Part shown: positions 1 through 64,000 of the stretch, in pieces | How the letters are laid out: each line of letters opens with the position of its first letter | Numbering within the stretch: the stretch's first letter is position 1 | Assembly: GCA_965198115.1 (NCBI GenBank) | Contig: OZ240241.1 | Span: 6,432,001 to 6,496,000, forward strand | Reading direction: 5' to 3' | Origin: Candidatus Latescibacterota bacterium | GTDB taxonomy: Bacteria > Latescibacterota > UBA2968 | Length of the DNA: 64,000 bases | Notes under the pieces: generated by a model | The model's database searches: none | What the model was told of the DNA's origin: nothing | Seen by the model: only the letters and a program-made list of their open reading frames with translations | Made by a program: the position numbers and the translations under genes

Positions 1-2
1 TG

Positions 3-599
3 GGTCGTCTTGCGTTCGGCCTGCGTGGGGCGCGTCGTGGCGGTGTGCAGGACGGCGACGTTGAACAGGCAGACTGTTCCGGCCTGGCCGTGGATGTCGA
101 CGATGCCACCGCGTTCGAGTTGAGCCTCCTTGTCCTCGAGAATGGGCTGATCGACGGATTCCGGCGAGAGGGAGAAACAGTGTGTCGATTCGCTCACGTC
201 CGCGAGGTAGACCATACTCTGGATGTAATCCACCCGATACGGATGTTCCGGCCAATGGGGGCGATCGCGATGCCAGCCGCGGTGCAACTCGCCATCATAG
301 GGTCCCATATGACGCGCACCGATCTCGCCGAAACAGATCGGTCCTCCCATCAGCTCGACAGCGGCCTCGAGAATCGGCGGATGACGCACGATTCGGTCGT
401 ATCCGGAGGACGTTACGAGGGCGTCGTAGTTCGCGGATTGGTGGTAGCCATAGCGGTGCCAACGATACGCGTAGGTTTCTTTGTCGGTGTCGAAGATCTC
501 AACGAAGTCTTCCAGTTCGGCCACGGAGATGAGGTCGGTGTGTACGATGTAGCCGTTCTGGCGGAAGAAATCGAGTTCGGTGGATGTGAGGATGGACAT
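3..599 (-). CDS. PhyH-family Fe(II)/2OG dioxygenase (3' end runs off the window)
   Basis: Manual minus-strand translation MSILTSTELDFFRQNGYIV...WHRD...MVYLADV. Absent from the ORF track because it has no stop in the window. Confidence 0.85.
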   Translation of the reverse strand, partial: MSILTSTELDFFRQNGYIVHTDLISVAELEDFVEIFDTDKETYAYRWHRYGYHQSANYDALVTSSGYDRIVRHPPILEAAVELMGGPICFGEIGARHMGPYDGELHRGWHRDRPHWPEHPYRVDYIQSMVYLADVSESTHCFSLSPESVDQPILEDKEAQLERGGIVDIHGQAGTVCLFNVAVLHTATTRPTQAERKTT

Positions 600-705
600 A
601 TAGGCAGAAGTTAAAATGAAAAAATTGGCGAGGACGAAGATCGGGATGTCGCTCCAAATGTCAAGCGATGCTGAGTGATCCACCGCAGAGCCGTAGGGAT
701 TGACT

Positions 706-826
706 TGTCTTCCCGGCATTGTTTCAAGCCGGGATCCATTCTCTGATTGGAAGATTCGTTACGCGCAAGCGCTTTCACGAAGATCAAAATGGGCCCGCCC
801 CGGCACAAAAGCGTACCGGGGTGACA
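706..826. repeat. Family A REP-doublet-like element, copy 1
   Basis: TGTCTTCCCGGC...GCCGGGATCCAT, spacer, ATGGGCCC...CGG...TACCGGGGTGACA. Same layout at 2618, 16155, 19830, 42618 and 51899. Confidence 0.8.
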
Positions 827-883
827 CTTGTCTTTGTGTTGTGGCTATGGAGGTTCCGACTACGAAGGATTAGGGAGATTGGA

Positions 884-1714
884 TCAAGTGATGGCGTCGA
901 TGACGGTCTGGTGGCCCCGATCTTCTGCGACGCTTCTTGGTGTGCGATCATCGGCGTCGGCCAGGGAGGGATCGGCGCCCTGCTTGATGAGTCGTTCGAC
1001 GATTCTGGGCAGGCCTTCCTCGGCGCAGAGGATGAGGGGGCGGTGCCGGGCGATTCCGTTGGGGTCTGCGCCCGCGTCCAGCAAGGCATCGACGAGGGAG
1101 AGGGATCTGGCGATTTTAATCGCGATGTCGAGAGGGGTCACACCTGCGATGTTCGGCTCGTACAGACGGGCACGCCGGCGTGGGATGTATAGCGCGGACA
1201 GTCTGCCCCGACCGAGTGCTTCCTGAAATGCGATTTCGCCGTCAGCGATCTGAGCTCGTAGGTTCTCACCACTGATCCACCAGCCCGGTAACTCGTACAT
1301 CACCGTAAACCCCATCCGCCTGTAAAGATGCTCGCAGAGACGGGAGGCGCTCGTGGCGATGTAGCGACAGCCGGCTTTTTCCACCTGTCGACAGACATGT
1401 TCCATTAACACGGTTCCGATGTCCTTTCCCCGCCCTCTTGGCCGGACGGCCACATCGTGGAGGGAGCCTATGCCGGTAGGGCCGGGCGTCAGCGCGAGCG
1501 TGGCGTGCCCTACAAGGCCGTGTCGGTCCCAGGCGGCGAAATAGTGGACACGATGCGGCGACTCGTCCATCATTCGGTTCATCGCCCTGATCATCGTTTC
1601 TGAATGGAAGTGGAGATCATCGCTCTCGACAGCTGGGACTTCCGAGGGTCTGGTGAACCGGATTCCACGAGCTGTCGAGGGGGCATCGTTCCGGTTCTTC
1701 ACGTCGAGCCACAT
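884..1714 (-). CDS. GNAT acetyltransferase with C-terminal ankyrin repeats, probably 5'-truncated
   Basis: GNAT motif VAVRPRGRGKDIG...LYRRMGF; ankyrin-like GVTPL..A, LLDAGADPN, LIKQGADP. The frame stays open upstream (PADLGARLVARGF) to a TAA at about 1830 with no ATG/GTG/TTG start. Confidence 0.75.
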   Translation of the reverse strand: MWLDVKNRNDAPSTARGIRFTRPSEVPAVESDDLHFHSETMIRAMNRMMDESPHRVHYFAAWDRHGLVGHATLALTPGPTGIGSLHDVAVRPRGRGKDIGTVLMEHVCRQVEKAGCRYIATSASRLCEHLYRRMGFTVMYELPGWWISGENLRAQIADGEIAFQEALGRGRLSALYIPRRRARLYEPNIAGVTPLDIAIKIARSLSLVDALLDAGADPNGIARHRPLILCAEEGLPRIVERLIKQGADPSLADADDRTPRSVAEDRGHQTVIDAIT

Positions 1715-1820
1715 CCCCCGATTGGCGTCGGGATACCAGCAGAAGCCACGTGCGACGAGGCGTGCACCAAGATCCGCGGGCCTGATTCGCGGTCTTGCCC
1801 CGAAGGCCAGGCGGGGGCCG

Positions 1821-2564
1821 TTGCTGGCTTACTACTGGACCCGCAACAGCGTCGATGCCGAAGACATCGTGCAGGAAGCGATGTTCCAGGCGATGGAGCA
1901 GCTCGAGACGCTCCGGGATCCGGATCGTTTCGCACCGTGGGTCCGCACGATCGCGACGAACCTGTGCCGTATGTGGCATCGCGAGCGGCACCGATCGGTT
2001 GGATCTCTCGACGATCCTGACCTGGTACCCGTCCGCGATGCATTACCCAGTGCGGAGCCCCAACCCTCGGATGTGGTTGAAGCCGGCGAACGGGATTGGC
2101 TGATCGGAGAGATGCTCGAGCGGTTGCCCAAGCAAGCTCGACTGACGGCGACGCTCTACTACCTGAGAGAGCTGTCCTACGACGAAATTGGGACGTTCTT
2201 GGACATTCCCTCAGCCACCGTGCGAGTGAGACTTCACAGGGCACGGAAACTGCTCAAAAAGGAGGCGATACAGATGTTCTCCGATTTCGCAGGTGACTCA
2301 CAGTCGACGCAGGTTGAACTGAAGGATTCGGAGGGATATCTCCACGTTCAGGAGAAGGGGTGGGGGTTTCTCAGACCAGAGCAAGGTGCAGAATCCGATC
2401 CGGATGACATCTATGTCTCACACAGCCAGATTAAACGGTTCGGGTTGAAAGAAGAGGATCGGATCGCCGGTCCGGCGCGGCCGCCCAGGGGAGAGGAAGG
2501 ATACTGGGCGCTCATCCGACTTGTGGAGGTGAATGGAGAACCCCATAAAACCAGTGAAAAGTGA
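1821..2564 (+). CDS. ECF sigma-70 factor (N-terminus apparently missing) fused to a Rho-type RNA-binding OB domain
   Basis: Sigma2 DAEDIVQEA...FAPWVRTIATN; sigma4 LSYDEIGTFLDIPSATVRVRLHRAR; C-terminus GWGFLR...PDDIYVSHSQIKRFGL...RPP...YWAL...VNG. Start uncertain: TTG at 1821, ORF open from 1653. Confidence 0.85.
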   Translation: MLAYYWTRNSVDAEDIVQEAMFQAMEQLETLRDPDRFAPWVRTIATNLCRMWHRERHRSVGSLDDPDLVPVRDALPSAEPQPSDVVEAGERDWLIGEMLERLPKQARLTATLYYLRELSYDEIGTFLDIPSATVRVRLHRARKLLKKEAIQMFSDFAGDSQSTQVELKDSEGYLHVQEKGWGFLRPEQGAESDPDDIYVSHSQIKRFGLKEEDRIAGPARPPRGEEGYWALIRLVEVNGEPHKTSEK

Positions 2565-2617
2565 AAAATGAAAATTTGCCTACTGCTTGTTGCAGGTCGT
2601 TTCCTCATCCAACCCGC

Positions 2618-2734
2618 TGTCATCCCGGCAGGCTGCAGGCCGGGATCTGTTTCCAGCCCTTATGTAAGGTGTTCTTCCTCAGATTCTTCGACCGACCAGG
2701 ATGGACCCCGGCCAGGATCCGAGCCGGGGTGACG
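2618..2734. repeat. Family A REP-doublet-like element, copy 2
   Basis: TGTCATCCCGGC..GCCGGGATC / ATGGACCCCGGC..GCCGGGGTGACG. Confidence 0.8.
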
Positions 2735-2817
2735 ATTCCATTCCAATCGTGAGGCATTGCTCTTGTCGTCCACGACGGTGATGGCGATTCTTAGTGCCGT
2801 CCTTAACGAGGAAAGCG

Positions 2818-5100
2818 ATGCAGATTCCGGTCGAAACTATTCACATTGCTGCTGCGGAAGCGGATGACGATCTCACATTCGCGGCGGTCTACGCGGCTGA
2901 CGAGATTGCGTATGTGAGCGGTGTTCGCCCGCACGTAACACCGCGATCGAACCCAGAAGGATTCTACACCCTTCGCGTCGACCGGCGCGATGGATTGCCC
3001 GCCGACAGCTATACGATTACGTCCGACGAAGCGTCACTCACGATATCCTCCTCATCCAGACGGGGCCTGCTGTTCGGGATCGGCCGGTTTCTTCGACTGA
3101 GTCCCTTCCGAGATGACTGTCTGGACATTCCTGCTGATCTGGATCTGCAGTTCTCGCCTTCCAGCCGTATTCGCGGCTACCAGATCGGCTACGGCCATCT
3201 GAGCAACAGTATGGATTCCTGGTCGGTCGCCCAGTTCGATCGATACATCCGGGACCTGGTTCTGTTCGGATGCAACGCGATCGAGATCGAGTACAAACCG
3301 GACCCCAGCCCTCATCACAAGCTTCCGTTCGACGAGATGACGGCCGAACTGTCCATTCTTGCAGCACGATACGACCTCGATTGCACCGTCTGGATTCCGA
3401 ACTGGGAAGACGAAGCCTACTATCTCGACACCGTGGCCTCCGGACGAGAGTTGGAGGATCGCGGACGCTTCTTTCACATTCTGCCAAAGATTTCCGCTAT
3501 CACCGTTCCCGGGGGAGATCCGGGCAAGCTGAGTCCGGATGTCCTGTTCCCCTGGGTTCAACGTCTCACCGAGACGCTGGCCTCCAGTGGTCATCCACCC
3601 CTGGCCTGGGTTTCCGCCCAGTGGATGAGAGCGGATACGGCGTGGTACGATGCCTTTTCCCGGCAGGCGAACAGGAATCCGGGTTGGTTGGCGGGTATCG
3701 TACACGGGCCGTGGACTCAGCTTTCGATACCGGAGCTGAGGGCCCGACTTCGCAGTGACCTGCCGATCCGGCGATACGACGATTTGACGCACGGCATATT
3801 CTGCCAATACCCGATTCCGGATTGGGATCTCGCCCACGCGATGACGTCCGGCCGCGAGTCGATCAATCCTCGACCAAAAGCCTACAAACATATCCACAAT
3901 CTTTACCACCGTGATACCGTTGGCAGCACGCCTCACACCACTGGCATCAACGCGGATATCAACACATTCGTGTGGTTGGACCAGGAGTGGGATCCAGATA
4001 CGGCTCCGCGTGACACGCTGAAAGATTACACACGCATCTTTCTATCCACGGACCTGGAAGATGAATTCGCGGACGGCGCGCTGGCACTCGAGGAGAACTG
4101 GGAAGGGGCCCTCGCGGCGAACGAAAGTGTAGAGGAGACGCTCGACCGGTGGAAACAGCTCGAGCAATCGGCCGATCCTGATGTGAACGCACACTGGCGA
4201 TTTCAATGCCCGTTGCTCAGGGTCTATTACGATGCGTCGGTGCGGAGAAGACTGGTTCGTGAAAGAAGGACAGCGGAACGGGCGGTCGAGGAACTCTCTT
4301 CGGATCGATCGAGGGAGGCCGTTCATCGGGCACTTACGTGGCTGGAGGAACGAACGACGGACTCAATCGAAATCGAGCTGCGCGAGAAATGCGTGAACCT
4401 ATCAAAATCGCTGTTCAGATCCGTTGGGCTCAAATCGTCTGTGGACGAACACGGCGCGGCACAGAAGGGCCGTGGGGCGTTTATGGACGCGATCGATGAG
4501 CCGCTGAACGACTCGAGATGGCTGATCAACCATCTCGAGGAGGCATTGGCGGCAGAATCCCCCTCGGAGAGATGGTCACGCGTTGGTGCGATTCTAGACC
4601 GGTCAGATTCCGGATATGGAGGGATCTACGACAACCTTGGAACACACGAGCAAATCGGTCGGCTGGTGAATCCTGTTGACGTGTCGGAAGACCCCGGGGG
4701 ACTGGCGGGTTCTCGATCGGCATTCGGGATCGCGTTGGAAGGGATGCTCCGATCGCAAACGGTTGAGATCAAGTCACACGACGGTTACCCGATCCCAAAG
4801 GCGTGGTTGACCTGTGTGGAGTCGATTTACGACACCCCGCTGATTCTGGCGTATGACGGATTGGAAGATGGGAGTGCTTATACCCTGCGCATCGTCTACT
4901 CGAGTAGGATCGGCAAGTTGGCCAAACTGGTCGCGAACGACCATGTTGTGCACGATCTGATCGCGACGGGGGATGAGCCTTTGAAAAAGTTCGAGATTCC
5001 GGCAGGGGTTGTGCGGGATGGAAAGCTCGAGCTTCGATGGACGGGTGGCGGGGAGCGTGGGGTACAGGTGGCTGAGCTGTGGATAACGCCCAAGCATTGA
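2818..5100 (+). CDS. Putative glycoside hydrolase-like protein (GH20/GH67-type N-terminal domain plus TIM-barrel-like core)
   Basis: DSYTI...RRGLLFGIGRFLR hexosaminidase-domain-2-like motif, then IRGYQIGY. GAGGAAAG precedes ATG 2818. Confidence 0.55.
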   Translation: MQIPVETIHIAAAEADDDLTFAAVYAADEIAYVSGVRPHVTPRSNPEGFYTLRVDRRDGLPADSYTITSDEASLTISSSSRRGLLFGIGRFLRLSPFRDDCLDIPADLDLQFSPSSRIRGYQIGYGHLSNSMDSWSVAQFDRYIRDLVLFGCNAIEIEYKPDPSPHHKLPFDEMTAELSILAARYDLDCTVWIPNWEDEAYYLDTVASGRELEDRGRFFHILPKISAITVPGGDPGKLSPDVLFPWVQRLTETLASSGHPPLAWVSAQWMRADTAWYDAFSRQANRNPGWLAGIVHGPWTQLSIPELRARLRSDLPIRRYDDLTHGIFCQYPIPDWDLAHAMTSGRESINPRPKAYKHIHNLYHRDTVGSTPHTTGINADINTFVWLDQEWDPDTAPRDTLKDYTRIFLSTDLEDEFADGALALEENWEGALAANESVEETLDRWKQLEQSADPDVNAHWRFQCPLLRVYYDASVRRRLVRERRTAERAVEELSSDRSREAVHRALTWLEERTTDSIEIELREKCVNLSKSLFRSVGLKSSVDEHGAAQKGRGAFMDAIDEPLNDSRWLINHLEEALAAESPSERWSRVGAILDRSDSGYGGIYDNLGTHEQIGRLVNPVDVSEDPGGLAGSRSAFGIALEGMLRSQTVEIKSHDGYPIPKAWLTCVESIYDTPLILAYDGLEDGSAYTLRIVYSSRIGKLAKLVANDHVVHDLIATGDEPLKKFEIPAGVVRDGKLELRWTGGGERGVQVAELWITPKH

Positions 5101-5132
5101 CCAGTGACAATTGACCGTTGACCAGTGACCAA
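5098..5132. repeat. Tandem heptamer (TGACNNN)x5
   Basis: TGACCAG TGACAAT TGACCGT TGACCAG TGACCAA. A similar array lies at 19745-19779. Confidence 0.8.
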
Positions 5133-5191
5133 AGCTCAGGCGATGCCTTGACACGGTTGCATCGGTACTCGTCCCTTCCACACAGCTCCTT

Positions 5192-7210
5192 TCACTTCGG
5201 AACGCGCTCGACGATTTCCCCCGGCCAACGGTTAAGCGGTTTGGGGCTTCCGGATAACGGACTCCGGCCAACGGCTTTTCTTGGTTTGGCGTACCAACGG
5301 CGTAGCACGGCTTCGGCGGGTTTGTTCTGTGGGGTGAAGTTTTCGTCATAGATGCCACCGGTGAAGGTATGGTTGGGGAACCATTTCCAGATGTAGGCGC
5401 CGGCGAACCAGGGTTTGTCCCAGAAGGCGGCGAAGAAGGCTTCGTAGGCGTTGACCTGTGTTTGCAGGTCTTCGTAATATGGTGTGGTGTTGTCGGCGTT
5501 CCATTCCCAGGGTTGGATGGCGGCGTCAGTTGCGCTGTGGTAGCCGATCTCGGTCATGAGGACAGGCTTGTTGTGGCGTCGATGGACCCGTTCGATCGAC
5601 GGGATATGACGGTCCCAACCGGCGAGGAGCTGTTTGACGGTGGGGCTGTGGTTGTCGACGAGCGGGAAGTAAGCCTGAATGCCGATGTAATCGACCGCGT
5701 CCCAGAATGGCACGTCCTCGAATTCGTCGTGCCAGTTTGCGGCGTAGACAAGAGAGCCGTCGTAGACGGTCCTGATTTCCTGGATGAGGTCCCGCCACTC
5801 GCGTTCTCGGTGGACCGTGCCGTGCAACTCGGTTCCGATACACAGCGCCTCGATGTCGGATCGGGCTGCGAGTTCGGCGTAGTGCATCATAAAAGCTTCG
5901 TAACTCGCGAACCACGCCTTCCAGTCCTCTTCGCTTTCCATCGCGATTTCGCCGCGCCAGCGTCCCTCGCGTACCTGACTCAGCCAGACGTGAGGCTTTA
6001 ACAGGGTACGGATGCCGAATTGTCGGGCCGTTCGTGCCGTTGCCCCGACGCCGCGATCGCTTTCACCCCACCAGCCGGCATCGGGACGGTAGCGGATCTC
6101 CGTATCGGCCACCCTTCGCTGCCACCCGAAGGGTGTCTGTGCGATCCAATTGACGTTGTTCTTCACGAGCGGGATGAAAGCGTCGTCACTCATTCCCTCA
6201 CGGCCGGCCACCCAGCTGACGGCTCGGTGGAAACCATCGGGGGGCGATAAAGGACGGTGGTAGTCGGCCAGATCGTGCGGCGAAACCGTCAGCGTGTCGG
6301 AATGCGTCTCTTGACCGTTGGTGATGACAACGTCTGCGAGACTGGATCGAGCAACCCTCTCCCCGATGACCGTCAACTTGTAAGCTCCGACGGGCAAATC
6401 TACCCGATAGGCACCGCGTTTAGCCGAGGTGACGAAGGATTGGTTCAGCCGCTCGGCCTGAGCGATGCGAACAAGTGCCGGCGGATAGGACCCGGTCACT
6501 GTCCAGCGGACCTGTCCGGTCAGCTGGCCCATTTGCTGATCTTTCCCGATCAACAGAAGATCGCCTCGCGCCCTCGCCAGGGTCGCTTTCCGGCGGCCTT
6601 CCCCCCAGATGACTCGGCCAGGACGACGGTCCCCCTCATCCGCATCGTAGACTGCCAGTCCCAACCCAAGCACACTCCCATCATCGATCTGGAGATCAGG
6701 GTCGATGGCGTCGAGTTCGAAAGCCCATTCATAGATGCGTCTGTCTTCACTCAAGGTGATGGCGACACTCGCGTGCTCCCATTCTATTTCCTTGGCTTGA
6801 CTGTCCGTTGCCCGACGCGTCGATTCACCATAAAGACCGTACTGACGGCCCGGCGAGATGGGCGTGTGGTTGACGTCGATGACGATCTCGCAGGCATCCT
6901 GGCGATACCTGCGCCGGTCGCGGTCCTGCGTGGAGACGAAGTTGTCGTCTTCGACTTCGATCAGGAGATACAGGCGTGGTGGCGAGAGGGAATAACCCGA
7001 TCTGAGGATCACGGAAAAATTGCCCCGGCTGCCTGGCGCGGGCACGATCGTAGACTCATAGGAATCGGCAGGCCAATCGCTTGCGTGGCCATCCACTGTG
7101 ATCGGAGCGATCGGTCGAGTGAGCGATAGTGCGCCATTGTGAGCGATGGCGTCGATGCACGAGGAAAAGGTCAGTGCAAGAAGGGCGAGGATTTCAGCAG
7201 TTCGTTTCAC
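5192..7210 (-). CDS. Secreted GH113-like hydrolase with an N-terminal CBM9-like sugar-binding domain
   Basis: GTG 7210 overlaps the GNAT stop; signal peptide; ITVDG..SDW and LYLLIEVEDD (CBM9-like); LKPH.W, CIGTEL, YAANW, IGIQAYFPL, TEIGY, FTPQNKPA (GH113-like). Confidence 0.75.
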   Translation of the reverse strand: MKRTAEILALLALTFSSCIDAIAHNGALSLTRPIAPITVDGHASDWPADSYESTIVPAPGSRGNFSVILRSGYSLSPPRLYLLIEVEDDNFVSTQDRDRRRYRQDACEIVIDVNHTPISPGRQYGLYGESTRRATDSQAKEIEWEHASVAITLSEDRRIYEWAFELDAIDPDLQIDDGSVLGLGLAVYDADEGDRRPGRVIWGEGRRKATLARARGDLLLIGKDQQMGQLTGQVRWTVTGSYPPALVRIAQAERLNQSFVTSAKRGAYRVDLPVGAYKLTVIGERVARSSLADVVITNGQETHSDTLTVSPHDLADYHRPLSPPDGFHRAVSWVAGREGMSDDAFIPLVKNNVNWIAQTPFGWQRRVADTEIRYRPDAGWWGESDRGVGATARTARQFGIRTLLKPHVWLSQVREGRWRGEIAMESEEDWKAWFASYEAFMMHYAELAARSDIEALCIGTELHGTVHREREWRDLIQEIRTVYDGSLVYAANWHDEFEDVPFWDAVDYIGIQAYFPLVDNHSPTVKQLLAGWDRHIPSIERVHRRHNKPVLMTEIGYHSATDAAIQPWEWNADNTTPYYEDLQTQVNAYEAFFAAFWDKPWFAGAYIWKWFPNHTFTGGIYDENFTPQNKPAEAVLRRWYAKPRKAVGRSPLSGSPKPLNRWPGEIVERVPK

Positions 7211-7665
7211 AGGCGCTTGATGAAGTAGTAAGCATCGTGCTTCGGGTGGGGATGGATCGTGTAGCCCATTGAGAGTTTCAATCCGTAGTTTTCGGTGCTG
7301 CCGGTCGGGCTGAGCGACCGAATCTGATAGCAGTCTCGTTCGCAACAGATTTCGATGGCGCGATTCTGTAAACGCCGGCCCCAGCCCTGTCGACGATGCT
7401 CGGGCAGGACTCCAAAGGCGATGACGAAGCCTTCCGTCAACGACTCGCCGTTCCGTGTGACCGGCGAATGGCCCTCCTCGCTGCCGATGGTCTGAATGTA
7501 GAAACGATGGAAGCCGACGCACGTTTCTTTGGAGAAGGCACCCAGAAGAATCGCCTCAGCGATGTAGTCAGGACGCTGATCGATATACTTCGCCTGATTC
7601 ATCTGCGCAGCGATGGATCGAACGGCATCGATTTCGGCTTCGGATGTGATCATTCGGATGGGCAT
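7207..7665 (-). CDS. GNAT acetyltransferase
   Basis: FGVLPEHRRQGWGRRL motif A. Confidence 0.8.
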   Translation of the reverse strand: MPIRMITSEAEIDAVRSIAAQMNQAKYIDQRPDYIAEAILLGAFSKETCVGFHRFYIQTIGSEEGHSPVTRNGESLTEGFVIAFGVLPEHRRQGWGRRLQNRAIEICCERDCYQIRSLSPTGSTENYGLKLSMGYTIHPHPKHDAYYFIKRL

Positions 7666-7773
7666 CTACTCTTTGACATCTTTTACACCGTTCAGGTTGC
7701 GAGGTCAGTAAACTTCGACGGTCTTCAGCACCAACGGCGCGTCATCGAGAATCGAGTATCTGGAAGATCGCCT

Positions 7774-8280
7774 TCAATAGAGCCATTTCGAGTAAGTAAC
7801 GTCTGCGTCTTTCATTACGTCGTACAACCAGACCATACGGTCGAGGAACCACATCTTGCCGATGTAGGTGAGAGCCAATCCTGACGCTGTCATCCACGGA
7901 TGGTGCTCGACGAAGCCGTAGATGAGGAGGATCATCCCGGTGACGGAGAGCGCGTTCAGGCAGGCGATGACGCGATTGAAATGGGTGGGGATCGGGATCG
8001 CCTTGCGATTCAGCCAGACGCGTTCGCCAAGGACGGCCTTCGACGACCACCGGTCGGTCGTTGCCGGTTTGGGAAAGGCACGTGGGTTAATCCAGATCCA
8101 GACACCCAGCGCGGTCAGGACGTACCAGAATGTGACACCTAACCAGTCGTTATACCAGACGGCTATCGCGATGAGTCCGAGCGTGACGAATCGAGTCCAG
8201 ACACTCCAGGGATTGGCGTGGCGCGCCCAGACCTCATCCGTCATTCGGAAAGCGGATGCGAGATGGTTGGAGAGGGCCAT
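7774..8280 (-). CDS. Membrane protein (DUF6653-like)
   Basis: WARHANPWSVWTRF, NPRAFPKP, KMWFLDRMV; several TM segments. Confidence 0.65.
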   Translation of the reverse strand: MALSNHLASAFRMTDEVWARHANPWSVWTRFVTLGLIAIAVWYNDWLGVTFWYVLTALGVWIWINPRAFPKPATTDRWSSKAVLGERVWLNRKAIPIPTHFNRVIACLNALSVTGMILLIYGFVEHHPWMTASGLALTYIGKMWFLDRMVWLYDVMKDADVTYSKWLY

Positions 8281-8397
8281 TGGCTCTTGTGGTTCGTGAT
8301 CCCGAGACTTCCCTCACGTGCGTTCGAGGCAGGCTCGCGCTCACTCTGTCGGGTTATGGCTTGAGAATACCGCGAGCTGTCGTACGACGTGATCCCG

Positions 8398-9399
8398 TCA
8401 TCTCAGGTCGACTTCTCCCTGCTTCCCATCGCGTACGGCGAGGTAGACGGCCTCGGTGACGCGCATCGTGTTGACGCAGTCGGCCATACTCGCAACGGGC
8501 TCACGGTCTTCGCGGATGGCCTTCGCGAATTCGATGAGGGTACCTGCATCGCCCGTCAACTCACCGCTGCGCTGATCGCTGTAGTTTTCTGTGAAGGTGT
8601 TTTCTTCCTGCCCGTAGTGCCGAACGCCCCAAAGACCGTCGATGACGACGTAGGTGCCCTGGCCGGTGATCTCGATACGGTCGTAATTACGCCACCAGAT
8701 CCGCTGGCTATTGAGCTGTAAAGAGCCGACGGCTCCGTTCTCGAAGGTGGCCGCCCCCGCGATCGCCACACGGCCCTCAAGTTCCTGGTGCTGGATGTTG
8801 AGGGTCGTGAATTCGCCGCAGAGATGACGGCACAGGTCCAGGTGATGGAGCGCAAAGTCCATCACGTAGGCGTGTACCGGCGTGTCGTAGCCCATTCCCC
8901 TCACTTCGTTGTAGGCGCCGCTGCAGAATGAGCACAGGATTTGCGAGATCGGGCCGAATTCCGGGGATTGTATGATCTCGAGTGCCTGCGTGACACCGTA
9001 GCTGAAGCGGCGCTGGACGTTGACCATCAGGATCCGATTGCTTTTGCGAGCGAGGTCGGCGAGGGCGTTGGCCTCTCTCGTGTCCAAAGCGGGGGGCTTG
9101 GGTACGAGTACGTGAAGGCCAGCTTCGAGACAATCGGCGACGATCGGCCCACGGGGTTTTGGATGCGTCTGGACGATGGCGGCTTCGAGCGATTCGTTCT
9201 CCAGCATCTGACGGTAGTCGGTGTAGGGTTTGCCGCCGAATGTGTGCGAGACGTGGGTGAGGCGTTCCTGATCGACGTCGCACACGGCGATCGGTTGGAG
9301 TGGCGCGAAATGGAGCGAGGGGTAGATCTGCCACGTGGCCATCGAACCGGCGCCGATGAAGCCGAGACGTATTGGGAGATCGTTTGATGCGATGGTCAT
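8398..9399 (-). CDS. Gfo/Idh/MocA oxidoreductase
   Basis: LGFIGAG; GLHVLVPKP (variant of EKP); H..D motif. Confidence 0.85.
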   Translation of the reverse strand: MTIASNDLPIRLGFIGAGSMATWQIYPSLHFAPLQPIAVCDVDQERLTHVSHTFGGKPYTDYRQMLENESLEAAIVQTHPKPRGPIVADCLEAGLHVLVPKPPALDTREANALADLARKSNRILMVNVQRRFSYGVTQALEIIQSPEFGPISQILCSFCSGAYNEVRGMGYDTPVHAYVMDFALHHLDLCRHLCGEFTTLNIQHQELEGRVAIAGAATFENGAVGSLQLNSQRIWWRNYDRIEITGQGTYVVIDGLWGVRHYGQEENTFTENYSDQRSGELTGDAGTLIEFAKAIREDREPVASMADCVNTMRVTEAVYLAVRDGKQGEVDLR

Positions 9400-9424
9400 T
9401 GCTCAGGTATCAAGAAGAACTTTG

Positions 9425-9580
9425 GACCACGGAACACACGGAATACACGGACGGGGAGATCGACAAGGGAGGTGGCCCTGTTCGGGGATGACGCTCGGTG
9501 GCAGCTCCGCGGACGGGAAAAGATGACCACGAAAAACACGAAAGGGTGGCTGTGAAGACATCCGAGACCCTATTCGGGGA
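9425..9580 (+). repeat. Two tandem copies of a bipartite motif (CACGRA nonamer tract plus GRCCCTRTTCGGGGA)
   Basis: Copies at 9425-9488 and 9525-9580; others at 25595, 30646 and 57271. Confidence 0.7.
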
Positions 9581-9696
9581 CGGGATCGGGTGGAGACCCT
9601 ACGTTCGACGGGCTGGGGACCACGAGAAACCTGTCTGCGCAGAGCTTCTGCGGGCAGGCAGGAAGTAACGAACAGTGCTGTGTGTGGCCTAACGTC

Positions 9697-10113
9697 TCAG
9701 GAGAGGCCGACGCCGGGCCACTGATCGCTGCTGGCAGTGACGTCGATGGTGATTCCGTCGGGGTCCTCGACTTTGAAGGCGCCCTCTTCGAGGTTGTTGA
9801 CGTCCACGGGCACATTTCCGCCGAGGCCGTCTGAGAAGATTTCGTAACCCATATCGAGCAGGCGTTGAGCGGCCTGTTCGAGGTTGGGTACGCAGATGCC
9901 GATGTGAAGGTAGTCGAGCATTCCGCTGACGTGGTCGGGTCGTTCGGGACCGTTGTGCTGGAAGACGCGGAAGTTGTGATGACCATCGCTGAGGTCGTAG
10001 GATTGATCCCCTGGCTCGTTGACGACGGGGAGTTCGAGACCGTCACGCCAGAACCGGATGGTTTTGTCGATGTCGGTTGCGCGGACACCGATGTGAACGA
10101 GTGTTCCTGACAT
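9697..10113 (-). CDS. VOC/glyoxalase family protein
   Basis: HIGVRATDI..TIRFW; HIGICV; DPDGITID; SD AGGAGG. Confidence 0.85.
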   Translation of the reverse strand: MSGTLVHIGVRATDIDKTIRFWRDGLELPVVNEPGDQSYDLSDGHHNFRVFQHNGPERPDHVSGMLDYLHIGICVPNLEQAAQRLLDMGYEIFSDGLGGNVPVDVNNLEEGAFKVEDPDGITIDVTASSDQWPGVGLS

Positions 10114-10235
10114 TTTAGACCTCCTGTGTTTGGTGGTTCCCACCTCCGCGGAAGGGCGGCTTCCTCTCGACTTCGCTCGAGATAGGCTCCGGGTAGGTGG
10201 TGTTCAGGAAGAACATAAACAGATAGGCTCGAGGA

Positions 10236-11699
10236 CTAAAGGTAAACGTGAACGGCGATGTCATCGATGAATCCTGGCAGCTGGACCCATAGCTCGCCCT
10301 GCCGGATCTCGAACTTCTCGGTGCCAAGCGATCCCGATGCCGGGGAGAATGTTTCCACCGTATACTCTCCATCGGCGACATTCAGCCCGGCGACTCGAAG
10401 CTCCTGATAATCATAGTGCCGTCCTTGGACATCGGTTGCGGAAGAACAGTAGACGACAGCCTCCTGTGTTGAAGACAAGACGTACTGGTGATCGCCTGGC
10501 CCGGTCGTGATGTTTCCTCCGAACCAGAGGCTGCCGTAATCGATCAGACTGTTCCAGAACTCACGCAAGTGGGGCGCGGTTTCCTCAAAATTGTTGACGC
10601 CTTGTGGGTCGTAGTTCACGAAGTAACCGAATCCATCCTTGTCGCCCTTCGTGTAGAAATCCATCTGCTGGCATTTCGCCATCGTGAACTTCCAGAAATA
10701 CTTCCGCATTGCCACGGGATCGGCCTTGTCGTAGCGGTATTTCAACCTATTGTCGTCCCAGGCTTCCTGCGGTATGTAGGCTTTCCGATATTGTCGCCGC
10801 CACGCTACCGCGTTTTCCACGGTGTGGTGTTTGCCATAGATGATCGTGTTGAAGACGGGGTGTGCGTAAATCCGGTCCTGTTCATCGTCGGACAGGCCAC
10901 CCGTGTCGAAACCGATGATGAACTGTTTGGATGTCCGTTCGGCCCAGTGGGATCGCATCGTTTCCGCCATTTCAACGATCCACTGGCGGGTCTTCGGCCA
11001 GTCCCGGCGGTGCTCGGCGATTTCGTGAACCAGATCGAAGTAGACATTGTCCAGGTCGAACGTCGTGTCGATCACTTTTTCGAAATACGCCTTTTGTGCA
11101 CCGACGAGCTCCACTTTCCCGTCGGTCACCGAGTGGTAGATCGCGTATCTGTTTTCGAGATCGGGGCCTAAATGCGTGGTGAAGTCGTTGCAGTTGACCT
11201 GGGGGTTGAAGAAATGCCCTGGCCAGTTGATCTCGCCGTTCGTTCCCGGGGATGTGTCTGGCGCGCGCAATTGCCATCCATTCCACACCAGCAAGTGGAC
11301 GATGATCCCCCTGCTCTGCAGGAATTCCAGCTGTTCTCGAAATCGTGACCAGAATCGCTCGTCGAACTGGGCAAGATCGAATCTGCGGCTACAGGGTTCA
11401 GTTTCCCGGTATGGGAAGAGACATTTGGCGACATCACCGCCGTTCATCTCAGTCGTCTTTACGATGTGTTTCCAGCTGAGCGGGAGATAGGCTCGGATGT
11501 GGTTCATTCCGTGATCGGCCAACCACGTTGCCCACCGTTTGTAGTCGTAGGCATCCTCGTTCAAGTAAAACGTGACGTCCGCCATTCCGCCAAAGGACAG
11601 CAGCGGCTTCCCATTGTGCAGGAAGTGTGCGCGCTCGGTTCCTGCTTCGGTGATTTCCAGTCCGGCTCGGGCCTGTTGTATCATTTTGTCTGCATCCAA
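10236..11699 (-). CDS. Putative clan-A glycoside hydrolase-like TIM-barrel protein with a C-terminal beta domain
   Basis: LADHGMNHIR, FDL..FDERFW.R, NVYFDLVHE; DUF4038/DUF6298-like. Confidence 0.5.
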   Translation of the reverse strand: MDADKMIQQARAGLEITEAGTERAHFLHNGKPLLSFGGMADVTFYLNEDAYDYKRWATWLADHGMNHIRAYLPLSWKHIVKTTEMNGGDVAKCLFPYRETEPCSRRFDLAQFDERFWSRFREQLEFLQSRGIIVHLLVWNGWQLRAPDTSPGTNGEINWPGHFFNPQVNCNDFTTHLGPDLENRYAIYHSVTDGKVELVGAQKAYFEKVIDTTFDLDNVYFDLVHEIAEHRRDWPKTRQWIVEMAETMRSHWAERTSKQFIIGFDTGGLSDDEQDRIYAHPVFNTIIYGKHHTVENAVAWRRQYRKAYIPQEAWDDNRLKYRYDKADPVAMRKYFWKFTMAKCQQMDFYTKGDKDGFGYFVNYDPQGVNNFEETAPHLREFWNSLIDYGSLWFGGNITTGPGDHQYVLSSTQEAVVYCSSATDVQGRHYDYQELRVAGLNVADGEYTVETFSPASGSLGTEKFEIRQGELWVQLPGFIDDIAVHVYL

Positions 11700-11723
11700 A
11701 GTGGAGTCAGAGAACGGGCTGAC

Positions 11724-12432
11724 TCATCGAAAGCCTTTCCGAGCCCGTATACACACGAAAGATGGGCGCGTCGAGAGGCGGTCATAAGTCTCGGGATGCG
11801 CTGCTCTGCAAGCTTCGACAGGACGGGGTTCCGCCAGTGTGTCCAGTCGAAATCCACTCTTGATGAGCGGATTCAGAATGGCGTCAATCGGCCGTCGATA
11901 ATAGGGGATGACGGTGTCAAAGCTCGGGAATCGCTCCTCGATGAGTTCAGTTTCGAAATAGCTGCCACCGTGTTTGGTGTAGTCGTGTGCGGGGTGGCCG
12001 AGGGAAAACAGGAGCGTGCCACCCACTTCGAGCACCCTGGAAAACTCGGCGAATACGGAGGCGAGAGCCTCGACGTGGTCCAACGCAAGCGCACAGACGA
12101 CGATGTCGACGCACTCGCCATCGAGGAAGTCCAGGGGGTCGATCAAGTTGTGAACTCTGACTTCGGCTTTTCCATCGAGCCGATCGGCGGCGGTCGCGAA
12201 ATCTTCGGGCTGGCGTCGAACGAAACGACGTTCACTCCTTGGTTCACCAACCACTCCGAGTAGTATCCCGAACCGCATCCAGGGCTTGAAGCCCCTTCAC
12301 GTCGGGCATCAATTCGACCATACACGGTCGTTCGCAGTAGGCGTTGTGTGCCGACTGCTGCGCGTGCGGTTCGTATCAATCCGCGATCTGATCGTATGAT
12401 TCGACGGTGCGCTGGTACGTGCGAGTGTCCAT
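11724..12432 (-). pseudogene. Class I SAM methyltransferase pseudogene
   Basis: ATG 12432 MDTRTYQ..., in-frame TGA at 12376-12378, frameshift inside LDA/GCGSG (about 12280), second frameshift near 12200; intact C-terminal part. Confidence 0.8.
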
Positions 12433-12444
12433 TCGTGGTCCCCT

Positions 12445-13422
12445 CTACAGCAAGTAACCCTTCGCTTGCATCGTCCGGGTTGACATCCAGTCGAAGGCAG
12501 GATGTTCGCCTGGCAGGAGAAGGCCTACGATCTTCTTCGAGAGGGCCTCTGCCGTATCGCTTCGCCACGTGTTCGTCAGGATAGCTACGCCAGATCGCCT
12601 CGCACGTGACCATATCACCAGGTTCGTGAACTGTCCCCGGCCGTGGTGCCAATACCATACCTCATTCGTATCAACCGACTTCTCGATGCCCCGGCCCAGC
12701 GACCAGCCAATGCCCCCATCGAGCTCGACCTGAGGAGTCAGCATCGTCTCGACAACCGAGGTGGCCGTTCTCGACGAACCCATCAGGTTCGCGACGAAAC
12801 GTAGGATATCGATCGGTGTCGCGTAGAGGCTGGCCGCGGCGTTGGGGAAGGCGTGAATGCGTTTCGGACCCGATCGATCGGTCGGCCGATCCTCCAGATC
12901 GTGACCCGACGCCGCCAGCTTCTCGAAGTTCGACCGCCAGATGTAACTCGCGCTCGTCATCCCGAGAGGATCGAACAGCTCGCTTCGGGCGAGCTTGTCG
13001 AGGTCCTGGCCTGACAGATGTTCGACAACGCGCTGGAGCCAGAAGTAGCCTTCGCCCGAGTAGAGAAAGCGCTCGCCTGGCGCCGCCACGGGTTCAAAGC
13101 CTTCCCGAACCACCCCGCCTCCCTTCAGCCGTTCGGTCAGATCCGGATACCAGTTCGGGAGCCCACCGGTATGACAGAGCACCTGCCTGGCCGTGATGTT
13201 CTGAAAAGGAGGTGGCAGATCGATGAAGCGACTCAGGGCAGTGCCGAGGTCGAGATCTCCCTGGTCGCAGAGCGAGAGGGCGAGGAAGGCGGAGACAGGT
13301 TTGCTGATCGAGCACGTGTGGAAGATCGTTTCGTCGGTAACGGGCAGTTGCGTGATAGTGTTCGTTACGCCGAAGCTGCCCGTTGTGGAGACCTTGCCGT
13401 CTTCGACGAGTGCGATTCCCAA
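12445..13422 (-). CDS. Serine hydrolase, class C beta-lactamase family
   Basis: SxxK (SISK), LCHTGG, FLYSGEGY, HHG. True start may lie up to about 75 nt upstream. Confidence 0.85.
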   Translation of the reverse strand: MGIALVEDGKVSTTGSFGVTNTITQLPVTDETIFHTCSISKPVSAFLALSLCDQGDLDLGTALSRFIDLPPPFQNITARQVLCHTGGLPNWYPDLTERLKGGGVVREGFEPVAAPGERFLYSGEGYFWLQRVVEHLSGQDLDKLARSELFDPLGMTSASYIWRSNFEKLAASGHDLEDRPTDRSGPKRIHAFPNAAASLYATPIDILRFVANLMGSSRTATSVVETMLTPQVELDGGIGWSLGRGIEKSVDTNEVWYWHHGRGQFTNLVIWSRARRSGVAILTNTWRSDTAEALSKKIVGLLLPGEHPAFDWMSTRTMQAKGYLL

Positions 13423-13495
13423 GCCGGGGATCCCAGACGCCGAAAACAGCTCCCCGATCCGGTTTTCCAGATAGTTCTGCGGTCGCGCGGACAGA

Positions 13496-14479
13496 TCAGG
13501 CTCCCTCTCGATACAGCTTTCGGATAACGTCTTCGATGTCGGGTTCCCGCACGGACACGTCGTGGATCTCGAATCGACTCGACAGGTCGGCGATCAGGGC
13601 GGATGCACTGACCTCACGCCGATCGAATCGGATGCGGATGTGTTCATCGTGTGTCTCTATGACTTCGGCTGACGGATAGTCGTAATTTGAGAGATCGCTG
13701 ACTGCGCCTTCGACCAGCAAGTATCTGTAGGGGGCGATTCCATCGACGAGGTTCTGAAGCGGCCCGTCGGCGATGATGCGTCCCTTGTTGATCACGATGA
13801 CCCGATGGCACAATTCCTCCACGTCGCCAAGGTCGTGGGTCGTCAACAGGATGGTCGTCTGTTGAACGCGGTTAATGTCCTGGATAAATGTCCGGATAGC
13901 GGCTTTGACTTCGACGTCCATCCCGATGGTCGGTTCGTCTAGAAACAGGATGGAGGGCGAATGAATCATCGCGGCTGCCAGCTCTCCCCGCATTCGCTGG
14001 CCGAGCGACAGCTGGCGGACCGGAATGTCCATCAGATCCGCGATTCCGACGACGTCGGACAACATCTCGATGCTTTGGGCGAACTGGTCTTCGGATATTC
14101 GGTAAATTCGCCTGATGAGCTCGAACGACTCGCCGAGTCGGAGGTCCCAGAACAGCTGCGTGCGCTGTCCGAAGACGACACCGATGTTGCCTACGACAGC
14201 CTTTCTGTCGTCCTGCGGCGATATGCCGTCGATCGAAATGCTGCCCGACGTAGGATACAGAATTCCCGAGAGCATTTTGATGGTCGTGCTTTTGCCGGCA
14301 CCGTTCGGTCCAATGAAGCCGACGATCTCACCACGTTCGATCTCGAAATTCACGTCGATGACTGCTTCGATTTCTTCCCGGTCCGGTTTCACCAGTCCCT
14401 TAAAGGCGCCGGACAGACCCTTCTGTTTCTTTGTGATCCGATAGGTTTTGCAGACGTTCTGGAGTCCAATCAGTGCCAA
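13496..14479 (-). CDS. ABC-2 type exporter ATP-binding protein
   Basis: GPNGAGKST, LSLGQR, LFLDEPT; TTG start after GGAGG. Confidence 0.92.
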   Translation of the reverse strand: MALIGLQNVCKTYRITKKQKGLSGAFKGLVKPDREEIEAVIDVNFEIERGEIVGFIGPNGAGKSTTIKMLSGILYPTSGSISIDGISPQDDRKAVVGNIGVVFGQRTQLFWDLRLGESFELIRRIYRISEDQFAQSIEMLSDVVGIADLMDIPVRQLSLGQRMRGELAAAMIHSPSILFLDEPTIGMDVEVKAAIRTFIQDINRVQQTTILLTTHDLGDVEELCHRVIVINKGRIIADGPLQNLVDGIAPYRYLLVEGAVSDLSNYDYPSAEVIETHDEHIRIRFDRREVSASALIADLSSRFEIHDVSVREPDIEDVIRKLYREGA

Positions 14480-14493
14480 CGTTCTGCCTCCTG

Positions 14494-15309
14494 CTATGAT
14501 CCTGCACTCTCGTAGTTGCGTAATCCCTTGCGGAACAATGCCATCGCGATCGAGAACATCACGATCCCAACGAGGGGTGTCCAGAGGGCGATGTCGAGGG
14601 GCAGGGACGAGCGGTCGTTTTGCCCCAGGAAATCGCAGGCCGGATAGAAGCTGATGAATCCGATGGGCAGGATGAAGGTCATGATCATCTGTAGCGCCCA
14701 GGGGTAGATCGTCAGAGGATAGAAGGTCCCCCTCGACAGGACTTCCATACTGGAATCGACTAGGGGTTGGCTTCGTTTCGTCCAAAATGCCACACTGCTG
14801 ATGATCGTGAAGTAGGACCAGTAGATAAACGATGCGCCGACGATCACGAGACAGACCTGGGCGAAGTTGGACAGCGTCCAGGCGAAGTGCGCGAGGTGCG
14901 CGCCATAGAGGAAGTAGCCGAGACCGATCGTCAGGTGAACGAACCCGACCACGTTGATTCGGTTGATGGCGAACTGGAACGCCACCCCCATCGGTCTCAC
15001 AAGGAGCCGGTCGAACTCGCCGTGCGTGACGTATCGATCGATCTGTCTGGACTGGAAGGAGATGATGGACATCACGCCGCGGCTGGTCAGTCCGAGTCCA
15101 TACAGGAACACCAGCTGTGGAAAGGTCCATCCGGACAGGGGCTGGAAATTGTCGACGAGCAGCTTGAGCGAGACACCGATCCATATGTAGGTGAATCCCA
15201 ACGAGAACGTGATGCCCACCAACGAAAACGGGTATTCCAGCACGCGCTGAACGGCGAACCTCACGTAGATCGAGGCGACGGACCAATGGTGACCGATGGT
15301 GTTGATCAT
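14494..15309 (-). CDS. ABC-2 family permease
   Basis: GEFDRLLVRP, YPLTIYP, 6 TM segments. Confidence 0.88.
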   Translation of the reverse strand: MINTIGHHWSVASIYVRFAVQRVLEYPFSLVGITFSLGFTYIWIGVSLKLLVDNFQPLSGWTFPQLVFLYGLGLTSRGVMSIISFQSRQIDRYVTHGEFDRLLVRPMGVAFQFAINRINVVGFVHLTIGLGYFLYGAHLAHFAWTLSNFAQVCLVIVGASFIYWSYFTIISSVAFWTKRSQPLVDSSMEVLSRGTFYPLTIYPWALQMIMTFILPIGFISFYPACDFLGQNDRSSLPLDIALWTPLVGIVMFSIAMALFRKGLRNYESAGS

Positions 15310-15313
15310 CGTC

Positions 15314-16108
15314 TCACCCCCCCTGAACGATCACTCTGCGACGAGCCCTTCGCCACACGAATGACAGGAGGATTGCGAAGCCGAGGATCCAGGCAGCCTG
15401 GATTGCGAGGATCGAAAGGGCATCGATGGGGGGAATTCGACCGATGTAGATTTCGAGCGGTGTCTGATACGTGTACTGAAAGGGCAGATAGCGTGAGGCG
15501 TTTTGAATGAAGTCGGGAAAGAGCCAGAGTGGGATCAGCTGTCCGGAAAGGATACGGATCATCACGTTCTTGATATGGCCGATATTTCCGAATTCGATGA
15601 CCCAGAAGGCTGTAAAACCGACCAGCGCCGAGATCTGCCAAAGCATCCCGTAACTGAGCAGGCAACTCGGGATGAATAAGAGACCCCCGGTCAGGGTTGA
15701 CGGCGCGGGCACCTTGAGCAGCAAGACCGCGATCAGGAGTACGGGGAGACAGAACTTCGTGATCGCAGTGAGCGACTTTCCCAGATCTTCAGCCAGCCAG
15801 AGTAGCGGAAGAGAGACGGGTCGGATGAAGTCGATCGCGATCTGACCTTCACGAATCTTGCCGAGAATCGTGCCGTCGACCGAGATCTGAAACAACGCCC
15901 GCATCAGGACCGATACGATGGCGTAAGTGATCATTTGCTCTTCGACGACACCGCCAACGGCATCGATCCCACGATACGCCGATTTCCAGAGATACACAGT
16001 TCCGAACAGAAAGAACGTGTTGGTGCCGAGAGACGAGAGAAACTCGAAACGGTAGGCCAGACCCTGGAGGATCTGGAGTTTCAGGACGTAGGTGTAGAGG
16101 GCTGTCAT
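15314..16108 (-). CDS. ABC-2 family permease
   Basis: IREGQIA..FIRP, SGQLIPL..FP, ends VQGG. Confidence 0.88.
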   Translation of the reverse strand: MTALYTYVLKLQILQGLAYRFEFLSSLGTNTFFLFGTVYLWKSAYRGIDAVGGVVEEQMITYAIVSVLMRALFQISVDGTILGKIREGQIAIDFIRPVSLPLLWLAEDLGKSLTAITKFCLPVLLIAVLLLKVPAPSTLTGGLLFIPSCLLSYGMLWQISALVGFTAFWVIEFGNIGHIKNVMIRILSGQLIPLWLFPDFIQNASRYLPFQYTYQTPLEIYIGRIPPIDALSILAIQAAWILGFAILLSFVWRRARRRVIVQGG

Positions 16109-16154
16109 TGGGAAGGTAGCGTGCCGGCGCCAGCTTCGCTGAGAGGTGAAGATT

Positions 16155-16258
16155 TGTCATCCCGGCAGGCGTTTGAGCCGGGACCCATTTTTCGCCCCAC
16201 GTTTGCTGTGCGCGATGTGGCAGAATGGACCCCGGCTAAGAAGCGTACCGGGGCGACA
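16155..16258. repeat. Family A REP-doublet-like element, copy 3
   Basis: TGTCATCCCGGC..GCCGGGACCCAT / ATGGACCCCGGC..TACCGGGGCGACA. Confidence 0.8.
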
Positions 16259-16449
16259 AGCGTGTGCCTTCGTTTAACGTTGGTTCGAGTTTCACAAGGG
16301 CAACCTCGCCTTCTCACGATAGTGAGACCATCTCCGAGGGCCCATTGTTTCCTTATGCAATCGCTAATGATTTAGACCCATTCGAGCGCGAGTTGGTTGG
16401 TGGAACGAAAGCAAGAGAACAATGCAATAAATGCAGCGCCTGATTTCCG

Positions 16450-16965
16450 TCACTCGCATCGTACCAAGCGACGAATCTCCGCGCAAAGAGCTTCCTTGCC
16501 GTCCATGTAGGCCTGGCGATCGTTGTCGTGTCTCTCGCAGAACTCCCACTTGAGATCGCTCAGTCGACGAACGTAGTCCGGGTTCTGACGAAGAAAATCG
16601 CGGAAGGCGAGATGGCGCTTCAGTTCAGGGCTGGATTCGGGACAGACGTAGGGATGGTGCTTCTGCAGGCTGACTTTGAGATCGCGATCGGACAGGTCGA
16701 AAGCATCATGCGCCGGGATACCGAGGTCACCCTGATGGAAGTAGCCGAGCGTTGCCATCAGATCGATCGCGTTCTGGAGCGTGTCGTCTGGAATGACGAT
16801 GTCGAGATCGATGATCGGCTTGGCCGTCATTCCAGGGACGGAGGTGCTGCCGATGTGTTCGATCGATAGGACGTGCCCTTCGAGCTTTGACATCAGGCGT
16901 GTTTGCAGCGTCTCGAACCAGACGGGCCACGCATCGTTGTAGCGTTCAACGAGGGTGACGGGCAC
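16450..16965 (-). CDS. GrpB/UPF0157 nucleotidyltransferase-like protein
   Basis: IEHIGSTSVPG..AKPIIDLD; HLAFRDFLR; Y..GK. Confidence 0.88.
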   Translation of the reverse strand: MPVTLVERYNDAWPVWFETLQTRLMSKLEGHVLSIEHIGSTSVPGMTAKPIIDLDIVIPDDTLQNAIDLMATLGYFHQGDLGIPAHDAFDLSDRDLKVSLQKHHPYVCPESSPELKRHLAFRDFLRQNPDYVRRLSDLKWEFCERHDNDRQAYMDGKEALCAEIRRLVRCE

Positions 16966-16972
16966 GCGCGTC

Positions 16973-17722
16973 CTACGCCAACTCGTCGATGACAAATCTG
17001 CGGAACAGCTGTTTTTCGCGTTCGGACAAACCGTCGAACACGGACCGCGGAATGGGATGTGCATCGACGCGCTCGCGGGTATACCAGTTCCGCATAAAGC
17101 TGGTCACGGCGACCGGGCGCGGGGTGTCCGTCTGGTTAGGAGATCCGCGATGGAGGCATCGAGGGTCACGGATGAGCACGTCTCCGACGTTCATCAAGAG
17201 TGGCGTGAGAGGCATTTCGCCAGCTTCGATCCTGGTGATCGTTTCTGCTTTAGGGAGGCGATGCGTCGCCTCTGCGATTTGGAAAGGACCGCGTTCGGGT
17301 GTGACGTCGACATAGGGCCAGTTCATCGCGAGCAACGCGGGTGGGTGAGAGAGATCGGGCTCCTCGTCAAACAGCAGACCCAGGTCCGAGTGGATCTCTT
17401 GGTGAACCGAGTCTTTGAAGGGGGTATCGGATGCGAACTGATCGATGATGACGCGCTCGCCCAGGATCTCGGAGACGATGGTGAAGACGTCATCATCATC
17501 GAAGATCGCGGGGTTGTAGAGTGGGGGCTTCAGGGGAAGCGGGATGTAGTGCCGATTGGGGCCCCGGTTCGGGTTGTCGGCGTGCTCGGTAAGATAGGCC
17601 TCGGCGATGGTCTCGAACTCGATTCGGCAGGCTTCGATAGCATTGACTGGAAAGTGGGCGCGAAGGACGCAGTAGCCGATTTCACGGATCTGTTGGACGC
17701 AGGCTGTGGTGTCGATGCTCAC
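16973..17722 (-). CDS. PhyH-family dioxygenase
   Basis: QEIHSD; GDVLIRD.RCLHRG..N. Confidence 0.85.
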   Translation of the reverse strand: MSIDTTACVQQIREIGYCVLRAHFPVNAIEACRIEFETIAEAYLTEHADNPNRGPNRHYIPLPLKPPLYNPAIFDDDDVFTIVSEILGERVIIDQFASDTPFKDSVHQEIHSDLGLLFDEEPDLSHPPALLAMNWPYVDVTPERGPFQIAEATHRLPKAETITRIEAGEMPLTPLLMNVGDVLIRDPRCLHRGSPNQTDTPRPVAVTSFMRNWYTRERVDAHPIPRSVFDGLSEREKQLFRRFVIDELA

Positions 17723-18138
17723 GGCAAGTGGTCCTCACCGAGATCCCAGATGCCGGGCGACGTGATCTCCAGGCTGTTGCCCGAAGGGTCGCGGAAGTAG
17801 ATCGATCGACTGCCTTGCCATTCGATTTCCTTCTCGATGGTCACGCCACGCGCAGACAGATGCTCCTTCCAGCCATCGATTTCCAGATCTCTCACGGCAA
17901 ATGCGACGTGTCCAGCGCCTTCTGCCCCGTGCGCGGGCGCGTCCTGGGATCCGTCGAGTGGATGGGTTGTCACGCTGGCGTTGAAGAGCAGGAGCATTCG
18001 CCGACCGCATTGAAAGAAGAGGTGACGATCGGGCGCTTTGGCGTGAAGTTCGAGGCCGAGAATCTCAGTGTAGAATTCCTCGGCTGCTTCGATGTCGGTC
18101 ACGTAAAGCGAGGATTCGAGAAGCTCAGTGAGGTTCAT
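17719..18138 (-). CDS. VOC/glyoxalase family protein
   Basis: LYVTDI.AAEEFY; GHVAF; YFRDPSGNSLE. Confidence 0.88.
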   Translation of the reverse strand: MNLTELLESSLYVTDIEAAEEFYTEILGLELHAKAPDRHLFFQCGRRMLLLFNASVTTHPLDGSQDAPAHGAEGAGHVAFAVRDLEIDGWKEHLSARGVTIEKEIEWQGSRSIYFRDPSGNSLEITSPGIWDLGEDHLP

Positions 18139-18169
18139 AATCTATCGCAAGTTTTCATCTACGGTGTGT

Positions 18170-19730
18170 TCACCGGCGCCGGCGCCGCCTGTCCTCACGA
18201 TCTGGGTCCGGTCCGGCATACGGTGCGTGCTCGAACCGGCAGGGCTCCTCGACGACGCGGGGATCATCCTGCTCCCTCAAGAGGGCCATCAGCCGATCGT
18301 AGTGCTCCTTCTTGGGGACGTCGTATTCCGGGTCGTCAGCCAGGTTGTTCATGTAGTGCGGGTCGACCCGCAGGTCGTAGAACTCCTCCTGAGGTCGCTT
18401 ACCGAAAACCGAGATCGAAGGCGCGCTGGACGTTGGCTTCCGCACGATGATGAATCAGCCACGCCTTCGTGGGGCTGGCGTCCAGGTCGGGGTACGCAGC
18501 GTAGGTTACCTGCTCGATCTCTTCCCAGGATGGGGGTTCGGCGTTCGGGTCGTCCAGACCGTTGGGATTGCCCGCAGGCCAGCGATCGGGGGCGAAGTTG
18601 TGGACGTAGAGGAAGTCCTGCGTCCGAATCGCACGCTGGGGATACGGCAGGTTGCCGTCACGGGCGACGGAAACGTGACGTTCGCGCCCGGTGACGACAA
18701 GGGTGCGATCGGGATCGATCTGGCCGCTCGCCTCGCTCCGGAAGACGGGGAGCAGGCTCTTGCCGGTCATTGTGTCGGGAATCGGGACCTCTGCTGCTTC
18801 CATAAATGTAGGGGCGAGGTCCATCAGGTTGACGAAGTCGTCGATAACGCGGTCCGGCGGGATGTGTCCCGGCCATCGTGCGGCCATTGCGACTTCGCAG
18901 CCGATGTCGTAGAGGTTGCACTTGGCACGAGGGAAACCGGGGATGCCGTGGTCTCCGCTGACGACGATGAGTGTGTTGTCGAGTTCCCCGATTGCTTCGA
19001 GTCGCTCGAGGATGACGCCGAGCCCTCCGTCAAAGGCCATACACTCGCCGAGGTAGTCGGCGACGTCCTCGCGGATGTCGTGGACGTCGGGTAGGAATTC
19101 GGGGAGTCGGCCCTTCAGATCGTCAGGTTCGAGCCCCCACAAACCCTTGCCTGATCCTTTCTGCCACTTCCGATGCGTGTTCGTCGGACCCCACCAATAA
19201 CAGAAGGGAGCGCCCTCCGGTCTTGCTTCGAGGAACGCGTTGAAGTTTTGGCGCGTCTCATCGTAGAGCTCTTCTTTCGCGGCTTCGACGCCAACCTCTT
19301 CAGCTCGCTCCGTCGCACGAAACGAAAACTGGCTGAAGCGTGTTCCAGCAGATTCGTAGGCGGTCCGTTCTGCGCCGTAGGGCGCATTTCTGGTCTCACC
19401 AGGTGACCAGACTTTGTAGGTGTAGCCGATGTGATAGCCGGCCTTCTCGAACTCGAGCGGATAGGTGGGGATCGATTCGTCCCATCGGGCACCGGCGAGA
19501 ATGGCTCCCATTCCCGTTTGCCAGAAGTACTGCCCGGAGAGGATCGAGCTGCGACAAGGAGTACAGCTGGGTGCGGGGACGAACGTGTTCGTGAAGATGG
19601 CACCTTCGCGGGCAACGCGATCGAAGTTTGGCGTATCGATCAATGCGTTGAGAGAATTGGGCCTTTCGAACTGTTCGTAAGCGCTGGCGTAGCGACCCCA
19701 ATCGTCGGCGAAGGCGAAGACAATGTTCAT
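18170..19730 (-). CDS. Sulfatase with a single frameshift at about 18405-18408
   Basis: [18 protein letters not shown]. The C-terminus [11 protein letters not shown] lies in another frame after GGTTTTCGG (one extra T). Confidence 0.85.
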
Positions 19731-19744
19731 CGGAGACCCTTCAG

Positions 19745-19825
19745 TGACCAGTGACAGGTGACCATTGACCCGTGACCAGAGTTAGTGGGCAGATGACCAG
19801 AGGACAGAAAGACAGATGACAGAAA
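19745..19825. repeat. Tandem heptamer arrays (TGACNNN)x5 and CAGA-type units
   Basis: TGACCAG TGACAGG TGACCAT TGACCCG TGACCAG, then cagatga/cagagga/cagaaaga/cagatga. Confidence 0.75.
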
Positions 19826-19829
19826 TCAA

Positions 19830-19970
19830 TGTCATTCCGGTAGGACTTTGAGAGCCCGCCCCGGCTTGTCTCTGGCCGGGGGATCCATTTTACACCGCAT
19901 TCCACGAAGATCAAAGTGGACCCTCCCTCACGTTCGTTCGGGACAGGCTCTCAAGGGTACCGGGGTGACA
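19830..19970. repeat. Family A element, copy 4, carrying nested modules
   Basis: TGTCATTCCGG...TACCGGGGTGACA with internal CCCTCACGTTCGTTCGGGACAGGC (19925-19948). Confidence 0.75.
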
Positions 19971-19976
19971 GTATTC

Positions 19977-21893
19977 TTATTCAGGGTTTGTTCTTTTGAT
20001 CTCCTGGGTCGATTGTCTGTCCACCTCCGTGATCCACTTCCGCACCAGGTCGCCGTGCTCGTAGTCAGGATCCAGACGGAGAACCTCGCCGAAGTAGAGT
20101 CGCGCTTTTTCGATGTCGCCCAGACGGTTGGCCATATTTGCGGCTTGGAAGAAGGCCCTGACGAGCTTTGGGTTGCGGACTGTCGCTTCCTCGTAGGCGC
20201 CGAGCGCCTGCTCCATCTGCCCGGTCATCAGGTAGGCGTCGCCCATATTCGCGTAGAACTGATCGTGGAGATTCGACGTACGTCGTGTGGCTTCCACGTA
20301 GTGGTGAAGTGCCATTTCATACTGACCGGTTCGATGATAGGCGCCGCCGATGTTGACGTGGGATTCGATCGATTCGGGGTTGACCTCCAGGGCCTTCGCG
20401 TAGTAGCCGATAGCTTCTTCCAGTTGCTCACGTCGCGCCGCGACGGTTCCCAGCGTGTTCCAGTAGCGATGGTTGGAGGGATTGGCTTCGGTGGCCTTAG
20501 TAAAAGCGTGCTCCTCGCCATCCAGATCGCCTTCACGACGTCGATGGCTTCCTACGGATTCCCATCCGTAGGAGCGGGCGGTGGAGGAAAGCGTCGACGT
20601 TTCGAGGAGGTTTGCGAAACGTGCATCGGCGAGCGTGGGTTGAGCGTTGAGGAGAATCCAGAAAGCGACGTGGACCGCGGAAGCTCCGACCATCATAGTC
20701 CATCGGCTACGAATTTCGTTGAATTGTTGAATTGTGACGAGACCCGCTAGCAGGGCTACAGGTAGCGCTGGAAACGCGAACGCGTCCCAGTCGCGAAACG
20801 CGCCGATTTCGGGGTTCGCGACGAGCGTGAAGAATACAGAAGACACGGCGGCGGCAAGTAGGAAGAGATGGTCGTGGCGGGGTACCCACCAGCATTTTGG
20901 ATGAGAGACGAGGATAAATACGGCTGCCGGTACGACGAGTAGATATTCGTTGATGATGTTGTTCAGATGGGTGATCGAAAGAAGACCGTAAGCGTATCGA
21001 GATCCTTCGGTGACCAGGAACGGGAGGAGATGCGTTTCCCGCGCACCTTCGAAATAGGCTTCGTGGTCGAAGGAGACGACCAGAAGGAGAGCGAACGATA
21101 CGATGGGGCAGACGATGGTCTCAAGGAACGTTCGGAACACTGAGGAATGTTCCGATTTCCACCGAAGCACCGCCAGCATCAAGAGAGAGGGGGCGAGGAC
21201 GAGGAGTGAAAAGTGCGTGACGATGAGAATCCCCATCAACGTAGCCGGAATCGCGAGGGGACATCGGCTCTGAAGCGACAGCAGGCCGGAAATCAGATAC
21301 GCTAGGAGAAGGGGATAGATCAACGAGTAGGTCTCGACGTAACCGAAGAACAGTTGGGTGAACCCCGGGGTGAGAGCGAAGCCGAGGAGAATACTTCGAT
21401 CGATTGTCCGGGTGTAGAGTGTGCGTGAAAGCCAGATGGCAAGGGCAACATAGATCACACCCGACGTGTTGCTGAGGGTCCGAATGACCGTTTCTGTTGG
21501 ATAGATGTGTCGTATCTCGTCGATCAGGTGATAGGGCAGTGGCGCGTTGATGCCGCCCCAGGACCTGGACTCGACGTTGTAGCTGAAGGTTCGTAGTAGA
21601 AGCTCGCCGTCGCCGAGGAAGTGGCGCGACACCGGGAAGGATTGAAACAGGATCAGTGCGATGATTGGCAGGAAAGCGACACGCCAGGGGCGGTCGTTCA
21701 TCCAGACAAGTGCCTGTGATACCACTGTTTGGACACGTGGAAAGAGCAGGAGGAAGATCGCCACAAAGAAAGCTGCGGCCATCCAGGGGGCGTAGGCGAC
21801 ACAGTCGACACCCCATAACCCTGATTCAGGAAACATGAACGCAGCTAGGTGCAACCCGGCGAAGGCGAGGACTGCGAGGGTCGGCCGATCCAC
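19977..21893 (-). CDS. Multi-pass membrane protein with C-terminal TPR repeats (GT-C/TMTC-like architecture)
   Basis: About 12 TM segments with HFLGDG, GYVETY, RDWD; TPRs YWNTLG..AIGYYAKALEVNP. GTG start 21893 inferred. Confidence 0.7.
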   Translation of the reverse strand: MDRPTLAVLAFAGLHLAAFMFPESGLWGVDCVAYAPWMAAAFFVAIFLLLFPRVQTVVSQALVWMNDRPWRVAFLPIIALILFQSFPVSRHFLGDGELLLRTFSYNVESRSWGGINAPLPYHLIDEIRHIYPTETVIRTLSNTSGVIYVALAIWLSRTLYTRTIDRSILLGFALTPGFTQLFFGYVETYSLIYPLLLAYLISGLLSLQSRCPLAIPATLMGILIVTHFSLLVLAPSLLMLAVLRWKSEHSSVFRTFLETIVCPIVSFALLLVVSFDHEAYFEGARETHLLPFLVTEGSRYAYGLLSITHLNNIINEYLLVVPAAVFILVSHPKCWWVPRHDHLFLLAAAVSSVFFTLVANPEIGAFRDWDAFAFPALPVALLAGLVTIQQFNEIRSRWTMMVGASAVHVAFWILLNAQPTLADARFANLLETSTLSSTARSYGWESVGSHRRREGDLDGEEHAFTKATEANPSNHRYWNTLGTVAARREQLEEAIGYYAKALEVNPESIESHVNIGGAYHRTGQYEMALHHYVEATRRTSNLHDQFYANMGDAYLMTGQMEQALGAYEEATVRNPKLVRAFFQAANMANRLGDIEKARLYFGEVLRLDPDYEHGDLVRKWITEVDRQSTQEIKRTNPE

Positions 21894-21898
21894 AGACG

Positions 21899-22723
21899 TC
21901 AGCTGTAGCCGCCGTGACCGAGGAGAATGCGGGTTTCTTCGTCGGTGTCTTCGAGGAGCTGCGACGTGAGGCCATCGGTGGGGGACGGACCGCCGTGGGG
22001 CGATTTCCGAAGCCAGGTGGGTGTGTAGCTGAGGATGAGCATCCGGCGTTTCTTGCGTCGTGTGGGTAATGCGCGGTGCCACGTGTTCCCGTGGACCATC
22101 ACGATACTTCCGGCAGGCACCTCGAACACGACCTGACCCTCGACCGTGTCGACATCTTTGGAAGGGGGATCCCTGTCGAGCCAAGCGTGTGATCCAGGGA
22201 CGACGGCGACCGATCCGGTGTCTTCGTTCAGGTCATCCAAGTAGATGAGGGCGTCGATGCAGTGTGGCTGCGAGAACCACGGCGGGATAGGGTTCGAGAT
22301 GACACGAAGGTGTTGGTGCCAGGGCGTGTCCTGTACTTCTTCTCCCGGGAAGGAGATTCTGGCGCTCAGTCCACGGAGACGCACGAGCGGCCCCATCATT
22401 GCACGACAGACGGAGAGGACCGGAGGGAATTTCAGGAGATCGAGGAAGACGGGGTCCTTGTCCATCAGGTGACGGGGGATGATACCCCACGAGCGCTCTC
22501 TTGGCTCGCGGTTGGTTCGCTTTTCCGATTCGGCTTCGATGAGTCGGTCGAGCGCATCCCGGAGTGCCTCGAGGTGGTTGCCCTGGATCAAGCTTTCGCG
22601 AACGAGATAGCCCTGCTTTGCGAAATGATCGAGCTCTTCTGGGGTCGCGTGGACTTCGATTTCGTGTTCGGGACGGCCGTCTTCGATGTGACCCGTCAGG
22701 ACGGTGTAGGAAATCTTGTGCAT
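21899..22723 (-). CDS. PhyH-family dioxygenase with an HxH motif
   Basis: FAKQGYLV, WHQH, IYLDD, VPGSH, NTWHRA. Confidence 0.82.
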   Translation of the reverse strand: MHKISYTVLTGHIEDGRPEHEIEVHATPEELDHFAKQGYLVRESLIQGNHLEALRDALDRLIEAESEKRTNREPRERSWGIIPRHLMDKDPVFLDLLKFPPVLSVCRAMMGPLVRLRGLSARISFPGEEVQDTPWHQHLRVISNPIPPWFSQPHCIDALIYLDDLNEDTGSVAVVPGSHAWLDRDPPSKDVDTVEGQVVFEVPAGSIVMVHGNTWHRALPTRRKKRRMLILSYTPTWLRKSPHGGPSPTDGLTSQLLEDTDEETRILLGHGGYS

Positions 22724-22839
22724 AAGGATAATCTAAGGGTGAAGCAGCAGTGAAGTCACGAGGTGTTCACCGGGTGGTTTGAGCAGGCGAAGCGAGCGGG
22801 CGAGCAGGCGTGGCAGCGGGTTGTTGACGATGGGAGTGG

Positions 22840-23023
22840 CCCTTCGACTCCGCTCAGGATGTACCTTCCGGCCACGAACTTTAGTCGACCCAATGAACGG
22901 TGGATCGGTGTCGGACAGGGCGGTTTCCATCCGCGAACAGTACGAACGAGGAGGCGGATGCATCCGTTGAAAAGAGAAAGGGTAGGAGCAGCCCTTCGAC
23001 TGCGCTCAGGATGTACTTCCGGC
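22840..23023. repeat. Family B REP-like units, two direct copies
   Basis: CCCTTCGACTSCGCTCAGGATGTAC(C)TTCCGGC at 22840-22872 and 22992-23023. Confidence 0.8.
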
Positions 23024-23070
23024 TGCGATCGTTGCGAAGGGTGTGGAATCGTCTCAACTGGAGATCGACG

Positions 23071-23478
23071 ATGAAAATCGATATCGTTTACGCGACGGAA
23101 CATATGTCCGAGCACTATCGTGATTTCTACGATGGATATCGGGCACTTCGTCTGGTCGATGACACGGGAGAGTTGCGAGGTGAGCTCGTATGGCGCGTGG
23201 CATCAGGGCACAACGTGGAGATCACGGAGTTCGGGATCTTTCAAGGCGAGGACCATCGAAAGGGGGATGGGACGCAGCTGCTGGATGCGGCGATCGAGGA
23301 TATGCGGGCTTACCTCGAGAAGATCAAACAACCGCGCTGGCGAATTCATCTGTTCTGTGAAGCCGACAACGATGGCGGGCGGGCGTTCTATGAGGCGCGT
23401 GGGTTTCAAATGGGTGCGGAGGTGCCACAGTTTTACACGGATGGGGATGCGGCGATGTACTGGCGGGAGTTGGAATGA
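23071..23478 (+). CDS. GNAT acetyltransferase
   Basis: HRKGDGTQLL; N..GRAFYEARGF; GGAG upstream of ATG. Confidence 0.8.
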   Translation: MKIDIVYATEHMSEHYRDFYDGYRALRLVDDTGELRGELVWRVASGHNVEITEFGIFQGEDHRKGDGTQLLDAAIEDMRAYLEKIKQPRWRIHLFCEADNDGGRAFYEARGFQMGAEVPQFYTDGDAAMYWRELE

Positions 23479-23497
23479 GTTCCAGTAGCCTAGGCGA

Positions 23498-23527
23498 TTG
23501 ACACGCACACGGCCGTTACGCTATCAT
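23498..23527 (+). promoter_or_regulatory. Candidate sigma70 promoter for the 23607 gene
   Basis: TTGACA-18nt-TATCAT, about 80 nt upstream of the ATG. Confidence 0.45.
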
Positions 23528-23606
23528 CGAGCCTCCCGGAGGCTGAGCGGCAACAGGATTGGCCATTGACAAGTGACCCAAAAGGCGCATTGGATCGACT
23601 GGTGAG

Positions 23607-24539
23607 ATGACTCATATAGATCAGAAGTTAGCAGACTACCTTTTCGACCTCCACGGGTATCTTGTGCTGGAAGGAGCGATCTCCACCACGGATATCGAAG
23701 AAATCAACGCCTGGGTTGACGATCATTGGGACTATGTGGAGCGACCGAAGGATGGCGATGGTGAGGACGCGCGAAATCGCTGGATCGGCCACGTCGAAAC
23801 CCACAGCTACGGCGAACTGGACGGCGTCAACTTCCAGAATATCGTGGAAGGAGGCGCCGTTTTCGAACGGTTGATCGATCACCCTTCGTGGATCGATCTG
23901 GCGAGAAAGTACATCAACAAAGTCAATCGCGTTTCGATTCACGAAAACTTTCTGAATGTCCGTGGGAAAGGTGGACATCTTTTCATGCATTGCGGCGGGC
24001 ACGCACCGCTGAGCTACCTGACGTTCAGACAGCACAACACAGGCGAGTGGATGGTCGGGCAGATCAACGTGTTGATGGCGCTCGAAGATATTGGCCCGGG
24101 TGATGGGCCGACCGTGCTCATTCCGGGCAGCCACAAGACGACAGAGGTCCATCCCCGACTGCTGGTCGATGGGAAGGGCATCGTTTCTGCGGGAAGTGGG
24201 AGTGGGTCGGCGGGCACCGCGGTTGGGATGAAGGAGATGTATCTGAAGGCAGGAGACGTGCTGTTCTTCACGGATGCGATTACGCACGGTTCGACGGAGC
24301 GGACGAGAGAAGGCTATCGACGCACGGTTGTTTACAGATACTCTGCGCGACATCTGAGGACGCGGTTCAACTATGTGATGTCGGACGGGTTGCGGGCCCG
24401 ACTCTCACCCGAGCGATTGGAGATTTTGGAACCCGTCCATCGAAGAGAGCCCCCAAACCGGGGAACCACAGATCACACCGAACACACCGAGGGGAGAGAA
24501 GGGCGATCGAACCTCACAACGCAAGACTGTGAGAGATGA
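23607..24539 (+). CDS. PhyH-family Fe/2OG enzyme with an HxG motif
   Basis: YLFDLHGYLV, MHCGG, IPGSHK, AGDVLFFTDAITHG. Confidence 0.82.
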   Translation: MTHIDQKLADYLFDLHGYLVLEGAISTTDIEEINAWVDDHWDYVERPKDGDGEDARNRWIGHVETHSYGELDGVNFQNIVEGGAVFERLIDHPSWIDLARKYINKVNRVSIHENFLNVRGKGGHLFMHCGGHAPLSYLTFRQHNTGEWMVGQINVLMALEDIGPGDGPTVLIPGSHKTTEVHPRLLVDGKGIVSAGSGSGSAGTAVGMKEMYLKAGDVLFFTDAITHGSTERTREGYRRTVVYRYSARHLRTRFNYVMSDGLRARLSPERLEILEPVHRREPPNRGTTDHTEHTEGREGRSNLTTQDCER

Positions 24540-24657
24540 TTGCCACGCCTGCTCGTCCGCCAGAATTGAATGTGACCATCTATCGACGTCACGGGAATGC
24601 GTTGTCGCGGATGACGCCTGCTCGAACATTCATAATCCTAGACAATGAGGCAAAGCA

Positions 24658-25530
24658 GTGTACGAGAACCCGTATTCTAGCTCCACCAGATGGCTCCGTG
24701 GTAACCTCCACGGACACACGTGCTGTGGTCGCTTCATGGACGTGTCGGAGAGCGCTCCGATGTATGCGAGCCTCGGATACGACTTTATGGCGATCACCGA
24801 CCACAACCTGGCCCCGGATGAAGCGCAATGGCGTGCGTGGCAGGACCAGATTCCGATCGTACTCATCCCCGGTGAGGAAAACGGATCCACGGATCACATT
24901 TTGGAGCTTGGCGTGTTTGCAGTGACGGAAACCCCGGGCGATGACATTCGGGATCGCGCACAGGCGCTTTTGGATTCGGGCGGTTTCGTGGCACCGTGTC
25001 ATCCTCAGGAGTATGATGAGCGGGGCGCAGACAACGTTCGGAGGACCACCGGCATTGCACACGCCTTCGAGCTTTACAACGGGCTGCGTGAACGACGGGG
25101 ACGGGACGAGGCGGAAAACGTCAAGATCTGGGACGAGGTGCTAACCGCAGGGGAGAGAATCTCGGCGATCGCGACCGACGACTTCCATTGCGAGTATGGC
25201 TCGCCGGGTCAGGGATGGGTCTGTGTGCAGGTGGATGAAGACGCCGATGTGATGTGGCAGCTGCTCGTCGAGCAGCTTAAACGAGGGGCATTCTACGCCA
25301 GCACGTCACCCGCGTTCGATCAGATTCTGGTCGACGGAGATCGGCTGAGCGTGACGTGTGATAAACACGTTCAGGAGATTGCGATCGTCGGTGCTGGCGG
25401 GATGGACCTCTACACGACGCAAAGCACGTCCCTCGAGTGGGAGGCTGGATCGGGGTTGAGCTATTTCAGGATCGAAGCGCGATCGGGTATCAAGCGCGCG
25501 TGGAGTCAACCGTTCTATGGGAAGCCCTGA
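24658..25530 (+). CDS. PHP-domain (CehA/McbA-like) metallohydrolase
   Basis: GNLHGHT, YDFMAITDHN, CHP, TDDFH, AWSQP. Confidence 0.85.
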   Translation: MYENPYSSSTRWLRGNLHGHTCCGRFMDVSESAPMYASLGYDFMAITDHNLAPDEAQWRAWQDQIPIVLIPGEENGSTDHILELGVFAVTETPGDDIRDRAQALLDSGGFVAPCHPQEYDERGADNVRRTTGIAHAFELYNGLRERRGRDEAENVKIWDEVLTAGERISAIATDDFHCEYGSPGQGWVCVQVDEDADVMWQLLVEQLKRGAFYASTSPAFDQILVDGDRLSVTCDKHVQEIAIVGAGGMDLYTTQSTSLEWEAGSGLSYFRIEARSGIKRAWSQPFYGKP

Positions 25531-25536
25531 AACCAC

Positions 25537-25657
25537 CTCTCACGTTCGTTCGAGGCAGGCTACATAAACAGAAAACACGAACGGAAGCCTTTTAGACCAC
25601 GGAACACACGGAATACACGGAAGGGGAGGAGCACTCTGGCACGGGAGCTATTGGGGA
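25537..25657 (+). repeat. Nested module plus bipartite nonamer motif
   Basis: CTCTCACGTTCGTTCGAGGCAGGC, then GACCACGGAACACACGGAATACACGGA (27 nt identical to 9425). Confidence 0.7.
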
Positions 25658-25688
25658 GATAGCCGTGAGTAGACTTTAACATGAAACT

Positions 25689-25738
25689 AGCCCGCTTCAG
25701 CGGGCTTCGCTTTTTTGCACGGGGCTTCAGCCCCGTGC
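25689..25738. repeat. Family C double-hairpin REP-like unit, possible terminator between convergent genes
   Basis: AGCCCGCTTCAGCGGGCT, T-run, GCACGGGGCTTCAGCCCCGTGC; second copy at 29578-29627. Confidence 0.7.
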
Positions 25739-25744
25739 TGGTGC

Positions 25745-27316
25745 TCATTCAATCGGATCGAAGTACGTCAAATCTGCGCCAAAATTGTCCATCGCGACGA
25801 CAGAGTCGCCCTTCATTTTGACGCGGATGTTTCGGGTGCGATGCTCAAGGACGATCTCCCGCGTCGGGAGAGTGTAGTTTAGGGTGATCGGATCGCCGAC
25901 CGGGGGATTCGCGAGGAAGAGCATCGACCCGACGAATTTCGCGTCGGGCACCCGAATCTCGCTTCGGTCCGCCCACGAAGGAATTCGAATCCACAACGGC
26001 CCCGGTTTCTTGAGCGTCGCGCGCAGATCATCGTGCGTGACGTTCGATTGTACGGAGATGGCGTCGGTCTCGTGATCGAACAAGAGGTTGACGTGATGAC
26101 CGGTCTCGTCGAAGGTGGTGGCGTCGCGATAAACTTCGCAAAGGGAGGCCGTCCCGCCACCGACGATGTCCATGTTGAAACCGACGCGATCGATGTCGAT
26201 TGGCTCGTGGCCATAGGGCGCGGGAAAACCGAACGCGCCCTTGTGGCGGGCGGCGACATTGCTTAAGCCGTCAATGCCATCCGGGTTTGCGGGCTCTTCG
26301 ATGAAATCGATGTCACGGAGTTGTGAGGGCAGTATATGACATCGGACGATGCGCTCGGCGTCCTCGAGACAGTGCGTGTATCCGGCGCGCCCGAGGATGA
26401 GCGCGGTTTCGACGATGTCGCCCGTGTTGTTCACTTCGCCCCGGTCCGGATTCCGATCCCCATCCGAACTTTCGATGACCCAGCCGAGTTGGTCGCTGAA
26501 GTCCGGCAGCCCGTGATCGTAAAAGGCTTTGACCCGCGTGAGCAGGGCAGCGTCGTCCGTGAGCTCGGCGAGCTGAGCGAGGGAGGACATGACGCACGTC
26601 GTGGAGTGCGTATGCGTCCCGTGGACTCCGATATCGTAGTGACCGTCCTCGGGAAAGGCGTCGATGAGGAGCTTTTCTTTAAGGACAAGGGCCAGATCCA
26701 ACGCGGCGGGAGATTCTGTGGTACGATAGTACTTCACGAGCGGCCCAAGGACACGGGCGAGCCCACTGATGAATGTTGTCTCCGATGGCTCCGCACCGAC
26801 CCGATCACGACAACGTGAGACATCCCATCCACTTTCAGGTGACCAGAGGTCGAAGATGGCGGCGATGCACGCTTCGGCGAGGTCTTGCGCACGTTCTTCA
26901 TTGCGATACTTGACGAGGGGATAGAGCGCGTGGATGCCCTCGCGAAAGTTATGCGTGATAAAGAGGCAGAGAGGGCCGTCAGCCTCTTCACGGTTAAAGG
27001 GTACGGCGGCAGGACCGCTGAACGAAAAGTAGGCAGCCTCCGCGTGCTTGCGTATGGCCGTCTCGTCGAGCTCGATGCCGACGGCGTCTTCGGCATTCAA
27101 GAGCGCGTTGAGATGACGCCCGGGAACGTGTGCTTCCGTGTGTGCGCTGCTGAAGCCGAGGTAGGCCTCAGGCCTGACACGAGATCCGAAAAATGGGATG
27201 CCGTTGTCGTCGGCGTTGAAGACGCTTTGCATCGTCTGACAGGCGAGGCGAATGGCGCCAGCGATGTCGGTCGTGTTGACGTCTTTCAACTGGCCGTAGA
27301 AGGGAATGTGATTCAT
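25745..27316 (-). CDS. Putative (alpha/alpha)6 glycoside hydrolase-like protein (GH127-like architecture)
   Basis: Helical core, HTHS, GEVNNTGD, ERIVRCHILPSQ, then LWIRIPSWA beta-sandwich motif. Confidence 0.5.
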   Translation of the reverse strand: MNHIPFYGQLKDVNTTDIAGAIRLACQTMQSVFNADDNGIPFFGSRVRPEAYLGFSSAHTEAHVPGRHLNALLNAEDAVGIELDETAIRKHAEAAYFSFSGPAAVPFNREEADGPLCLFITHNFREGIHALYPLVKYRNEERAQDLAEACIAAIFDLWSPESGWDVSRCRDRVGAEPSETTFISGLARVLGPLVKYYRTTESPAALDLALVLKEKLLIDAFPEDGHYDIGVHGTHTHSTTCVMSSLAQLAELTDDAALLTRVKAFYDHGLPDFSDQLGWVIESSDGDRNPDRGEVNNTGDIVETALILGRAGYTHCLEDAERIVRCHILPSQLRDIDFIEEPANPDGIDGLSNVAARHKGAFGFPAPYGHEPIDIDRVGFNMDIVGGGTASLCEVYRDATTFDETGHHVNLLFDHETDAISVQSNVTHDDLRATLKKPGPLWIRIPSWADRSEIRVPDAKFVGSMLFLANPPVGDPITLNYTLPTREIVLEHRTRNIRVKMKGDSVVAMDNFGADLTYFDPIE

Positions 27317-27417
27317 CGGAGTCTCTCGATTGTTTTGGAGTGTCGGGTCGCCCTGCAAGATGATAGACATGAAGATGAAACGTTAGCAAATTTAAGAGCG
27401 TCTCATTCCAGCAATTT

Positions 27418-27930
27418 TCAGCTTATGGGCTTCGAATCACTTTCCCGCACTTCCGTGTGACAACAAACCATCGAGATCTGATGATCCGATTTCGGGATCC
27501 CTCCTGCTGATATCCTGAATGCCTCCAGAAAGTCCTGCTGGGATTTCACCCATCTGTTGCTGGTACATGCTTTGACCTGGTAGTCGATGACCACTCGTTG
27601 GATGAAGAGGTCGCTCGATCCGATTCGGCGACCGTTGAAGTTGTGCTGGAGGATGAAGTGGAAGAGGCTGATCCCGTCGCACTGGGATGTCATGTATCTG
27701 GACATTGCCCGCAGGCTCGGAGGAACGGCCACTCCGGTCGGCGAAGCGTTCGGAATGTTGTATGTCGGATCGCAGGTAGCAAAACTGGCGGTCTTTGGGA
27801 CCCCGAATCCTACGTAAAAGCCGCTTGGTGGGCTCGCCAGAGTCTCGACATTGGCCGCGGTTCCTACGAGCACCGCAAGAATGACGGCACCGAAGCCTCC
27901 TTTGGTCCTGGTTGACTTTTCCACAGCCAT
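27418..27930 (-). CDS. Hypothetical secreted protein
   Basis: AAGGAG SD, N-terminal hydrophobic signal-like segment; no recognised family. Confidence 0.4.
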   Translation of the reverse strand: MAVEKSTRTKGGFGAVILAVLVGTAANVETLASPPSGFYVGFGVPKTASFATCDPTYNIPNASPTGVAVPPSLRAMSRYMTSQCDGISLFHFILQHNFNGRRIGSSDLFIQRVVIDYQVKACTSNRWVKSQQDFLEAFRISAGGIPKSDHQISMVCCHTEVRESDSKPIS

Positions 27931-28011
27931 ACTCGTTCTCCTTTTGAATGAAATGGTGGCTGTGCCCCCCGCCTGATCTTTTGAACAATGCGGCCTGCCC
28001 TGGAAGATTTC

Positions 28012-29550
28012 TTACACCGCCCCCGTGTCCGCCAGACATCTCTCGCTCCACGCATCCCACATCTCTGACATCGCCTCAACTCGATCGGGGTACCGATCAG
28101 CGAGATTATAGAGTTCGCACCGATCCGCTTCCATATCGTAGAGCTCCCACGATTCGTGACCAGCCGGGATGGGGATGCCCGACTGAACGCGCTCGGGTCC
28201 TTCGGTCACGAGCTTCCACTTCCCCTGGCGCACCGCCCTCGCTCCACCGTTGAGCCAGTAGAGTTCGCGATCGATGGATGGCGTGTCCTCGTCGCGAAAG
28301 GCGGATGCCAGGCTGTGGCCCTCCATCGGCAGCACGTCGCGGCCTTCGAAAGTTGCTGGATATTCCGCTCCAGCGAGTTCGACGAATGTGGGCATGAAAT
28401 CGATCATGTGACCCGTCACGTTTTCGACGATACGTCCACCAGGCTTGATTACGGCCGGCCAGCTGACGATGAAAGGGGTCGCGATGCCCCCTTCGTGGTC
28501 GAAGTCTTTGAAGAGGCGAAAGGGTGTGTTGCTCGCGTTGGCCCACGCGGCGCCGATGGTCTGGTACGAGTCGAGTCCGCCTGGAGGCAGATGAGGTGTG
28601 TTGTGGATCTCCTCGGCACAGCCGCCGTTGTCGGTCAGGAAGATAACGAGCGTGTTTTCTTCCTGGTCGAGTTCTCGAATCTTGTCCATGACTCGCCCGA
28701 TGCCTTGATCGAGGCGGTCGACCATTGCGGCATAGACGGCCATCGCTTCGGCAGCGTGTTGGCCGAGGTTGGCGTAGGAGTCGTTGGACCGCTCGTCCGC
28801 GGCGGACAATCCCCAGCGTGTATCGATGAGGCCGAGTTCGAGCAAACGCTCGTATCGGCGGCGCCGGATTTCGGCCCAGCCGATCGAGTAGCGCTCCCGG
28901 TATTTCGCGATGTCGTCTGGCCACGCGTGGAGCGGGAAGTGCGGTGCGCAGTGTGAGAGGTAGAGGAAGAAGGGCTCACCACCACTGCCGCATTCATCAA
29001 GGAACTCGATCGCGTGATCGGTGAAAGCGTCGGTGGTGTAGAAGTCTCTGTCATCTGGTGTGAAAGGATGCATCACGCTATCGTGGTCGCACCAGGGACG
29101 CGCGTCTCCGGGCGCCTTGCGACCCGGCTCCGGTTCGCCGCTCTGCCGATTCCCCGGGCTGAAGTAGTTGCTACACCCGCTGATCAGTCCCCAGTAGCGC
29201 TCGAACCCGCGCGACACGGGTCGTTGGCCATCCTCGGTTCCGCTGTGCCACTTGCCAGACATCAACGTGCGATAGCCGGCTTTGCGAAGGAATTCTGCGA
29301 TCGTGACGTTATTTCGGACGTGCAGCTGTCCGCCTTCTCCATCTCTGGTGACCTGGCCAGGGTAAAGGCCGGTGAGAAGCGACGCACGCGAGGGCGAGCA
29401 TTTGGCGTTGGTGTAGAACTGCGTGAATCGAAGACCGCCCGCTGCGAGGCGGTCGAGATTGGGCGTCTCGATTTCCCCACCGTAGCACCCGATGTCGGAG
29501 AACCCGAGGTCGTCCGCCATGATGAGGACAATGTTAGGTCTATCTGTCAT
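28012..29550 (-). CDS. Arylsulfatase
   Basis: PNIVLIMADDLG, CSPSRASLLTG, GKWH, DNG, ELYD. Confidence 0.93.
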   Translation of the reverse strand: MTDRPNIVLIMADDLGFSDIGCYGGEIETPNLDRLAAGGLRFTQFYTNAKCSPSRASLLTGLYPGQVTRDGEGGQLHVRNNVTIAEFLRKAGYRTLMSGKWHSGTEDGQRPVSRGFERYWGLISGCSNYFSPGNRQSGEPEPGRKAPGDARPWCDHDSVMHPFTPDDRDFYTTDAFTDHAIEFLDECGSGGEPFFLYLSHCAPHFPLHAWPDDIAKYRERYSIGWAEIRRRRYERLLELGLIDTRWGLSAADERSNDSYANLGQHAAEAMAVYAAMVDRLDQGIGRVMDKIRELDQEENTLVIFLTDNGGCAEEIHNTPHLPPGGLDSYQTIGAAWANASNTPFRLFKDFDHEGGIATPFIVSWPAVIKPGGRIVENVTGHMIDFMPTFVELAGAEYPATFEGRDVLPMEGHSLASAFRDEDTPSIDRELYWLNGGARAVRQGKWKLVTEGPERVQSGIPIPAGHESWELYDMEADRCELYNLADRYPDRVEAMSEMWDAWSERCLADTGAV

Positions 29551-29577
29551 AAACCTGAGAGCAACTCATTGAACATC

Positions 29578-29627
29578 AGCCCGCTTCAGCGGGATTCGCT
29601 GCCGTAGCGCGGGGCTTTAGCCCCGCG
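29578..29627. repeat. Family C double-hairpin REP-like unit, copy 2
   Basis: AGCCCGCTTCAGCGGGA...CGCGGGGCTTTAGCCCCGCG. Confidence 0.7.
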
Positions 29628-29707
29628 TGCCGTTGGTGCATATAGGATCACGAGTAGGCACCACGAGTGTGGACGACGATAACCACGTCTGCTCGCCCCT
29701 TCGCTCC

Positions 29708-30578
29708 CTATTGCAGCGTCACCACACCCTTGATGTACGTCTCATCCCCTCCAACGATTTTCTCCATCAGTCCGGGATACTCCTCCAACGTTGCCGTGTG
29801 GGTAACGAGCGGCCTCAGGTCGATGATGCCTTGATGGATGAGGCGGATCGCAGGGCCGAAGGTCTCGCGGATCTTGGACGCGGAGGCCGAGTTGACGACG
29901 GTGAATCCTCCGAGGTGCCACTTGGTCGGGTCGAACATGGCCGTTTGACCCTTGATCCACCCGAAGAGGTTGATTTTCCCGCCACGCTTGACGATGTCGG
30001 TGGCGAGGTCGAGACCCGCCTGGCTGCCGGATGTGTCGACGACGACGTCGCGAAGCGCCAGTTTGCGCTACGAGATCGAGACGGCTCTGGACGATATCGA
30101 TGGCGATCAGATCATCAAGTGGAGAGTGGACGAGTCCTTGCAGGATGAGCTGCCCCATAAAACCGCATCCGATGAGAGCAATGCGGTCGCCGGGCTTGAT
30201 CTGGCAATGATCGAGGCCAGTCACAGCGCACGAGACGGGTTCGACGATCCAGTATTCGTCAGGCAGGTCGGATTCAGGAATCTTGTGGGTGCGTTCGGCT
30301 GACAAGTTGCGTGTGGTGGAGAACCCGCCGCCGGCGACGCGATCACCTTCCTTCAGGCCGTCCACTTCGGCACCGACCTTGGACACGTAGCCGACGCCCT
30401 CGTGGCCGGGTGGTGCTACGGGGCTCATCTGGCCCTTCAGTTTGACCGTTGCGATGTCCCAAGAGCAGATGCCGCACGCGCCGCCTGCGATTTGTATTTC
30501 ACCGGGGCCTGGATCCGGAACGGCCTTTTCGATTAGTTCGATACTTCCATCATTCAGATAGCGAAGCGTGTTGGCCAC
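29708..30578 (-). pseudogene. Zinc-binding (MDR) dehydrogenase with a frameshifting deletion at about 30050
   Basis: CGICSWD, GHEGVG, IGCGFMG. After QTGAS the DVVVDTSG...HLGG C-terminus is in another frame and the usual intervening segment appears to be missing. Confidence 0.75.
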
Positions 30579-30788
30579 GGTCTTCTCCTGTTTGTAGCGC
30601 GGCCCTATGTCAAATAGAACCTGATTTGCCGCATTAAAACCTGGGGAACTACAAATGAACACGAATGGGAGACTCTCGATGCTCGAGACCCTATTCGGGG
30701 ATTAAGATTCTAGTAGCCGGAACTTGGATTCGCCACATCGATGACAACTGGTTGCACGTGTGGCCTAGAATAGACGATTTACCAGCTG

Positions 30789-32993
30789 TCAGGATGCTGT
30801 GGTCACGTAGATGGGGCTGCTCCAGGCACGTTGCTGATCGATCTGGGTGACGCGCACCCAGTATGCGTGTTCTCCCTCGAGGGGTGCGCTGTCGGTGTGA
30901 GACAGCTTGGCGAATATGGGCGATGACTCGGACGGCGCGGGGCCGATTTCGATACGCCGGTTCAACCCGCCGACCTCAGCGCGATGAACATCCTCGCGAA
31001 TTCGATCGAGCGAGACCGAGAAACCGGCAGGTTCGGTCGCGATCTCCAGGGTTCCGTCGCCTGTAGCAGTGAACGTGAAGCCCATATCGTTACCCGCCGT
31101 CGCCGATGTCCAGGTGATGTGATTGCCCTCGTGGTGAATCCTGTCGATGACGCCCTGCAGGCCAACTGGCTCGACGCGGTCGATCGTGCCATTCTCCATT
31201 CGAAGCGAGCCGTCCCAGATCTGTCGTTGCGCGGCAGCCGTTCCGCGCTCTTCTGCCCCTCCCCAGAGAAGACGAAGTCGAGCCGAGTCTTTTTGCGCGA
31301 CGTGCCACTCGTGGATCACCTGCGTGTCGCGAAGCAGTTCGACGCGCTCGATCGGCGCCGTGCCCTCAATCCGAACGTTGACAGTCGGATCGTCCTTGCA
31401 CGCGATGACGGACCCCATCGGATGGCCGTCGATTTTGACTTCGAGGAGTATGCGAGCGCCGGTCGTTCCGTAGCAGTGACGAGCGAAGAAGCCGTCCGCG
31501 ACGGCTCGCTGGTTGAGTGTGTTCGCACGCACGGCTGTGAGCCCATTTCTGACGTTTCGCGTGACGCGTCGACCGGGTCCGCACGCGCCGGGACGTCCCA
31601 TCACGCCATCGGTACCTGCGGTCACTCCGACCTTGTAACCCCGTTCGATGGCGTCGAAGACGAACCACTCGGACGTGGCGTGGGTCGAGTGGATTTCGAA
31701 GAGTGGCTCGATCTCGGGCGCGTGCCACTCGAGGTTGGTCGGCCGTCCACCGACGTGGAGGTTGAGGAACAGGTCCTCTTTGCGGAAGACGTCGAGGAAT
31801 TCGGGTGCACGTGGCAGATCCGGCTCCGGGTCGGGTTCCCGCACTTCATAAAAGCGGCCGGACCGTCTCATCCTCGGTTCATCCGTGAGGTAGAGGACGT
31901 TGCGATCGCCCCCATCGACGGTGGGAGGGCTCCATTCGCAGCCGAGGTAGGCGAGGAATTCACCCGGTGCATCGTGACGTGGCGTGACGTCGCGGACGTG
32001 TTGCCAAACGTCGCTGGTGACGTAGTGGTCGTTGGTTTGTTGGGATGTGTACTGCAAGGCGGCTACGTCACGCGCGTAAGCGTAGTGATGATCGAGCGAG
32101 CCCGCCCCGCATCCGATTTCGGACTGACCGCCGTGGACATCGCCCCAGTAGAGACGCGTCGAAGGAGGTCCGTCGTAGATGCGCGTCGGATTGCTCGTGA
32201 CGAAGAGATTGCCGCTTGAGGCGCTCAGCCGGTGGACGGCTGCTTGGGTCCAGGTAACAGGGAAATCCCAGACGGGGTAACGCTTGTTCAGAGCAGGCGT
32301 GGCGATTTCGACGCCGTCACCGAGGAGGATGGGGGCGTCGATGGGCGTGGCATTTTCCCAGGCGTCGACCGCGCGAACTCTGACGACCGCAGTCTCGCCG
32401 AGGACGCCATCGCCGGGTGCGACGGCGATCAGACGGTCGGGAGGGCCGGGGGCGACGGTGAACCGCGGCGGATCGACAAGGCGGATCCATCGATCATTGC
32501 CATCGGGATTGACGAGGAGGACGAATGCGCCATCCGGCGTTGCGAAGGTCGAAGCCTCCCAATTGGCGACCGTGACCTCGACGACATCCCCCTTCCCGAG
32601 TTCGCCATCCACGACGAGAAGATCGATGTCGTGGGGCCACGGATCGAGATCGCCACGACTCTCGTAACAGATCTCGGTATGGACGTCCCCGGGCACCTGC
32701 AACGTCAGAAAATTGGGGGCCTCCACATTCTCCATCTGCGGTTCGCCCCAGTCGAAGGGCCATCGCCACGCGATGCGAAGACGCGCTCCGTTACCCAACT
32801 CGGTTTCGCCGATCGTCAATCGGAAAGTGACGTCGATCGACGCCCCGGCGATGATAGGGTCCGTCAGCACGGCCTCGGCCTTCCCATAGAGCCTCAGTCG
32901 CTCTTCCTCAGACACCTCCGATAGGTGATAGACCTGGCCCTGCCCGGGTTTCCCGTTGCAGACGTTGGCTTGGATAAGGTGGCTATCGTTCAT
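30789..32993 (-). CDS. DUF3604-like PHP-related protein
   Basis: SNP, LYWGDVHG, YLGCEWS, GGDRNV, EIHSTH, CYGTTGARI, AWSSPI. Confidence 0.75.
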   Translation of the reverse strand: MNDSHLIQANVCNGKPGQGQVYHLSEVSEEERLRLYGKAEAVLTDPIIAGASIDVTFRLTIGETELGNGARLRIAWRWPFDWGEPQMENVEAPNFLTLQVPGDVHTEICYESRGDLDPWPHDIDLLVVDGELGKGDVVEVTVANWEASTFATPDGAFVLLVNPDGNDRWIRLVDPPRFTVAPGPPDRLIAVAPGDGVLGETAVVRVRAVDAWENATPIDAPILLGDGVEIATPALNKRYPVWDFPVTWTQAAVHRLSASSGNLFVTSNPTRIYDGPPSTRLYWGDVHGGQSEIGCGAGSLDHHYAYARDVAALQYTSQQTNDHYVTSDVWQHVRDVTPRHDAPGEFLAYLGCEWSPPTVDGGDRNVLYLTDEPRMRRSGRFYEVREPDPEPDLPRAPEFLDVFRKEDLFLNLHVGGRPTNLEWHAPEIEPLFEIHSTHATSEWFVFDAIERGYKVGVTAGTDGVMGRPGACGPGRRVTRNVRNGLTAVRANTLNQRAVADGFFARHCYGTTGARILLEVKIDGHPMGSVIACKDDPTVNVRIEGTAPIERVELLRDTQVIHEWHVAQKDSARLRLLWGGAEERGTAAAQRQIWDGSLRMENGTIDRVEPVGLQGVIDRIHHEGNHITWTSATAGNDMGFTFTATGDGTLEIATEPAGFSVSLDRIREDVHRAEVGGLNRRIEIGPAPSESSPIFAKLSHTDSAPLEGEHAYWVRVTQIDQQRAWSSPIYVTTAS

Positions 32994-33153
32994 GAAAACG
33001 GGCAGGCGGGGACTCGAGCAGGCGAAGGTGCGAGCAGGCGAAAAAGCGAACGGGCGTGGCGATTGCATCTGGTACAAGACTTTGTGACGAGGACTCCGCG
33101 CAAGCTAAGGAGGAAACCAGTGCCACGCCTGCTCTCCTGGTCGCCTGCTCGAG

Positions 33154-33936
33154 TCAGACGCGTCCTTCGAAGGATTTCCCTCGTACTTGTTTGAACGGCG
33201 GCATCTTCGGGGCGTCGGTGACCGATTCGTCTTTCCAGGAGGTGGCGCGCATGTAATGAGTGGCATAACCGCGCCTTCGTTTGCCAGACAGGTTCGCGTT
33301 GCTCTGGTGGAGTACGAGACTGTGGTGGAAGCTGATGCTGCCGCGTCTGAGCGGGGCAGGAACGACCGGCCATGCGCCGGATTCGATGTCGGAGACGAAG
33401 GGTTCGGCTCTTGGGCCGCGGATCATCCCCCAGCGATGCGTGCCGGGCGCAAAGTTGAGGCAACCGTTCTCCGGTGTGGCATCGTCGATGGCCGTCCACG
33501 CGCTAACAAGATCCTTCGGGAAGATGTCCCGCCAGGACGCCGAGTCCTGGTGCCAGCCCTGAGCGGTGCCCGTTTTGGGCGCCTTCATGAAGAGCTGATC
33601 GCCGTAGAGCTTGATGTCGTCCGTGTCGAGGAGATCGGCGATGATGTCGACGATTTTTGGATGCGTCACGTGCGACCACATCACGTCATCGTAGACGGCG
33701 AGGTTGTAGAGCTTACGGACGGCGAGGACCTGATCCTCGACCTCGCGTTCGCCCTCGCGAAAAACCCTCTCCAGCTGGATGCTCGTATCCGGGATGTACT
33801 CGGCTTTACCCGCTGCGATGAGGTCACAATGCTCGGATAGGGTATCCGCTTCGTCCGACGTCAGGACGTTCTCGACGGTCAAGTGGCCGTTCAACCTGAA
33901 GCGATCGATCTGTTCCTGGGTGAGAATTCTTGGCAT
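33154..33936 (-). CDS. PhyH-family dioxygenase
   Basis: FMKAP, WHQD, ENGCL..PGTH, HHSLVLHQS..N. Confidence 0.92.
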   Translation of the reverse strand: MPRILTQEQIDRFRLNGHLTVENVLTSDEADTLSEHCDLIAAGKAEYIPDTSIQLERVFREGEREVEDQVLAVRKLYNLAVYDDVMWSHVTHPKIVDIIADLLDTDDIKLYGDQLFMKAPKTGTAQGWHQDSASWRDIFPKDLVSAWTAIDDATPENGCLNFAPGTHRWGMIRGPRAEPFVSDIESGAWPVVPAPLRRGSISFHHSLVLHQSNANLSGKRRRGYATHYMRATSWKDESVTDAPKMPPFKQVRGKSFEGRV

Positions 33937-33972
33937 GGATGCGAATCACCTGGTAGAGAAGAGCTGAGCAGG

Positions 33973-34047
33973 GTCACTTCGAGCGGAGTCGAGAAGTCCC
34001 TTCTCACTTTGGCGATCGGCGTGTTCTCGACTCGCGCTCGAACTGAC
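33973..34047. repeat. Family B inverted REP-like doublet
   Basis: GTCACTTCGAGCGGAGTCGAGAA ... TTCTCGACTCGCGCTCGAACTGAC. Confidence 0.7.
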
Positions 34048-34065
34048 GCCGCTACGTCTCATATT

Positions 34066-35091
34066 CTACGGTTCATTGCCCCACGGGTACGACTCGACAC
34101 GCAGCGATCGATCGACATCGGCGAGGTTGATGCGGGCCCCACTCTCACGCGATGAGTGGTGAATCGCGAAACCGATTTCGGTTGCCCGGCGGGCCTGGAC
34201 GACATCGCAAGCTGTTCGGTCACCACCCTGCACGACGTTGACGAGATCCTCGACCATTGCTGGCCCCGTCGGCCACTTGATCTTGGGGACAGGGACGGAT
34301 AAAGCTTCAACGCTACCAGATCCCTCCCGCCAGAGATAGGCTTCTTTCCCATCGTCTAGGATCGACAGACGGCCCTTCTCACCTGTAATGTAGAAGGTCG
34401 GTCCCTTGCCGCCGTCGGAGGTGATGTAGGCGATCAGGTCGTTGTCGAAATCGATCTGAGCACGGGAGGACGGGTCGAGCGCGCTTCGCTCATTATCCGG
34501 ATCGGGGTCATTGACGGAGCCGCTGACCCAGACCGGATCGGGATCGCCGATCAGGCCGAGCAGGGCGTCGTACCAGTGGCAACCGTGATTGATCGTGTTG
34601 GGCAGACCGTAGGCGACCAGACTCGTGACGGGGCCGATCCATTCGTCGATGTGCTCGCGGAGATGGCGATAGGAGATATCCCACCTGCGATCGAGGGCGA
34701 AACAGAGGGGAACGTTCTTGCAGGCGGATAACAGACGATCCATTTCGTCGAGCGTCGTGACGAGCGGCTTGTCACACAAGATGCCACGCACACCTGCCGC
34801 GACGGCGGCTTCCACCTGATCGGCGTGCATCGTCTGACGCGTGGCGATGCAGAGGAGATCGGGCTTCACCTCGTCGAGCATACGACTGTAGTTATCGAAG
34901 GTCGGAACATCGGGCCATACATCGGGCCACGTGGTCACGAATTCGGCGCGTTCATCCTCGCCATAGTCGAAGACACCCACGATCTCGGTGTCCGCCACCT
35001 CGTTGAATGCCGCCGCAAAGTTGTGATGGGTCAAGTCCCGCAACAGCATCCTGTGACACCCGGACACCGCCACCCTCAGCGGTTCTGCCAT
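34066..35091 (-). CDS. Gfo/Idh/MocA oxidoreductase
   Basis: ILCDKP, HGCHWYD. Confidence 0.82.
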   Translation of the reverse strand: MAEPLRVAVSGCHRMLLRDLTHHNFAAAFNEVADTEIVGVFDYGEDERAEFVTTWPDVWPDVPTFDNYSRMLDEVKPDLLCIATRQTMHADQVEAAVAAGVRGILCDKPLVTTLDEMDRLLSACKNVPLCFALDRRWDISYRHLREHIDEWIGPVTSLVAYGLPNTINHGCHWYDALLGLIGDPDPVWVSGSVNDPDPDNERSALDPSSRAQIDFDNDLIAYITSDGGKGPTFYITGEKGRLSILDDGKEAYLWREGSGSVEALSVPVPKIKWPTGPAMVEDLVNVVQGGDRTACDVVQARRATEIGFAIHHSSRESGARINLADVDRSLRVESYPWGNEP

Positions 35092-35174
35092 AGTTGCTCC
35101 TCTGTCAATGCAGTGGGGTTGTCAGTCTCTCCTGAACACTGAACACCCGGCGCGGCCGCAGGCCGTGCCGCGCG

Positions 35175-35927
35175 CTACCCTCTTCCTATGTAGGGCATGG
35201 CCGTGGCCATGATGGTGATGAACTGGACGTTTGTGTCGAGCGGGAGGCTCGTCATGTGAACGATCGCATCGGCGACGTGCTGGACATCGAAAGTGGCCTC
35301 GGGCACCGTGTCACCGTAAGGCTGCAGGAGACCGCCTTCGCGCGTTCGGTTGGTTCGCTTGACGAGGGCGTTCCCGATATCGATCTGGCCGACGGCGATG
35401 TTGTACTTGCGGCCGTCGAGCGACGATGACTTGGTAAGGCCTGTGATGGCGTGCTTGGTCGACGTGTAGGGCGCAGAATTCGGACGTGGCACGTGCGCGG
35501 AGACCGAACCGTTGTTGACGATGCGTCCGCCTTGTGGATCCTGATCTTTCATGATGCGGAACGCCTGTTGCGTACACAGGAAAGTTCCGGTCAGGTTTGT
35601 GTCGACGACGGATTTCCACGCTTCGTAGGTAAGATCTTCGAGAAGCCCCGGTGTAGAGAATCCCGCATTGTTGAACAGAAAATCGAGACGACCGAAAGCT
35701 TTCATCACGGCGCCGAACAATGCTTCGACGTTGGATGGATCCCCGACGTCCGTGGGAACAGCGAGGCTGTTTCCACCGAAAGCCTTGATTTCGTCAACCG
35801 TCTCGTCCAACGGTTCGGGGCGCCGACCGGCGACACCGACGTCATAGCCGGCTTTGGCCAGCGAGATCGCAGTAGCCTTTCCGATTCCGGATCCACCACC
35901 CGTTACGATGGCGACTTTGTCACTCAT
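35175..35927 (-). CDS. Short-chain dehydrogenase/reductase
   Basis: [17 protein letters not shown]. Confidence 0.93.
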
Positions 35928-36016
35928 TTGTCTTCTCCTGTGTCAGAATGCGAGTTGGATTGATCGTGTAGGGGTTCATATGATGGCGAGGCTTGGCATC
36001 ATCCCGCAAGCGGTCC

Positions 36017-37390
36017 GAGCTATAATCAAAAGGTGTGGAAAAAGAGAAAGGGCGACCCTACCCTTCCCGTGAGATAGTTGATTCACACAAAACCGGGTGA
36101 GAGGCCCGGTTGGGAAGGAGGATCGCCGTGAAGGAACATACGCATAGAGCCCCATTGAAGTCCATGCCGACGTGGGAGACGGTTGACGATTGGATCCGTG
36201 AAGAGATCCAGGGCCGGTTCCAGTCCATTCTGGAGGAGGAGGCGACCGCGTTCTTGGGCCGGTCGTGGTATGAGCGCCGAGCCGAGGTCGATAGCTCCAG
36301 GGGCTACAGGAACGGCTACGGCAAGCCCCGGCGTCTCTCGACGAGCTGCGGAACGATCAAGGTCCGGCGTCCCCGGGTTCGTGGTCTGGAAGAGCGGTTT
36401 GAAAGCCGCATCCTCCCCCTGTTCGCCCGGAGAACCAGGGCCATTGGAGATCTGCTTCCCGACCTTTATCTCCACGGTCTCTCCCAGGGCGACTTCGAGT
36501 TGTCTTTGCGTGCGCTGCTCGGTGATGGCGCGCCGCTTTCGCCGACCTCGATCGCTCGTCTTCGAGGGAAGTGGGAGGTCGACTTCCAGGACTGGAAAGA
36601 AAGGCGTCTGGATAATCGCGAACTGGTCTACGCCTGGGCTGATGGCATCTACGTCAAAGCCGGGCTCGAGCGCGAGAAGGCGTGTCTGCTGGTCGTGATC
36701 GGCGCGATGAGCGACGGCAGCAAGGAGATCCTGGCGATAGAACCCGGTTATCGAGAGTCTACAGAATCCTGGCTCACGGTGCTCCGGGATCTCCGGGATC
36801 GCGGGCTCGAACATCCTGTCCTGATCGCCGCGGACGGGAATATGGGCATCTGGGCGGCCGTTGATCAGGTCTGGCCAGAGAGCCGGCAACAACGGTGCTG
36901 GAACCACAAGATCCTCAACGTGCTCGACAAGGTCGCCAAGCGTGCACAGGCTGAAGCCCGCGCACTGCTCGTCCAGATCCCCTATGCCGGCACGAAAAAG
37001 GAGGCCGAGAAGCTCCGGAAACGCTTTGCCGCACGGTATCGCTCACAGTTCCCTGCCGCCGTGGAGACGCTCGAAAGAGACTGGGATCGGATGGTCACGT
37101 TCTACGACTTCCCGAAGGAACACTGGAAACACCTGAGAACCACGAACGTCGTCGAGAGCCCCTTTGCTTCCGTTCGGCTTCGCACAAACGCCGCCAGGCG
37201 ATTCAAGAAAGTCAGGAACGCCACGACTCTCATCTGGCGTACGCTCAAGGTCGCAGAGAGCCGATTCAGGAAACTCACCGCGCCACACTTGCTACAACAA
37301 GTCTACGATCAGAAACACTCAACCGAACCGCAGGTCGAAGCCGGGAAGATGGCCGCCTGATTTCTTTTACACACCTATTGACCTGAACTC
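36017..37390 (+). mobile_element. IS256-family element
   Basis: IRL GAGCTATAATCAAAAGGTGTGGAAAA / IRR(rc) GAGTTCAGGTCAATAGGTGTGTAAAA; 8-bp TSD AGCGGTCC at 36009-36016 and 37391-37398. Confidence 0.92.
36128..37360 (+). CDS. IS256 (Mutator-type) transposase
   Basis: RNGY, YAWADGIY, ES..SW, ADG, QRCW.HK, RTTN..ES; AGGAGG before GTG. Confidence 0.95.
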   Translation: MKEHTHRAPLKSMPTWETVDDWIREEIQGRFQSILEEEATAFLGRSWYERRAEVDSSRGYRNGYGKPRRLSTSCGTIKVRRPRVRGLEERFESRILPLFARRTRAIGDLLPDLYLHGLSQGDFELSLRALLGDGAPLSPTSIARLRGKWEVDFQDWKERRLDNRELVYAWADGIYVKAGLEREKACLLVVIGAMSDGSKEILAIEPGYRESTESWLTVLRDLRDRGLEHPVLIAADGNMGIWAAVDQVWPESRQQRCWNHKILNVLDKVAKRAQAEARALLVQIPYAGTKKEAEKLRKRFAARYRSQFPAAVETLERDWDRMVTFYDFPKEHWKHLRTTNVVESPFASVRLRTNAARRFKKVRNATTLIWRTLKVAESRFRKLTAPHLLQQVYDQKHSTEPQVEAGKMAA

Positions 37391-37403
37391 AGCGGTCCGT
37401 GCT

Positions 37404-38480
37404 TTAAACCTGCCAACGGGTCGAAGCGGAGTGTGTGACGCCATCTTTGAGTGTGATGTAGTAGGTGGTGAAGATGTCGCCGTTCTGGAGCTGCGTGGAG
37501 ATGGGATAACCCACATCCGCCGTCGCGCTCGGAGGATTGTCTCGCAATGAACACGGTGTTCCGCCGTCGTCGCGCAGGATGATCGGGTCGCTCCACGTCT
37601 GACCTTCGTCTTCGCTGACGGCGACCCGGATGCCCATCGGATCGCGGCGGTAGCCGTAGGAGCAAAGGATGCGCCCGTCGGCCAATTTCAGGAGATGTGG
37701 TGGAAAGCCCAGGACCGTCGTGAGCAGTGGATGGGTCCACGTGCGGCCCCCATCGTCGGACCACCGTTCGAGAAGTCCCCCCTCCTCGTTTCGGGTGTGG
37801 CACAGCACGCGACCTGGAGATATCTCAAGGAAGGCGGACTCGCTGCCGTCAGCGCTCTCGGATGCACCCATGGAGATGAAGCTCCAGGTCTGACCGTCAT
37901 TGTCTGAGCGGAGGACGAAATTGTGACGATTCGATTCAGGCGTGCTACCGTAGACGGTGACGAGCAGTGTGCCGTCTGCGAGGATGGCGTGGCGTGGGAA
38001 GGACGTGATTTGCAGCACCCCAGGAACTTCCCACTCACGACGAGACCACGTCTTTCCACTGTCCTGCGAGCGTTGAACGAAGAGTCTGTGACCACCGACG
38101 ATGATCTGGTCGGAATCTGCCGGATGAGACCGAACCGCGTGACCGTGCGATTCGGCTTCGGATTGGCGATCGGCCTCCCAGACCTCCCAGCCGACGGTCC
38201 CGACGCACAGAAGCGAGCCATCGGGCAGAACGGTGGCGAGACGATCGTATATCTCCCGCGGGGTCGTCCCCGGCCACGTGTGCGGGACGGTCGGGTCGTC
38301 GGTTTCGGACCAGCTCAGTCCCTCGTCATCTGAGACCAGTACGACCCATTCGCCGATGGCGAAATGGTCGTGGAACGGCGCAACGGGGATGCCGACCGAC
38401 AAACGACCATCGACGAGCGGCATCAGGACCGGAAAGCCACAATAGTGACCTTCGCGTTTATAGATGATTGAGTGGTTCAT
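37404..38480 (-). CDS. BNR/Asp-box sialidase-like protein
   Basis: Multiple SxDxGxTW Asp boxes; DVGYP. Confidence 0.85.
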   Translation of the reverse strand: MNHSIIYKREGHYCGFPVLMPLVDGRLSVGIPVAPFHDHFAIGEWVVLVSDDEGLSWSETDDPTVPHTWPGTTPREIYDRLATVLPDGSLLCVGTVGWEVWEADRQSEAESHGHAVRSHPADSDQIIVGGHRLFVQRSQDSGKTWSRREWEVPGVLQITSFPRHAILADGTLLVTVYGSTPESNRHNFVLRSDNDGQTWSFISMGASESADGSESAFLEISPGRVLCHTRNEEGGLLERWSDDGGRTWTHPLLTTVLGFPPHLLKLADGRILCSYGYRRDPMGIRVAVSEDEGQTWSDPIILRDDGGTPCSLRDNPPSATADVGYPISTQLQNGDIFTTYYITLKDGVTHSASTRWQV

Positions 38481-38533
38481 TGCGTTAACGCATTAGAGAT
38501 TTGGTTGTTGGCTTTGACTAACCCAGACACACC

Positions 38534-38601
38534 GTCACACTGAGCGGAGTCGAAGTGTCGGTCCCGGTGAGAGAACATCCTTCGACTCCGCTCAGGATGA
38601 C
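38534..38601. repeat. Family B inverted REP-like doublet
   Basis: GTCACACTGAGCGGAGTCGAAG ... CTTCGACTCCGCTCAGGATGAC; half copy at 60304-60333. Confidence 0.78.
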
Positions 38602-38653
38602 ATCGTTGATTTGGATCGACCCCCACCAGGCAGGCTCGTATTTCTGGACGTCC

Positions 38654-39079
38654 CTAGGAAGCACGATCCTCATCATACTCGATCAGCTGAAAGAAGGTTT
38701 GAATATCCTCCCGATCTTCGATGCCATACGCCTTTTTCCGATCGGCGAAGGCGGCTGAGATTCTTTCATTCTCATCCCGCCAGCCAAGTTTGGCCGTAAA
38801 CCCGTTCCAGAGTTCGATGTCGAGATCGTTTGGGCGACGTCCACTCTCGAAACACCATTCGACGACCGCGCTGTCATCTCTGCCATCGGCGATCCGACGC
38901 GTGATCTCCTCGTAGTCGACCTGAAGGAACGTGCAACACCGTCCATCGTGGCCTTTCCCGAGGTTGGGTTGATAGTCTTCGTGAAGTTCACCCTCGCGCA
39001 TCAGACGAGCTTTGTCCAACATGCGTGGCACCCAGACCAGACCGGCTTCCTTGTCGTAGGGACTGCAGGGTACTCTCAT
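38654..39079 (-). CDS. DUF5069-like protein
   Basis: SPY...GL..VPRMLDKARL...GEL..DY, G.D..C.FL, TFF..IEYDE. Confidence 0.75.
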   Translation of the reverse strand: MRVPCSPYDKEAGLVWVPRMLDKARLMREGELHEDYQPNLGKGHDGRCCTFLQVDYEEITRRIADGRDDSAVVEWCFESGRRPNDLDIELWNGFTAKLGWRDENERISAAFADRKKAYGIEDREDIQTFFQLIEYDEDRAS

Positions 39080-39179
39080 GAAACCTCCAAATTCGATTGT
39101 TCTGGCCGCGCTCGACCCCTTCCGTAACTTGGATCGGCAGCCCTTTTTCGATGGCCATGATAAGGCGGGTCTCACGGAT

Positions 39180-40292
39180 ATGCTCGTGTTTGATCAAGGG
39201 ATCATCGGTCGATGCCCCGGACGTTTTCTCGCCACACCGTGTCTGGTCGGCGTGGGCCGTGAGATGAGGTGTTTTGCGACCGTTCGCGAGCGACTGTTCG
39301 TCGGCGAAGCGGCTATAGCCAGATGCTACATCGGAGCGTGGCGGAGGGATTCGGTTGGAACGTGGGTCGAACAGGAGATGGAGTGGATTGGCGAGACGAG
39401 CGACGATGGCTACCTGTATGCACAGCCGATGGCATCTGTATTGAGTGGCGGGCGGATCGTTCTGACGACACAGCGAATCCGGGTGCCCGACGATCGTTAT
39501 CCTTCTCGATTCAATCCTTCGACACGGGGCGTTGCGCCGACGGAGGTCGTCTGGATGGAATCGCTAGACGGCGGTCGAAGCTGGACGCCACCCCGGGCTC
39601 TCCGTTTCGAAGGCTCGTGTGGGATCGATGTGAACTGCAATATCCTCGAACTGGACGACGGTGACTGGTTCTGGCCGTGTGAGAGGTGGAAGGACTGGGA
39701 AGACATATCGCCACTGCGCATTCGAGGGTTCGGTCTTCGATCGTCGGATCGCGGCGAGACGTGGCACAAGGTTCTGGATTTCCCGAGCTCATATGATGAG
39801 GATCGGATCTACTCTCACACGAAGTATGCCTCGAGGAAGGATGGGCGGCACTGTGCCCTTCATTGGACAACGAGCCCGGATATGACGCGGGACTTCGATC
39901 TACACTATGTCGAAGCCGATCCGTCTTGCACAACGTGGTCAGAACCTCGGCCGACGGGGATTCCCGGTCAGAATAGCTGGATTCTGGACCTCGGTGAGGG
40001 AAGGCTGGCCGCATCGGTGGCCGTCGGAGAAAATGACGCCGTGCAGCCGGGTGTCTACGCCTTCCTCAGCCAGGATGACGGGGTAACCTGGAATCACGAA
40101 GAAGCGACGCTGCTGTGGGGAGCGTGTGAAGGGGAACGAGAGCAGTTCCGCAGAGATTCGGATTCACTATTCCACGTCGCCTTCGGCCAGGTGGCGATTG
40201 CAGAGGATGTGGATGGCAGGCCGATCTTTGCCTGGCGATGCTTTGATGACAGTGAAGAAACCTGCGTCAGATACGCGAAACTAACGTATTGA
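39180..40292 (+). CDS. BNR/Asp-box sialidase-like protein
   Basis: SLDGGRSW, SSDRGETW, SQDDGVTW. Start uncertain; ORF open from 39078. Confidence 0.7.
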   Translation: MLVFDQGIIGRCPGRFLATPCLVGVGREMRCFATVRERLFVGEAAIARCYIGAWRRDSVGTWVEQEMEWIGETSDDGYLYAQPMASVLSGGRIVLTTQRIRVPDDRYPSRFNPSTRGVAPTEVVWMESLDGGRSWTPPRALRFEGSCGIDVNCNILELDDGDWFWPCERWKDWEDISPLRIRGFGLRSSDRGETWHKVLDFPSSYDEDRIYSHTKYASRKDGRHCALHWTTSPDMTRDFDLHYVEADPSCTTWSEPRPTGIPGQNSWILDLGEGRLAASVAVGENDAVQPGVYAFLSQDDGVTWNHEEATLLWGACEGEREQFRRDSDSLFHVAFGQVAIAEDVDGRPIFAWRCFDDSEETCVRYAKLTY

Positions 40293-40323
40293 TCGAATTG
40301 CGATTCGAGGAGCTTGCGCTGCG

Positions 40324-41585
40324 ATGAAAATTACGGATCTCAAGCTATTTCTCGTCAGCTATGGACATCAGTTCGATTGGGGACCGAAAGGCTACTCGCC
40401 GAATTACACGATGATCAAAATCTACACGGACGAAGGTGTCGAAGGGCTTGGCGAAGCGTTTCACAGTCTGGAGGATCCGGTCAGGGGCGCGCTGGCCAAA
40501 TACAAGCGTTGGCTGGTCGGGCAGGACCCGACAAAAGTTCTCCATAACTGGCAAGCGATCTATCGAGGTTTACGTTATCCACTGGGGACAGCCGAACTGG
40601 CGGCGTTGAGTGCAGTCGAAGTGGCGCTGTGGGACATCGCGGGGAAGTGTTGCGGCCTACCGATCTACAAGATGCTCGGGTAGTGGTTCACTTTGAAAGT
40701 GAACCACTACCGATGCTCGGGGGCCCTTGCCGTGATCGGATTCGCGCTTACCATAGCGGGACGTGGTCTCAGATGCCCGAAATCGGGCACCTGCCGGTCG
40801 AACAACAAGCGAAGGCGATCGTGGACGAGGGCTGGACAGCGATCAAGTTTCCGGTTCCGCAGGCGGAGATGAAAGGGAATCCGCCGGAGCTTACTCTAAC
40901 GTTGTCGCCGAAGTCGGCGCATCAGGAAGTGCAGGAAAAGACGGAACGGACGCGACTGATTCGGGAAGCGGTCGGGAACGATGTGGATATCTGTATCGAT
41001 TACGCGGCCCAGAACGTGAGCCCGGGACCCGTCAAGCGGCTGATCAAGGCGATCGAGCCCTATCATCCGCTCTTTATCGAAGAACCGGTGCTGTCCGAGA
41101 ATCCCGATCTGCTGGTGGAGGTAAAGGCGCAGACGAGCATCCCGATTGCGGCGGGTGAGCGAGTGGTTCATCGACCTGTTCAAGCAGGTGATCGAGAAAC
41201 GAGCGGTCGACATTATCCAGCTCGAGCCGACAGCGTGTGGGGGGATTTCGGAGACGGTAAAACGAGCGGGGACGGCTGAGCTGTATCACATTCAACTGGC
41301 GCCCCATCACGCTAGCGGGCCGGTCGCGTTGACCACGTGCGTTCACATCGATCAGTCGTTCCCAATTTCCTGATCCAGGAAATGGGCTCCGACCTGACGT
41401 CGCAGAAGTACCGGGACCTTTTCTTCGACGATATTCTGGTGATTGAGAACGGCTACATCGAACTGCCCATGAAGCCAGGTCTGGGGCTCGAGTTGAACGA
41501 GGAAGCATTGAAGGACTATCCGCCTTCGCCGTGGGATCGTCCGGTCGTCGTGCAGGCGGATGGATCGGTGGGGTTAGGGGCCTGA
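40324..41585 (+). pseudogene. Galactonate dehydratase-like enolase-superfamily pseudogene
   Basis: EG.GE, SAVEVALWDI.GK, FIEEP, AAGER, APH, PNFLIQE, PGLG. Broken by the insertion at 40679-40711 and frameshifts at about 41165 and 41355. Confidence 0.88.
40679..40711. mobile_element. 33-bp IR-only insertion (minimal MITE or IS footprint)
   Basis: GGTAGTGGTTCACTTT-G-AAAGTGAACCACTACC flanked by the 8-bp direct repeat GATGCTCG; removal restores KMLGGPC. Confidence 0.88.
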
Positions 41586-41605
41586 AGCCGAGGGTGTGGA
41601 GGTCT

Positions 41606-42560
41606 CTAGTCTCCGATGACCTCGGTGAGGTGACCGAAGAGCTCTCGCAAACGCGCCGTTTTTTCGGGTGGGAGTGCGGGTTTTTGCATCGAGGCGACGT
41701 TCGCATCGAGGTGGGCGATGTCGATCGTGCCGGTCATGATGGTCGAGATCGCGTCGTTTCCGGCTGAGAAGCGGTAAGCGGCGGATACGAGCGATGGCTC
41801 ATCGTCGTCGAGCAACCAACCGAGGGCGTCTTCGTCCCGAATGGCATCGTCGAGGAGACCCTGCTCCTTCAGCCGCTTGATTGTCTCGGTGAGATTCTGA
41901 GGCTGGCTAAACGCATTCCTCACGGTAAAGATGCCGATCGCACCGACGTCTTTTTCGTGGCACGTCGGGAAGACCGTCCGCTCCGCAGATTTGGTTCATC
42001 ATGTTGTAGGCCACCATGACGACCTCGACCAGGTTGTCTCCTGCGGCGGCTTCGAGCCAGGTATGTCCGCCATCCCCTCCTGAGTGTTCGGATGAGCCGA
42101 TGTGACGGACCTTTCCTTCCTGAACCAGTTGCTCGAGCGTCGGCCGAATTTCGTCGACCACCCTCGGGTAATCAAACCCACGCATCGCGCCCGCCATCAG
42201 CAGAATATCCAGTTCGTCAACCTGTAGATTTCTCAGGCTCTGTTCGACGATCTCCCTGATCTGATCGGCGGACGGCGTTTCCCGCGTATCCTCATCCATG
42301 ACGGCGAATTTTGTGGACAATGTATAGCTGTCTCGGGCCACACCTTTCAGCCCCCGACCGAGAATAAGCTCGCTGTCCCCATACCCTGGGGGCACAGCCA
42401 TATCGAAGTGGTTAATGCCGAGGTCAAGCGCGTGACGGATCAGACGGTGGATTTCGGACTCCGGAACCCCGGCATTCTGACCAAACTGGTTGTAACCTCC
42501 CGATCCGAGGGAGAGGAGGGAAATCCTGATATCAGTCCTGCCCAAACGCCGGTAGATCAT
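41606..42560 (-). CDS. Aldo/keto reductase with a frameshift at about 41990
   Basis: YRRLGRT, GINHFD, YG.SE, SL.NLQVD, GKVRHIG.S; one extra A in AACCAAATCT. Confidence 0.85.
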
Positions 42561-42617
42561 TCGTTTGCTCCAACGGGATAGCTCCCAAAAACGGTTGCCT
42601 TCCTTCGATGAGAACCT

Positions 42618-42773
42618 TGTTACCCCGGTATGCTTCTGAGGAGTCTGTCCCGAACAAATGTGAGGGAGGGCCCATTTTCTCGAAGCTTGTTTGCATATCG
42701 ATGGTGCTTCGTCAGAATGGATCCCCCTTCGACAAGCTCAGGACAGGCGGCTCAAAACACCGCCGGGATGACA
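42618..42773. repeat. Family A element, copy 5, with two nested modules
   Basis: TGTTACCCCGG...CCGGGATGACA with inserts at 42643-42666 (rc CCCTCACATTTGTTCGGGACAGAC) and CCTTCGACAAGCTCAGGACAGG. Confidence 0.75.
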
Positions 42774-42792
42774 GTAGTGGTCGCCACACTAA

Positions 42793-44086
42793 GGGTTTGC
42801 CACGAAATAAGTGCTGCACTTTTCAAGGTAATGATCTTACGCTCGGAGTGTGGACGTCGAAACTCTCCGAACGAAGTATGAAGCCTTGGCTCCGGTGCTG
42901 ACGGAACGCACGCGTCGTCTGTGGGCCGCCACGGAAGCCGAAGCGTTGGGTCACGGTGGGATCGCGATTGTGGCTCTGGCGACAGGAATGTCCAGAGAGC
43001 GGATCTTTCGTGGCATTCAGGAGTTGAGGTCGGACGAACCTTTGGACCCGGCTCGCATCCGGCGTCCAGGCGGCGGTCGTAAGCGGAAGGCCGACACGGA
43101 CCCGACGCTGTGGCAGGACCTGAATGATCTGGTCGAGCCAACGACTGCGGGGTCGCCTGACGACAATCCTCTGAGATGGACATCGAAGAGCACTCGCAAA
43201 CTGGCCGCCGAGTTGCAAGCGATGGGGCATTCGGTGAGCCCCAGGATCGTTGCCAATCTCCTGCACGAACACGATTACACGCTGCAGGCGAATCGGAAGA
43301 CAAGGGAGGGATCTGCACACCCGGATCGGGACGCTCAGTTCGTTTACCTCGATGATCGGATTAGCCAGCAGCAGCAGCAGGGCCTTCCCGTTATCTCGGT
43401 GGACACCAAGAAGAAAGAGTTGATCGGCGACTTCAAGAATCCTGGCCGAGAATGGCGACCCAAGGGAGACCCGGAGCGTGTGAAGGTACACGATTTCATA
43501 GTGCCTGCTCAGGGCAAGGCGATCCCTTATGGAGTGTATGATCTGAGCCGTGATGAAGGCTGGGTAAGTGTCGGTATCGATCACGACACGGCCAGCTTCG
43601 CCGTGAATGCGATCCGAAGTTGGTGGAAGAACATGGGACGGCCCGCCTACGGCACTTCGACGCATCTGCTAATCACGGCGGACGCAGGCGGCAGCAACGG
43701 CGCCAAGACGCGGCTGTGGAAGTGGGAGCTGCAGCGCTTTGCGAATCGCACTGGCCTGACGATCACCGTATGCCACTACCCTCCTGGCACTAGTAAGTGG
43801 AACAAGATCGAACATCGCCTGTTCTCCTTCATCGCTATGAACTGGCGAGGCAAGCCCCTGGTCAGCCTGGCTGCAACCGTGAATCTCATTGCCGGAACGA
43901 CCACTCAAGCCGGTCTCCGAGTACGCTCCGAGATCGACAAGCGACCCTACCCTAACGGGGTCAAGGTGACCGATGAACAGATGACCCAAATCGATCTCAC
44001 TCCGCACGATTTCCACGGCGACTGGAACTACACGATCCGGCCAATGGCTCAACATTGAGATCGACCGTTTATTTATTCGCGAACCC
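42793..44086 (+). mobile_element. ISAzo13-family element
   Basis: IRs GGGTTTGCCACGAAATAA / rc GGGTTCGCGAATAAATAA; 3-bp TSD TAA. Confidence 0.88.
42850..44058 (+). CDS. ISAzo13 transposase
   Basis: LRWTSKS, HPDRDAQF, ISVDTKKKE, DAGGSN, PPGTSKWNKIEHRLF, WNYTI. Confidence 0.95.
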   Translation: MDVETLRTKYEALAPVLTERTRRLWAATEAEALGHGGIAIVALATGMSRERIFRGIQELRSDEPLDPARIRRPGGGRKRKADTDPTLWQDLNDLVEPTTAGSPDDNPLRWTSKSTRKLAAELQAMGHSVSPRIVANLLHEHDYTLQANRKTREGSAHPDRDAQFVYLDDRISQQQQQGLPVISVDTKKKELIGDFKNPGREWRPKGDPERVKVHDFIVPAQGKAIPYGVYDLSRDEGWVSVGIDHDTASFAVNAIRSWWKNMGRPAYGTSTHLLITADAGGSNGAKTRLWKWELQRFANRTGLTITVCHYPPGTSKWNKIEHRLFSFIAMNWRGKPLVSLAATVNLIAGTTTQAGLRVRSEIDKRPYPNGVKVTDEQMTQIDLTPHDFHGDWNYTIRPMAQH

Positions 44087-44101
44087 TAAGCTCATCGGCC
44101 A

Positions 44102-44872
44102 TTACACGTCGCACACTTCGAAAGCCTGGCGTAACGCCGGCAGCACGTCGCCTTTCGGCCTGAACTCGTGGCCGACGTAGCCCTCATAGCCCGCCCGATC
44201 CAGGGCTCGGCATATGGGTCTGTAGTTCAGCTCCTGCTCATCGTCCAGGTCGTTTCTGCCAGGATTCCCCGCTGTGTGGACATGCCCGAAAACGCCCGCG
44301 TGCGTTTCGATGGTGCGGATGATGTCGCCTTCCATAATCTGCATGTGATAGATGTCATAGAGGAGTTTCACACGTGGGCTCCCGACGCGATTTACGACGT
44401 CTACGCCCCAAGCCGTATGGTCACACACGTAGTTTGGATGATTCACCTTCGAATTGAGCAGCTCGAGGTTGAGGTTGACACCCTTCTCCTCGGAGTAGGG
44501 GGCCGCTCGTCTCAGCCCTTCGGCTGTGTTCTCCTTCGCCTCTTCCTCCGACATTCCTTCGACACGATTCCCGCTGAAACAGATGAGCCCAGTGATGTTC
44601 CGTTCGGCGGCCAGATCGATAGATGCCTTCAGCTCGTCTTCGATGCGGTCGTGATTTTCACGCTTGTTCAACCCGTCTGTGAGAGCCTGGTGACCCGCTG
44701 TGCTGACGACGCGGAGACCGTGACCGCTCGCCGCGTCACAGATCGCGTCAAACTCGGCGCCGCGCCCCCAAACTTCGATCGCCGGATAGCCGATGTCGGC
44801 GATGCCTTGGAGGAGTTCATCTTGATCCATCTCCGGGAGAATGGGGACACAGATAGATTGTTTGATGGGCAT
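44102..44872 (-). CDS. Hydroxypyruvate isomerase-like TIM-barrel protein
   Basis: ICFSGN, ELLNS, LLYDIYHMQIMEGD, HTAG.PGR, GHEF. Confidence 0.88.
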   Translation of the reverse strand: MPIKQSICVPILPEMDQDELLQGIADIGYPAIEVWGRGAEFDAICDAASGHGLRVVSTAGHQALTDGLNKRENHDRIEDELKASIDLAAERNITGLICFSGNRVEGMSEEEAKENTAEGLRRAAPYSEEKGVNLNLELLNSKVNHPNYVCDHTAWGVDVVNRVGSPRVKLLYDIYHMQIMEGDIIRTIETHAGVFGHVHTAGNPGRNDLDDEQELNYRPICRALDRAGYEGYVGHEFRPKGDVLPALRQAFEVCDV

Positions 44873-45134
44873 GGGTTTCTCTCTCTATGATCGGTTCACA
44901 ATGTGTCTCCGCGCGGAGCACGGGACGAGCGACGCGTTGTGTGTATTAGGGGCAGAGCCCCTGCTACGATCGGGCTCCCGCCCGACCCAACCATGAAACG
45001 ACGCGAACCGCTCGCCCCTGGGCTCGGCCCGGGGGCATGGTGTTCGCCGACAAGGCTAAACTGGCACTATCGTGGCCTTACAGGCCGCACACGACTCGAT
45101 GTCTTTCAGATCCCAGGGCGTTGCCCTGGGCTTA

Positions 45135-46396
45135 GTACTCCTGTTCTCAAATACGGTGACGTATTCTAAGCAGACTTTGCCAAGGGCGTATCGTAGAACC
45201 TGAGTTTGTCGATCATCTCCGCGAGATCTGTTCGTGTGAACTTCCATTTGAAGGGTGTGGCGATACGTCCGTAGCGTTCCTGAAAACCGAGGATTCTTGC
45301 CTCAAGCTCTTCGAGCGATGCAAATTCGATAGGTGTCAGAGCCTTGCGTTTGAGGATCGAGAAGTAGATCTCGATCTGATTGAGCCAGCTTGCGTGGATC
45401 GGAAGGTGAACGGGGTGGATGTTTGGCCACTTCCCCTGGATACGGTCGATGCATGTTTGCCCTCGGTGCGAGGAGCCATTATCCACGATGAGGTAGACTT
45501 TCTTTGCCGAGCAATAGGGTTTCCGGCTCATGATCAGGCTCAGGAGCCGGTTGAAGGGCTCGATACCCGAAGAAGACTCACAGAGACCGAAGATTCGACC
45601 ATTGTGCACGTCGAGAGCAGCCAGATAGGCCAGGGCTCCTTTCCGCTCGTATTCGTGTTCAACGCGTGCCGCTCTGTTCGAGGCTGGCGGTAGGGTAACG
45701 TGCTTGCGAGCTCGTGCTTGAATACTGGTCTTTTCGTCGGCAGAAAGTACATATTCCCTCGGCCCTAAAGGCTTTCCTTGCCATTGGCGGTGATACAGAT
45801 CAAGGACTCTACCTGCTTTGGTTTGGAAGTCCGGGTCCCGTGGGAAAATCCAGGAGCGATGATACCAAGGACGAATCGCGTCCTCGTTCAACCAGCGCCA
45901 GACAGTGGCGCCGCTGATCTTGGCAACGAAGCCCCTTTGCACTGCCTCGGCGGCAATCTCGGAACAGCTGAACCGCGAGAGCGGTATCCCGCTCTCGCTC
46001 GGTAGTTCACACGCCAGCGCCTTGATCTGAACGACCACCTGAGGGGGGGAAAACCGGGCGGGCGCCCGGGACGAGATCTATCTTCGAGTCCCGAAAGACG
46101 CTCTTCGAAAAAGCGCTTACGCCATTTGCTTACGATCGGACGCGGGACATCCAACCGTTGGGCGATAATCTTGTTGGATAATCCCTCGGCGGCGAGAAGC
46201 ACGATTTTCGATCGGATCACTTGATAATACGATAACGTATATTGTCCAGCCATTCGCTCGAGGTCGACCCGTTCCTTCTCAGACAGTAGCACCACATAAG
46301 GCGAACGTCTTGGCATTGTTCTCCTCCTTTTGAAGGAGAACATAAGCTACAAATAATGTTCAGGACATACGTAATAATATTTATGAAACCATGCAC
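45135..46396 (-). mobile_element. IS630-family element
   Basis: TA duplication at 45133-34 and 46397-98; imperfect IRs TAGTACTCCTGTTCTCAAATACGGTGACGTAT / TAGTGCATGGTTTCATAAATATTATTACGTAT. Confidence 0.88.
45166..46316 (-). CDS. IS630 transposase split into HTH (orfA) and DDE (orfB) frames
   Basis: orfA HTH ..KWRKRF..GLED.SRPGRP; orfB DEKTSIQ, DNGSSH, SWLNQIE.YF; junction T4C7 at 46043-46053. Confidence 0.9.
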
Positions 46397-46504
46397 TAAG
46401 GTATGTCGCGCCGTTGGCGCTCAAAACCAACGACCGGGTTGACGCCCGCCGCCTGTTCGAATACCGATCCTCACGGCGAGCCGTCGTTTCGCCACAGTCC
46501 ACCG

Positions 46505-47083
46505 CTATCCGTCTTCCAACAATCCCGCTGTCTGAAGTGGACGCCAGAAAGCATAGTCAGCATGATGCACGATCTGGACGTGGAGCGATCGTGTCACGAG
46601 TTCACCTTCACCGGAATGACATCCAGCCGCGTGACAGACCTCCTCGGGCAATCCGATCGTCAGGCAGACATGTGTGCCGTATTGCGTGTGGCGGATGGCA
46701 GGATAGCCGGTGCCCGGGGTGTTGGCCTTCCATCGCTTCTGATTCTCGGGGTCGAATTCGTAAGGCTTCCCGACGTCGTGACAGAGGGCACAGGCGATGA
46801 GCAGATCGCGATCGACGGGAAGATCGGGAAATTGATCGCTCAGGGTATCGGCGATGACGATGGCGAGTCGAGTAACGCCCCGGATGTGGTCCGTCTGTGT
46901 TCCGGACTTGAGTGCGGGTGTGTCGGGATTTCCGGACGCTCGGATCTGATCGATCGAGTCGAAAGAACTTCGGGACAGGCTATATGTCCAGGCGTCGAGG
47001 ACCTTGCTGCGGAGCTTTTCGTCCTTGATTTCATTCAACTCCGGAAGAGAATCGATCACAGTTTGTTTGATCTGGTCACTCAT
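46505..47083 (-). CDS. HD-domain protein
   Basis: DH..GV, LCHDVGK, RH..YG, CHS, HHAD. Confidence 0.85.
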   Translation of the reverse strand: MSDQIKQTVIDSLPELNEIKDEKLRSKVLDAWTYSLSRSSFDSIDQIRASGNPDTPALKSGTQTDHIRGVTRLAIVIADTLSDQFPDLPVDRDLLIACALCHDVGKPYEFDPENQKRWKANTPGTGYPAIRHTQYGTHVCLTIGLPEEVCHAAGCHSGEGELVTRSLHVQIVHHADYAFWRPLQTAGLLEDG

Positions 47084-47107
47084 TGGGGACCTCGGAGGAT
47101 GTGAACC

Positions 47108-48133
47108 TCAGGCCTGCGATGTGGCGCCGGCAATGCGCCAGACGCCCCGTTCGTTCTCTGCCGTACCGTCGCAGCCCTCGTAGACGATTCGGTAGGCCTG
47201 ACCTGTCGGCAGACGATAGATGCACATTTCGGATGACTTCGCTCGATCCCAGCGTCCGCCCGGAGACAAGGCTGGCTTGGTTTCCTTCTCCCAGGTCAGC
47301 CCATCTTCCGACTGGGCTCGGAGGATTTGGGCCCGGTTGGTCGCGCTATAACCGGCGTAGTACATGATATATGTGCCTGTGTAGAGCTGGAGAATCTCGC
47401 AGGCGAACGCTGTGGCCGTATCGTGTGTTCCCCCATTCGGGACCCTCGTGCCCTCCTCTTCCGTGAATGACAGCCCGTCGTCAGAGATGGCACTGATGAT
47501 GCCGCGTCCACGCTGTCCACAGTAGAGACGCGTGCGGCCGTCCTGAAGAAACAGAATCCGAGGGGACGAATAGTTCGCGATGGCAGAGGACAATCGATCG
47601 CCGGACTCAACAGACCAGGAGAGCCCATCGTTGGAGATGGCGCTGCGGATAGAGCTGGGCTCGGTCTGCGGCCCCGTCGCACACTCGTAATACATTCTGA
47701 AACGACCGTCGGATGTGGGAACGACCTCGGAAGACACGACGCGCCACTCTCCCGCGCCGCCGTGTTGCGGGGTCAGACGTACGCCCGGCTCGGGGGTCCA
47801 GGCGAATCCATCGGAAGATGTGGCGCTGAGGATGCGGGTAGAGACGTTGTCGTAGTCGTTGGCACCCGCGGGATGTCCCGGACGGGGCAGCATCTGGGTG
47901 TAGTACATGCGGAGACTGCGGTCGGGCAGCCTGAGCACGCGAGGAGACACTGAGCCGCAGATCCCGGTCCGAGGAAGGTCAGCCGGCCAGGTTGCCTCTG
48001 GGCGTGGATCCGTAGCGTCGTCGGGTGGTGCCTCGATGGAGGGGGTTTCGTCTTTGTGCCACCCGACACCCGGATCGGACGGAATCGCGTGCACGTCGGG
48101 AGAAGACGTGGCGGAACGGGAGAGATCGATCAT
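47108..48133 (-). CDS. Five-bladed beta-propeller protein (GH32/GH43-like fold)
   Basis: Repeated MYY...SxDGLxW blades. Confidence 0.65.
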   Translation of the reverse strand: MIDLSRSATSSPDVHAIPSDPGVGWHKDETPSIEAPPDDATDPRPEATWPADLPRTGICGSVSPRVLRLPDRSLRMYYTQMLPRPGHPAGANDYDNVSTRILSATSSDGFAWTPEPGVRLTPQHGGAGEWRVVSSEVVPTSDGRFRMYYECATGPQTEPSSIRSAISNDGLSWSVESGDRLSSAIANYSSPRILFLQDGRTRLYCGQRGRGIISAISDDGLSFTEEEGTRVPNGGTHDTATAFACEILQLYTGTYIMYYAGYSATNRAQILRAQSEDGLTWEKETKPALSPGGRWDRAKSSEMCIYRLPTGQAYRIVYEGCDGTAENERGVWRIAGATSQA

Positions 48134-48145
48134 TCGGTTCAGCGT

Positions 48146-49378
48146 TTATGCAACAGGATACGAGATCGCCGAGGAGGGATAGACAGCCACCTTCGGTGTC
48201 TTGCCTCTGAACTGATCCTCCAGCATGTCGCGTGCGTTTCCCCAGACTTCAACAAGCTCGGCGTTGGGATACACATCGCGTACCTCGGCTGGACCGACGA
48301 CGTCGGACATATAGTAGAATTCAGGGACGTCGGTCTTGACGGGCACAGACTGCTCTTCTCGCTCTCTGTTCTCTTCCGCCCTGGTGTGCTTCTTGTTGAT
48401 GATACCCATCCGATGATAGCCTACGCCTTCGCTTCCGGCGGCGACGAGGACCTTGGCAGATCCATTCGATGCGTGGAGGGGCCAGAGACCGTGGCCGCTA
48501 TAGTTGATATCGTGGTCCCGGGGGTACCCTGTTGCAACGACGATTTCGGCGTCTTCGACCATTCGGATGGCGTAAGCCTTACGAGCGATTTCTACCGCCG
48601 CTCGATGGGCCTCAACAACATCGCCGACGACCGCCCCCGTGACTTCACGCGCGTTATTGAGGATCAGGAGGCACGTCGCGTCCAGCCCTGCCATTCGAGC
48701 CGCTTCTTCGGAGTTGAGACGGAACGGACTCATCTCTTTGCCGGCCTTGGTGAGCCCTTTGCCCAGTGGCCCGACCTCAAAATGGGCGGCGCGGTTAGTG
48801 CGATGACTGCAGCAACCTGGGATGACGATCTTGCCTCCGCCGCTGAAGGTCGCCGTCCCATGAGGCGTGGGACCGCCGACGCCGATCTTGAACTCGCAGT
48901 CCATGACCCACTGGTTCACTTCGACCGGTACACCGTACGAGGTCGTGCCCACGTTGATGAAGGCATCGTCCATCTCGTTCTGGCGGATCGGGAAGCTTCG
49001 AGCGACCTCCACACCGACCTTCTTTGCCTTGTCGGGACCGTGCATCATTCGGTGGCAGCCGTGTGCGATGAAGATGAGAATGGAGCCCTCGTCGATTCCG
49101 GCCTGGACGAGCTCTTCGATGATGAAGGGGAGGACGCGTGAGGCCGGTGTCGGTCGCGTAAGATCGTCAACGAGGATGACAGCGCTCTTCCGGCCGCTTG
49201 CCATCTCGGAGATCCGCGGTGTTCCGACGGGGTTCGCGAAGGCGTCGCCAACTTGCTCGTCTGTGAGCACCGGCCGAGATTCGAATGCTGCTGTTTCCAC
49301 TTGCCAGTTTTCGGGGAATGTCAGGTCAACGTCACGATCGCCATACCAGGCTGCCGTCTTGACCGTTACGGTACTCAT
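48146..49378 (-). CDS. LarA-family (lactate racemase-like) protein
   Basis: DDLTRPTP, GCHR, PH..FSGGGK..PG; AGGAGG before ATG 49378. Confidence 0.82.
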   Translation of the reverse strand: MSTVTVKTAAWYGDRDVDLTFPENWQVETAAFESRPVLTDEQVGDAFANPVGTPRISEMASGRKSAVILVDDLTRPTPASRVLPFIIEELVQAGIDEGSILIFIAHGCHRMMHGPDKAKKVGVEVARSFPIRQNEMDDAFINVGTTSYGVPVEVNQWVMDCEFKIGVGGPTPHGTATFSGGGKIVIPGCCSHRTNRAAHFEVGPLGKGLTKAGKEMSPFRLNSEEAARMAGLDATCLLILNNAREVTGAVVGDVVEAHRAAVEIARKAYAIRMVEDAEIVVATGYPRDHDINYSGHGLWPLHASNGSAKVLVAAGSEGVGYHRMGIINKKHTRAEENREREEQSVPVKTDVPEFYYMSDVVGPAEVRDVYPNAELVEVWGNARDMLEDQFRGKTPKVAVYPSSAISYPVA

Positions 49379-49490
49379 CAAGTCCTCCTGCTGGTGAATT
49401 GTTCGGTTGACCACCCCTCCAACCTCACCGCTTTCCGCCGGACAATCTATGCCGGACAGAAGAAAAAACCATCGCAATATTTACGGCCCT

Positions 49491-50186
49491 TCAACGTTCT
49501 GTCGAGCGTTCGAGCAACTGCTGAAGACGAATGGGAAACTGGTCGACCAGGTCCTTGGGAACGAGAGGCCACCCCTTGGCGGGGCGATGGACCAGGGGTG
49601 GCGCGTAGGCTACGTTGGCTCCCATGCGATGCGCGGTGCTCGAGGCGTTCGGCCCGTTGCGGTGCCAGAGTGCGCCGTGCCAGATCAGCACCGAACCCCG
49701 ACTGCCCACGACGGAGGTCTCGCCGAAGTAAACGCAATTGGCTTCCGGTGGTCTAAGGCGTCTGTGGCTGCCTGGAACGACACGGGTCGCGCCGTTTTCT
49801 TCGGTGAAGTCGGTGAGCATCCACATGGTCTGAAGCAGCAGCGGCCAGGGCGGCCAGGGCTGCGGCAGCTGATTCAACGGCCAATCCGAATGGAGACCCC
49901 CACCGGGCGAGCCCGGCTGGCACCACATCGTGCAGACGTTGTTGACCAGGTAGAAATCCTCGCCGAGCGCGTGTTCGACGATCTCCAGGACCTCCGGATG
50001 GATGCAAAGCGGGGCAAGTTCGAGTATCTGACAAAGGGCGCCTTCGAGTTTGACGTAACCGCCCTGGTCATCCATGAGAGGACGGGCTTGACGGTCAAGA
50101 CGCTGGGCTTCTGCGGGATCGATTGCGTCCTTCAGGACGCAGTAGCCCCTCTCGGCGAGATCGGCCTTGGCCTCGTCGAGGCTCAC
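49491..50186 (-). CDS. PhyH-family dioxygenase
   Basis: LHSD, WMLTDFTEENGAT.VVPGSH, LWH..G.N. Confidence 0.9.
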   Translation of the reverse strand: MSLDEAKADLAERGYCVLKDAIDPAEAQRLDRQARPLMDDQGGYVKLEGALCQILELAPLCIHPEVLEIVEHALGEDFYLVNNVCTMWCQPGSPGGGLHSDWPLNQLPQPWPPWPLLLQTMWMLTDFTEENGATRVVPGSHRRLRPPEANCVYFGETSVVGSRGSVLIWHGALWHRNGPNASSTAHRMGANVAYAPPLVHRPAKGWPLVPKDLVDQFPIRLQQLLERSTER

Positions 50187-51400
50187 GCGTCTTTGAAAGC
50201 GCCCTCGGTCTGGACGCGATCGTGAATCTGCGAGAATTCTGCCGAGCCGTCGTCATTCCAGACCGTGCTTCGGATGCCACGCACGTTGCCCTCGGCGAAT
50301 CCGGTCAATGCGACGGCGCCTGGGATCGATGGGGTGTACCATTTGCCCCCGGCCGGGAGGTCTAGGATGCCGACGTGTTTGGGTAGTTCGGTCTTTGGCC
50401 GGGCAGCGAGCGATTCGAGCACGTCTTCGTCGACGTCGACGCCCAGACCGGGTCCTTCGGGAACCGGCGTGCTACCGTCGCTGACTTCAAGGCGACCACC
50501 GGTGACGTCCTCCTCGCATTGATCGTCGAGGTTGGTCGAGTGAGACACGTTAGGAATGACTGCGCCCAGGTGCATGGCCATCGCCTTCGAAAGGGTACCC
50601 CCAGTGAGCTGGATGACCGTGGACAGATTCGCGACCGAGGCCGCATAGCCGCGTTTGATGGAGGTGCCGATACCCATTTCACCGATCATGTAGAGATCGG
50701 CGCATCCACCCAAGATCTCGGGCCCGGTGCCGAGTCGAGGGGTGTGCATGAGGATGGCGACAGAAAGCTGAGATCGAAGGAGACGCCAGCCTTCGAGATC
50801 TTCGGGGACGAGCGGATCCTCGATGATTCCGACAACGGGCGACTCGGCCAGTTCGTGTACGATGTGAACGACTTCGTTGCGTTTTCGGTTGTGGTTCAGG
50901 TCGTAGTGAACCTTGAAGTGGGAGGGTAGGACGTCTTCAGCGGCGCGCGTCTGCGCGAATACACAGTGATGAGCGCACGTGTGCATCTTGAAGAGGTGGT
51001 AGCCTTCGTCGACGGCACGTTGGAGCTCGAGGGCGAAGTCTTCGGGAGCCGCGGGTCGTGTCCAGGCAGCTACGGGCACGCGGTCTCTGACCTTGGGACC
51101 GATGAGTTTGTAAGCGGGAACTTCGAGGTGTTTGCCGACGACGTCGTAGATGGCGCCAACGAGACCCGTAGACAGGTCGGAAGCGAGAAAGTCGGCGGGT
51201 GACCGATCGGTCATCCCGTCGATATCGGATTCCGACAACGAGATGTGACCACGGGAGTCGCCATAGCCGACGATACCGTTGTCGGTCGTCACGCGGAAGA
51301 TCGTTTGTGTGTCGATCCCGCTGAAGCGGACCTCGTGACCGGCGTTGCGCGAAGCCAGTCGCGGGTTGATGTGGATGACTTCGACGTTGGTGATTTTCAT
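50183..51400 (-). CDS. Mandelate racemase/muconate lactonizing enzyme family protein
   Basis: TDNGIVGYG, D..GK.L.VP, FKMH, DLN, IEDP, PGLGVD. Confidence 0.8.
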   Translation of the reverse strand: MKITNVEVIHINPRLASRNAGHEVRFSGIDTQTIFRVTTDNGIVGYGDSRGHISLSESDIDGMTDRSPADFLASDLSTGLVGAIYDVVGKHLEVPAYKLIGPKVRDRVPVAAWTRPAAPEDFALELQRAVDEGYHLFKMHTCAHHCVFAQTRAAEDVLPSHFKVHYDLNHNRKRNEVVHIVHELAESPVVGIIEDPLVPEDLEGWRLLRSQLSVAILMHTPRLGTGPEILGGCADLYMIGEMGIGTSIKRGYAASVANLSTVIQLTGGTLSKAMAMHLGAVIPNVSHSTNLDDQCEEDVTGGRLEVSDGSTPVPEGPGLGVDVDEDVLESLAARPKTELPKHVGILDLPAGGKWYTPSIPGAVALTGFAEGNVRGIRSTVWNDDGSAEFSQIHDRVQTEGAFKDA

Positions 51401-51536
51401 GGTGATTTCGAAGGAATACGGCAAAGCGTCCCCGTGCGGAGCACGGGGACAAGCCCTCGCTTCGTTCCTTTAGCTATGTTAGGCGTCTCGCTCGCCCCTG
51501 TGCTCTGCACGGGGGCGCTGGAAGAACACTGGTTTC

Positions 51537-51824
51537 CTATTCTGACACCTCGAACCGCTCCGATTCGGTCGGCTTCGACCACAGATCTGGCGCACCCTTC
51601 ATGATGGCCTCCCGCTCCGGGCTCACCTTCCACGCATCGTAGATTTCGTTGCTCTCCCAGGTGACGAGTGTCGTGATCTGCGTCTCATCGGTGTGAGAGT
51701 ATAGGGTGATCCGCTTCAAGAAGCCGGGTGCCTTGCTCTGAGCGCCCCCGTTGCGATTCAGGAGATCGCGTGCTTCCTGGATTTGGTCTGCGTGTGCCCA
51801 GTGGTGGGTCAGTACTCCGATCAT
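51537..51824 (-). CDS. Antibiotic biosynthesis monooxygenase (ABM) family protein
   Basis: APGF....L, VTWES...DAW..S. Confidence 0.75.
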   Translation of the reverse strand: MIGVLTHHWAHADQIQEARDLLNRNGGAQSKAPGFLKRITLYSHTDETQITTLVTWESNEIYDAWKVSPEREAIMKGAPDLWSKPTESERFEVSE

Positions 51825-51972
51825 TGGTTCCCCCGTATATCTCGAATTGCTCACCGTTCACCCGGTGCTCCATTGCTGACAGCCGTCCTGGGTGAGAGTG
51901 TCATCCCGGTGGTGTGCTGAGCCGGGATCCATTCTCCGAGCACGATTGTACCGCACGGGAGTTCAAAAATAA

Positions 51973-53392
51973 GGCTATATCCGGATCTCTCAACGAGATG
52001 AAGTGGGTGAAGGTGCCGTGGTTCCTGGCATGGGGGCGCGGTTAGCGTGTGCGGAACCTCTTCGGAATCTGCTCAGGGATGTTTATGTCTCCGACGGTAA
52101 GGAAGATCATATCGTTGAATGCGTCGAGTGTGCGGAATCCGCTGGCTCGGTTCTTGACGATTTGGACGATTCGGTTGAGGCCTTCGGCGATGGCGTTGGT
52201 AAGACGCGTGTTCACGAATGCGAGGACGCCGAAGAAGTGCTGTCGCAGGGTCCTGACGAACTTTCGCAGGGGTTCAAGTCGACTTCTGAGTGCGGACGTC
52301 GTCCAGCATTTCAGGAAGCGTTCGGCAGCCCAGGGCGCTTTGTATTCCCAGAACTGCTCGAACTCGTCCTTGAGTCTCCAGGCTCTATAGATTCGGTAGT
52401 TCGCCTTCTCCAGTGCTTTGAGTGTCCGAGTATCCCCTCTGGAGCGTGTCGCTGAGTGCCGGTAGAGGAGCCATCGGAGGCCCTTCATGGCTTTGCGCTC
52501 ATCCGGGGCAGCTTTACGCCACTGGTCCTTACGGACCTCGTCAACGGCGGCATTGAGAGCCTTGACGATGTGAAAGCGATCGAGGACCAGCTTGGCATTC
52601 GGACAGTGTTCCTGGATGGCTCCGATGTAAGCTTCGCTCATGTCGCAGCAGGCCCACTCGATCTTGGATCTCTGGTAGGGACTGAGAGCCTCTGTGAAGA
52701 ACCGATCGATCGTTTTACGCGCCCTGCCGCGGCCAACCCACACCACGCAGGAGCGGTCCAGATCGTAAACGAGCGTGGCGTACCTGTGACGCTTGGCGTA
52801 GGAGATCTCGTCGATCCCGATGGTTTTGAGCCCTCGGATACGATGACCTTCACGAAGCCGCGTGATGGATCGGTGAAGGAGATCCGACAGCGTCGAGGCA
52901 GAGATGCGCAGTAACTCGGACGCCGCCTTCTGCGTCATGGTCTGGCAGTAGCGCAGCATGGCATACTCGAAGCGATACGTCACCCGAGAGAACCGCTCCG
53001 CCCACGGAATCTCCTCGACCACACGACCGTGGGTAGGACACCGAATCTCCCGAGGATGGTAGAGAAGCCAGACCCTCCACCCGCACACCGGAATGTCACG
53101 CCACCGACGCGGATGGGGCATTGTGCGGACGATTTTACCTCGACGGCCGCACTCCGGACAACAACAACCATTCTTATGTGGCTTTACGGCGATGACGACG
53201 CAGCTTCTCCCCTCAAACCACCAGCTGACAACACGGAACCCCTTGAATCTCAGCAGTTTCGATAGTAATCTGCTCCCGGTCATAGGTCGCACCCCCTTCG
53301 CTTTGATTGTCCTACACACACAACCAAGCGTAGGGAACGATCTATGACCTTGTCATTCTATAGTTTCACCGTTGAGAAACCCGGATAGAGCC
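51973..53392 (-). mobile_element. ISL3-family element
   Basis: IRs GGCTATATCCGGATCTCTCAACG / rc GGCTCTATCCGGGTTTCTCAACG; 8-bp TSD AAAAATAA. Confidence 0.93.
52042..53283 (-). CDS. ISL3 transposase
   Basis: CPECG zinc finger, IGIDE, CDMS..Y, DRFHIV, TNA..EG.N. Confidence 0.95.
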   Translation of the reverse strand: MTGSRLLSKLLRFKGFRVVSWWFEGRSCVVIAVKPHKNGCCCPECGRRGKIVRTMPHPRRWRDIPVCGWRVWLLYHPREIRCPTHGRVVEEIPWAERFSRVTYRFEYAMLRYCQTMTQKAASELLRISASTLSDLLHRSITRLREGHRIRGLKTIGIDEISYAKRHRYATLVYDLDRSCVVWVGRGRARKTIDRFFTEALSPYQRSKIEWACCDMSEAYIGAIQEHCPNAKLVLDRFHIVKALNAAVDEVRKDQWRKAAPDERKAMKGLRWLLYRHSATRSRGDTRTLKALEKANYRIYRAWRLKDEFEQFWEYKAPWAAERFLKCWTTSALRSRLEPLRKFVRTLRQHFFGVLAFVNTRLTNAIAEGLNRIVQIVKNRASGFRTLDAFNDMIFLTVGDINIPEQIPKRFRTR

Positions 53393-53480
53393 AAAAATAA
53401 GCCCCCTTCGACAGGCTCAGGACAGGCGGCTCAGGAGCGTACCGGGGTGACTTCGGTTTCCCAAGGGTACTGCAATTCTC

Positions 53481-54725
53481 TCACTTCTCCAGATAGTGTC
53501 CCGCCACCTTCCGCAAGGCAGCAACCGTATCCTCGATGTCCCGATCCGTGAAACTGGGACGCATGCCCAGTTGAATGCCTCGTCCCATCAACGCCTCCCC
53601 GTTCGGACACCGTGTCTGTTCATAGTCGATCGGGGTATCGCGGTCGTGGTCCAGGGGAAAAAGGCTGTCGCCATAGAGGTCTGGCTTGGCGAGAAAGGGG
53701 TTGCGGTAGAGCGGGCCTTCACGACCTGAACCGATGTAGGGGCCCATGAAGGGGACCCCCTCGGTGGATACGGCTTCGGCGAAGTCGTAAGCAGTGCAGC
53801 CAAGCCGTTCGGTGTCGATCGTTAAGCTCAGCACCCAGTAGGTGTGGCGGTCTCCCTCGCGGACCCGCTGAGGCGTAAACACGTCGAGGTCGTTGACGCC
53901 GTCGATGATGGCGTGTGCTGCTTGGACCTTGCGCTCGATATAGCCGTCCAGTCTCTCCAGCTGGGATAGTAGGACCGCAGCGGTCATTTCGTTGATCTTG
54001 TAGTTCGGCGCGAGAAAGTAATTGGCGTAAGGACGTCCTTCGAGGGGACCCTTGGGGCGCGGAAGAGCAGCATCGCGAAACAGAACAGCGCGTCCCCACA
54101 GCGCCTCGTTGCTGGTAAGGACCATACCACCACCACCCGCGGCGAGGTGCTTGCTACCGAAACTATAGCCGGCAATGTCACCGATCGAGCCCACACGCCG
54201 GCCCTGGTATTCGGTGTCGTGCGCCTGTGCACAGTCTTCGATCAGGACAAGCTCGTGACGGTGAGCGATGTCTTTCAGGTCGTCCATCGCACAGGCGTTC
54301 CCGAACAGATGGACGGCTATGATGGCGCGTGTGCGGGAGGTGATCTTGGATTCGACGTCGGCAGGGTCGAGGGTGTAGGTGTCGTCGACGTCGGCGAAAA
54401 CGGGAACGCAATTCTGCAGCAGGAGGCCGATGACGCTGCCGCCCGAGGTCCACGGTGTGACGATGATTTCATCACCTGGATCGGGATTGATGGCGGCGAC
54501 GCACGTGTGCATGGCCGATGTGCCGGAGTTGACGGCCACGCCGTGGCTCACTCCGTGTCGAGTAGCGAACGCTGTTTCGAACACCTCACGGCTGTCGCTG
54601 TTGAATCCGGATCGAAGTACCTCGGCGGCGGCCTCGATGTCTGCATCGCCGTAGTCGTGGGTGGGACCCTCGAAAGGATCCGTACGAACAGGTTGCCCAC
54701 CGTGTAGCGCCAACGTCTCAGCCAT
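53481..54725 (-). CDS. DegT/DnrJ/EryC1/StrS PLP aminotransferase
   Basis: NSGTSAM, PVFADVD, VHLFG, IEDCAQAH, SF..KH. Confidence 0.92.
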   Translation of the reverse strand: MAETLALHGGQPVRTDPFEGPTHDYGDADIEAAAEVLRSGFNSDSREVFETAFATRHGVSHGVAVNSGTSAMHTCVAAINPDPGDEIIVTPWTSGGSVIGLLLQNCVPVFADVDDTYTLDPADVESKITSRTRAIIAVHLFGNACAMDDLKDIAHRHELVLIEDCAQAHDTEYQGRRVGSIGDIAGYSFGSKHLAAGGGGMVLTSNEALWGRAVLFRDAALPRPKGPLEGRPYANYFLAPNYKINEMTAAVLLSQLERLDGYIERKVQAAHAIIDGVNDLDVFTPQRVREGDRHTYWVLSLTIDTERLGCTAYDFAEAVSTEGVPFMGPYIGSGREGPLYRNPFLAKPDLYGDSLFPLDHDRDTPIDYEQTRCPNGEALMGRGIQLGMRPSFTDRDIEDTVAALRKVAGHYLEK

Positions 54726-55019
54726 AGGGGTTCGCTCGGAGGATAAGTTGTTAGCTTGTCAGTCGTCAGGAAAGACTGGAGAATCTCACGATCGCGTAAT
54801 TCGGGAAACCTACACGATGTGGTGAGGTCGATCATTCGGGCTTCGGGGACTTTGAACACGAAGACACGAAGGGAAACTTGGAGGGTTAACCACCGTTCAT
54901 CCTGAGTAAACGTCTGGCAAGACCTAAAGGTTGTCCTTACACAAGGTATTGATCGTTGTATCGAAGGACGAGCGGTGTCTGGGCCCAATGTATTGACGTA
55001 GCCTGGCTGACAACTCTAG

Positions 55020-56060
55020 TTAAGCGCAATTGACGAAATGGTTCGCTCCTTCGTCATCCAAAGGCAGGTCGACCCAGGCACCATTTCGATGATGGGAAAC
55101 GTGGAAGGCCGAAATGGCCTCCGCGACATTAATCGCATCGCTCGGGTTGTAGGAGAAGGGCGCGGTGTCGTCAAGCCACTCGACGATTCCTGCGACGGCG
55201 CGGTCCATCGAACTGGGGCCGGGAGGCACGGGTGAAAATTGTTCTACGTTCCCGGCCCAGTCGTCGATGGCGACGGCGTTTCCGTCGGTGATCGCTCTGG
55301 CCTCTGTTCCGTTGATGGCGATGTAGAAGGGGCTGCGTGAATAATCGGATGCATCGACGGTGACCATCAGCCCGCCTTCCATTCGCATGATTCCCCACGC
55401 TCCGTAATCAGCGAACTCGTCGCCGCGACAGTCGGGCTTGCCCGCGAAGTCGAGCGTACCTGTCACTGCCTCGATCTGTCGCCCGACGTGCATGTGCATG
55501 GCGTCGATAACGTGCGTGCCGACGCCTGATAGGCGACCTGTGGGCCACGCAATGTTCACAGAGGTGAGATCGCCCAGATCTCCGTTTGCAATCCGGTCAC
55601 GAAGCTGATGGCCGTTCGGATTGAAGCGCCGGTTGTGGTTGATGACGAGCAGGGCGTCGCGCTCCCGACACGCTTTGAGCATAGCCCGCGCTTCTGCGGC
55701 TGTTGTGGCGATCGGTTTCTCACAGTAGACGACTCGCGCTTCTGCTTCGAACGCACCAATCGTCATTTCAGCGTGAACAGGGGCATAGGTCGCGACGCTC
55801 ACGATGTCGAGCGATTCCTTTTCCAGCATTTCCTGCCAATCGTCGTAAACGTTGGCATTCGTCCGCGCCTGAAATCGATCACGGCGGCCCTGGTCCCGAC
55901 TGCTTCCCGCGACGATGTCGATCTGATCGTGGCCGTTCAACGCAACCAGATGCGTTCCGTCCAGGTCTTCGACAAGCTGACCCAACGCATCACCAGAAAT
56001 CTGATCGGCCCCACCGATGAAGCCGAGACCCATGATGCCTGCTCGATATCTCTCTGCCAT
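55020..56060 (-). CDS. Gfo/Idh/MocA oxidoreductase
   Basis: GLGFIG, CEKPIA, INHNRR, GTHVID. Confidence 0.88.
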   Translation of the reverse strand: MAERYRAGIMGLGFIGGADQISGDALGQLVEDLDGTHLVALNGHDQIDIVAGSSRDQGRRDRFQARTNANVYDDWQEMLEKESLDIVSVATYAPVHAEMTIGAFEAEARVVYCEKPIATTAAEARAMLKACRERDALLVINHNRRFNPNGHQLRDRIANGDLGDLTSVNIAWPTGRLSGVGTHVIDAMHMHVGRQIEAVTGTLDFAGKPDCRGDEFADYGAWGIMRMEGGLMVTVDASDYSRSPFYIAINGTEARAITDGNAVAIDDWAGNVEQFSPVPPGPSSMDRAVAGIVEWLDDTAPFSYNPSDAINVAEAISAFHVSHHRNGAWVDLPLDDEGANHFVNCA

Positions 56061-56151
56061 AGCTCTCAATCCTTTGTGTGACAGTGCAGATTAGGAAATT
56101 ATGAAAATAGGGAATCGGGAAATTTCCTAATGCGCCAATTTCCTAATGGTC

Positions 56152-57204
56152 TCAGACCCACCCGTGTTCTTGGTTGATCCGCAGACCCGATGTCTGCGTG
56201 TTCCACGAGAGTCCGCTGTCGAGGACGACTTCACGTCCGGTGATGGCGGACTGCTCGCCCGCGTAGAGGATTTCCATGATGTGACGGCCCCAGTGACCGT
56301 CGGTAGGCGGCTCGAGATCTTCGCGGATAGCTTTGGCGAAGGAGCCCCACTCGTGGTGCATATCCTCTTCCTGATCGTCGAAGGGGACGTCGTGCCAGTC
56401 TTCGTCGCGACCGACTTTTACGTATTTCTCGTAGTGCTGACAGAACCGAAGGGTCCCGTTCGCGCAGATGACGTGACACTCGTGACAGGGCCCGCCGTTC
56501 GCGTAGCCGATGGCAATGGCGTGGCCGGCGAGACCGTTTTTGTAGCGGATGAAGGCGCTGGCCGAGTCGTCGCCGGCCTGATAGTGGGCGCGCGTTCCGA
56601 TGGATGCTGAGACCGATGCCGCCTGAGATCCCATGACCCAGGTCAGGCGGTCGACGACGTGGACGCCGTTGGTCAGCCACATTCCGCCGCCGTGATAACG
56701 GCTCCGATACTGGGGCCGTCGCCCTGGGTAGCTCCAGTTTTTGGTCATGTAGCTGATGGCGGTGATGACGGGTCCGAGTTCGCCCGAATCGAGAATCTCT
56801 TTGGCTTTGAGGCTCGTGCCATAGTAGTGCATGGACAGACCCAGCATGAGCTTGACACCGTTTCGATCGGCCGCTTCGATCATTTCGTCGCACTGCTGAA
56901 TGTTGATGGCCATCGGCTTTTCGACGAGGACGTGCTTACCGGCGTTGCAGGAGTCGATGACGAGTTGGTGATGCAGCTGGTGTCCTAGAACGACCCCCAC
57001 TGCCTCGATGCTGTCATCTTTGAGGAGATCGGTGTGGTAGGAATAGCTCTTCGGAATGTCGTACTCGCCCACATGGTGCTGCCGCCGATCTTCGAGTAGA
57101 TCGGCGACGGCGGCGACTTCGACGTTGTCGAGCGTCGAGATCGCGCCACAGTGCTTTCTGGCGATACCGCCGAGTCCGATGATGCCGACACGAAGGGTGC
57201 TCAT
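56152..57204 (-). CDS. Gfo/Idh/MocA oxidoreductase
   Basis: VGIIGLG, GKHVLVEKP, GGG....GVH..D. Confidence 0.92.
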   Translation of the reverse strand: MSTLRVGIIGLGGIARKHCGAISTLDNVEVAAVADLLEDRRQHHVGEYDIPKSYSYHTDLLKDDSIEAVGVVLGHQLHHQLVIDSCNAGKHVLVEKPMAINIQQCDEMIEAADRNGVKLMLGLSMHYYGTSLKAKEILDSGELGPVITAISYMTKNWSYPGRRPQYRSRYHGGGMWLTNGVHVVDRLTWVMGSQAASVSASIGTRAHYQAGDDSASAFIRYKNGLAGHAIAIGYANGGPCHECHVICANGTLRFCQHYEKYVKVGRDEDWHDVPFDDQEEDMHHEWGSFAKAIREDLEPPTDGHWGRHIMEILYAGEQSAITGREVVLDSGLSWNTQTSGLRINQEHGWV

Positions 57205-57220
57205 TGCGTCTCCTTAAACC

Positions 57221-57327
57221 TTTAGACCACCCCTCACATTCGTTCGGGGCAGGCTACACACACGGAAAAGACAACCACGAAATACACGAACGGGTGCGTA
57301 CATCGGCATCGAGGCCCTATTCGAGGA
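57221..57327 (+). repeat. Nonamer/bipartite motif with a nested module
   Basis: TTTAGACCAC[CCCTCACATTCGTTCGGGGCAGGC]TACACACACGG ... ACCACGAAATACACGAACGGG-15nt-CGAGGCCCTATTCGAGGA. Confidence 0.7.
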
Positions 57328-57423
57328 TGAGAATCGAGACAAATCGATACGGTAGGGGTCGACCCGGTTGCCCACACTGCTTCAACTGATGAAGACAAAT
57401 CGCATTCGATAAGCACACCCGAG

Positions 57424-58470
57424 CTACATAGGACGGGGAGCTGGAGCTCCCATGGGATGTGGTCCGTTCGCGACGGGGTTCTGCCGCGCGTGGTCGTAGA
57501 CGGCGTCCTGGACCTCGAGGATCCGGACGGCCTGCGCAATCGAGGGTGTGAACGGTTTCCCTTCAGCGATCGCGTCAAGGCCCTTCTCCAAGATGGCGGT
57601 CATGCGCGAGCCGTGTGACAAGTCCTCGTGAACAGTGATGCCGTCGGAAGTATGGACCTCGACGTGAGGTTTGCTGTCGTGATCGTAGAGTTGAAAGATC
57701 TGGGCGCGTGTACCGATGAATCTGAAGAAGTGATCGCCGCTTCTGCCATTGGCACCACCGATCGACCAACTGTAGCCGGATTCGATGATGCCGGTGACCC
57801 CGGAAGCCGTTCGCAACATCCCGACACCCGAGTCCTCTACCTCGCGCCGGTGCTGAGCGTTGGAGATGACGGCACCCACCACCGTGACTTCATCGTCTCC
57901 AGCGAATTGAAGAAACGTGTCGATACCGTGAGCCGATTCCGTTGCCCAGCACCCGCCGCCCGATATGGACGGGTCGTTGTGCCAGTAGGACGGCGTCGGA
58001 TCATAACGCTCGGGCGGACCATTGTTGAGCCGGCTACTGTAAAGTACGAGATCGCCGAAGGTCCCGTCTGCAATCGCTTCTGATACGATCTGAACGACGT
58101 GGGATTCCCGATTCGGAAGGGTCAAGGCACTGATGATGCCCGCCTTTTCGGAGGCCTCGGCCACCGGCCGGATACGGTCAGCACAGTCCGCAAAAGGCTT
58201 GTCGAGCAGATAAGGGATGCGACGATCGACGCACGCCTGAATGTGATCGGGAATTTCGGTGTGCTTGCCCGTGACGATGGCGGCGTCAGGTTTCGTCTCG
58301 TCGAGACAGGTTGCGGCTGTTTCGAAGCCGGGACAATCGAGTTCTTCCACCAGTCGTTGCCGGGGCTCTTCTTCTGGATCGAACACACCGACGAGGTCGT
58401 GACCCATGTCGCGCACTTTGAGCGCGATGCTTCGACCGTGGTGACTGAATGAGAGCGCGGCGACTTTCAT
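57424..58470 (-). CDS. Gfo/Idh/MocA oxidoreductase
   Basis: LLDKP, SGGG....SAHGID. Confidence 0.82.
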   Translation of the reverse strand: MKVAALSFSHHGRSIALKVRDMGHDLVGVFDPEEEPRQRLVEELDCPGFETAATCLDETKPDAAIVTGKHTEIPDHIQACVDRRIPYLLDKPFADCADRIRPVAEASEKAGIISALTLPNRESHVVQIVSEAIADGTFGDLVLYSSRLNNGPPERYDPTPSYWHNDPSISGGGCWATESAHGIDTFLQFAGDDEVTVVGAVISNAQHRREVEDSGVGMLRTASGVTGIIESGYSWSIGGANGRSGDHFFRFIGTRAQIFQLYDHDSKPHVEVHTSDGITVHEDLSHGSRMTAILEKGLDAIAEGKPFTPSIAQAVRILEVQDAVYDHARQNPVANGPHPMGAPAPRPM

Positions 58471-58473
58471 ACG

Positions 58474-59337
58474 CTACGTCCCGAAGAGATCCTTGAAGAC
58501 TCCGATGCTTTCGTGGAATCCGTCTTCGAACGTGCCGTTTTCGGGCCGGTAAACACTCTCGTAGGAGATGCCTCCCTCGTAGCCGTCACGCTTCAGGGCG
58601 TCGGCGATGTCATTCATGTAAGCCGCTACGTCGCCCTGACCGAGTGGGCGGAAGTCGACGGTCGCGTGTGAGATGTTGGTAACGGCATCTTTGATGTGGA
58701 TGTGGCCGATGTGTTCGCGGATCTGCTCGTAGGCATCGGGATAAGGGATGTCAGTGCAGTACATCGTATTGGGGATGTCCCATAGGACTCTGAGCCTGGG
58801 CGAGCCGATCTCCTCGATCAGTTTCGCGGCCAGCCATCCAGATGTGATCATCGAATTATTCCCGGTCTCGCCGACGAGGGTGATGCCTTCCTCCTCGGCG
58901 ATCGAGACGGGCACCTCCATCAGCCGAAGCAGACGATCCCACGCCCCACCGCTGACGATCCAGTCCTGCGCACCGTTCGATCCGAAGATGATCATCTCCT
59001 TACGACCACTCATGATGCGAACCATCGACACGTCGAGCGCCTTGGCCATTCTGATGCACCGTTTCAACCCGTCGACATGCTCGGTGAAGGTCGGCCCGTC
59101 CAGGTCTGTCTCGAGGACAGGCAGTCCCGCGAAATTGTGGCGCGATATGCACGAAACGGTCACGTGGTGCTGGTCGAGGAAGCCGCGCATGCGCCCGATC
59201 TCCTCGACGTTGTGATCGCCAACTTCGCGGTCCCAGACGTACTGGAGCTCGGCCTGCGACAGTCCTGCGTCGGCCAGCACGTTCACCGCGTGTTCGAAAT
59301 CCTGGCTAATGCCGTCGGTGATAACTCCCAGTTTCAT
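58474..59337 (-). CDS. Sugar phosphate isomerase/epimerase (xylose isomerase-like TIM barrel)
   Basis: MKLGVITDGIS, ET, WD..N, HIHIKD, G.GDV, SYE. Confidence 0.88.
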   Translation of the reverse strand: MKLGVITDGISQDFEHAVNVLADAGLSQAELQYVWDREVGDHNVEEIGRMRGFLDQHHVTVSCISRHNFAGLPVLETDLDGPTFTEHVDGLKRCIRMAKALDVSMVRIMSGRKEMIIFGSNGAQDWIVSGGAWDRLLRLMEVPVSIAEEEGITLVGETGNNSMITSGWLAAKLIEEIGSPRLRVLWDIPNTMYCTDIPYPDAYEQIREHIGHIHIKDAVTNISHATVDFRPLGQGDVAAYMNDIADALKRDGYEGGISYESVYRPENGTFEDGFHESIGVFKDLFGT

Positions 59338-60241
59338 GCACCGACCTCGGTACGTCGCCTTTGACCTCGATGTCGAGCATGTCCTCGAAGATCTTGATGA
59401 TGGCCCAGTTGGCTTCTTCCGGTCGAAGGCTGATGCCTGCTTGAAACAGCTCCGCGGCGGCGTTTCCGGAAACCAGAGGAACACCGAATTGGCGAGCGAG
59501 ATTCCGCGCAATGCCGAGGTCCTTGTGCATCGTTCCGATCCCGCTCTGGCCAACGAAGTTGCGTTCCATGATGTTCTTGGTCGTGTCCTTGAACAGAAAG
59601 CTGCCGACGACGCTCGTAGCGATGACCCGGTAGAGCGTTTCCGGTGCGACACCCGCTTTGACTCCGAGTGCGAGGGTTTCGAAGATGCCGGCAAAAGTAG
59701 TCCCGACGAGGACGGCAAGCGACGCCTTGACGGTTTGTCCGAGGCCGACGTCGTGGCCGACGTGGAAGATGTTCCCGCCGACCGCGTCGAGAATCGGCCG
59801 TGTTTTCTCGAAGACGTCCGGCTCGGCCGCCACCATCATCGTGAGCGTTCCGGCAGCTGCTCCCGGGGCTCCGCCGCTGACGGGGGAATCGACGACATCG
59901 ATGTTCCCATCCTGGAGAATCCTGGCGGCGGCTTCCAGCTCGGAGCGTTCGATCGTCGCAGAGCAGATGAAGGTCGATCCCGGATTTAACCCAGCGATGA
60001 GCCCGTCGTCACCCGAGACGACTTCCATAATTTGCGCGCCGTTCATGACCATCACGAACACGAAGTCGGAATGTTCGCCGACCTCTCTCGGGGTTTTCGC
60101 AGCGCGTGCCCCGTCTTTCACGAAGGGGTCGAGCTGTTCGGGTCTGACGTCGAAAAGGGTGAGATCGTGTCCTGCAGCCATAAGATTACGGGCCATCCCC
60201 GAACCCATGTCACCCACACCAATCAGTCCAACTCGCGCCAT
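59306..60241 (-). CDS. 3-hydroxyisobutyrate/threonate dehydrogenase-family oxidoreductase
   Basis: IGVGDMGSGMA, DSPVSGG, G.G..VK, KDL. Confidence 0.9.
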   Translation of the reverse strand: MARVGLIGVGDMGSGMARNLMAAGHDLTLFDVRPEQLDPFVKDGARAAKTPREVGEHSDFVFVMVMNGAQIMEVVSGDDGLIAGLNPGSTFICSATIERSELEAAARILQDGNIDVVDSPVSGGAPGAAAGTLTMMVAAEPDVFEKTRPILDAVGGNIFHVGHDVGLGQTVKASLAVLVGTTFAGIFETLALGVKAGVAPETLYRVIATSVVGSFLFKDTTKNIMERNFVGQSGIGTMHKDLGIARNLARQFGVPLVSGNAAAELFQAGISLRPEEANWAIIKIFEDMLDIEVKGDVPRSVHETGSYHRRH

Positions 60242-60360
60242 TCTGCCTTGCCCTCTCCTTATAGATGAATATTCACGAATAATCGTGTGACACCTCTGAC
60301 ACCGTCACACTGAGCGCGGTTCGAAGTGTCGGTTCTCGAGGTCTGTGCTGATGCACGGTG

Positions 60361-60801
60361 CTATGGTGGATCCGCATGCTGGGGATGAGCGCCGTCCGGT
60401 AATGCGGGAACATCGATACCCGCCTTCGGCAACGTGCCGTCCATTTCCTGCTGAGGGTGCGCGACGGGGCCAGCCGCGCAGATGTACATCATTACCAACC
60501 GCTCTTTGCCGAGATTACTGAGCTGGTGGTAGGTCCCGGGTGGGATGAAGATGGCCTGCCCGGCCGTGACGGTCTGACGTTCCTCGCCCAGGCACATCTC
60601 ACCCGATCCCTCTATGACGACGTAGATCTCTTCCATCTCCTGGTTGTGCCACGGCACCTGTCCACCGTTCGGCTCGATGGTCACGTGGCCGACCGAGAAT
60701 GTTTCCGTTGGGATCGGCGTTCCCCCACCCGCCAGCGGTTGCGTTCGCCGCCTGGCTGGAAAGAAGCGTCCCTCGATTTCTCTGATATCCGATACGATCA
60801 T
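60361..60801 (-). CDS. Cupin domain protein
   Basis: VPWHNQ..EEIY.V.EG.G, IPPG.YH.L.N. Confidence 0.88.
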   Translation of the reverse strand: MIVSDIREIEGRFFPARRRTQPLAGGGTPIPTETFSVGHVTIEPNGGQVPWHNQEMEEIYVVIEGSGEMCLGEERQTVTAGQAIFIPPGTYHQLSNLGKERLVMMYICAAGPVAHPQQEMDGTLPKAGIDVPALPDGAHPQHADPP

Positions 60802-60810
60802 CCAAGACCT

Positions 60811-61191
60811 CTATAGTGCGCGTGCTTCCTCGGCGTTTTGACCGAAGCAGAGGCGGTAACCGTTAAGATCAAGGGCGATGAAGTCGCGCATCCCATATTC
60901 CTTGTCTTCCGGAGGATCCCAGATTACGACCTCGCGTGCTTTTAACTCCTCGTAGATCTCATCCACGCCTTCGACATTGACGTAAATGCCTCCGCGGTCT
61001 CCGGCATTCCCAGAAGCCGTGTCACTCTTGATGAAGTCGATCGCGAAACCGTCTCGAACAACGATCGAGTAGAACGGTGGGTCGCCCCAGATCAGTCTTA
61101 CATCGAATCCGAGCTGATCTCTGTAAAACTCGGCGGCAGCCATTACGTCAGGAACGGCCAGCATGGGATCTGTGGCTTTGATCCTGCCCAC
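60811..61191 (-). CDS. VOC/bleomycin-resistance family protein
   Basis: V.DV.AA.EFY..LGF, YGMRDF...DLNGY.L.F; GTG start inferred. Confidence 0.82.
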   Translation of the reverse strand: MGRIKATDPMLAVPDVMAAAEFYRDQLGFDVRLIWGDPPFYSIVVRDGFAIDFIKSDTASGNAGDRGGIYVNVEGVDEIYEELKAREVVIWDPPEDKEYGMRDFIALDLNGYRLCFGQNAEEARAL

Positions 61192-61199
61192 AGCGATGT

Positions 61200-61793
61200 T
61201 CAGTCGGCGGCAGCCGACTCTCCCTCCGATTCCATTCGTTGCTGTTCCTCGATGACCAACGCCATCCACTGCTTCATGTAGAGGCCGTGGTCTTTCCAAG
61301 CGGTGGCGCTGATGAGATTGCCGTCGATGACGAAGCGCTCGTCGACGAAGATGCCGCCGCAGACTTCGAGGTCGAAGCGGCACTTCCGCACGCACGTCAT
61401 TCGGCGGCCTTCGACACATCCGGCCCTGGCGGGAATCTCGACGCCGTGGCAGACGCTGGCGACGGGCTTGTTGTGCTCGAAGAAGTATTGCGTGATGCGG
61501 ATGAGGTCCGGATCGTCGCGGATGTATTCGGGTGCGCGGCCGCCCGAGAAGAAGATGCCGGCGTATTCAGACGGTTCTATGTCACGAAAGGCGATGTCGG
61601 CCTTGAGGGTGTAGCCTTCGTACTCGCGAGTGATGTCCCAGCCCTCTTTGATTTCGTGGAGGACCATGTTGTAAACCCGGGCTTCCGGGCCTGCGACGAC
61701 GGGTTCGAAGCCATCCTCCTCTACGCGAAGAACCGGGTAGAGCGTGTCGACGGTTTCGGATGCTTCACCGATGATGATGAGTACTTTTCCCAT
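61200..61793 (-). CDS. DJ-1/PfpI family protein
   Basis: GGRAPEYIR, VCHG, DGNLIS. Confidence 0.9.
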   Translation of the reverse strand: MGKVLIIIGEASETVDTLYPVLRVEEDGFEPVVAGPEARVYNMVLHEIKEGWDITREYEGYTLKADIAFRDIEPSEYAGIFFSGGRAPEYIRDDPDLIRITQYFFEHNKPVASVCHGVEIPARAGCVEGRRMTCVRKCRFDLEVCGGIFVDERFVIDGNLISATAWKDHGLYMKQWMALVIEEQQRMESEGESAAAD

Positions 61794-61904
61794 TGAGTAC
61801 CTCCCTGGCGATCGTGTTTTCAGCGGCCCAATAGGTACCGACGAGCTCACGGAATGTCAACGCAGATAGGCCGCGGACGAGCAATGTGGAGGCTAAGATT
61901 ACGG

Positions 61905-63864
61905 TCAGTAAAGGGAGAGATGGTGGCCTTCGCCGGGGAACCAGATGCAGTCGACGACGAAGGAGATGCCTACACCGGTGAAGTAGCCGAGCATGAGGCC
62001 CATGAAGAAGGGGGCTGCGCGGCGGTAGAGGCCAATGCCGCCAAAACGGAGGATGGCCTGTTTGGCGAACCAGGCGATGAAGAGAGAGAAAATCGTAATG
62101 TTGGCAGGATAAGTCGTGGCGGATACGAACCCGATGGGGTGAAGTGGGAAGGTGGGGTAGGCATAGCGAACCATCATGTTGGCAATGGTCGTCACGACAC
62201 CTAGGAGCGACCAGAGAGCCAGTTCCCGCTTCAACCCGAAGGGATCTTTGATGTAACCGACTGCCCTGTCGAAAGTACCCTGAACCGAGCCGGCATAGAT
62301 GCCGCCGAAGTTATAGGCGCCGATCTGGTATCCCGACGTGATGGCATAGTAGGCGCTGCCACCCGCGACGACGACGACGGCGATGGCGACAGCCAATGCC
62401 AAACGCCGGCGATCCTCCCGTACCTCGTCGAAGAGCCGTGAAGAATTAGCCATGGGTGCCATCAGGGCGGTCTTGAGGTCTCGGTGCCAGGTTCGGGTCA
62501 TGGCGAGGGCGACGAGGCTGGAGGGCTTGGTCTGCGCCAGGTCGACGACGTGGACCGTGGCGAACTGCGCGTGGATGGGACGGCTGCTGATCAGACCCGT
62601 CTCGATGGAGATGCGGGACATTCCAAGCCAGACGATGAGGACGAAGAAGAGGAAGACCGTTGCGAAATAAAGGGTCATCCCCGAGGCCACGCACCAGGCG
62701 AGGATGAAGAGACCGCTGATGATCCAGGTGTAAAGGGCAGTGCGATAGGAAAGAAGTTCGCCTGAATCGTCGATCCCGGTGTCCTTCCAGATAGCCTTTC
62801 GATAGACGTCCTTCAGGTGCCCCCGCGCCATCCATAAGCCCCAGGGAATCAGAACGCAAAAAGCACCGAGTCCCTGCCAGTTCTCGAACTGAGAGGTGTC
62901 CCCTCGCGGGGGGCCGAGTTCGAATCCCAGCCTTTGGAAGATGCCAATCTGGAACGTGAGGAAAAGGAAGTAGACGATGATACTGAAAGAGATCTCCAGC
63001 TCGATGAAGTAGGAGACGCCGATGATGAGCGGGTAAAACCGTGTGTGAATCGTAGGAAACTCACGCCCCAATGAAATGTGGCCGAACTGTCTGGGAATGG
63101 TTGGGAACAAGGGAACGAAGTAGCCGATCATGTTCCAGAGGATTGGGAAGATGGCGAATGCGAAACCGAGCCAGAAGATCGGACGGTTCAGGATTCCGAC
63201 CGTGAAAACCTTTGGGCTCGCGATCGGCCATGGCGAGCGGCAGGGCCATGAGCGGAAACGTGAGACGCTCGTGTTCGATCCATTGCCTTCTGAGCATGGC
63301 GACGGCAGAATAGCAGAAGCATCCAATGGCACCCACCAGGGACAGACGCCAGAAAAGCGGTGTCGTCCAGGCTCCCCAGGGGATGGGGGCACCTGCGGGA
63401 AGTCCTTCATAAAACCATCTTGCTGCGATTCGATCCGTGACAACAGCCCAGTCGACCAGATAGGGATGGAGTTCGGTCGACCAGGCGTTTTCCGGGGTTG
63501 GGAAGTAGTAGGGTGCGGCGATATTGGCCAGCATGTGGGCCATGAAGTAGCTGGGGAGAGCTGAACCGATGCTTGCCATGGCGAAGATGACGAGGAGCTC
63601 GACGCGTGAAAGCATGGCGGAAGGACGAATCTTCTGGATGATCTTGTTGAGGAAGACGGTGATGATGATGAAGGGGACCACGACGCCCCAAGGGAGGTGG
63701 TCCTGTGCCATCTTGGTCACGTGGCCGATGTTGCGGGTGTAATGACCACCCCAGGCCATGAAGGTGACGCACGCTGTGCCGAGAAGCATGGCGCGCGCGG
63801 TGACTGGGTGCGGCCTGGGGTCGAGGTCGGTCTGTGGGGAGGTATCGGAGGGAACGACGGACAC
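61905..63864 (-). CDS. DUF6785/DUF6784-like polytopic membrane protein (putative transporter) with a frameshift at about 63205
   Basis: W..PL..W, RRQWIEHERL.FP, FW.GF, R...ETG, PLHPIG, R.GG..LY; one T missing in GGTTTTCACG. Confidence 0.72.
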
Positions 63865-63866
63865 GA

Positions 63867-64000
63867 TCAGCGGGGGGGCAAGGCGTCTTCTATGGCCCGC
63901 GCTACCTGGTCGGCCAGGACGTCGGATCCACCTTCGGTGAAGTGGACGTTCGCCGGCTGCTGAATTTTGTCGAGCCGCTCGAAGGCGAAGGTGTAGAGAT
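63867..64000 (-). CDS. C-terminus of an SGNH/GDSL hydrolase-like protein (partial)
   Basis: Manual translation ...LYTFAFERLDKIQQPANVHFTEGGSDVLADQVARAI. Confidence 0.6.
   Translation of the reverse strand, partial: LYTFAFERLDKIQQPANVHFTEGGSDVLADQVARAIEDALPPR

What the first reader, a model, noticed from the sequence alone, without database searches (positions are those of the whole stretch)
1821..2564. ECF sigma factor fused to a stand-alone Rho RNA-binding domain
Seen: sigma2 and sigma4 motifs continue in frame into EGYLHVQEKGWGFLRPEQGAESDPDDIYVSHSQIKRFGLKEEDRIAGPARPPRGEEGYWALIRLVEVNGEP (about 2331-2546), and the protein ends shortly after. Known: this aligns by eye with the primary RNA-binding OB fold of termination factor Rho (E. 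coli GFGFLR...PDDIYVSPSQIRRFNL...RPP..GERYFAL..VN). The GFLR, DIY and E-x-Y residues that bind pyrimidine-C dinucleotides are kept, while the Rho N-terminal helix bundle and ATPase are absent. Inference: an RNA-sensing or RNA-tethered sigma factor. It could be regulated by an RNA rather than an anti-sigma (none is adjacent), or it could mask rut sites on its own transcripts as an antiterminator. I do not recall this as a characterised ECF extension.
Basis: partly seen in the sequence, partly recalled or inferred. Interest (0 to 1): 0.88.

Follow-up and report, generated by a model that had tools for sequence, protein, structure and literature searches.

The report
Sigma factor with Rho RNA-binding domain
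A recurring gene family, not described in the papers searched, joins a stress-type sigma factor to the RNA-gripping domain of the terminator Rho, so C-rich RNA likely controls the sigma factor, but the copy in this window has lost its front end and is probably dead.

Summary
The fusion is real: sigma regions 2 and 4 run in frame into a Rho RNA-binding domain (Pfam E 3.7e-21). It recurs: 38 of 367 stored proteins carry both parts, with one to three RNA-binding domains, some also with Clp-N. Their sigma cores are not one clade. RNA-pocket residues are kept selectively, and dN/dS is about 0.06. (1) This copy is truncated: a deletion removed about 33 N-terminal residues, the promoter and the 5' end of the divergent neighbour. 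The source sample's contigs hold the junction. Three of four copies in 168 phylum genomes are broken. (2) A conserved internal Shine-Dalgarno plus ATG (2259-2276) probably yields a free 96-residue RNA-binding protein; the whole sigma radiation shares this feature. Best reading: an RNA-sensing regulatory extension standing in for an anti-sigma; antitermination is a weaker rival. No paper found describes it. This scan found the fusion before in another genome (e1-6578313), and the internal start many times.

The parts
1824..2564 (+). 5'-truncated ECF sigma / Rho RNA-binding-domain fusion gene (remnant; about 33 N-terminal codons and the promoter missing)
   Evidence: 82% and 75% identical to intact P0002 and P0003
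1824..1994 (+). remnant of sigma region 2 (Pfam positions 12-70 of 71)
   Evidence: helices 5-13 and most of 17-39 of the intact model are absent
2103..2261 (+). sigma region 4
2259..2276 (+). internal Shine-Dalgarno (AAGGAGG, 2259-2265) and in-frame ATG (2274)
2274..2564 (+). predicted free 96-residue product: short linker plus Rho-type RNA-binding domain
   Evidence: inferred; no protein data
2331..2543 (+). Rho primary RNA-binding OB-fold domain; six of six scored pocket positions kept
1787..1823 (.). deletion junction joining two divergent genes inside their coding sequences
   Evidence: continuous in Logan contigs of runs X1 and X2
884..1823 (-). 5'-truncated GNAT-ankyrin gene (lacks roughly 86-100 N-terminal residues)
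2794..5100 (+). downstream 768-residue ORF, weakly GH20b-like; syntenic in L065; no link to the sigma shown

Best explanation
The window holds the 5'-deleted, probably inactive remnant of a recurring gene in which an ECF sigma factor is fused to a Rho-type RNA-binding domain; in intact relatives that domain likely binds C-rich single-stranded RNA and is predicted to control the sigma factor in place of an anti-sigma. Shown: the fusion, its recurrence, purifying selection, selective retention of the RNA pocket, the deletion, and a DNA-level conserved internal start. Inferred: the intact gene makes two proteins, the fusion and a free 96-residue RNA binder. Ribosome-free C-rich RNA, first of all the gene's own long C>G-skewed leader leaving the polymerase next to sigma4, would capture the fusion and damp its activity (negative feedback). 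The free domain would titrate that RNA and set the threshold. Tandem copies would add avidity.
For: Domain identity. Recurrence: 38 of 367 stored proteins have both parts, from several sources. Pocket: in 23 de-replicated fusions without Clp parts, scoring the first domain copy, R66/D78/E108 are kept in 83-87%, Y80 in 96% and Y110 in 87%, against a mean of 46% for the 17 other polar positions invariant in Rho. The best copy scores 6/6 in 19 of 26 proteins without Clp-N (this count includes the fragment P0140; P0132 and three truncated copies were left out) and in 1 of 9 with Clp-N. dN/dS window against L065: 0.058 for the domain, 0.10 for sigma (dS near saturation). F62 and Y80 are needed for RNA binding in E. 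coli Rho (PMC4150792, PMC1950744, passages). Internal start: AAGGAGG or CGGAGG 8 nt before the ATG in 5 of 5 fusion loci. In 43 de-replicated extension genes, junction Glu is GAG in 40 of 45 against 1133 of 2002 elsewhere, and an SD precedes 30 of 40 junction Mets against 23 of 385 other Mets; the Met is kept in 33 of 38 fusions. A promoter matrix trained on 11 non-fusion loci scores 18.5 and 16.6 upstream of the two intact loci (shuffle maximum 13.3) and 4.0 in the window. Their leaders are 274 and 131 nt with C>G skew +0.25 and +0.24, while all 16 non-fusion loci above the shuffle maximum (10 of them training loci) have skew of 0.0 or less. Sigma4 lies at the RNA exit channel (PMC7948647, passages). 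Truncation.
Against: No binding or transcription data. The leader signal rests on two intact loci plus one pseudogene and was noticed before it was tested. Ranks among 72 control ECF upstream regions were 4, 2 and 15 for skew and 0, 15 and 15 for YC count. The L065 leader folds slightly better than shuffles (z -1.56), and part of it may be coding (longer N-termini are called in P0374 and P0379). The AF2 model treats sigma2, sigma4 and the OB fold as separate domains (pTM 0.39), so no contact explains a switch. The Rho pocket also binds C-rich ssDNA (PMC12133298, passages). The internal start is common to the whole radiation whatever the cargo, so it says nothing specific about RNA. The gene is rare and often broken: 4 of 168 phylum genomes, 1 intact; none in 176 genomes of the Poribacteria handle's phylum. 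R66, D78, E108 and Y110 as RNA contacts are recalled, not found in the papers read.
Confidence: 0.42

Rival explanations
1. Antitermination: the domain rides on the polymerase with its sigma, or acts as the free 96-residue protein, and masks rut sites so that Rho cannot end the regulon's transcripts.
For: Same pocket as Rho, intact; tethered next to the RNA exit channel (PMC7948647, passages); C>G-skewed leaders; tandem copies in 11 of the 38 fusions with an RNA-binding-domain-only extension; the host has an intact Rho to oppose.
Against: A Rho subunit covers about five nucleotides, and rut sites are 60-90 nt bound by a hexamer (PMC12360218, passages). An ECF sigma is largely released on entering elongation (sigmaE in PMC12781872, abstract and section list). 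No conserved long operon follows the gene.
Confidence: 0.17
2. The domain binds single-stranded DNA (C-rich bases in the open promoter bubble or other ssDNA), acting as an extra promoter-recognition or ssDNA-sensing module.
For: The Rho primary site binds dC-rich ssDNA (PMC12133298, passages); pocket conservation cannot tell RNA from DNA.
Against: The domain follows sigma4, far from the -10 bubble (general knowledge of holoenzyme geometry). The promoter box upstream of intact fusions is of the same type as in non-fusion relatives.
Confidence: 0.1
3. Cargo shuffling without a special coupling: this sigma radiation swaps C-terminal cargos freely, and the useful product is mainly the free RNA-binding domain made from the internal start, with the fusion as a by-product of a lost stop codon.
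For: Sigma cores with the domain are not one clade (AU p 5.8e-50, 19 against 26 rows), and their nearest kin carry FHIPEP-like and other tails. Internal SD plus ATG in most extension genes. Repeated loss (3 of 4 phylum copies broken). No predicted interdomain contact.
Against: Repeated independent joining of this domain to sigma cores, and expansion to 2-3 copies within fusions, suggest the pairing is selected. No stand-alone gene for the domain turned up among the extra matches in 168 genomes, though Clp-N fusions without sigma exist (P0090, P0112).
Confidence: 0.18
4. The domain is a protein-docking module (for Rho, a Rof-like Sm protein, NusA/NusG or the sigma core itself) rather than a nucleic-acid sensor.
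For: Rof binds over the Rho primary site (PMC12360218, passages). Clp-N-bearing members have a decayed pocket yet keep the fold.
Against: In members without Clp-N the pocket residues are kept while other Rho-invariant polar residues are lost.
Confidence: 0.1
5. The window copy is still functional, as a shortened sigma started at TTG 1821 or as a source of the free domain.
For: No stop or frameshift in the remaining 247 codons; the strong internal SD is intact (-12.0 kcal/mol); AF2 still folds the remnant (pLDDT 83).
Against: One helix and most of a second helix of sigma2 are gone; no promoter box; the divergent neighbour is cut at the same point; SD pairing at 1821 is only -6.3. A recent deletion also explains the open frames.
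Confidence: 0.15

Closest known systems
[quoted passage not shown]
   Same: sigma2 + sigma4 core, a fused C-terminal module, no recognised adjacent anti-sigma, and a promoter-like box upstream of the intact genes (reviews 10.1101/2019.12.11.873521 and PMC8999054, passages)
   Different: The extension is a nucleic-acid-binding OB fold taken from Rho; 'RNA-binding' does not occur in the main texts searched. It carries an internal translation start, occurs in 1-3 copies, and sits on several unrelated sigma cores.
Transcription termination factor Rho (primary RNA-binding domain, PF07497)
   Same: fold, RNP-like motifs and pocket residues; 51% identical to the host's own Rho domain
   Different: No N-terminal helix bundle and no ATPase, so no Rho hexamer or translocation. 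Most fused copies, including this one, branch apart from the Rho sequences sampled (short alignment, quick tree). PMC11347177 names a 'Rho-like RNA-binding domain only' class and tandem domains inside Rho, but 'sigma' has 0 hits in its text and supplement.
dCas12f-sigmaE RNA-guided transcription (10.1101/2025.06.10.658880; abstract and outline seen)
   Same: an ECF sigma whose activity is tied to an RNA
   Different: There a separate Cas protein with a guide RNA recruits the sigma to DNA; here the RNA-binding module is part of the sigma, and no guide RNA or Rfam match was found.

Membership tests
ECF (group 4) sigma factor | sigma2 and sigma4 domains, without sigma3 | tested here: met
   Pfam r2 and r4_2, TIGR02937 86.9 bits over cut-off 42.9; no r3 match
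ECF (group 4) sigma factor | complete sigma2 domain (this copy) | tested here: not met
   Pfam r2 starts at position 12 of 71; 33 residues missing against P0005 and L031
ECF (group 4) sigma factor | complete sigma2 domain (intact relatives) | tested here: met
   r2 matched from position 1 in P0122, P0123, P0124, P0129, P0143
ECF (group 4) sigma factor | binds core polymerase and directs transcription | not testable with these tools
   needs in vitro transcription
numbered ECF group (Casas-Pastor classification) | score over a group HMM | not testable with these tools
   group HMMs not available; no NCBIfam equivalog or subfamily cut-off reached among the 25 shown
ECF with regulatory C-terminal extension | in-frame extension over 50 residues after sigma4 | tested here: met
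   about 98 residues
ECF with regulatory C-terminal extension | no anti-sigma gene next to it | tested here: inconclusive
   window neighbours scanned in Pfam are PhyH, GNAT-ankyrin and GH-like; neighbours of L031, L034 and L065 were judged by eye only; only two intact loci have DNA context
ECF with regulatory C-terminal extension | the extension regulates sigma activity | not testable with these tools
Rho termination factor | primary RNA-binding OB domain | tested here: met
Rho termination factor | N-terminal helix bundle and RecA-like ATPase | tested here: not met
   no such Pfam match; stop follows the domain; the host's full Rho lies elsewhere
Rho primary RNA-binding site | pocket residues 62, 66, 78, 80, 108, 110 | tested here: met
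   6 of 6 in the window; 62 and 80 supported by papers read, the other four recalled

The most novel reading that the evidence does not exclude
A class of sigma factors that read RNA directly. The Rho-derived domain, held at the RNA exit channel, catches the C-rich leader of the transcript its own holoenzyme is making, and the same gene releases a free Rho-domain decoy from an internal start. Together they would couple initiation by an alternative sigma to Rho-dependent termination of its regulon.
Probability: 0.25. Interest if true: 0.87.

Novelty: new variant of a known kind. Interest (0 to 1): 0.6.

Why it matters
The ECF extensions described in the reviews searched sense metals, small molecules or proteins, or are cut off. 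A sigma factor with a built-in, conserved Rho RNA pocket would make RNA itself the signal and could link initiation to termination in one gene. It is easy to test: small soluble proteins, a predicted promoter and leader, and clear pocket mutants. The practical correction matters too: experiments should use an intact relative (L031, P0002, P0279, or the tandem P0121), not this window's truncated copy.

Tried and rejected
Misassembly or one-off chimera: rejected. The fusion recurs, and the whole stretch including the junction lies in one Logan contig with no differences in runs X1 and X2 (one sample, possibly the source, so not independent). Frameshifted or displaced N-terminus: the missing piece is in no upstream frame and nowhere else in the genome. 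Second or split rho gene: rejected; no ATPase follows, and an intact rho lies at genome 2.67 Mb. Recent copy of the host's own Rho: not supported; the window's domain groups with other fused copies (quick tree, 79 columns, careful search unfinished). Single origin of the fusion: rejected. Partner non-coding RNA: no Rfam match in L031, L065, L034 or L068 and only one chance-level match in window 1-12000. Leader structure: neither leader stands out from shuffles (z +0.75 and -1.56). Expression: no RNA holder listed. The sigma-70 promoter and terminator scan gave nothing beyond chance. Complex prediction of sigma core with the free C-terminal product: tool not available, nothing folded. Longer fusions (915-2610 residues): none with the domain among 4 hits (weak search). 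Paper searches for the pocket residue list found nothing; the search gave the papers for F62 and Y80.

Full report
OBSERVATION. The frame ending at 2564 matches Sigma70_r2, Sigma70_r4_2 and Rho_RNA_bind, the last at E 3.7e-21 over model positions 2-71 of 73. It passes the NCBIfam ECF superfamily cut-off. The domain aligns to E. coli Rho 52-123 by sequence. A model of an intact relative matches both ECF and Rho structures by fold. The genome (8.43 Mb, one contig) has a complete rho elsewhere, whose domain is 51% identical. I infer Latescibacterota from a phylum of 168 genomes and from NCBI labels on related proteins (Latescibacterota, Gemmatimonadota, Poribacteria); the record of L031, same class, is itself titled Gemmatimonas.

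THIS COPY IS TRUNCATED. Intact relatives at 82%, 75% and 50% identity have an ordinary ECF N-terminus. The window matches them only from codon 1824, and DNA similarity to the syntenic locus L065 starts at 1825. The 33 missing residues cover the first helix and most of the second in the intact model. Upstream lies the opposite-strand frame of a GNAT-ankyrin gene that runs to 1828 and matches its homolog in G058 only from that protein's residue 101. One deletion therefore removed both 5' ends and the DNA between them. L065 keeps the flanking PhyH and GH-like genes, an intact sigma start and a different divergent gene. A promoter matrix built from 11 non-fusion ECF loci scores 18.5 (L031) and 16.6 (L065) but 4.0 in the window and 7.6 in the pseudogene L034, against a shuffle maximum of 13.3. 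The junction lies in single Logan contigs of two runs of one sample with no differences. I put about 80% on this copy being inactive as a sigma factor. Both remnants are free of stops, so the deletion is probably recent.

THE FAMILY. Three word-index searches, one full HMMER search and two contig scans gave 367 stored proteins, of which 38 have both a sigma core and the domain by my own profiles (some are near-duplicates or fragments). P0316 is a further case by precomputed Pfam. Layouts: one domain alone; two or three in tandem; domain plus Clp-N; domain plus ClpX zinc finger; bifunctional-nuclease domain plus Clp-N plus two domains. Two proteins join Clp-N to the domain without a sigma (P0090 scanned; P0112 by precomputed Pfam). 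In the host's phylum 6 of 168 genomes have two domain matches. Two are Rho itself (adjacent pieces in G038; two equal-scoring full-length frames in G069). Four are sigma fusions: G054 intact (same contig as L031), G000 truncated, G051 with a frameshift and a stop, G158 with an internal deletion and a stop. None was found in 176 genomes of the Poribacteria handle's phylum. The first-look filters may miss diverged copies. On a tree of 224 sigma cores the fusions fall in several places among cores with other tails; an AU test on a hand-picked subset of 45 (19 fusions, 26 others) rejects one clade (p 5.8e-50). The domain is thus a mobile cargo in a sigma radiation with many interchangeable extensions.

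IS THE POCKET SELECTED? Numbering follows the alignment. F62 and Y80 are shown to be needed for RNA binding in E. coli Rho (PMC4150792, PMC1950744, PMC12133298; passages). R66, D78, E108 and Y110 are recalled from the Rho crystal structures and were not found in the papers read. Over all 54 fused copies R66 is kept in 47, D78 in 43 and Y80 in 44; E108 and Y110 are each kept in 38 of 50. To avoid choosing on the trait, I took the first copy of 23 fusions under 80% identity, leaving out ten Clp-bearing and three truncated proteins. The polar pocket residues are kept in 83-87%, against a mean of 46% for the 17 other polar residues invariant in Rho; three of these (D95, R102, N120) are kept as well or better. 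Clp-N-bearing members mostly have decayed pockets (1 of 9 at 6/6 against 19 of 26; the groups are kin, so the p of 3e-4 overstates). dN/dS against L065 is 0.058 for the domain and 0.10 for sigma, with dS near saturation.

INTERNAL START. A strong Shine-Dalgarno at 2259 sits 8 nt before an in-frame ATG at 2274, and the same holds in all five fusion loci for which the junction was scored. Of 65 ECF genes with extensions of 60 residues or more, 61 have the Met and 55 an SD. After de-replication to 43 genes, junction Glu is GAG in 40 of 45 against 1133 of 2002 elsewhere, Lys is AAG in 19 of 21 against 59 of 99, and an SD precedes 30 of 40 junction Mets against 23 of 385 others. The Met is present in 33 of 38 fusions. 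A free 96-residue protein is therefore likely, though unproven. It is a property of the radiation, not of this cargo.

LEADERS. The two intact loci have their promoter box 301 and 158 nt before the sigma core, with C>G skew +0.25 and +0.24. The 16 non-fusion loci above the shuffle maximum have it 46-168 nt before, with skew of 0.0 or less (10 of the 16 trained the matrix, and short leaders are G-rich because of the SD). In fixed 170-nt windows the three fusion loci were equalled or exceeded by 4, 2 and 15 of 72 controls. One leader folds like its shuffles, the other slightly better. This is a post hoc hint from two or three related loci.

MECHANISM. I commit to an RNA-sensing extension (0.42): the domain binds ribosome-free C-rich RNA, first its own leader near the exit channel where sigma4 sits (PMC7948647, passages), and damps the sigma, with the free domain as a buffer. 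Only the anatomy and its conservation are shown. Rivals: cargo shuffling with the free domain as the main product (0.18), antitermination (0.17), ssDNA binding (0.10), protein docking (0.10).

WHAT IS KNOWN. Full-text searches for the combination found nothing; two searches listed ECF-extension papers and a Rho survey. Term searches in 10.1101/2019.12.11.873521, PMC7671368 and PMC8999054 (passages) found no 'RNA-binding' and no termination-factor Rho. PMC11347177 (passages, and one supplement searched by term) names stand-alone Rho-like RNA-binding domains and has no 'sigma'. I did not read the supplements of the ECF classification (bioRxiv files closed; PMC7826278 not opened), where group descriptions could mention it. 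PMC12360218 was read in passages; PMC12781872 and 10.1101/2025.06.10.658880 as abstract and outline. This scan reported a related sigma + Sm-like + Rho-domain gene in another genome (e1-6578313).

VERDICT. A real and apparently unpublished architecture, conserved at the RNA pocket: a new variant of ECF factors with regulatory extensions. Interest 0.6, held down because this copy is a remnant, the gene is rare and often lost, and it is one of many cargos of the radiation.

Noticed in passing
window 884-1823 (-): GNAT-ankyrin gene cut at its 5' end by the same deletion; one homolog in 167 other phylum genomes (G058).
   Followed up: yes
P0090, P0112: Proteins without sigma that join a short N-terminal part to a Clp-N domain with a Rho RNA-binding domain inserted in its second half.
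   Followed up: partly
P0123, P0124, P0143, P0272, P0275-P0278: Sigma + Rho domain + Clp-N fusions in which the RNA pocket has mostly decayed while the fold is kept; possibly a shift to a protein or phospho-arginine input.
   Followed up: partly
P0125: 811-residue sigma with bifunctional-nuclease domain, split Clp-N, two Rho domains and, by eye, two Sm-like (RimP-C-like) segments flanking the first Rho domain.
   Followed up: no
L073 (G158:C67, around the match at 2731-2910): Fourth phylum copy, broken by an internal deletion whose left end lies within a few codons of where the window's remnant begins.
   Followed up: partly
L040, L042, L047, L075, L078, L085, L092, L031, L065: A shared ECF promoter-like box (-35 near GTAAC/GTAAG/GTTAC, -10 near GCATCT) upstream of many sigma genes of this radiation in both phyla, regardless of cargo.
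   Followed up: partly
window 706-747, 770-830, 2617-2735, 5093-5134: Short intergenic palindromic and tandem repeats; the first three have many copies across the genome, and the last matches other contigs in the laid runs and L065.
   Followed up: no
P0126, P0134, P0135, P0169, P0247: Close sigma relatives whose tail matches part of the FHIPEP (FlhA cytoplasmic) family.
   Followed up: no
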